DNA of 64,000 bases from Trichoplax adhaerens (GCF_000150275.1 NW_002060960.1:350189-414188); one strand, 5' to 3'; counted from the stretch's first letter, positions 1 through 64,000 are shown. Notes: a model not told the origin generated them from the sequence alone. Program-made: numbers and translations.

Positions 1-64
1 AAAAATAATGTATATGCTAGCTGTTTCATGATAACTGATCATTTTTGAACATATTACAAATTAC

Positions 65-3000
65 ATTCGCGCAATCCAGCTATTTCGAAAATAATGATAA
101 TATTTCGGATCTAGATATGAACCATCAGTATTTCTAAATATTATTTCAAATAAGCACAGTTTAGTAAAGGGAATATTGAGATAGGGAGGGATGAATTAAG
201 TTGAATAATCCTGTTAGCTAGTCAGACTGACAAGGTTATGATGTATGGAAAGGTAGGTATTTTTAAGGATCTTTCTGTCGGAATGAACCTCTTAAGTGGA
301 TTTTCTCCAAGATCTCTATTATAATAATCTTGTTAGTCTAGCATTTTTTTTTGTTTAAAAATCAATTACTCCTATAACGTGCTGATGTTGGATATTTGAA
401 AGAAAGTCGGTAGGTTATTAATTGAATAGCCTAGTGGAAAATGTGAACGGTACTGCTTGAAGCAGCTAAGCTAGGTGGACATTAGTTACAGAAGAATGCG
501 AACTTTGAAGTTTCCTATTTACATTTATGCTAAAACAAGGTACATTTTCAAGTTACTCACAAGAAATATAAATTGTGAATTTTTTTTTCGAAACAGCTAA
601 GGTCGATCTCTTCTATTTGATTACTATCTAGAGTCCTATTAACAAAGGCAAGCCTATTATTGAATCTAAGCAGTTTAAAATCATTTTCTAACTTTCTTGA
701 ATCATTCCCAAATCCTTTAATAAGAAATAGTTACGTTAATGGCCGTCTTAATTACGCCTTTTACATTTGTGATATCGTAGTAACAGATTTATAAGTAGAG
801 TTCAGTATAAAATACTCGCTGACTATAGTTTTACACACTGAGACTTACAACTCCATTAAACGATATAAACCGACGAAGGTATTTTGTTTCAAAGTCGTTA
901 TCCGATTCTCTTCCAAACTCCTAAGTAAGGCAAATAATCAAGCTTATGTTATCAATTTTATTCAAAAACTTTTTACTGGAAGAAAAAATTGTTAACTGTA
1001 TGAAGAAAAGCGGTAACTTTGAATATCTTACAAATAGTACAAATTTTTTAAGTCCTGAAAAGCGTATTCCTCTATATTGTTTATCAAATTTAACCTCAAA
1101 TTCCTAGCAGTACAATTAAGTAATGGTTAACGGCTGAATCAAGTATAAGTTACGTAATTAAAAAAAAATTGTTGCTAAAAACAAGAACATAAGTTATTTG
1201 ATATTTCATCATTTCGGCGTCGAAAATTTACAGAGTCTCCAGATTTCCAAGAGCTTTAAATTGACCGATGATTACATCAGTAAGTTCGTTACCCAGCAAA
1301 GATCTAAAAATAGGGAGATCAGCTGATATTATATAACATTACAAAATGCTTTAGTAATGAATTAGTAAGCAATGGCTACGCTATTGAAATTGAGAATGGA
1401 ACATCAAAATTAACGCTAGACGTCATTGATATTGATAGTCTTGGGTTAAAAAATCTACTGTATATCAAGACTATCTGGGTAAGCTGGTATTGTTTCGTAA
1501 GTAAATGGAATAAAGTATTTTGAGACTGTTAGTTCAAGCTTTTTGCAAGGCTGAAAATTAAATTAACTTGACTTAACATCTACATGAGTTGATTTCGGTA
1601 TCTTAAACAGACTATAATTATTATCACTCACAATGTTCGTAATTCCGGCATCATAGCGAAACTATTGGGCTCAATGGATTGGATACTATTATATTGCAGT
1701 TGCCTGAATATAAGTATCGACAATATTGGAAATTAACGTAAATATCAGCTATCAGTATTAATCAAGCTGATTCAACGTTATATTAAAATAAATTATTAGT
1801 AATAAATGTTCATTTTTTCGGTATTAATAACGGTATATGATGTAATTCTTGTTTTAAATTTACATATCAAATCTTATTTTTGCGATTTAAGGCGGCATTT
1901 TCGTACTTACAGAGATTTTAATGAAGGGAGAAAAGGAAAACTGTCATTTTGAATTTTGGTTATACCGTTGCGGTTTAATTCCCTACAGCAGTCCTTTAAA
2001 AATTTAACTTGCATTCGTTTTAAAATTAAGTGTATTATTCACTTTAAGGTTAGCAAAATTCTAACATAACATAGATAGTTCCATCTTGTTTTACCCTTAG
2101 GCAGTTGTAAATGAATGTAAAAATTACATGTTACGCGATTTATAAAGTATGAAGGCTGATAATTTGCCGCAGTAATTAAGTTCAGTCTCGTGCATCTTAA
2201 AAAGCGGCTGTAAGTCCTAATGAGACTCTTCTATTAGTTTCAATTCTCACGTTGCAGATTTACATTTTTAACAGCGTACAATTATAATGACATATAAGAA
2301 AGATGAAACAATTAAATCCTTCATGATTACGATTAGAATTCTTTACATGCAGAAATTTAGCTTACTAAAACTGATAGTAAGATTATACTGCATAGCTTCC
2401 TTTGCTTTAGAATGTCGATCAATGAAGATATAATGTTCACGAAATATTTATTTTATAAGTCAATTTAGATTATTAATTACGTACAAATAATTTAGCCTCA
2501 CTAGTCTTTCAAATTTTCCCTTCTTCACCATAAACGGTGGATTTTTTATGTTTCTTACAATACTATATGAATTAAAGATACAGTTAAAATATGAAATATA
2601 GGTAGAATAAAAAGTATTTCAAATTTTCATTTTTCTATTATAGATGGTGGATTTTGTATGTTTCTAACGATACGATATAAATTTAAAATAGTATCCGTAT
2701 AAGTATATATAGAGAGAGGTATAAAGCATGAGTTACTGGCATAAAAGTGATTGAAAATGATGGCTCGAATCATCGATTTGCTCGGAAATTCAATAGTAAG
2801 TAAAATATCACATTTCAATAGCTACTATGTATCGTACTTAAAATCAAGCATAGAAAAATATATAGCTATATAACTTACAGATTTTTTAGCTTTGGATGAT
2901 GGCTGAAAGTAAGATTGGATGATATATAGCACGGATCAATAGTTCTATGTATCAATTCAAAAGGTATATCAATAATGTAATTTACATTGCCAAGGCAGTT

Positions 3001-6000
3001 CAAGATCTAATGAACGCTCGACATTAATTAAGGGAATTATAAATATGATAATGCCATGCTAATGCAATTCTACAGCTTATTACACTTACAGTAGGCAATA
3101 TTTTAGCACTACAAGAGTTTAACAAAAATACACTATCAATTAAAGTACATCATGAATAGTCTAGTATAATATCGGCATTACTTTACTATTGGCTTTACTC
3201 TATAGATTTTTTAGTTTATTTTTAAAATATATGGCCTTAAAATCTAATAGCTTACGCAAAAATAATATTTAGAATTACTCTAATAATTTATAGTAAAGAG
3301 TACTATTTTTTACTGGCATTATAGTCAAGCGATAGATTTGCTATCAGTAACACGCAAATTTTTTAATATTAGTTTACAATCGCTCTAAGTTTCTTAAGGC
3401 AGATATTTCCATGGCATTTCTCATGCTGATTTTCCTAAAATTTTAAATTTTGGAAGGTGTTACAAGTACTAAAATAGTGAGGAGTAAGGTAACAGCTAAG
3501 TTACTGATAACTACAATCAGCTAAAGCACATTTGATATGAATAGTTGTGTCAGTATATGCGTACTTACAGACTTTTAACCGGAGCAAGGATATTTTTTGC
3601 AGTGTTTGCAAAGTTTAATAATGGATTTTTAAGTAAATTTCTAATAATTGGTGATAAAAAATATACAATTTTTATTTGGTTTAGCAATGATACTTTTTAT
3701 AATATATAGCTATTAAGAAGCTTTCGTTAGATAAATGTTTCTTAGAGTGTATTTTGTGGTAATAAGTTTTCAGAAAGCTTTCTGCCTATAAAAATAACAT
3801 TTACAAATTTTGCACTCCAGCCAGATCCGTAATATTGTTATTATGGTCAGAATAGATGATAACAATATGATTTTCCTCAGCATCTCTAATGGAACAGCAG
3901 AACATTAATTATTAAAACAGTCTTCAAATTCATGGTAATAATTCAAAATTTCGCACTTAATATAATATGTAAGCGATATTACAGAAGAAAAGCTACTAAT
4001 TATGAATTATTGTACTTGCAGCTAAATACAAACTCTTACAAAGTTTTCAGTAAGACCAACTCAGGTAGATATGTAATATCAATAGTTTCAACTACGTTCC
4101 GTCTTATAGATCTATAAAATTAAAGATAGATTTCATTATTAAGGAGATGGGTAATGATAATTTATTATAAGATCATCAGCGAGACAGCTGCTATTTGCTA
4201 AACGATTCGCTACTAGTACTGCACTCTTAAATTGTTTAACTTACATTGTTTCTATTGATTTGCAACTATTTTTTCTTAAAGCTTCAAAATTAAAATTGGT
4301 GATGTGATTCATAGTAAGATTTCTAGCAAGATTAGAATTTAACTTAATCTCTTCAAAGATTTAGAGGTAATAAAGCGTTGTGCTCCAAAGATAATTAAAA
4401 AAAAATTTCCGTTAATTGTCCTTAAATAATCAAGTATATAAGATATTTATCTAAATGTGTTATCATTATAACACTAATCGAGCTGGTAAACTTATTGGTA
4501 AATTGCGCTAGACGAATTCTAACGGCAAGCCTTCGTAAATACGCCATGTTATAAGAATTAGGTAGAAATTGGATCGAATATAATCTTATTTCTGTCTAAA
4601 AGTAGATCACTACTGCACCAAATCCACTCTCTCGCTGCATGATACGAGTACTTAGCTGCTAATGAACACAATCATTGGATCCATTGCTGATACTTTCTTT
4701 ATGACTACATGATTGATAGGAAGTGATATTCTCTCTAAATCACCTAATTTACATATTATTTCTTAATCATCTGTTTACTAGATAAAGTGTGTTAAATTGA
4801 TACCGCTTAGTTAGTATTAGGGCCTACTATCACTTCCGTAAGCGTAATGTACTTTTTAACGGATTGTTATGAAAACCAAAATTTCTTCGATCATCAGGTT
4901 GGAAAAAGAATATCTATTTTATAGATTAAAGCCCTGAACAGGACTTTGCTTGTTTTAAATAAAGTGTATTAAAACAATTTAAGATAATAAGAATACATTT
5001 CTGGGTTATTTGTGTTCGCTGTAAAAAATAGAGAGAAGTCAAATAATCTTTAGCTTAATATTATGTACTGAACCATCAAGTCCGTTCTTATTAAGATAAA
5101 TGTATTCATTTATGCAGCGTTAGGTAGTTAGCCCGAGTGCGATTAGTAAACCCATACTAACGTCTTATGATTACTAATTTACCGCATTAGCTTTACATAA
5201 TAACTTAAATTATTATTGCAATATCTTTGCATATGCTGCACATATAAGATGAGAAATCTGATAACTTACAAAGAGATCAAATTATAGCTGCCGTTGCAAA
5301 CTTCTTCGTCGAAAGATTTGAAGTAATTATTATTTAAAAGCCTGAATTTAAAATATAAACTCTTGCTTGTCAAAATTATTCTTAGCACTTTGGGTGGTAG
5401 TAAGATACTCTACATTACATGAAGTTTACTACATTACTAAACTATAGAACCTACAAGTTTCTAAGAGAATAGAGACTTGAAAATACACCAGTTGGTAATT
5501 GACTTAATATATTGTGGCCCAAATGCCTATCAGATATCAAATAAAGTTTTTAACCGTAATTTATTAATGCTCTTTAATATCGACATCTATTTAAAATTAT
5601 AATGCAGAATATGGTAAATATACAAATGCTAGTATTTGGTTCTGAAGCTGATTTATTGGTTAAGCACATGTTGTAATTATTTCTGATATTTAATAATCGT
5701 ATTGGACATTATTTGGTAATAGAGACGTGATAAATGATTTTAAAGATCAGCAGCATTGCTTTTTTAAGCATCATTCCAATCTTACAATTTCTGCAAAGAA
5801 GACAGTCCGTAGAAAGTCATTGCTGTGACATTTTTAATTCTGTTGAAGGATAGGTTTCTATCAATAAAGTATTACATCGAAATTAAACACCTTAGCTTTG
5901 CTGACGTTTACCTTGTTTCGTATAAAATACGTAGAATTTAACAGTATGTCGATCAATTAAATAATGTATTTTTGACTTATATTTAGGAACTACTATATAG

Positions 6001-9000
6001 ATCAATTGTAAGACTAACGTGAATTTAATAACTGCAGTGATAGTTTCGTTTTACTACCAAAATTATCTTAAGGAATTATGTAAGCTGACAGCATCTAGGA
6101 TTATAAGAATAATGAAAGTAAATAACAATACTAGAAAGTGCCCTATCTCATGTACTGAGCGATTTCTGCTAAATATATGGAAAGATTTAGTTAGCCAAAA
6201 CTATATTTCAAAGCTAACATCTTTATATACACCAGATTGACTACATACAATTCAGTAAGGCGGCGAAGTTCTTTAAATGCCTGATCACAAATGTCGTAAA
6301 TTTGACTCCTTTGTAAGTCTCTAGCATATTGGCACAATAAATCAGAATGATATATTTTCTTCATCAATATCAATATAAAACTTTACACTTATAGTATATC
6401 TTTAGTACATACATTTGTAATTCAATAAATAGCTTATTGAATTAACTAATGTTACGTTTGTCCAGCAATTGCATTAACATGATTTTGTAGCTTTGAGATT
6501 ATGAATTACAAGTAACAGAGATGCTATTACACTGATTTTCATTGATATCAGACTCGAGGAGCTTTGAAGTTAAACAACTCATTCGATTACAGGTTCACTG
6601 ATGTATAGATTCATCACTATAACTAAATATTGCCTCTTTATACCGATACAGAAACTTACCGTATTGCTACGGGTGTAAATTATTATCAACATTTCATTAT
6701 ATCACTAGTAATATAGTATGATCAAAGGCCTTTGTAGTACTTTTACGTGTACAAATATAATTTAAGAACTGAAAGGGAAAAATTTTTCAGATACCAAAAC
6801 TACGTAACTGCTTATTAATTTCTCGGACGTAACTCCTCCAGTACATTAATTTTTGTACTTAAATTCACGGACTTACAATTTTTTTAGGCTAGGAAGGTGA
6901 CTTATATTTCCACATTTCAGGTAGTAAATATATCCACCTGATATATCCCTAGGAAAAATTTCATAATCGGCAATAAGTATTGAAAAATTAAAATAGTTTC
7001 AATTTGTTTGATTATCGTGAACCAGATGCAATAAGTATAAAAATAATAATATTTATATTGTCTTCTTTTTAATTGAGAATTTAAAATCAGAACTTTCAGA
7101 CATTGATGACTTTTCATAATTGCAAATCTAACTTTGGGTATTAATATGTACTGTGTCACTACATCATCTTAAAAATTATATTGCCATAATAGTCTACTAA
7201 CTATATGCAAAAAAAATTTCTTGACTGGTGTAGTTTTAACGTGCAATATTCGTACTTCTGTATCTAGATAATAAGCAATTAATAAGATCTATAGTTGTAA
7301 TAGTAGACTCTTTATGGATTGACGCCATGAGACATTGTATATTTTGTCTATTTAACTATTCCGAAGCTATAGAGATAATGGGCTGTACTAGAGCCTGCCT
7401 AAATTTTATACTTACAGATATGTAAGACGTGTCATGTTCTGAAAAGGCATAATTGCGAAATCTGTATATTTCATATGGCTAAAAAAGCTTAAACATAACA
7501 TAATTTTATTTGAAATGATTATACTTGAGCACTAATTTTAATGTGATTTGATCATACCAATTGGCGGCTATATTCACAATAATGATATGTATAGCACTTG
7601 CTAATGTTTACTATACTCGATACATTATATTCAAAATATATTTACGCAGAAATGAGGCGAGGTATTGCAAGATGGGTATCACCAGCAATGTTTTCTATTG
7701 GATTGAAGCTCATATCCCTAGTGTGTCATTAATATTGATTATCATGCCAGACTGTGATTGCTGATGTTTTAAAATGCTACGGTATTCTTCAAAGCTAAAT
7801 ATATATATATACAAGAAACCATTTCTATTTAATTTAATAAATTATAGTACTAAAAAATCACTTTATTGCTGCATATTTTCTAGAGTTTACTGCAGTACGG
7901 CTGAAACCAAGCACTTCCGAATCCGGAAGAAAAATTATAAAAGCAGTAAGGATTTACCATGAACATAATTAATTTTCTAGTAGTTCATAGCAAATAACTA
8001 ATATTTGATTACAGTATGTGCATGTTTGTTAATCATAGAACTTACAAATTCCTGAGTTTATGCAAGCCACTGAATAAATTTTTATGAACAAAACGAATGG
8101 TATTATTTCTTAGATTTCTTCCGGAAGAACAGGTAATATTAATTATAAATTTAATTAGAGCCGTAGTATATCAGTGAGGATAAAAACTATGAATTCTAGC
8201 GCATACTGGTAGAAATTTAATACATACATGTATGATAAATTGGTGGTGTTAGCAAAAGTTCCATATTTTACGTCTCGGAGGAATGAATTTGCAAAGATTC
8301 TAAGAACAGCAATATAGCATATTACCGCTACGCTAGTGGTATTAATCAATTTTTAGAAGTGAAAATTTATCCATTTTTTTATTTCTAGCAAGAAATTTCA
8401 TTTTAAGGATGCTTCTGCTATTATGCAGATAGTCTGGAGTGTTATAAGCTAATGGCTTGCAGGTGATCATAAATAATGAATGCAATTTATCTTATGTTAG
8501 TGCATAGGTGATTATACAAGTGAGATATTGAGCTACTAATACGGTAGAGGGAAAAATAGAGTAGTAAATCATTTATTAGGATATGATTAGCTCATTGTAC
8601 TTTAAGTGCTAAGAATAATGTCGACGCAAATACTGTAATCGTTTCCATATTGGATTAATGATGGTCCGCTGTAAAATATTGCTACTAATAATAATTTGAT
8701 TATGTGTAAAATAACTTAAAATGTTGCTATGCTGATTGTAGCTGAGAAGGTTATGGAGAGTCAAAAAGCGAGTGACATTAGATTATCCGATTGTTTCTCT
8801 AGAAGTCTTTCAGTAGTTTCATTCGGTTAGAGTAGAGCCGTATATAGCCAATCTTTGCATTAGATCTAATAAAGTTCTAATTTTTTATAAATTTTGAATT
8901 TTCGAGATCAAATTTTATCATTACAATATATACGATATTAGAAATATTGCTACTTCAACTGAATATGTGAAACGGAAGGGTGCACCTTAATTATATCTTG

Positions 9001-12000
9001 TTAAGATTATTGCAGTAATACATAAACATGTGGTGCCTTCAAAATAACAAACTTTAGGTAGAGCGCTGACAACTACGGTATTTATATAAGGCAGCTAGCT
9101 ATGTTTAAATAACTTCAGAAATCTACTTTCCAAATAATAGAAATTAATACGAAATATTATAGAGTCTTAGCCAATTATTTATATTTGATTAAATTTTAAT
9201 ATTTTAATTATGACCTACAGTGTTTTTAAGTTGTTCAATGTTTGAAAAATATCCTTATCCAAGAACTGCATTAACGACTCTCTTATTTCCCTGAAACAGC
9301 ATTGATTGTCAAAGTATTGAATACAAAAGGACACACACGCAAATATATTTAAAAGATTGATGGTAACTATAAAGTTTTAATTTTTTCCGCATAAATAGAT
9401 AGATATAAATGCGGGTATTGCACATTAAAACAAAATTATATTTCAAGTAAAATTTTAAAAACTTAGATTGATCATCACAGTTTGTAATATCAAGCAAGTT
9501 AAAATTCTTTTAAAAATTTGTAATTTTAAGCAACCATTAAACCAGTCAAAATAAGTAAAACATTTATCACAATTAGATAGAAAGCAATACATTATTTAAC
9601 TTACAAAATTTCCAATTTATTTAAAGGCTTAAAAATGTTTTTAGGAAGTATTTGCATTGGATTTTTATCTAAATTTCTATAAAAATATAAATAAGTTATG
9701 CATAATCTGCTCGTTGTTATACGTGAGCATGTTTAGTTATTTGAAAATTATACGAGCATTGGGATTTCTTGCCCCCAAAAATTGTAATTTATATTCTTAG
9801 CAACTATTGCAATTATATATTCGATATTATATAATTGCAGGATTGGGCAATATCGTTAATATCATGCCGTATTAACGCGTAAGTACTATAGAGTAGGTCA
9901 AGTGGATAACAGCAGTTGGAATTTAATTATTTCAGTTTGTGAATTATGATTACTAAGTTAAATTCGTTTAGAAAATTAGTTTATTCTAGTGACAAAACTT
10001 GTGAAGTAAGGGTATTTGATTTTATAACAAGTTGAAGTTTTTTTTGGAAAGCTAATTATCATTGTAGTACTGCAGCGCTGAGCTACTTTGTTAAAGGAGT
10101 TCAGAAAATTATTGCAGGAACCGAGCATTGCAGCAAGAGGAATTTCTAGTCATATGAATCACTCGCTTGTATAATAATTTTGATACAGTCTAACGCCAAA
10201 TCTTACACTACTCATTACTAGTTTTGATTTAGTCTATATAAGGCTAATAATTAGTCGTTATGTTACAATAATCTAGTCGTATACTGCTTTTGCAATCTCC
10301 GGCTTAATTCACCCTTTTAGAGTCATAACGTTAACTATGTGTTCGCAGTCATCGTATTACAAAAATCTTATAATAACTTTAACAAAGATTGCGTCAATTA
10401 TTTGCATCATCAAATAGGGCTTGATTTCTTAAGTGCTTGTGTGTCTTATGCCAGGAAGTAATTATTTTTTACTACGTTCTAGTCTCTAAACTCTAAGATT
10501 TATACTTATCAACAAAACTAGTATTGCAGCATTGCTTCATAAACCATTTAATTTCCTTCGATTTACAAATAGAGCATGGTGTAATTGAACTACTGCATAT
10601 ATATGCATAATGGCTCTTTCATCAATTCTCAACTTTACTTAGGAACTGGGTTTGGAGTGTGTGTAACGAAGAACTTAACATGAAGAATAATTTGATCTAT
10701 CGTATCGATATAGATTAGTAAATTAGTTATATTGATGACCATTTTTAATTATAGTCTAACTATAAATGTAAGCTAAAATTTAATTCCATTTTGAAAATGT
10801 TACGAAATTTATGGTATACCATTGCTATTACAGTTACAGTATACACGTATATTAATTATTAAATAGATTACTTTGTTACTAATATCTGAATTGTCAATAT
10901 GGCTAGAAATAGTACTGACACAGTCAACTTACAGATTTAACATATTCTCTAAACCATTGAATGCATCTTCATCAAGAGATGTAATCTTTGATTTGGCTAC
11001 ATTTCTATTGAAATAATAGCTATGATTAGTATGAAGATCTTAGCAAATAACCGGTAGAATATAGTTAACCTATCGGTTTTGACTCACAAGACTTGTAAAT
11101 TTTTTAAATTTAGGAAAGTATTACTACGGAGTGCTCCAATAGTACTCATTCCAATATCACTATAAAAAAATGGATCATAAAGTCAGAAATAGATTATTAT
11201 ATGACCGTAGTTCGATAGGAAAGTTATAGTGGTTTCAGTACAGATAGCGGAGATTTGGTAAGTTCTTTGAATTAATTTGTGAAATAGCACCCCCCAAGAA
11301 GCGGTTATAATAGACATCTCTATTGCAAAAGTTTAAAGAATAAATGAAAAGGTACATCAAATAATGTTCAAGATGATTATAGTACAATATAAGATAGATC
11401 AGAGAATCACTGTTCCAAGAACGGGTATTTTTACAACTGTAGTACCAGTATATTGTAATATTCGAAATCTGAAATTAGGCTATAGCCTAATATAAATAAC
11501 TATCTAATTGACGTAATTGACGTCATCATATCTATTGCAGTATTTTTAATAAAGTTTTACCAAAAGAAACACCAAGTAAGATATTTTGGTATTTTATTGG
11601 TATTAGATTTAGATACATTTGAACCTAAAAAATTTGCTCTACACATAAATAAAGTGAATTGAAAGTGAAAACACTATTTCATCGTTTTATGTCGTCCATC
11701 TTGTATTCTTAGATACTATTCATCAAATTGATGTTCCTGTCCAGTCATAACTTACATTTCGTAAATCCAAGGTTGAGGAATAGACGTATCAATTGGAAAT
11801 TCTTGAAGGAAATTATAGTATATGTGCCTTTATAGATAAATATGAACTTGATTATGTTTGCAGGTCAGAAATGATTAATACTTTGATTATACAGTTGCTG
11901 AAATTCTTCTCTTGCTACAACTACTGGTATATCTAACTATAGTTGTATAAAAGTATTTGTTTAACCTCATAAAGAGATGCTATTGCCGGGGTATCATAAC

Positions 12001-15000
12001 CTATAAGGTAAGTTAATTTCTATAATATCATATTATTTAACGATGCTATTAAGAATATGATATACGTGTCGTAATTGTCGCCCTTGATGTATACGTTATA
12101 TTTGCAAATGTAACTTGACTTTGAGGTACTACGGTAAAGACTCAGGGATGAATTTATACTAGTATAATCTTTACAAGTTACGTTTATTAACTATTCAAAT
12201 GTAATTAGAATTACTCTTAGCAATGGAAGAGGCTATATACCGCTAATGTTCTCTACAGTAGATATTTCGAGAACTTCGCTACTTAGAGAGTATCTTTTGA
12301 CACTGAAATCCTTGAATGACTGATTGCATTTTGTGCACAGTTGTAAGTATGTAGTCTTTCGGCTACTGATTGGTTACAGATAAGTCAGATCATCTGACTG
12401 ATATAGTTTTCTTATGATAGCAAATACCAATACAGTTATCCTATCTTACGTTGTACAAAAGGATGATATCCATGCGTATTTGTAATAGTACTAACGTAGA
12501 ATATACTACATATATACTGTGAATAATACCAAATTACAGCAATGCGATGACAATTAAGAAACTTATATAGGGAATTTTACTATAATTTTAAAGCTCTGCT
12601 TCGCATATACGAGTATGGTATAGTAATGCTGCTGTCTTATCGACTGAAATGGCCGATGACAGCTTTATACGGGTGTTTCAATTTTTCAAGTATTTTACTG
12701 GTTTATTTAATAATATAATTAATGTCATCGAAGGATTCCAATGCACTGAAAAATAACTAAATTGCTATTGTTATAACCAGAGTTATCGAAGAGAGGAGAA
12801 CTCATTTTATTTTCTTAGAATAAATTTTGTATCAAATATACTAGTATAGATTTTTGAAGTAATTACAACGGACAGGTAATATTATTGTATATTGTAATGC
12901 CAGTAAAATTTGTGTGCATATCTCCATGGTTAAGTAATCATAGTAGAATTAATGTATATTTGAAGATTTGGAACAGATTGTTTTAATCTTTTGTCACAAT
13001 CTATGCTATAGCAATAACATAGAACTTTTTGTTCTTCTTCGAATAAATTATTGTGCAAGCAAGTAATTTTTACTTTTGGGCATTAATTTGATGCTTCTCA
13101 TAATTGTGGTATTTCATAACTTTACTTATATGAAGAAAAACATAAACATTATCAGCTTTACTGAGATTATTATCCGAAACCAAGAGAATAATTAATTTAA
13201 AAAATTTTTGTGCTTCATGTACTTACACTTTCTGATAAGGAATAATCCAATGCTTAGGAAACTGATTTAAATGTCGGTTTACACAATTCATTTTTGAATT
13301 TGAACAAGAGCATCCTGAAGTGCATGGCAGGCGATCTTTGTATAATATTATGATAAACATTAAGAAATTATATATTAATGCGTCGTTATATCAGTATAAA
13401 CATACAGTCAGAAAGACGTAACTGTAAACTTTAGAACATACAAACATAAAAATTTCCCAATCTTTTTATTAATTATTTAGTAAAAATTAATTAGATCGCA
13501 TATGGCCTAATTCACCGCCTTCACATGTAGATAACTTATGGATTATTTTAAATTAAATACTGCGTAGGAAAACAATATCAACTTACGACAAACTATCTGT
13601 GGTAGGGATACATTATTATTGCTAGATGTTTTCCATAAAGGGCACGAAAATGGCTTACATACTTAGTTTAATATGTATAATAGGGTTAGTTAATATTCAA
13701 CAATAATCCATAATTGTTACAGATAATCCTCCATTGAATGAATGAAGAGTTACAATACCTTTTACATAATACATTCCATCTTTAATTGAGCAAGAATCTT
13801 TCGTACAATTCAACGCGCTATTTTTAATAGCTGCAATATCCATGGATACTAAAGTAAATTTATAAAGCAAATATAAACACTATTGAATTTATTTTCTAAA
13901 GCATTCTACCTTGTTAGCTATGTCGAGATTTAATTAGAATAGATTAAGTTTGTTTGTAATAAATTAATCATTGTTACCTAGTAAATTCAAATCAGCCGCT
14001 ATCATTAGATAGCTGAAATTCAATCATAATAATTGATCAATGAGATTTTGCAAATATACATGAGCCATTGAATTTTTAGTATTAACTGAACATTGATAAC
14101 GGATGCTCATGCAGCAATTCTGTAAATTAGCTAATTTTTAAATAAAAAATTGCAGCTTCATATCTTAGTATAGAAGAGCTGGATAGTCAGTATGACCTCA
14201 TGTTGATGAAATGTGATTCTTACTATTGAGTAGCACTGTGGCGAACTTCGACAAAGAAGATTTCATCGCATACTAAGTTCTATAAGTTTAAGAATTTTCG
14301 CTCTAAATTTTTAGCTAGGTATGCTCTAAATAAGTTAATTATCATATTTAGTCGGTTATACTATTTCTGTAGGGTATGTGTTTTATGCTTGATTTTTAAG
14401 AAACGTTGTTATAAGAAATTTTTCAGCCTGCCAGAGTTGGCTATACAGTATAATGATGTAATATCTCAGTCAATAAAGAAGCAACAACAGAATCTATTAT
14501 TATAAAACTTATTATGAGCTTGACACGATGAATTAAGCTAGCAGAACAAGCTTTTTTAAGCAGATTGTAGCCAAATACTTTTATAGGTAACATTTTTAGA
14601 AAGGACTCTTACATCATCTAATATCGCATTTAAATACAATCTTTTCAGTATCTGTAGCTTCAATTATCTTGTGGTATTCTACTTCATTTTATGTTCACCC
14701 ATCTTAACATAGTAGTCAACCGTAGCTAACGTTATATTTGATGAAGGCATAACGCAAATAGATCGTTCTACAGAATTGTTTTTAATATTTATAGTTATTC
14801 TAATTTTACGTGTATGACAAAAATAACTAAAAATCAAAGTGTTAGTATATGTCCATAAATGTGAAATTATATGATAAAAAATTACTATTATGCTAAATAT
14901 TACAAGCGGGAAGTTTACCAGTTAATATAGCAAAAGCTAATATATTTATGCAATTATCATTATCCTCTAACTACAACACGACACTATATCCATAACTAAA

Positions 15001-15721
15001 TAGATGGATAACTAATCTGTTTGCATGGATTTTTATCATCTGTCACTCACTGCCTTGTCTTGTTAGTGGAAAAACGATTATCGATACTCTAGTTCTTCAT
15101 GCGCTAAGATTATTTTACAGACTGCAAGATACTATTCTAAAAATGGTTAGCAATTTATACTTCAAAAGTTGGCTAACTTCACAGTTGCCGATACGAGAAA
15201 ACGTTTTATTTACTTTCGATTTTTAAACACTAATGCAATTTTCCGTATAAAATGTTAGCGTGAGAAATAATTACGCCTATTGAGCAAATATTTCATGCAG
15301 ATAAGATTCGATTTCTAAATTGATTTACTTTAATACGATTTACCGCAATTGACTTCATCGAATCCGTTTTTACAGTGCAATTTGCAATCACAAAACTGCG
15401 ATGCATCAAGACTAGCAGCTGAATTCCCGCATTGTAGTGTATGAATTTCTGAAAAAATATCACAATATAGCCTTGATTTAATCTATATATATACTGTATA
15501 CAATAAATAGTCTTACAGTGAAAGTCTATTAAAATCAAGTCAGTTATGATAACTGCTCCGTTATATTATATATCAATTCCATCACGTCTAATTAATAGTA
15601 GTATATCGCTTCAAGGAGAATGCTACATAATTTAAAGATTCAATGAATTATACAACTACCCGAATTCACCTGGAATTAGTAAACCAAGCAGTAGTAAACT
15701 TTGAATAGTAAATAGCACCAT
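65..15721 (-). CDS. Signal peptide + LDLa + LRRNT + >=26 LRR receptor ectodomain (RXFP/type-C LGR-like); 3'-partial, continues beyond position 1
   Basis: Exons assembled by hand, all with GT donors and AG acceptors and compatible phases. 15721-15670 MVLFTIQSLLLLGLLIP (signal peptide); 15448-15344 EIHTLQCGNSAASLDASQFCDCKLHCKNGFDEVNC (LDLa); 14767-14699 ERSICVMPSSNITLATVDYYVKMG; 13314-13227 CSCSNSKMNCVNRHLNQFPKHWIIPYQKV (LRRNT). Phase-2/2 LRR exons follow: 11827-11756, 11319-11242, 11159-11088, 11004-10933, 9676-9605, 9290-9219, 8299-8228, 8117-8046, 7717-7646, 7487-7416, 6948-6877, 6320-6249, 5857-5786, 5526-5455, 5341-5270, 4322-4245, 4111-4040, 3885-3805, 3640-3569, 2944-2879, 1982-1911, 1703-1632, 1103-1032, 920-849, 635-561, 315-232, and probably 133-65. 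Examples: NLSFNRIKNVTAMTFYGLSSLQKL, HLGHNILSQLPTGVFSSLYSLRNL, SLEENRITTLKQNTFVGLYRLMEL. GPCR identity is inferred from the LDLa-LRR order only. Confidence 0.88.
2507..2690. repeat. Diverged intronic tandem duplication, period about 110 bp
   Basis: tttcaaattttc...ggtggattt-tatgtttct-ac-atac-atat-aatt-aa-ata at 2507-2580 and 2617-2690. Confidence 0.7.
15344..15448 (-). other. LDL-receptor class A (LDLa) module exon of the LRR gene
   Basis: 105-nt phase-1/1 exon encoding QCGNSAASLDASQFCDCKLHCKNGFDEVNC, matching the LDLa C-terminal pattern C-D-x4-C-x-N-G-x-D-E-x2-C. Confidence 0.8.
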
Positions 15722-18410
15722 ATTGATCACTTTCATTTCCAAGAACATCTCGGTAACGATGCTAATCTGAAATTATGAATGTGGAAGGCTTGGCTTACGT
15801 TAAAGTACTGGACCGGCACTACTGTTGTAATGCAAGTATCCTATTAAAATTTATTTTAATCAGAAGTACATAAAGTATAGAAGACGGTTTAAATTTCTGG
15901 AAAAGACGTCATTTATTATAATAAATAGCTATTGTAACAATTGCTAATTAAATTTAATTAGTTCATATCTCTAATCTATTTTTCGTTCTTGGGAAAAATT
16001 TTTGTTAAGAATCTTGCTAGCTGACCATATTATTAATGTGTGTTTAAAGTTAGAATAATGTAAATGGAAGTCAGTTATTTATTGTCTAATTAGCGAGAAA
16101 AGACATGCGCAATCTTATAAATGAAGTGTTTAGGATTTCATTTATTAAAGACAAACTGGGAGTATATAGTTATTACTTTCAGCTCTTTGTAACAAAAAGA
16201 AATCGCCAGGTCCAAAAATGTGGTACTCTCTATACCTACACTTGGAGCAGTATCGATAAGGAATTACTTAACAAGCAGTGCCTCAGTAATACTCATCCAG
16301 TAAAGTTACCTTAACACCGCACGATCTATATCTACTTTTATTATTAATAGCTAAAAGCCTTATATGACAATATACATGTTTTACAGCAATACGAATATCA
16401 TACATAACGCGATACACGAAGTGAGGTTGGCCAATCGGAATCAAACAACTGCATAAAGATTGAAAACGAGACTTCGATGATAATAATATTTTTCTTACAC
16501 AAATTTAGAAATCAAAGTTGAGGTTTCTGAGAGAGCCGCATACAAAATAGTTTTATCGAAAGCAATAACACAAGAATTAAACACACTTCATACTCGTTTC
16601 TATGTAATCAACGATGCAATATAAACCGTATTTAAACACCTATCTTAATAAATTTAATATCTTACTACAGTATTGAATGCTTCACATCAAATTAGTTACA
16701 GTCAATAGTTCACTCTATGACAATAGTCGACAAGCAAAGCATTTGGATTAGTTGATCTAAATGTTTATTCATTTATGCATGCATAGCATAACTTGGTAAA
16801 GAAAGCGTAACAATCTTATTTTAGAAAAATAACTAAATACAATACTTTCTAACATTAGCGTAATTGGATATAATAGCAGAGATGCTAATTTTCATAAATA
16901 TGACTTCGGTGACCGTAAACTCCATTATGATTAAAATAATAGAAGAAGGATAATTGGATTGGCTATCTTATTCCTTTGAATAAGTCACGTTTTAAAAAGA
17001 TTTTTATGCTCATTACTGCAGTTCGTATAAGCATATCAATCGTGATTTTTTTTTATGAAATGTAATAAATTTATTGCGAGTAACCTTAAATTACATATTA
17101 AAAGTACAAGTTTTGCTTTCGTATTAATAGCCTGTATCGACAGTTACGAAAGTAATGGAATTGTAGTCATTTTAGATAGTTCACAGAAGTAAAGTATGTT
17201 GAAGCAAGATTAAAATAAAATAAATAGCAATGATGTGATTATAGGAAGAAAAAGAAATATAAATATTTCATGATAGTGTACGTAATGAACAGAGTATACA
17301 ACAGCCTGCCTTAAATTCACTACACATCTCTTGTGTTCACGATAAATAATTAATATTAAATGGTTAATACTGTATGTTGAATAGATGTGGTACTATATTG
17401 TTATCTTTGCTCTCTTTTTCTTTCAATGAAAGCTCTAATTTACTTATCTAATTATATTTCGGATCTTGGTAATTAGGAAGAAAGTCTTTTTAATAACGTT
17501 ATAGCTTCCTAATCAGAATAACATTTTTTAACAATAATTTGGTCATAGGTATATAAAAGAGCTGTCCATATTTCTTGAGAAAGTAATAGAATAACTTCCC
17601 ATTTATGAATATTTATATGCCATATGTTTTCTTCATTGATATTCAATCAATTTGACATTGCATGTTGCTGAAAAATTTTCAAAAACTTGCCTTAATTACT
17701 GTATTGCGGGAAAGTCATAGAAATTAAAGTATCCAATTGAAATTTGGGATTATGAGTTAGAAACATTGCAGCTGCCAATAAATTCCGATTTTCAACAGTT
17801 TTATTATATGTTTTTCACAATTAATTAATCGCATACATATATATCCCTCCGTTATGTAAAAAATTACTAGAGGTTACTAGCAGAGTATAGGGCTATTTTG
17901 TATAATAAATGCTTGCTAAGAGGAGGCTGCTTGATTTGCTAAAATAATTTTCTTGAGCAAAAAAGATGTAAGGTATTTCAATTTGGGAAATCTTTTATTA
18001 AAGGGCTCTTTGAATTTGCTATTTCATTTAGTTTTGTTCGATAAATCTGTGATCTTCACCACAATGCAACATAGTATTGATAGTAATGAATATCGTATGA
18101 GTATTTTTAATTGGAAGAATAACGTGAATCCTAGGCTACAAAATTTAGAAGATGCAATTGCTCTGTTTCATGTGACGCCACCGGTACAGAAGCAAATTTA
18201 CACATTTAACTGACAAATGTATATGATAAGTACAATAAAAAGTACTGCAGCTCACTAAGTTTATAAGATGTTGACTTCTGCTATATCTAATGACTGAAAT
18301 AACTAAATTAGCTCGAAAGATAGCAATTAAAACTGAAGCAATAGCACGCAAACTAGAGGATTCCTACAAAACAAGCACAAACAGTATTATAGTCGGATTG
18401 CCGGACTTAT

Positions 18411-20740
18411 TTATTTGGCTTTGACAGCTTCATGACCATCTCCTTAATTAATTTCTGGGTCTTGGGACTAGCTAGTGTTGCTACAAATTGCTGTCGTTCT
18501 TTATCACCAGATTGAGAATAGCGATTCATAATATTTCGACGGAAGAGTAGTTTACAACCATGACGAGAATGATCTAATAATATTTGGAAACAGTAACGAT
18601 TAACTATTATATAACATGCTTGCTAATGCGCAGATTGAATTGCATTCTACTGTATGTACATCGATGATTGTAGTGAATGATGTACAGTAGTTAGACATGA
18701 CTAAATATGTCACGTACGCGTATTGTTATCGTTAAAATTAAACAACGATTATAAATTAATAAATAGAAGTACTCGTATCCCCTACCCGGCACGCTTAAAA
18801 ATTCTTTCATCCGCTTTTGAGCTTCTGTTAGTAACTCTTCCTTAGAAACTAACTGATCAACTAATCCTAATTTAGCGGCTACTACCTCAGGAAATAAGGT
18901 ACCAAGTTGCACATGGAGATCTGCGTTCCTATTACCAATGGTATCTTTGTATGCTTCCAGTAACCTGATAATATATTATGATAATTATGGTATACCCTCC
19001 TTCTCTATATTTTCATTCTTAGTTGCATATGCAACGATCAATTCTGGCGCACGGTTACATCACTGTAAAAGCGATAAATACTCAGCTGGCTTTAATTTAC
19101 GATTAAACTTACCAAAACGGAATTTTCATTCCCTAAAGAATATGAAAATAGCATTATTATTTCAAGAAATGTCTTTTAATTGATTAAGATGATCTTTAAC
19201 AGATTCGATACAGCAATAACAATATATTAAGAAAGCTTACCAGCCTAGATTCATTTAATCCAATTATGTAAGGTTTTTCGTCTCCTTTACTCATTACCCT
19301 GTAATCACATGCGAGAGCAATGGCGCAGCCTCCAGCAGTAGCGTGGCCCTAGAATAATTTTATTATCAAACGCTTATTATTTGCAACGCTATAACATTGT
19401 AGTAATAGATCAGTATAACGTCATCTTTAGATATTCCTTAATAAGATCAAGCTAACATTGATAGCAGCCACAGTGGCTAATTTTGATGAGTAAATACGAA
19501 ACCAAAACTTTTCTAGTCCACCCAGAAACTCGTCTAGTTCAGCCACCGATGATAGCTGAGCAACCGCTTTGAGGTTTAGTCCGCCTGAAAATATTTGCGG
19601 CAGGTCCTGCATTTGAAATATAGTGTTACTATGCAAAATTAGGAAACCATATAACATTTTAAGGTAGATTTATTTCCGTCTGCGTGGTATATGCGTCGAT
19701 TCTTATAGTAGAGACGATTTACTTGAATAATTACTGATGTTAATAACGTCAAGTTTACGAAGAAGTATTAGTCAGTAAGTTGTACGACCTATAAGGCTAC
19801 AATTCATGATATATGCCTAACACATTGAGTATAGAAACTAGAAATGATGTTGATATTGGTCAAAATACGAGTACATATTTTGGTATGCAGGGACAAGTTT
19901 CAAACTTTCAAGTGATACAATCATGGGATACCGTGCTGAATTGCTGGCATCTATAAATTGGTGTGCCAATAGAGGCAACATTGAGATTTACTCTAATGAC
20001 TATCTTCAATTAGTAATTAATACGGGTAAAAAGCAATGTCCAGCTGATACTGTACGTTAAGAAAAATAGTTTGCAATTGTATGCAACATCCAATCTAGCA
20101 CGTCGACAATAGCAAGGTGATTGACTGCTTATTATCCTGTTCGACATGTAACGCTAGAAATGTAATCAATCAGCTTTGGATACATGGTCAAAACTAGTCC
20201 ATTGGAATAATGGAAGTGCGATCTGCAACGTGTGTTATCGATGGCAACACAGTATCAATTGCCCGATAGAGTAGCGCAATTTGCACTAAAACTTACCGAA
20301 GTGAGAATCACGCCTCGGCAAGAGTTTTCCACCTCATTAAATACGTCATTAAATTCTTGGAAGAAACTTAAATCCAATGCATTTCCTGGTGATCTAGCCA
20401 TCCTAACAGTGGCAACTTCATCTTGGACGTCGACCTTAAAATTGGCGCTACCACCACTAGATAGGGTGCGATTGGCTGCCAATAAACAAGATGGAAGACC
20501 TTGAAGAAGGCGGCGTGCACCGGACACCCCGATTACTGCTCCTATCCAATCAGTCCCGTTACAATAACATGGTTTAACGATTAAATTGCATGCAGTTTTC
20601 AATTGAAATAATTATACAACAATAAATTAATCCGGTAGAAAGAATGTCAAAGTGTCGTAGTTAAATTATGACATAGTTTAGTTTATTTTAAGTTTAGCGT
20701 CCATGATGGATATTTGCGTGTACTTACTTGTTAAGGCCAT
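18411..20740 (-). CDS. ECI1: Mitochondrial enoyl-CoA delta isomerase 1 (crotonase superfamily), copy A, 7 exons
   Basis: Exons 20740-20728 (ATG GCC TTA ACA A), 20541-20297, 19606-19457, 19348-19241, 19132-19113 (20-nt micro-exon GMKIPFW), 18964-18786, 18573-18411. Motifs: FSGGLNL, AAINGHATAGGC-x5-CDYR, and IGLNESRLG-x3-PFW carrying the catalytic Glu of ECI1. The N-terminal presequence is Arg-rich and acid-free. Ends ...KLSKAK*. Confidence 0.93.
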
Positions 20741-20789
20741 GTTGTTGTACGCAGAATTTTGGACAGTCGATTGACGCCACTCTGAGTGT

Positions 20790-20920
20790 GGTACTGTACA
20801 GTACAGTACTGTACTGTATACCCGCATGCTGCAGTACTGCAATGGGCGTGTCTCATCGTACAGTACTTTACTGTACTGTACAGTGTACAGTATGTCCAGT
20901 ACAGTACGGTACTGTACTGT
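20790..20920. repeat. TACAG/GTAC-rich low-complexity repeat upstream of ECI1 copy A
   Basis: gtactgtacagtacagtactgtactgta...gtacagtacggtactgtactgt, 50-180 nt upstream of ATG 20740. Confidence 0.8.
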
Positions 20921-21020
20921 GGGAGGGGCCGAGGGGGTCGTCTATTTTTGCTGCAAAAGTTGAGCTCAAACGGGTTTGCATTACGGTTAGACAATTTTGA
21001 GCTTGCTCGCCATGTTTAGT

Positions 21021-21158
21021 CATGAACTACGAATAACACTACTGTATATGAACACTTTCATGCTAAGCTACGAAGAACACTACTGTATACAATATACAGT
21101 ATGAACATTTCATGCTAAACTACGATTAACACTACTGTATCCAATATATGAACACTTT
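21021..21158. repeat. Three imperfect tandem units of about 40-52 bp
   Basis: The core ctacga-x-aacactactgtat...atgaacac/tttcatgctaa occurs three times. Confidence 0.75.
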
Positions 21159-23393
21159 AATGGTAAAAGAAAGTCCTCCACCAATATTCACTCCAGCGCG
21201 TTCGATAATTTTTTTGTCCAGTATTGTACAAAACAACACCGATTTTTAGTAGCTGATTCACTCGAATTTGCACTAGAGATCAGTAACCGACACTGCTAGA
21301 GATGTTAGGCTTGACAATTTTTGTTCATTATTTGCATTGTAGCATCAATTCAGTGCGGCTATCTGGTTGGTTGTACAAGGTACTGTGAGCATTTCTCAAA
21401 CTTTATGTTTGTCTACTATATGAATTGAATCAGATCTGCTCGATATTTGACTAGTGCATAGTATTGATGATCAAATCATTCCAAATTCTTTCATTTCTTG
21501 GTTCTTGCACACCGTCTGTGAAATGTTTTAGGCAGATGGTTTTGTTTATTCGACCGAAGCACTGTTGTTTACTGCAGTTTGCAGTGCTTCGGGAGGACGT
21601 TATATTTCGGGTCAAGAATTCTCTTTTACAGGTCATTTTTAATTGCAATGGACGTCTGTCATCGTACACTGTACTGTTTACAAGTCGATCTTAAAGTAGT
21701 CACCAAGTTGGCTAGTTACAAAATGGTGAAAGTCGCTATCTACTAGACTACTACATCCTTTAGAATGTATAATATCGTAAAGGATTACATGAAATTGGGA
21801 ACAATTTAAATGTTTCGTCAGGTACTGTACTATCCTATGTAATGTGAGATTGCGACGCTAATGGTATAAATTAGACTTCGAAGCATATATGATGTTATGT
21901 TGATTCCGACATGATTACTATCGCAGTATTTCATTTAGTTATAGCATGGTGACATAGTACCGTATTGCAATGGTTTGCGTTGTACGATAGTAGTGCCTAT
22001 AACAACGGTAACCTAATGATTGCTAACATCAATTTGGTATGGAGATACCAATTGCGTGTTACCTGTTACGTAATATAATACAGTATATAACTAGTAAAGT
22101 AATCAAACTGAGTTAGTCTTGGATAGTGAGAGCGGAGTCGTAGACGTGTTAATCCTGATGTTAGGCAGATGAGATTGGAAGATTCTGGGATTAAATAAAG
22201 GTAATTTTTAAGGAACTTTACATTGTGTGAGTGTGAGCGTTGAAACTAGCCGGAGTACATGACCATTCCTTCTAGCGGTTCAAGTGGGAAATACTAAAAG
22301 TGTAACATATTGCATATTCAATCAATTTCAAAATGCCCGCTATTAAGAATTCGTAATAACTGTTATGATTCGTAGATTAACTATTACAAATATACAAAAT
22401 CTGTAATAGAGCATTCTACTGCATGCACGATTGAACGTTGTATTCGCTTGCAGTGCTATATTGCATTATACTGCGCGAGACAGTAATACAGTAGTTCGTA
22501 TATATGCTTATGATATAGCACAGTTCTTCTTGTACCGCTGCATAATCATAACAATAGCTGGGATAGCATAGTGTACTGTATAAAGGGTTGAGATTGGAAA
22601 TAAAGAGGAGATACACGTGCATTCTAAACCATCGAGGTTACTTGATAACAATAATTTACCTTAATAACTGTATTTCTGAAAAGTTATAAAAATTAAAGTA
22701 TACAATTGAAATCTGGCAACATGAGTTAGAAATATTGCAGTTGTCAAGAAATTTCGATTTTCAACAGTTTTCTTCTATTTTTACGATTAATTAATTTATT
22801 TAATTGCATACAAGTACATTCCGTAATGTAAACTTTTATTAGGCATTAACAGTAGAATATTCAGTTGATTTATAAAATAAATGTAGGCTTAAATTAAGCT
22901 GCTTGATTCCTCGGAACAATCTTCTTGATCCAAAGATGGCATACAATATATCAGTGTGGAAAATCTTTTTTGTAAAAGCGCTCTTTGGTATAGTTATTTC
23001 ATCTAGCAATGTTAGATGAATCTATGATTTTCTACCCTAATGCAACTTAGTACTATTAGTAATGAATACTCTATAAGTACAGTATCGTATGATACGTATT
23101 CTTCTGAAGGATGCACATCCTTGCCTGCACCAACCAACAGATTAAATCGTTCTGCTTGATGTGGTGCAAACAACACGGAAGTAAATACGTATGTATAACT
23201 CACAAATTCATATGACAGCTATAATAAAAAATACTGTAGATCACTTGGTTTGTAGGATGTTAACTTCTGATGTAACTAAAACTAAAACAACTAAATTAGC
23301 TCGAACGATAATAAAATTATTGAAGCAAGAACACGCAAGCAAGTAGATTCGTACGAAACAAATCCGAATAACCTCATAATTGGGTTATCAGAC

Positions 23394-26352
23394 TTATTTG
23401 CGTGACTTTGACAGCTTCATCATCATCTCCTTGATTAATTCCTGGGTCTTGGGGCTCGCTAGAGTTTCTATAAATTGCTGTCGTTCTTTAGCGCCAAATT
23501 GAGAATAGTGATCGAGGACCTTTCGACGTAAGAGCAGTTTGCAACCATAACGAGAATGATCTAATAATTTATTTGGAAATTATAGCGATTAATTGTTATA
23601 AGTTTGTAAACAATTATAATATGTATACATCTGTGATTCCAATAAATGATGTATAGTAATTAGATGTAACTGAATAAGTCATATCATTAAAATTAAACAA
23701 TGATTATAAATTAATAAATACAAGTACTCGTATTCCCTACCCGGCACGCTTAAAAATTCTTTCATCCGCTTTTGAGCTTCTGGTAGTAACTCTTCCTTAG
23801 AAACTAACTGATCAACTAATCCTAATTTAGCGGCTACTACCTCAGGAAATAAGGTACCGAGTTGCACATGGAGGTCTGCGTTCCTATAACCAACGGCATC
23901 TTTGTATGCTTCCAGTAACCTGATAGTTATTTATATTTTATTACCATAATTACGGCATACTATTTCCCAATATTTCATTCTTAGCTGCATATACAACGAT
24001 CCATTCTATTCGCTAAACTTATAGCAATCCAAAAACGATAAATACCCAACTGGCTTTAATAAATTATTAAACTTACCAAAACGTAACTTTCAGTCCCTAA
24101 CGGATATGAAATAGCATTATTAATTCCGAAAATGTTTTCTAATTGATAATGATGATTTGTACATATGATACACTAATAACAACATATTAAGGATACTTAC
24201 CAGCCTAGATTCGTTTAATCCAATCATGTAAGGTTTTTCGTCTCCTTTAGCCATTACTCTGTAATCACATGCGAGAGCAAGAGCGCAGCCTGCAGCAGTA
24301 GCATGGCCCTACAATAATTTTATTATCAAATTATTTGCATTGTTTTCAACTTTTTAGTTGTAGTTTAGTATAGCGTCATCTTTAGGTATTCCTGAATAAA
24401 TTCAAGCTAACATTGATAGCAGCCACCGTGGCTAATTTTGATGAGTAAATACGAAGCCAAAACTTTTCCATTTCGCGCACAAATTCGTCTAGTTCAGCCA
24501 CCGATGATAACTGAGCGACTGCTTTGAGGTTTAGTCCGCCTGAAAATATTTGCGGCAGGTCCTACAATGTTGAAATATAGAGTTGATACCTAAACTCATA
24601 GGTTAGCCTTACAACGCTTTTAAGCAGAATAATTTCCATCTGCGTGGTATAAGTGTAGATTTTTATGTAACTTGCGCGACCTACGAGGCTACGACTTATT
24701 ATTAGTGACAGCGATAATATAACGTATAGTACGCGAAGTATAACGAGCGAGGGATCAACTAGTGTACTGTACCTAAAATGATCTTACTGTGTAGGAAGTA
24801 GACATGATGTTGATACTGGTCAGAAGGCTGTAAAGCGAAGCAAAAGAAAGAAATATCTATCTTACTACGTGTATAGTAAATGCGTACCGACAGTCAGATT
24901 CGTACTACTGGTCGTCAAAGCATTTCAATTTGCACTACAATTAGCTCCGCGGTATTTAGCTTTTACTAATTGCACTGTATTGGCTACAAAGATTGTATGT
25001 ACGCCATTTGAGTTGCAATTTTGTCCTGGTGAACATGAAATGTGGCTTTACCTGCTGGATATTATGCAATTTAAACTGAACATACAATTATCACCGTGTT
25101 AATATCAGACTAGAACGGGCAGCGCTAATTACTCCGCGCATATTCCGTCTATAATCAATCCGTTAATTTTACGATGAAATTGACTTAATTTGCTAATGTA
25201 ATCGTATGGATAGTACTTGTTTAATTATATAGATAATAATTAATATATAATTAATTTTTAGCATCCAATATCCATTTCGAGACAGTAAAATTTGAATATT
25301 ACTGTATGGAATATATCCAATACCATTTCAGATATACGTATAATAAATACTATATTCCTAGACCATTACAGCAGTTAACCATAATTGATCAGCTCAAGCA
25401 TTGTGAAAGGACAACTAATTAATCTATTGTAAGACCAACTTCCCTGCCGGATGATAGTGCAACGGTTGCCCGGAGATTGACAACGAACGTATTTTGGTAT
25501 AATGTAAAAAGACAATTTCCAATCATTCAAATTTTAAAATCAAGGGATATCGGACTGAATCGCTGCCATCTATAGAATTGGTATGCAAATAGAGACGACA
25601 TTGGGGTTTACTCTGATAACATATAATTAGCTAGTGAGTCATTAATACAGTAGCAGCATCTAGCCAATACGTCAATAAAAGCTCGTTTAAAATTCTGTGT
25701 ACAACATTCTATGCAGAACGTGACGATGACACTGTAATCGATTACTGCTGATTATCCTGTTCTATATGGGTATAGAGGTATCGATTATCGTCCACTATAA
25801 CGCTGAAAATGCCGTTAATCCTCTTTGCATGACGGTAAAACTAGTCAATTTAATGATTCATAGAAGGCTATCTGCTACGTACAATCTATTATAATTATCC
25901 ATGATAAGACAGTCTCAATTGAGGATTGAGCAAGCTACGACAAGACTAACCGAAGTGAGAATTATGCCTCGGCAAGAGTTTTCCACCTCATTTAATGCGT
26001 TATGAATTTCTTGGAAGAAACTTATATCCAATGCATTTCCTGGTGACCTTGCCATCCTAATAGTGGCAACATCATCCTGGATTTCTACATTCAAATTGGC
26101 ACTACCACCACTCGACATGGTGCGATTAGCTGCCAATAAGCAAGATGGAAGCGATTGGAGAAGGCGGCGTGCACCAGAAACTCCTGTTACTGCTCCTACA
26201 GTAACCAGTAAGTCATGTTACAATAACATCGTTTCAGGATAAAATTGCATGCAGTTTGCGATTGAAATTATTATACATCAAGGTCAAAGTACGGACACTT
26301 TTACTTTAGCGTCCATGCTGGATATTTCTTTGCACTTACTTGCTAAGGCCAT
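23394..26352 (-). CDS. ECI1: Mitochondrial enoyl-CoA delta isomerase 1, copy B, 7 exons
   Basis: Exons 26352-26340, 26195-25951, 24561-24412, 24308-24201, 24096-24077, 23919-23741, 23560-23394. Exons 1-6 have the same lengths as copy A (13/245/150/108/20/179). GLNESRLG is intact. Ends ...KLSKSRK*. Confidence 0.93.
26278..26293 (+). promoter_or_regulatory. ERR-type extended half-site / DR1-like element in intron 1 of ECI1 copy B
   Basis: TCAAGGTCA at 26278-26286, continuing as AGGTCA-A-AGTACG. The homologous position in copy C has TGAAGGTCA-A-AGTACA (32694-32709). Confidence 0.4.
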
Positions 26353-26419
26353 GTTGTTTTTTGCAGGAAGAGCGAGCTGTCGACAGAGGATTGATTGATT
26401 GATTGATTTACCTGACCCT

Positions 26420-26586
26420 ATACAGTGTACAGTGTACAGTAGAGAGTCCAAAAATATACCGTAAGGTCAAGTCTTACTGTACAGTACAGTACTGTACAGT
26501 ACTGTAGGTCAAGTACTGTACAGTACAGTACTGTAAGAGGTCAAATACTGTACAGAGGTCAAGTACTGTACTGTGTGAGGTCAAGT
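26420..26586. promoter_or_regulatory. TACAG/CTGTA low-complexity array carrying five AGGTCA half-sites, upstream of ECI1 copy B
   Basis: AGGTCA at 26464, 26506, 26538, 26556 and 26578, each followed by AG or AA, separated by TACAG/TACTG repeats, 110-230 nt upstream of ATG 26352. Confidence 0.5.
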
Positions 26587-26619
26587 AGAAAGCCCTAAAA
26601 AAGACCTGGACCTGAAATG

Positions 26620-27187
26620 TTCGTGATCTCCTCCAGTAATGAATTGAATTTCTGCATTAAAAGTATCGCTGAAATTACTGAAATAGTGTATGCATCAATT
26701 GCAATGAAATGGACTTGATTCCAATTTTGGGGAGCGAAGTTGAGTCTGCTCTACGAAATGTACACTTATACAATGTACTGTACAAAACTACGAAAAACGA
26801 CTCGACATGCTGCATTGTAAACACGTTAATGGTAAAAGAACAGCTGCAAGATATACTAGCTGATCCGCTCAACCTTCTGCTAGAGATCAGCAATATTCGT
26901 GATCTCCTGCAGTAGTGAATTAAATTTCTGCTTCAAAAGTATCGCTGAAATTACTGAAACAGTGTATGCATCAATTGCAATGAAATGGACTTGATCCCAA
27001 TGTTTTGGAGCGAATTTGAGTCTGCTCTACGAAATGTACACTTATACAATGTACTGTACAGTAGACTGTCATCGACTACGAAAAACGACTCGACATGCTG
27101 CATTGTAAACACGTTAATGGTAAAAGAACAGCTGCAAGATGTAGTAGCTGATACGCTCAACCTTATACTGTACTAGAGATCAGCAAT
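26620..27187. repeat. Direct tandem duplication with a unit of about 276-290 bp
   Basis: 26620-26895 and 26896-27187 both begin ttcgtgatctcct and end ctagagatcagcaat; this explains the paired ORFs 26709/26985 and 26675/26951. Confidence 0.9.
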
Positions 27188-28591
27188 CGAAGCTGGTAGA
27201 GAAATATTAATCGTAAATACAGTATAGGACTATGAAGTTCAGTGTTGCTATCGTACTGTAGTGTGCTGTGTTGGCATTGCCATGGACTACTCGTTGTACA
27301 GCACTGCAGCGATGATAGAATGAATCATGTATCTACAGCATCTCCATTTTATACTCGTACGCTCAATGTCCTCTCGTATCATGCGATGTGTATTTTAGAG
27401 ATTATTTCTCTACTGTACATTATACAGAACAGTCTTATAAACGTACTGCATATTATAACTGTCTGCATTCTGAGATATGTTTCTGTATTATTATCATATC
27501 TAATTACATTACATACAAGTCTGACTAATTTCGATGGCTCCCTGAAAAAAACAAAAACAATTGTGTAAGCTAAATCAGTTAAATCAGGCCCATTCTACAG
27601 GATTTTTAACGAAATACAACTTGGATTTTTTAACGAAGCTATATTGATTAGATTGTACGCTTAATACCCATGTATTACATTATATAGCATTCATACATTT
27701 AGATTGCTATTGTGTGTTTGCGTTAATTCGATATTACCTAAATTTAGTACGTTATAAACGTACTAGTGTCACAGGTTACGTAATAATAATCGGAATTGAT
27801 TATTGATAGTATTCTACTCATGTGATATTCTACACTTGCTAATTCTACGTATTGATTGTGCTGCGTACACCAATGAATCCACTGTTACATAAACTTGCAA
27901 TTGCATTGCGTTATAAGTGTGAATGGCGCACGTATATAAGCCACCGTTTTACATTACGATAAAGAGAGAGTAGGAGTTAGTAGTTAGTTTTACGATAACT
28001 TCAACTACATGTTCAATTTCTTGTCTCCATGCTAATACGAACCTTCAATACGATTGTTCGTGTTATTCCTAGATAGAAATACATGCCATTTATGAACTAT
28101 GCCGTAGTATGTTGTATAACATATATAGTTAGGATTTGACTTTAATTTTAAGCACTGAATACAGTGTATATTGCAAGTAAATTTACTCATTTCGATAGCC
28201 AGTAAAGTTCTTAGTCAACATTGGACTTCAAACGAGTTCAGTGGGTAATATTCTAAAACACTCGGGATTAAACTCATTTGCAATTCAAGAATATCGACGC
28301 AAAACGTTGATGTTTGTTTGTATGCTATCATGGACTATTTCTTCTAGTAGTCCATGACGCTATGTACCATTCTACGATTCTTGAATCTCGCCCGGTTCAT
28401 ACGGCTTTTATATAATGCTACAGTACATTGCTTATTCTAAATATCGAAATGATCTACTTTGCAATACCTTTACAGAATTAGCTGTATGGGTTCTGCAGCA
28501 CTCAGTAAATACCATGGATTGAGACGTTTCATCATTGAATTTTGGACATCAAGTTAAAAATTGAACGGCCTATATCGTATAATGTACATTA

Positions 28592-28668
28592 GGCCCATTC
28601 ATAATAACCCCGATTACTCAGATACTCAGCGTGAGTATCTCAGCAATCGGGGTTATTATGAACTGGCC
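28592..28668. repeat. 77-bp near-perfect inverted repeat (hairpin, possible MITE relic)
   Basis: Left arm ggcccattcataataaccccgattactcagatactca versus reverse complement of right arm ggccagttcataataaccccgattgctgagatactca: 33 of 37 match, 3-nt loop gcg. Confidence 0.85.
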
Positions 28669-29495
28669 AATGCCCATACAGTGAGCATTTCTCAAAGTTT
28701 GCTGCTTGTCTGCTATATATGAATTTGATCAAGTTTGTTCGGCGGTGAACTAGTGTCTATAGACTGGTATTACGACGTGACTTGTAAAATGGTTGGAACG
28801 ATTGAACTGGTAATAGCGACTGATAGTTTGTATTAGAAACTTGAAAGAAATAGAATTATTCAATACTGCTATAAAAAGTAATCGAAACAGCAAGAGCCAA
28901 TTGCTCAAGGTTGTACTGATCTATCTGTATGGAATTGGAGCCAAATTTAAAGTACATTTCTTCACAATTGAATAATATAATTTAAGGCAACACTGTAGCT
29001 GAACATCTTTCAACCATTTTAGAAGGCTCGCAACGCCTCAGTCATAGTGGTCTTATGAGAATTGGAGGTCAAATAATATTAATGGATTAAAAATTTATTC
29101 ATGTCTTGTTTCTTGCATACCTGCTGTGAAATGTGAGACAAATGGTTTTATTTATTTACTGCGGTGCTTTGGAAGAACATTATGTCTCGGTCAATTGCGC
29201 TCTCATAGTACATCGTAGCCACCAAGTTGGTTGGCTACAGTATTGTGAAAGTTGATATCTACTGCTGTTAAGGATTCGACTTTAGTAAATGATACGGCAT
29301 AACACACGGATCCTGTTAAAAGATCTGTTTTATTTCTAGATTGTCGGACTGTATACAACATATATCCACGGTTATTATCTACTGTTACGAGTAACGTACA
29401 ACAAATACTGGTATAATATAATTAAGGCAATAGCGTCTAAATAAGTGCATTCGTAGGAAACAATCCCGAATAACCTTATAATTGGGCTATCAGAC

Positions 29496-32400
29496 TTATT
29501 TACGTGGCTTTGAAAGCTTCATGATCATCTCCTTAATTAATTCTCGGGTCTTGGGACTCGTTAGGGTTTCCGCCAATCGCTGTCGTTCTTTATCACCAAC
29601 TTGAGAATAGTGATTCATGAGATTTCGACGGAGGAGCAGTTTACAACCTTGACGGGAATGATCTAATAATACATTGGGAAACTGTAACGATTAACTATAA
29701 TGTATAAAAGTATAACGTACTTGTTAATAGTTATGTAGCCTGTAGTAGAATATACTGTACATTCTGCTGTATATTGATGATTACAGTAAATGATGTATAG
29801 TAGTTAGACATGGCTGAATACATCACGTATGTGTATCCATATTGCTAAAATTAAACAACGATTATAGATTAATAAATGGAAATACTCGTATTTCTCTACC
29901 CGCTACGTTTAGAAATTCTTTCATCCGTTTTTGAGCTTCTGGCAGTAGCTCTTCCTTAGAGACTAACTGATCAACGAGTCCTAATTTAGCGGCTTCTTCC
30001 TCAGGAAATAAGGTACCGAGTTGCGCATGGAGATCTATGTTCCTATTACTAATGGTATCTTTGTATGCTTCCAGTAACCTGACAATATATAGCATAAATA
30101 ATAATTACAGTATTTTTTTCTCAATATTTTCGCCCTTGAATGCATAGTGCAATCAATTCTATTTGCTGAATTTATATCAATCTAAAATGATCAATACTCA
30201 ACTGGCTTTAATTAAGTATTAAACTTACCAAAATGGAATTTCCAATCCCTAGAGAGTATGAAATAGTATTATTGTTTCAAGAAATGTCTTTTAGTTGATA
30301 ATGATAATCTTTAACAGATTTGATATAGTGATGATAAGAATATACTAAGAATGCCTACCAGCCTAGGTTCATTTAATCCAATCGTGTAAGGTTTTTTGTC
30401 TCCTTTACTCATTATTCTGTAATCACATGCGAGAGCAACGGAACAGCCTGCAGCAGTAGCATGGCCCTAGAATAATTTCATTATCAAGATATTCACATTG
30501 TTATTACTTTTCTGCTACATATAAGTATAATATCATCATTAGATATTACTGAAAGATAAATTCTCTATGATTAAGATCAAGCTAACATTGATAGCAGCCA
30601 CAGTGGCTAATTTTGATGAGTAAATACGAAACCAAAACTTTTCCAGTCCAGCCAGAAACTCGTTTACTTCACTCGTCGATGATAACTGAGCGACTGCTTT
30701 GATGTTTAGTCCAGCTGAATATATTTGCGGCAAGTCCTATACAGGAAACGTAGAGTTGGTATCTAAATAAGTCTGCTATATACCGCCTGAGAGTAGAATT
30801 ATTTCCATCTACGAGACATATGTGTAGATTATCATGGTAGACATAAATTTTCTTGAACAGAAACCGATGTTGGTTATGTCAATATTAAGAAGTATTAGTC
30901 AGCAATTTGCACGAAATACAAGGCTACAACTCATGATTAGTGACACTGGTAACGTAAAATAAGTAACTACAAGTATAGTATGCAAAGATACAAGTATAAC
31001 GAACGAGGGATAGAATGCATATAATAATTTCTTTCAGTAAAAAGTAGATATGATATTGATATTGGTCTGAAGGCTGAAAACTGAAGTAAAGCAATAGCTG
31101 TACTACCTTATATCTACAGTCAGATTTTTACTACTGGTTGTCAATGAAGATAAAATTTGTATTGCAATTAGTTGGACAGTATTTAGCTTTTACTAGTTGT
31201 ACTGTGCTGGTTACGAAGATCGTATCACATAGTTTGAGTTGCAATTTTGTCCTGGTAATTGTAAAATGAGGCCTTGCTTGTTGCATATTGTATAATTTAA
31301 ACTGGACACGCAATGATTATCCTGCTTATGCCAGAATAAAACGGGTAACGCTAATCACTTAGTATGTATTGCATCGATAATTATAATTAATTCGTTAATT
31401 TGTATTGCAATTAGTTCGGCAGTATTTAGCTTTTAGTTGTACTGTACTGGTTACAAAGATCGTACCACACCGCTTGGGTTGCAATTTTGTCCTGATGATC
31501 GTGAAATGTGGCATTGCTTGTTGCATATTGCATAATTTAAACTGCACATGCAATGATTATCGTGCTATTGTCAGAATAAAATGGGTAACGCTAATCGCTT
31601 AGCATGTATTGCATCGATAATTATAATTAATCCGTTAATTTTACTACAAAGTAGTCGTGATTTGCAATTGTAATCGTATGGGTTGTGCTTGATAATTAAT
31701 ATAAAATTAGTTGTAACATCCAATATCCATGTCACCATTACAACGGTTAGCCGTAATCGTTTATCTCAAGGATTAAGCATTCAATAAAGAACTAGTTAAG
31801 CTATTATAAGACTAAATTCACTGTTAGATACTGAAGTAACCGATTACTTTGAGATTCACTAAATAGCCATTTTAGTACACTAAACAAAGACAATTTCCAA
31901 ACTTTTCAAATTATAAAATCATGGGATATCGGACATAACTGTTGCTATGTACAAGTTGGTATGTAAATAAGGAAGCCTCTATAGTAAGATAATCTAACAC
32001 TGAATTTTGTTTTAATGTACTGCTTTGTGCAAAATATGTTCCCGTTTATTTGAACGTGCAATTTACTAGCAACATATAATTAGCTTGTTCGTAATTGATA
32101 CACTAGCAATGTCTAGCTAGTATGTCAATAAAAACTAGTCTACAGTTTTATATACAGTATCCTAACTAATGCATGGACGATAGCTAGTATGCAGACATTG
32201 ACCATCGTCCACTGTAACGCAAGAAATGTCATCTATCAGTTTTACATGAAGATAAAAACTAGTCAATGCATTAATGGAAGATTATCTACTACGTATGTTA
32301 TTCATGACAAGTCAGTATCGGTTGCAGATACAGCAACGTGCGATAGACTAACCGAAGTGAGGATCATGCCTCGGCAAGAGTTTTCCACCTCATTAAATAC

Positions 32401-32583
32401 GTCAAGAAATTCTTGGAAGAAACTTAAATCCAATGCATTTCCTGGTGATTTTGCCATCCTAACAGTGGCAACATCATCCTGGATATCAACCTTAAAATTA
32501 GCGCTACCAACACTAGACATGGTGCGATTGGCTGCCAATAAACAAGATGGAAGAGATTGAAGAACGCGACGAGCAACTAACAT
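29496..32583 (-). CDS. ECI1: Mitochondrial enoyl-CoA delta isomerase 1, copy C; ancestral exon 1 decayed, probable new ATG at 32583
   Basis: Exons 32583-32353 (MLVARRVLQSLPSCLLAANRTMSS...RGMILTS), 30736-30587, 30466-30359, 30248-30229, 30078-29900, 29662-29496. The frame is intact and GLNEPRLG keeps the catalytic Glu. The homolog of exon 1 near 32765-32777 reads ATA GAC TTA ACC A and has no GT donor. Confidence 0.85.
31157..31641. repeat. Tandem duplication of about 242 bp inside the long intron of ECI1 copy C
   Basis: Two units, each ttgtattgcaattagtt...gcatcgataattataattaat-cgttaattt. A single homologous unit sits in the matching intron of copy B (about 24925-25170). Confidence 0.9.
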
Positions 32584-33922
32584 TTCGATTACTACTCCTT
32601 TGCTATCGGCCAAATCAAAATAATATCGTTTAGGGATAAAATAACATGCAATTTCCAATAGAATTTATATAGGAATAAATAATTCCAGTGAAATGAAGGT
32701 CAAAGTACAGTAATTAAATTTTAGCATCATCTAGAGACCAACATGGATATTTGCAGGCGCAAATTGGTTAAGTCTATGTTGTCGTTGAGCCCATTCTGCA
32801 GTATCAGCTTCAAACTTTGTGTGTTCATTCACACCTTAACGTAATGGCGTAAGTACGCTTAAGGTAAAGTGAAGTTATTGATTGCCTTGGTACATGATCT
32901 ACTTGCGTACTTAACACTTTTCGTTAATACCCAATTTTATTTTATTTTCATTTATTACTTTATAATTGGAATATGAACCGTATACAGCATACTATTGCAT
33001 CATTTTCGTGGTTACTGAAAATCCTCTGTTTCTTTTAATAAAGTGATATTTACTATTCTGAATTCTGTGCTCTTAAACTAATATTAGAGTCTACTTCTAC
33101 TCGTACTGTAAGATTGACTAAAAAGGTAGGAAGTGAATCACCAACTCACCAGCTACACAGTTTAACACATCTAGTGGACTTAGTTCATACCCCCTCCCCT
33201 CCCTTCTTAACTGATAATTTGGTTCTAATTATTATGCAAGGATAGCATTTTAGAACTTGGTATGCTGTAACAGTCGAAGTATCAGCTGAGACGGGGGGGG
33301 GGGAGAGAAGAGGTAAGCAAAGATTGGAGATAATTTTGATGTTTTCATAGTGCTCTTCCTTTTACCTTTATAAGTTCTAAAGGTCCGTGAAGGTAGTAAC
33401 AGCCTGCTATAAGTATTGTAACCTGCTGATTGCCTCAGAGATTGGGGTCTTGTACTCACTTTCAGTTGAGAGTGATTATTAAATTGATTTTTGGGTTTAT
33501 TGAGTCCCATTTTTTCTTATGGGAGTCTCTGGTAAGTACATCTGTAATCTAAAGTTAGTACTTAGCGTGTCAAGTTGGTAGTATAGAGTTCGGCTATTCT
33601 AGCGTACAGTGAGCTAAGATCTGCTATTTCTCAAATTTTAGGTTTATCTGCTATAATAACGTTTATAACGTTTATCGAGTTCCGCTTCAATACTTGACTA
33701 CTGTATAGAATTGACGGCCAAATAATAATTGATTAAAAACATTGTCTATTTCATTTCTTGTTTCTTGCTTGCCATTTGTGGAACATCTACAACTTCATGG
33801 TTCGGTATATGGTTTATGCTTGACTCTAGTCAACGCTTTCCAGCTCCTAGCTCGCTGCAATTGTCCTTGCTCACCGTTAGCTGACATCAGCAATTCTGGT
33901 CAAGCCATGAGAGTATAATCGA

Positions 33923-33959
33923 TGACGTCATGATCTTACAAAGTCCAACGCTCCGCCCC
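33923..33959 (+). promoter_or_regulatory. Putative ABCC paralog 1 promoter: CRE + HNF4-type motif + GC box
   Basis: TGACGTCA 33923-33930, CAAAGTCCA 33939-33947 and CCGCCCC 33953-33959 lie within 37 nt, about 400 nt upstream of the ATG. A possible 5'-UTR intron spans about 34115-34213. Confidence 0.5.
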
Positions 33960-34335
33960 TTCTGCGATAATTGCACTCAATAGTCAGCACTCAGCACTCA
34001 GTACTGGGACTATTGCTTTAAACGTGTACTTAAGTTACTTATAGCCGATCTGGGTGAATCTGCTGACATTGCAACATCTCCTGGTAACAAGTTTATATAG
34101 AGCAGCTGGATAACGTAAGCGTTCCAGGGAACTGCATGAAGTCCCTCGAAATTGCATCGAGTACATTGATTCTATTGAGTTGTTATGAATCGATGATCTT
34201 CCTTTCCACTGCAGAATACAGTAGTTGTTCAGCGAACTGACTGTCTAAAGTGCAAGTTGTATTTGGAGAGTAAATCAAGTGATAGCAAGAACATTACGGG
34301 TCTAATCCTCAACGGGGCATTACTCTTGGATCATC

Positions 34336-45004
<10,669 letters not shown>

Positions 45005-45600
45005 TGGTTTCAGCTATATAATCAAATTTTGCCGAACAGTAGATGTATTCATTAATTTATTACTATAGTACCTTTACATCAATTTCAAGTCTTGGAAAGG
45101 ATAAAAAATTATCATTATCCAATTAGTTTTATTTAGATGTTATCTAAAAATATCTATTGTTGCTAATTTACGAACAAGATGCAGTTATCTTGTTTCGTTT
45201 ATATGATCAATTTTTTAAATTGCTGTAAAATTTAGATAGCTATAAGATTGTTATTCAATAGTGCTAAAATATATTTACTTAGAATCTAGTAGAATACTGA
45301 TACTTCGCATTCTGCAGTAATAGGGATATTATTAAATTCTAAATTAATACTATTTTATACAATATATATTAACAAAGTAGTAGAACTATTGAGACGGTCG
45401 TTATTACTTTATTGCAGAATCAATTGACGAGATTATTCATAAATTGTGTTTGAAATAAAAATATTGTGAAAGTAAAGATCAATTTTGCTTCATTTAATTG
45501 ATAGATAAATTTTAGTTTTCCCTATAATTAAATGGAGAGTAAATGTTATATCATATTAAAGTTATATTCAAAGATTCCATTAGAGTAAGCATAAATTATC

Positions 45601-45775
45601 ATAAGTTAGCAAAGCACATTCTCTGGTATATGAAAAATAGCCTTTAATTGTTGTTATATACTGCAAGTACGAATTTTTATGTTATTAGATAGGCATATAA
45701 GTTAGCAAAGCATATTCTTTGGTACATGAAAAATAGCGTTCAATAGTAGTTATAGAGTATACTATAAGTACAAAT
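45601..45775. repeat. Tandem duplication with a period of about 97 bp, downstream of ABCC paralog 1
   Basis: ataagttagcaaagca-attct-tggta-atgaaaaatagc at about 45601 and 45697. Confidence 0.75.
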
Positions 45776-48700
45776 TTTGTTGTTATTGTACGAATGCCTA
45801 TTCTCCTAGGAAGAGCTTTAATAGCAGATTAATATTGTATTGTCAATTCTATATACGAGTATAAATTTCTAAATTGATAACTTAATTTCATAAATTGGTT
45901 CAGTCTAAATATACAGTAAGGTTATGATGAAAAGTCTGGAAGTTCTAGTACTCGGATAATTAGCTGTTAAATCATTTTGTGTCCCATTAAGTCACAATTT
46001 TCGGGCTAAATTTATCATTATTTAGTCTGATTATAACTAGTACTTACAATTAAAGTGTTATTAAATTTTCCATAATACTAAATTAATGCCATCTATTAAT
46101 ATCTAGGATTCTTAAAAATAATCATGGTAGTAAAATGGATGCATGGTTCACCGTAATGTCTGTAAATATCACTTAAAAATAATCGCTTGTGCAGTCCCTA
46201 CTATCTAGTCTTCTATTGTCCTATAAATTTATGTTCCTTAGAATGGAAATTTACTACATGCAATATACAGTATGTAAATGAGTCCGTAAGATCTACGCTT
46301 GCTTCACTTCGATTAAATCCAGTCTCTTTGCTAAAGTTAGCAAAACACTATCCTGTATCACAACTATGGTAGCTGTGTCACGAAAGTAATCTTCGTGATG
46401 TATACTTTATTTCTATGTTACGCTCTATACATGTTTATATCTCAGAAATGTTTTACAGTCTTCTTAATTGTAATTCTAGTGGTTAACAGTTAATATCTTT
46501 AATTTAGAATAACATAGACTAAAATAGTAATTGCCAATCAGCTAAACTGGATTATATCTATCACCTCCAAAGTTGTTAAGGTTCAAAGTACATTTCCTAA
46601 GTTTAGAGAAAATGTCGCAGTAGGATAGCTTTATATGTATCTGTTAAATAATTAATAAGAATTGATTATTTTAATACTGTTACAGTAAATTTAATAGGGT
46701 TAGACTGTATCTAATCTGTATAGATACAATCTTTTTAGGTATTAATTTGGTTAATTTCTAATAGACGGGAGTGACTTGTGTAGCTAAATCGGTTTTAGGT
46801 TCAAAACCTAAATAAACAGTGAGTTCGCCGACAATAAGATAGATTGTGATTTTCTAGTAAGTTTTGAATGTCTCCCTGTGTTAAACCCTATCCGCCTTGG
46901 ATAACTGATTTTCTTGTATTCCAAATAACACTAGCAAAGGGTAGAAATCACTCTCTCAATCCTTGTTGCCAGCTAGGGCTATTCCTAGCTCGTAACAAGC
47001 CGACACAGATATAGCCTTCAATTTCTAAGGTTTATTAAACCGCCATGCAAAACTCGTTTTGGAGGTCCGTCGTACAATTACTTTTGTTCCCTATAAGAAC
47101 AGAGGGAAGTAGCTAAGATAAACCGAATAATTGGACTTTAGCTAATTTCGAACTTTTCGTAATTTCATACAAAACTATACAAAATAAGACTACATTCTTT
47201 ATATGGTAAGTTTTTTACTAGAGAATCATTCGAAGCTGGAATCGACCTCAGGCTAAGATAAACCGGATAATTTTTCTTAATGTTTAAGACTGGAAAATCT
47301 CTATGCGAATTCCTATATTATTCGATAGTGCTAAATACTTCTATATAGAGTATTATTTTTCTAATAATCCTTGAAGAAATCTAGCTCAGGTGCTATAGAG
47401 TTGCAGAGTCGCTGCTAGTACATTGATGTTAGTGAGTGTTTCAGTATGAATGATTTAAAAGATCTCATAAGCGTGAAATATATTTCAACATACACAAGAT
47501 GTACGTTGATATATTTGATATAAAGCACAAATAACATATTTTTGATCCACATAACAGTTTGCAGGGATTAAGTAATATGATTGGTAATGGATTGCATCGT
47601 TTAACATTCTTTTGTGCTATAGCTCTAGCTATACATCTATGTACTCGCTATGTGCACTAGTAATTAGTAATGTAAAGTAAAAAGTACAAGTGCGGATATG
47701 ACACAAAGCAAACCTAGCGTGGGTAGCACTAGTAATAATAATTATGATATATTTTATTAATTATCAATTAAACTTATTACTATCACAGAAGCAAAGTGAA
47801 TTACTGTGAATAAAAAATTTATTATTGAAATACTGTATATCAGTTTGAGTAAGCTATTTTTAGGTTTCGTGTACCAATAATGGAACAGGTTAGAATACGT
47901 TCTAATTTAATTTAGCGAACTAATTTGTGTCACTTAGACCAAAACATGATACGAGTTTATCTTAATTATGCTAGAGATCTAGTCATAACACCTTATGCTG
48001 TTTTATGTATTGGGCAATATCAATAACGTTTAAATGTGAATATTCCTGACTTTAGCTCTAAAATACGAAATAGATGTACTATTGTTGCAGTGTTACGCTT
48101 TATAATGGCATTAAATCTACTAAATGATAGGTTAGATACTAATTTAAACTAGTTAGCATCATTATTCTTACTCTTTAGCTTAAATTTTTCACAATAGCAA
48201 GCGCTATAGTACAGTAACATTTTCTGTCACAGTTACTAAAATACAGTACATCAATGGGGGGGGGGGGGACTGGTGATAATTAGAGCAGTAAATGGATCAG
48301 CGTTCCTCTGTGGTAACAAAGAATGAGCATCTTCTATAAATTCTAAGGTAATAATAGTGGATTAAGGCCAAATAAAATAGTATTTCCTTCTGCTATTGCT
48401 TGAGTATTGTTGCCTGAATTTCTGTAACTAGATTTAAATGAATACGATTAATGTGTGAGTCTACTGTAACATAAAGTTTATAAACCTCATATCATTCCTT
48501 ATTCTGAATGGAGAGCTGTAAAAGTTGTAATTATAATTTTACTATACGATAGACAGATCCTGTATAATATTATATGATACAACAATATTCGATTAAATGC
48601 TGTACTTAAAGTATAATTTATAGCAGATTATTAATTTATTCGATGTTATGTGATGAGTACTATATCATATATAACATTATTTACAGCTAATATAGAACAG

Positions 48701-49547
48701 CCGGGATTTCTATAGCGAAGAGATAGTACTAATCTCAGAACTACTAAATGTTTAAATAGTTGATATCAATTTACTTTACTCTAATGATTTTTCAATAAGA
48801 TTATACTAATGATTACTTAGATGACGTGGAATTCCAATATTTAAGATGTGCCGTTTTGGATAGTTCCAGGAATTTTTCCTCGTCTCCTCGTCTAATACTG
48901 TTTCTAATGAATCTGAGTGTATTCCTGTAAGTTATACATTGTTGAATGTTGACCGATAAAGTATGCCTGTCCTAAGCTGCTATTTCTGTATGTGATCCAA
49001 TCCTGCGGAATACTTTACATAATATAATAATCGTTCATAATTAATTAATAATAATCCTTTTTTTTATCGTAGAATTATTCTAAATGTAGGCATCACACCA
49101 CTTGACTGTCATGTGAGTCTATCTTTTCCTATATACTTCCTTACCGTGTCATTTAGGATTAGTCATCCATCATTCAAGGTGATCTTCTTTTTTCATCATT
49201 TATAAACACGACATCAAAGACAGATATTGAACGATTTCCTATCTTATCCCATCCATCATTTTGAGAAAACGTGAATAATGATACTGGCCATTCATCGTTA
49301 ATGTCATTTTTTCCATCAGTTACGAGTGGAAACGCTGCATTTAATGACGGAAAGTGAATGGTTACCTGCCATATTACTAGTTTCGGTAGAAATTTTAAAA
49401 GCATTCGGTCATTTCTCTTGTCCAACACAGGTAAACTCACGCTAATAATAATTAATGATATATAGAATTGAATTGGTAGTTCCTTGTTTTTTCTCGGCCT
49501 GTTGAAGAAATCCTGCTAGTCGTCCATAGTCTTTTTCTTGGATAGGA

Positions 49548-49572
49548 TGACGTAACCAATAACTAGGACGGA
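49548..49572 (+). promoter_or_regulatory. Putative ABCC paralog 2 promoter: CRE/ATF-like site + CCAAT + GGACGG
   Basis: TGACGTAA 49548-49555 is followed directly by CCAAT and then GGACGGA, 400 nt upstream of ATG 49948, in a GC-elevated patch. Confidence 0.4.
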
Positions 49573-49947
49573 CGCCTGGAGACCGTTCGGACAATTGACA
49601 GTAAGCAGGTTGGTAAAGGACCTCCATGGGTGGTGTAAAAGCTGTCCAAGGTGGCTGATGATTTGTTCTTACCTCGATTTGCATCGTTAGATTGCAGGTG
49701 GAGGAATACTTGTTTGGCTTGCATTTATTCATCAATAACATAGAATGGATTTGAAGTTGGCCAAAGCATTGGCTCAACATTGGTCTTACTAAAGTTGCTG
49801 TGATCAAGCCTTCATCTGGAGCTGAATAAAGCATTTCTAGCTGCAATTAATGATCCACGAAGACGTTTCCTAGTCAAATGATTGCATGCTTTCTTTTCAG
49901 CTGTAAATTGTCGATCTCCATGTCAACAGACTGAAGAGCTGTAATCA

Positions 49948-59853
<9,906 letters not shown>

Positions 59854-61533
59854 AAGCAAATTTTAAAATTAATTAAGATTGCAATAAAGCTGAAAACATT
59901 AATGAAAATTTTGACCGTTATAATCATCTATATTTTTATTCCATGTACTTGAATGTACAAGTATGTAGACCTATCATTCAGTCAAAAATTCCTAGAGAAT
60001 ATAAAATGTAAGTAGCATAAATATATGCTCTCACTGATCTACGTGTAGCAGCTGGTTTTGCCATTTGCCAATTTTACCAAAGAGCATAATCAAGCGAAAG
60101 TTATTGATGTATTAACTTCTTAAATATTGTTAAAGTATTTGAATGTAGTAGGCAATTTTCTGTAACTTGTAACGCGATCCGGCATTGATTCTACCTAAAA
60201 AAATTTGACTACTATTGTGCATATAATCATTGCCGTGTATCGTAATAGAAATACGAATATTCTCTAAACTGTCTAGTAATGAAGTTCTTTCGACATAAAG
60301 TGGAAATAAACCAACTTTACAATTATCAGTATTCAAGATAGAATTTGTCTAAAATGAGAATTTTTTCTATATTTGATTATCTCTTACTCTCATAGTAAAT
60401 AAATCATTTTAGCGAATGCATATAGGGACAAATGAGTTCATAACATTCGACGAGATAATCAATCAATGCACTTTTCGCGTCAATAATTCTAATTTAACAT
60501 AATATCCGTGCGATAAGGCAAGTTGTTTGTGTTAGTAAATACCCGTTTATAGTGGTGTACAATGCAACTTATAGTATACACCTTGCATTGCTTTCTATAT
60601 TTATTCTAAATAGCGTTGTATACAGGTGCTCTCATTAACTGTCAAAGTACCGGTAATCTTATTGTTCTTCTACGTTATGAAATTAACTTTGACAGCAAAT
60701 AAAATGGGGGAAGCAGCCGGACAACAATCTATTAAATCTTTGACCAAGAGATAGACCAAGTAATGCTTTAATACTACCAAGACTACCAAAAATTACGGAA
60801 AAATTTCTTTCACTTCTATATCACGTATGCTGTAGTCTACAAACAACTTAGCTGGTTGCAGGATATTAAATGAATTTTAATCTTTGCACTATCAGATGGA
60901 AATAATCAAGTATAAGCCATAGGTTACAATTAGATTTAGCTATAACTGTATCTCTATATATAAACAGAACTGTTATATATTATCTTTTATATCAGCATTA
61001 ATTGGTAAATCTTTAAAGCACTATTTTGTGGAGTTAGCCGCTTTGCTAGCCATGCAGATACCTTAACGGAAATTTTCTGAACTTGCACTTTTAAGACACG
61101 TAAATGTATATAGCATTCTACTAAGGTTTTATAGACCTATAAGATCTATCTCTATTCTATGGCTGTCTTTAGATAAAAGTAGAGCAAAATTCCAGACTCC
61201 TAAGATAGTATCGTATGAGTATACATGACGTACAGTAAATTTAAAATTCCTAGCATTTCCAAAATCTTCATGAATTAACTATAGTGTCTCCTGATTACTG
61301 TACTACAATTCTAATGCAGGCCTGAAGGAGAAAGCATACGTATTTGGCACACAAAAACTGTCAGAATTACAAACAAGGGCAAGTAAAGCGTCAGCAAATT
61401 GCACCAATGCGTAATCTAACTTTGCTATTAAATATACAACAGGATCAATTATGAGGCTAAAGATCAAGTAAACAGAAAAGTAATGGTAAGCAAGATCCAG
61501 TATAGCACCAACTAAAATTAGATAGTCATGAGT

Positions 61534-61551
61534 TGACGTCATAGGGACGGA
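61534..61551 (+). promoter_or_regulatory. Putative ABCC paralog 3 promoter: CRE + GGGACGG
   Basis: TGACGTCA 61534-61541 followed by GGGACGGA, 381 nt upstream of ATG 61915. Confidence 0.45.
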
Positions 61552-61914
61552 ACCCATTCGTGCAGTTTACGTCGACTATTTATTTGTCTACTCGTTTACT
61601 GTAAATCTATTCTGATGTTCGTATAATATTTATTTTAGTTATTAATACGCGTGCTTATGAAAGGACAATTAAAGTATCATCGGTTAAGCCTGCTAAGCAA
61701 CATATGTCATTATTTCAACTATTTCAGTAATCTATTTTATTTTACGTTATAGCTTAACTTGAATAGTATCTTAATAGGTTGAAAAATGACCGTTTTTGGT
61801 GTATAATTCCTGTACACGCAATACCTTTTTCTATTATTTAAATTCATATCGAATCTATATTGAATCTATAAATTTATTAAAGTCGCTTGAAATATTGTTG
61901 GCTTGAGCGAAGAA

Positions 61915-62007
61915 ATGGCTGAACAACTAAGTGCACTATCCAACATTACGGCCACATCACATCCAATCGGAGTTTTAGATTTATGCCAGCCTGTGTCACC
62001 TTTCTGG
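61915..62007 (+). CDS. Exon 1 of a third ABCC/MRP1-like paralog; the rest lies beyond the window
   Basis: The 93-nt stretch from ATG to TGG|gtgagt encodes MAEQLSALSNITATSHPIGVLDLCQPVSPFW. It matches paralog 1 exon 1 (MAE...GVRDFCSPLSLFW) with the same phase-0 donor after FW. I found no exon 2 in 62008-64000. Confidence 0.75.
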
Positions 62008-64000
62008 GTGAGTTAAATTGCTGTAAATGTTTACTTTATTCTGCCTTAAACTATCGCGTGAATTACTAACAGCCTTATCGAGGACATTCTAAATTATACT
62101 ACTTGAAAATGGTTCCTGTAAGCTAGTTTACTATCCTTTATCATAAGATTTGATGCAAAAAATTGTATTCCTTAATTACAGTAGTATCGTTTCAAATGAT
62201 ATAAAACGCTTATTGTATGATATAATGAATTATTAGCTGTGTAAAGTAAAGCAATTTGGCGGGACTAAATGAAACTGTTGCGTCATGTAAAATGTAGGCT
62301 TTTGAACTCCAAGTCGATAATATCATTTCATTTTAGTGACATTCATTCGTTAGCATCTTTGCTTATCGCAATATGTACTAAGGTTCGACGAAAGATTGCG
62401 TACCTGAAATGTTGCTAGAATTTTTCAATAAGACATGATAGTACTTGAATTTTTGAAGTATGGAACGTGAAATCATAGACAAAATTGACCCAATTAAGGC
62501 ATTGTACAAAACTAAGGATGAAAATGGTTAAAAAACTTTACATGCAAAATCCATAATAGCGGATTCTAGATTAAAAGAGGAGAGTTATTCATTCTATTGC
62601 TGAGTATGGTTTATTAATAAGCACATGTAGTAAAAGGTGGACGACGGAAGCATTTATTTGTTGTCTATATTTAGATGCAATATTTTTTTAGTTGCTATGT
62701 TTTAAGGTGATATTGCATGATTCAATATGGTAACGCATATTTTAAAGTAATATAGATATTTAATTGTAGCTCAATTTTAGTGCAGAAAATGACTAAATGC
62801 ATGGAAAAAGTCCGAAATAAAGTATCCTTAGCTAGATGTTGATCTACTAACAAGTTTAAGTCAAATCAATTTAATAGTCGGACAGTAGAATTTTGCAGCA
62901 TAATAGCTAAACAAAGTTAAATTACTAGTGAATAGTCTTGCCATAACTACACTATGTTCATACTCGTATGAATATTACAACAATAATTGCATGATTGGTG
63001 GTCCATATTACGATCTGGGATTGCTCTCAGATGTAAATATTACATTAATAAATAACAATAAAAATAAATGAAAGTGCAATTAATCTCATTGGTAGGTAGT
63101 TGAAAAGGAACAGTCGTAATTACAATCTCCGTCGCTTATGCTAGATGATGACTTAGTGATGGAAGCTCAGATAGGAAAAAATTTTCAACGTCGACTAATT
63201 CTTTTCATCAATATGTACAGTTTAGCCAATATTTGCAAGAGATACTGTTATCAACAAATGAATTTTTAACCCAACTACCTTGCAAAGTTGTAATTGTCCA
63301 AAATTTATGATTAATGTTACGATAAGTCTGTCAAATCTTCATACCTGAATAGCCGATCTGAAATAATAACATTGATATCTTGCAGGGAAGATTCTTGATT
63401 AAATAAATTTATTATCAACAGTTACCTGCAGTAAAGGCTAGTGTTAGCCTTACAAGCGTAGATCATTACGTACCGCTACTATTTGCGTATAATCCCAGAA
63501 AATGAGCTACGAGTAATAATTTAACATACCACGTAAAATCTAATTGCGTATTCCAAAAATCATAATTGTATACATTTTTTTAATTAATAATCTCAAGTAA
63601 GAAATGCTTTCTTCAATGCTTAAGTTTGAATTAATTTTGCAGGGTAAAGGCTATAACGTAGTACTAGTTTAGCTATTCGTAATCTTAAGCAGCTATTACG
63701 AACCTAATTTACGAGATTAAACTACGATTGAAAACTTTAAAAATTATCGATTCTCCATTTTACCTGTTTAGAAGCTTAAGTTTAAATATCGTATTTAATA
63801 GATAAATCAGATAATAGAGTGTTATTCAACCATTATCCTCGCTTATATACGCAATGTTTTTTGGCTTATCGTGCAGGGCTAAATTAATAATTGAAAATCT
63901 AGTCAAAATTTTTCTAGTAATCAAATTTTACAATATGAAGTAGAATTGAAAGTAGAGCTAAGATGTAGAGAGGAGTATATATAGATTTCTACCTTTGCAT

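What the first reader, a model, noticed from the sequence alone, without database searches (positions are those of the whole stretch)
65..15721. Hidden LDLa-LRR receptor with at least 26 LRRs in a region the ORF track shows as nearly empty
Seen: about 31 small exons give a continuous frame of signal peptide, LDLa, linker, LRRNT and at least 26 LRRs, still open at the window edge. Established: a single N-terminal LDLa followed by LRRs is the ectodomain of relaxin-family (RXFP1/2, type-C LGR) GPCRs, which have about 10 LRRs. Inference: this is a type-C-like LGR with a much longer solenoid. Irregular repeats near LRR16-20 (78, 81 and 66-nt exons) may join two regular LRR blocks. That points to a larger or different ligand than an insulin-fold peptide, or to a sensing role.
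Basis: partly seen in the sequence, partly recalled or inferred. Interest (0 to 1): 0.8.

Follow-up and report, generated by a model that had tools for sequence, protein, structure and literature searches.

The report
Giant LRR hormone-type receptor gene, Trichoplax
The window holds the front two thirds of a real, badly annotated Trichoplax adhaerens gene for a G-protein-coupled receptor with about 47 leucine-rich repeats, one of a family of oversized receptors already described in 2022, with a worn-down LDLa module at its tip and a dead-kinase-like tail that had not been pointed out.

Summary
On the minus strand, 32 AG/GT-bounded exons (window 15748 to 232) read as one open frame of 811 aa. 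They encode a signal peptide, an LDLa-like module, a linker, an LRRNT and 28 LRRs, and the frame is still open at the window edge.

The genome is Trichoplax adhaerens. Leftwards the array continues with about 19 more LRR exons; three of these are seen only in the gap-free Trichoplax sp. H2 ortholog. It ends in a short Cys-rich hinge and a single 7TM exon 10.6 kb outside the window. That exon matches RXFP1 best in the PDB. Five further exons encode a kinase-like tail that lacks the catalytic aspartates.

The same exon order (LDLa, LRRNT, 7TM 20-35 kb on, tail) recurs at seven or more paralogous loci, so this is one gene. The LRR exons are under purifying selection (pN/pS 0.28).

The kind is already published: 41 placozoan-specific LGRs with very many LRRs (PMC9545775). 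This scan also followed up a 49-LRR paralog on other DNA of this genome.

Two features look unreported: the degenerate LDLa, and the pseudokinase-like tail shared with GRL101-like receptors of other phyla. The spliced protein was never sent to a search tool; exons were searched one by one.

The parts
15670..15748 (-). exon 1: start codon and signal-like hydrophobic peptide (26 aa + 1 base)
   Evidence: Read from the sequence. Donor CCAG|GTGAAT, phase 1. No signal-peptide predictor was run.
15344..15448 (-). exon 2: divergent LDLa module (lacks Cys1 and Cys3, CDG changed to CDC, NGxDE acidic cage kept)
   Evidence: Pfam silent on this copy. 10+ paralogous exons in the genome. Their profile hits only LDLa chains in the PDB, with RXFP2 LDLa at E 3.4e-4. 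6 of 9 copies hit Ldl_recept_a.
13759..13848 (-). exon 3: linker, 30 aa with 2 Cys
   Evidence: Phase-compatible with exons 2 and 4. Weak matches in two paralogs lie exactly between their LDLa and LRRNT exons.
13227..13335 (-). exon 4: LRRNT cap (CxxxCxC...C...L..FP)
   Evidence: Pfam LRRNT E 0.001, 19 bits, below the 25.8 cut-off. 13 paralogous exons lie 1.4-4 kb downstream of LDLa exons.
11756..11827 (-). LRR1 exon, 72 nt
   Evidence: completes the LxLxxNxL motif begun at the end of the LRRNT exon
11242..11319 (-). LRR2 exon, 78 nt, irregular
11088..11159 (-). LRR3 exon, 72 nt
10933..11004 (-). LRR4 exon, 72 nt
   Evidence: Pfam LRR_8 E 0.03
9605..9676 (-). LRR5 exon, 72 nt
9219..9290 (-). 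LRR6 exon, 72 nt
8228..8299 (-). LRR7 exon, 72 nt
8046..8117 (-). LRR8 exon, 72 nt
   Evidence: Pfam LRR_8 E 4.9e-4
7646..7717 (-). LRR9 exon, 72 nt
7416..7487 (-). LRR10 exon, 72 nt
6877..6948 (-). LRR11 exon, 72 nt
6249..6320 (-). LRR12 exon, 72 nt
5786..5857 (-). LRR13 exon, 72 nt
   Evidence: Pfam LRR_8 E 0.002
5455..5526 (-). LRR14 exon, 72 nt
   Evidence: Pfam LRR_8 E 0.039
5270..5341 (-). LRR15 exon, 72 nt
   Evidence: same exon in H2
4245..4322 (-). LRR16 exon, 78 nt, irregular
4040..4111 (-). LRR17 exon, 72 nt
3805..3885 (-). LRR18 exon, 81 nt, irregular
3569..3640 (-). LRR19 exon, 72 nt
2879..2944 (-). LRR20 exon, 66 nt, irregular
2485..2562 (-). LRR21 exon, 78 nt, irregular, weakest of the set
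1911..1982 (-). LRR22 exon, 72 nt
   Evidence: Pfam LRR_8 E 0.014. The upstream H2 gene model ends here by reading into the intron.
1632..1703 (-). LRR23 exon, 72 nt
   Evidence: Pfam LRR_8 E 6.3e-4
1232..1303 (-). LRR24 exon, 72 nt
1032..1103 (-). LRR25 exon, 72 nt
   Evidence: Pfam LRR_8 E 0.004
849..920 (-). LRR26 exon, 72 nt
   Evidence: Pfam LRR_8 E 0.004
561..635 (-). LRR27 exon, 75 nt (a 105-nt alternative acceptor at 665 is possible)
232..315 (-). LRR28 exon, 84 nt, irregular. The gene runs on leftwards out of the window: about 19 more LRR exons, the 7TM exon at L003:8296-9353 (minus strand) and five tail exons down to about window -15420.

Best explanation
This is one minus-strand gene of Trichoplax adhaerens, about 31 kb long and with roughly 57 exons (32 in the window). 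It encodes a protein of about 1,850 aa, a giant leucine-rich-repeat GPCR (LGR). Reading from the N-terminus: a signal peptide; one degenerate LDLa module; a linker; an LRRNT cap; about 47 LRRs of 24 residues, each on its own phase-symmetric exon; a short four-Cys hinge; a rhodopsin-type 7TM; a Ser/Thr-rich stretch; a kinase-like domain without catalytic aspartates; and a helical end. It belongs to a subfamily of about 13 close paralogs within the published placozoan LGR expansion. Its LDLa, hinge, 7TM and tail tie it to the type-C/GRL101 branch of LGRs. The architecture, the family placement and purifying selection are shown. The way it works is inferred. An extracellular protein or peptide ligand probably binds the concave face of the long LRR solenoid. 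This is relayed to the 7TM through the hinge, and possibly through the tethered LDLa-linker as in RXFP1/2. The 7TM keeps DRF, CWxP and NPxxY, so it probably couples to G proteins. The pseudokinase-like tail probably acts as a docking or regulatory scaffold rather than an enzyme.
For: Organism: the 7TM exon is 100% identical to TRIADDRAFT_15639, on a contig of the same length, 1,229,666 bases.
Frame: 32 in-window exons read open with uniform phase, and the LRR exons continue to window -9063.
Gaps: the H2 ortholog locus L005 has no gaps and supplies three LRR exons that fall in the N runs of the H1 assembly.
7TM: Pfam 7tm_1 E 1e-26. RXFP1 is the best PDB match, and the alignment includes the hinge.
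LDLa.
One gene: LDLa exons pair with a close-paralog 7TM exon 20-35 kb downstream on the same strand at seven loci, including this one. LRRNT exons lie 1.4-4 kb after the LDLa exons. Tail exons lie 1-4.5 kb after more than a dozen 7TM exons of the close subfamily, two of them broken copies.
Junctions: the 7TM-to-tail junction is canonical (CAA|GTGAGT ... ttaattag|GT, phase 1) and is the one used in the H2 model RDD40602.1.
Selection, H1 versus H2: LRR exons pN/pS 0.28 (17 nonsynonymous, 16 synonymous changes in 33 exons) and 7TM 0.37. There are no indel columns in 4,310 exon bases against 59 in 14,579 intron bases.
Tail: Pfam kinase hits, weak but repeated, in four paralogs. The profile of the alphaE/catalytic-loop exon hits protein kinases (CDKL3 3.8e-5 and many more). 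The N-lobe exon profile hits only the TGFBR2 kinase (E 1.5). The AlphaFold model of a paralog tail (pLDDT 67-90 over the domain) matches at least 500 kinase chains in Foldseek, E about 5e-7, probability 1.00.
Against: No transcript evidence was available here. Public gene models split or truncate the gene: TRIADDRAFT_15639 is a 268-aa fragment, and in H2 there is a 300-aa LRR model plus the 900-aa RDD40602.1 with an artificial start. Eight or nine of the counted LRR exons are irregular and score poorly, and three more candidates are doubtful, so the count is 47 with a range of about 38-53. The H1 assembly has a 1,179-N run and a 50-N run inside the gene. Pfam does not see the LDLa in this copy, and LRRNT and kinase hits are below the curated cut-offs. 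The AlphaFold model of the ortholog itself was poor (mean pLDDT 55.8), so the kinase fold rests on a paralog 36% identical overall. The last tail junction needs a weak donor (GTCATT) to keep the long reading. Ligand, coupling and tail function are entirely inferred.
Confidence: 0.8

Rival explanations
1. There are two or three separate genes: a secreted or anchored LDLa-LRR protein encoded in the window, and a shorter LGR to its left, as the Trichoplax sp. H2 annotation has it.
For: The H2 annotation has a 300-aa LRR model ending at L005:3497. It has a separate 900-aa model starting at the position of window -4442, with 6.5 kb unannotated between them.
Against: The H2 upstream model ends only because it reads CTG TAA into the intron after a normal 72-nt LRR exon. 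The start of the H2 downstream model overlaps an LRR-like stretch in another frame and has no signal peptide or LRRNT. The unannotated stretch holds in-phase LRR exons that are conserved between H1 and H2. The window part has no stop, TM or LRRCT. The LDLa...7TM pairing recurs at seven or more loci.
Confidence: 0.1
2. It is a decaying or non-functional copy of the family: a pseudogene, or a gene with many dead exons.
For: The family does contain broken copies: 7TM exons with stops at C1390:641407-642422 and C1394:267743-268396. This copy's LDLa is the only one of nine with no Pfam-detectable signal and with His in place of the second acidic residue. Several exons are irregular. A decayed LRR-like stretch without a donor lies at window 8802-8876.
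Against: All 32 in-window exons, the 7TM exon and the tail exons are open in both H1 and H2. pN/pS is 0.28-0.37 and there are no exonic indels. The 7TM keeps DRF, CWLP and NPILY.
Confidence: 0.06
3. It is a true ortholog of relaxin-family receptors (canonical type C) and binds one of the Trichoplax insulin-like peptides through its LRRs and LDLa, as RXFP1/2 do.
For: RXFP1 is the best solved relative of the 7TM and hinge. RXFP2 and RXFP1 LDLa modules are among the best hits of the N-terminal module profile.
Against: The published tree places three other Trichoplax receptors in type C and 41 in a separate placozoan clade (PMC9545775). The LDLa has lost its first disulfide. There are about 47 LRRs instead of about 10. 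The kinase-like tail is shared with GRL101-like receptors, which I did not find in the arthropod relaxin-receptor hits. About 13 close paralogs imply diversified ligands.
Confidence: 0.08

Closest known systems
Placozoan-specific LGRs of Koch and Grimmelikhuijzen 2022 (PMC9545775), e.g. Tadh-LGR15 with 34 LRRs
   Same: Same species. Rhodopsin-type 7TM preceded by an unusually long LRR array and a short Cys-rich hinge. Part of a large lineage-specific expansion: the paper counts 41, and I find 74 related 7TM matches in the genome.
   Different: The review describes only N-termini and shows no LDLa and no C-terminal domain for this group. Here there is a degenerate LDLa at the tip, about 47 LRRs and a kinase-like tail. 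Whether this very gene is in their table cannot be told, because it lists TriadITZ identifiers only.
Relaxin-family receptors RXFP1/RXFP2 (type-C LGRs; PDB 7TMW, 2JM4, 2M96)
   Same: The order signal peptide, single LDLa, linker, LRRNT, LRRs, hinge, 7TM. The 7TM and hinge are the best PDB match (132 bits). The LDLa profile hits RXFP2 and RXFP1 LDLa modules.
   Different: About 47 LRRs instead of about 10. The LDLa lacks Cys1 and Cys3 and has an odd extra Cys. The linker is not similar. A kinase-like tail is present. The ligand is unknown.
GRL101-type (type C2) LGRs of molluscs, arthropods, hemichordates and echinoderms
   Same: H2 paralogs are named GRL101-like by NCBI. A profile of the placozoan tail finds the post-7TM region of GRL101-like receptors (P0173 1e-17, P0127, P0081 Glandiceps, P0067 Ptychodera, P0101 Holothuria). 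Those regions also give weak Pfam kinase hits.
   Different: GRL101-type receptors have 4-12 canonical LDLa repeats, often with CUB, C-type lectin or MAM domains, and few LRRs. This one has a single worn LDLa and a very long LRR array.
GPCR-kinase fusions (GPCR-TKL/K and GPCR-TK of choanoflagellates and sponges, GPCR-PIPK of oomycetes and amoebae; PMC12716839)
   Same: A 7TM domain followed in the same polypeptide by a kinase-fold domain.
   Different: Those 7TMs are not LGRs, and their kinases look catalytically complete. Here HRD reads HGN and DFG reads GNF, the Gly-rich loop is absent, and the C-lobe after the DFG position is replaced by long helices. It is therefore at best a pseudokinase.

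Membership tests
LGR (leucine-rich-repeat-containing GPCR) | rhodopsin-type seven-transmembrane domain | tested here: met
   Pfam 7tm_1 E 1.1e-26, profile positions 1-260 of 260. DRF, CWLP and NPILY are present.
LGR (leucine-rich-repeat-containing GPCR) | N-terminal array of LRRs | tested here: met
   28 in-window and about 19 further LRR exons. 8 of 10 single exons hit Pfam LRR_8.
LGR (leucine-rich-repeat-containing GPCR) | LRRs and 7TM on one polypeptide | tested here: inconclusive
   Phase continuity runs from exon 1 to the 7TM exon. The H2 model RDD40602.1 joins the proximal LRR exons to the 7TM. The order LDLa...7TM recurs at seven or more loci. No transcript data were available.
Type-C LGR (RXFP1/2-like) | single N-terminal LDLa module (homology) | tested here: met
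   The profile of nine paralogous copies hits only LDLa chains in the PDB (TMPRSS6 1.5e-4, RXFP2 3.4e-4, LDLR/RXFP1 chimera 1.5e-3). 6 of 9 copies hit Ldl_recept_a, best E 7.9e-5.
Type-C LGR (RXFP1/2-like) | canonical six-cysteine LDLa recognisable by Pfam in this copy | tested here: not met
   No Pfam hit at E<=10. Cys1 and Cys3 are absent in all copies, and CDG is changed to CDC.
Type-C LGR (RXFP1/2-like) | about 7-10 LRRs | tested here: not met
   About 47 LRR exons.
Type-C LGR (RXFP1/2-like) | 7TM and hinge closest to relaxin receptors | tested here: met
   RXFP1 E 2.9e-37 against TSHR 7e-30 and LGR4 2e-11. The alignment starts in the hinge (C..AP.V..C.P). This is score ranking only; no tree with outgroups was built.
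Type-C LGR (RXFP1/2-like) | activated by an insulin/relaxin-fold peptide | not testable with these tools
   Needs a receptor assay.
GRL101-type LGR | multiple LDLa repeats before the LRRs | tested here: not met
   Only one LDLa-like exon lies between the signal peptide and the LRRNT.
GRL101-type LGR | shared post-7TM domain | tested here: met
   An HMM built from placozoan tails matches the tails of GRL101-like proteins of other phyla. E-values are for a set of only about 200 proteins. Pfam kinase hits fall at the same place.
Placozoan-specific LGR clade (PMC9545775) | Trichoplax LGR with an unusually high LRR number, outside the canonical A/B/C sets | tested here: inconclusive
   Species and LRR number fit. 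Closest relatives are about 13 Trichoplax paralogs at 50-62% identity. Presence in the paper's list cannot be checked because it uses TriadITZ ids.
Protein kinase superfamily (tail) | kinase fold | tested here: met
   The AlphaFold model of the paralog P0032 tail matches at least 500 kinase chains in Foldseek, E about 5e-7. The exon profile hits kinases at alphaE and the catalytic loop. Pfam scores are below the cut-off in this gene. The ortholog's own model was poor.
Protein kinase superfamily (tail) | catalytic HRD aspartate and DFG aspartate | tested here: not met
   This gene reads IIHGNISKDN and LLGNFSS. Some paralogs keep GDF, and one keeps HGD.

The most novel reading that the evidence does not exclude
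The giant placozoan LGRs and the GRL101-type receptors of bilaterians share an unrecognised intracellular kinase-fold domain, mostly catalytically dead, fused directly after the 7TM. There would then be an ancient animal family of LGR-pseudokinase fusion receptors. The placozoan 'orphan' LGR clade would be a GRL101/type-C derivative that traded LDLa repeats for LRRs.
Probability: 0.5. Interest if true: 0.65.

Novelty: new member of a known kind. Interest (0 to 1): 0.45.

Why it matters
Trichoplax has no neurons yet carries dozens of hormone-receptor-type GPCRs with oversized ectodomains, and nobody knows what they sense. A correct full-length model is the precondition for cloning and deorphanising one of them. 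Public records hold only a 268-aa fragment and a truncated 900-aa model, against about 1,850 aa here. The worn LDLa and the tail shared with GRL101-like receptors give the 'placozoan-specific' clade a concrete place next to type-C/GRL101 LGRs. If the tail is confirmed, it would extend GPCR-kinase-fold fusions to placozoans, hemichordates and echinoderms; a 2025 survey found them only in choanoflagellates and sponges among holozoans. In itself, the gene is one more member of a family already described.

Tried and rejected
- The look-up of encoding contigs on TRIADDRAFT_15639 gave nothing.
- The word search with the tail of P0192 (residues 640-900) found no relatives. The tail family had to be assembled from paralogs already in hand and from the genome itself.
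- Pfam on exon 2 alone was blank three times.
- The first AlphaFold job (P0192, 900 aa, 11 sequences) was too poor to use for the tail.
- The profile of the DFG-side exon found no kinases, and the N-lobe exon profile reached only E 1.5.
- I looked for more LRR exons between the LRRNT and LRR1 (window 13226-11828) and in the other long introns. None was credible, and the LRRNT exon splices well directly to LRR1.
- Candidates 8741-8634, 3434-3378, 133-65, -1343..-1405, -3813..-3857 and -9658..-9705 were left out as doubtful.
- The LRR-like stretches at 8802-8876 and -4423..-4482 lack splice sites.
- Mapping to the paper's Tadh-LGR numbers failed because it gives TriadITZ ids only.
- No phylogeny was built, because no type-A or type-B sequences were in hand as files.
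- The spliced protein was not sent to any search or folding tool. It was joined only inside scripts, to check the frame and count length.
- Nothing here looks human.
Full report
**What is in the window**

The region is AT-rich (about 29% GC) and has no long bacterial-style ORFs. On the minus strand, short stop-free stretches read R-x-L-x-x-N-x-I-x-x-I-x-x-x-x-F-x-x-L-x-x-L-x-x-L and end at GTAAGT-type donors.

- Each repeat sits on its own exon. The exon is nearly always 72 nt, begins with the third base of a split Leu/Ile codon and ends with the first two bases of the next.
- I trained an HMM on 32 clear exons. A chain search over all AG...GT in-phase candidates and hand reading of the 5' end gave 32 in-window exons.
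- These are the signal-like exon 15748-15670, the LDLa-like exon 15448-15344, the linker 13848-13759, the LRRNT 13335-13227 and 28 LRR exons from 11827 to 232.
- Joined in a script only, they give 2435 nt with no stop and are still open at the left edge.
- Eight of ten single exons hit Pfam LRR_8 alone. The other strand and the rest of the window give no such exons.
They lie between a regular block of 15 repeats and one of 5.

**Where it comes from, and what lies to the left**

The window is contig C1397:350189-414188 of a 105.6-Mb, 1,414-contig assembly. I fetched 30 kb to its left. That sequence holds a 371-codon open frame on the same strand.

- It is a complete rhodopsin-type 7TM (Pfam 7tm_1 E 1e-26).
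- It is 100% identical to the 268-aa fragment TRIADDRAFT_15639 of Trichoplax adhaerens.
- Between the window and this exon the same kind of LRR exon continues: 16 credible ones at window -3110 to -9134.
- The last LRR exon splices in phase (CT|G) to a hinge with four Cys, followed by TM1.
- Two N runs interrupt the H1 assembly inside the gene: 1,179 N immediately left of the window, and 50 N.
- The orthologous locus of Trichoplax sp. H2 (L005; 98% identical, no N) shows three more LRR exons in these places.
- The credible total is about 47 LRRs, with a range of roughly 38-53 depending on how the irregular and doubtful exons are treated.

**Which kind of LGR**

- Among solved structures the 7TM and hinge match RXFP1 best (131.9 bits). 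TSHR, FSHR and LHCGR follow (102-108 bits), and LGR4 is far behind (47 bits).
- The whole-library search found the nearest relatives to be Trichoplax paralogs. After those come relaxin-receptor-like and GRL101-like proteins of many phyla.
- Exon 2 gives no Pfam hit by itself.
- The genome, however, holds at least ten paralogous exons with the pattern L-x-C-G-x-S-x-Q-x-I-x(4)-F-C-D-C-x-x-D-C-x-N-G-x-D-E-x-x-C.
- A profile of nine of them hits nothing but LDLa modules in the PDB, with RXFP2 and RXFP1 LDLa near the top. Six of the nine hit Pfam Ldl_recept_a singly.
- The module is therefore an LDLa. It has lost its first disulfide (Cys1 and Cys3), gained a Cys in the CDG motif and kept the acidic cage.
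- LRRNT is weakly supported (E 0.001, below the cut-off).

**One gene or several**

The H2 annotation splits the locus into two models.

- A 300-aa LRR model stops by reading CTG TAA into the intron after LRR22.
- The 900-aa RDD40602.1 has an artificial start in the middle of the array and some retained intron.

Four observations point to a single gene.

- Phase is unbroken from exon 1 to the 7TM exon.
- The front part lacks a stop, a TM segment or a C-cap, and the back part lacks a signal peptide or an N-cap.
- The architecture repeats. LDLa-like exons lie 20-35 kb upstream of a close-paralog 7TM exon on the same strand at seven loci, including this one. LRRNT exons lie 1.4-4 kb after the LDLa exons. 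Weak linker matches sit exactly between them in two paralogs.
- Selection acts on the exons. Between H1 and H2, 33 LRR exons show 17 nonsynonymous and 16 synonymous differences (pN/pS 0.28). The 7TM shows 0.37. Exons carry no indel columns against 59 in the introns.

No transcript data were available to me, so this remains an inference.

**The tail**

The TAA that ends the 7TM open frame lies 5 nt beyond a GTGAGT donor.

- Spliced there (phase 1) to an exon at window -11928, the frame continues through five exons to about window -15420. The H2 model does the same.
- The last junction is uncertain.
- The roughly 270-aa tail is homologous among eight or more paralog models from two annotation pipelines.
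- Its exons follow more than a dozen 7TM exons of the close subfamily within 1-4.5 kb.
- Pfam gives weak, repeated kinase hits at the same profile positions.
- The profile of the middle exon hits dozens of protein kinases at alphaE and the catalytic loop. The apparent TALE-repeat hits in that search are summed noise.
- The N-lobe exon profile hits only the TGFBR2 kinase, at the beta3 Lys, alphaC and beta4 (E 1.5).
- The next exon carries LLG[D/N/K]FSS where kinases have DFG.
- An AlphaFold model of a paralog tail (P0032; domain pLDDT about 67-90) matches at least 500 kinase chains in Foldseek at E about 5e-7. The model of the ortholog itself was poor.
- In this gene the catalytic loop reads HGN and the DFG position reads GNF. 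After that position, long helices replace the rest of the C-lobe. This describes a pseudokinase-like scaffold.
- The same domain is found after the 7TM of GRL101-like receptors from hemichordates, a sea cucumber and others.
- I found no mention of it in the papers searched.

**What is already known**

- Koch and Grimmelikhuijzen (2022, PMC9545775) re-annotated 46 LGRs in T. adhaerens. They placed 41 in a placozoan-specific clade with its own hinge and 'an unusually high number' of LRRs, and Tadh-LGR15 has 34.
- Their table gives TriadITZ identifiers only, so I cannot say which entry, if any, is this gene.
- This scan has already followed up another piece of the same genome with a 49-LRR paralog. 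That follow-up reached the same family assignment and reported no LDLa there.
- The present gene is thus a further member of a known kind.
- New here are the full-length model, the divergent LDLa shared by at least ten paralogs, and the kinase-like tail that links the subfamily to GRL101-type receptors.

**How it probably works (inferred)**

- The long solenoid offers a very large concave binding face. Its regular blocks are interrupted by irregular repeats, which may act as kinks.
- About 13 close paralogs and moderately relaxed selection suggest diversified ligands. These may be endogenous peptides or environmental cues.
- The 7TM keeps the motifs needed for G-protein coupling.
- The LDLa-linker may act as a tethered activator, as in RXFP1/2. 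Its position at the far end of 47 repeats makes that uncertain.
- The tail most likely docks partners.

**Limits**

- The spliced protein was never handed to a search or fold tool. Exons were searched singly by reference.
- No phylogeny with outgroups was built.
- No signal-peptide predictor was run.
- The E-values refer to a set of about 200 proteins.

Noticed in passing
L002:4228-4372 (window -5628..-5772) against L005 around 11175-11187: Trichoplax sp. H2 lacks about 145 bases that H1 has. The deletion removes the last bases and the donor of the 75-nt LRR exon at window -5556..-5630. The two lineages may therefore differ by one LRR cassette. Because all LRR exons share one phase, gain, loss or skipping of any of them keeps the frame.
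   Followed up: partly
L004 and L003, window about -25400 to -19000, plus strand (L005:24263-30848): An ABCC/MRP-type ABC transporter gene (TMD0_ABC, ABC_membrane, ABC_tran x2; a 1,547-aa model in H2) lies tail-to-tail with the receptor gene.
   Followed up: no
G000:C1390:641407-642422, C1394:267743-268396 and 269514-269708, C922, C636: Several close paralogs of the 7TM exon and of the tail exon carry in-frame stops, so the family includes broken copies. Many members sit in tandem clusters on C1394, C1414, C1380, C1410 and C1413.
   Followed up: no
L019:1501-1692 (G000:C1404:1078767-1078958, plus strand): One paralogous tail exon keeps HGD...DN in the catalytic loop, and no close-paralog 7TM match was listed on C1404. 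Two other paralogs keep GDF at the DFG position. Some members, or a free-standing relative, might still bind nucleotide or be active.
   Followed up: no
window 8802-8876 and L002:5518-5577 (window -4423..-4482), minus strand: These LRR-like stretches lack usable splice sites, one a donor and the other an acceptor. They look like decayed repeat exons inside introns. The artificial start codon of the H2 model overlaps the second one in another frame.
   Followed up: partly
L002:8822-10000 (window -1178..0) and L002:7586-7635: N runs of 1,179 and 50 bases lie inside the gene in the H1 assembly. The first ends exactly at the window's first base. H2 has 1,170 and about 786 bases at the matching places (the 786 spans the 50-N run and its unaligned flanks), with LRR exons in them.
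   Followed up: yes
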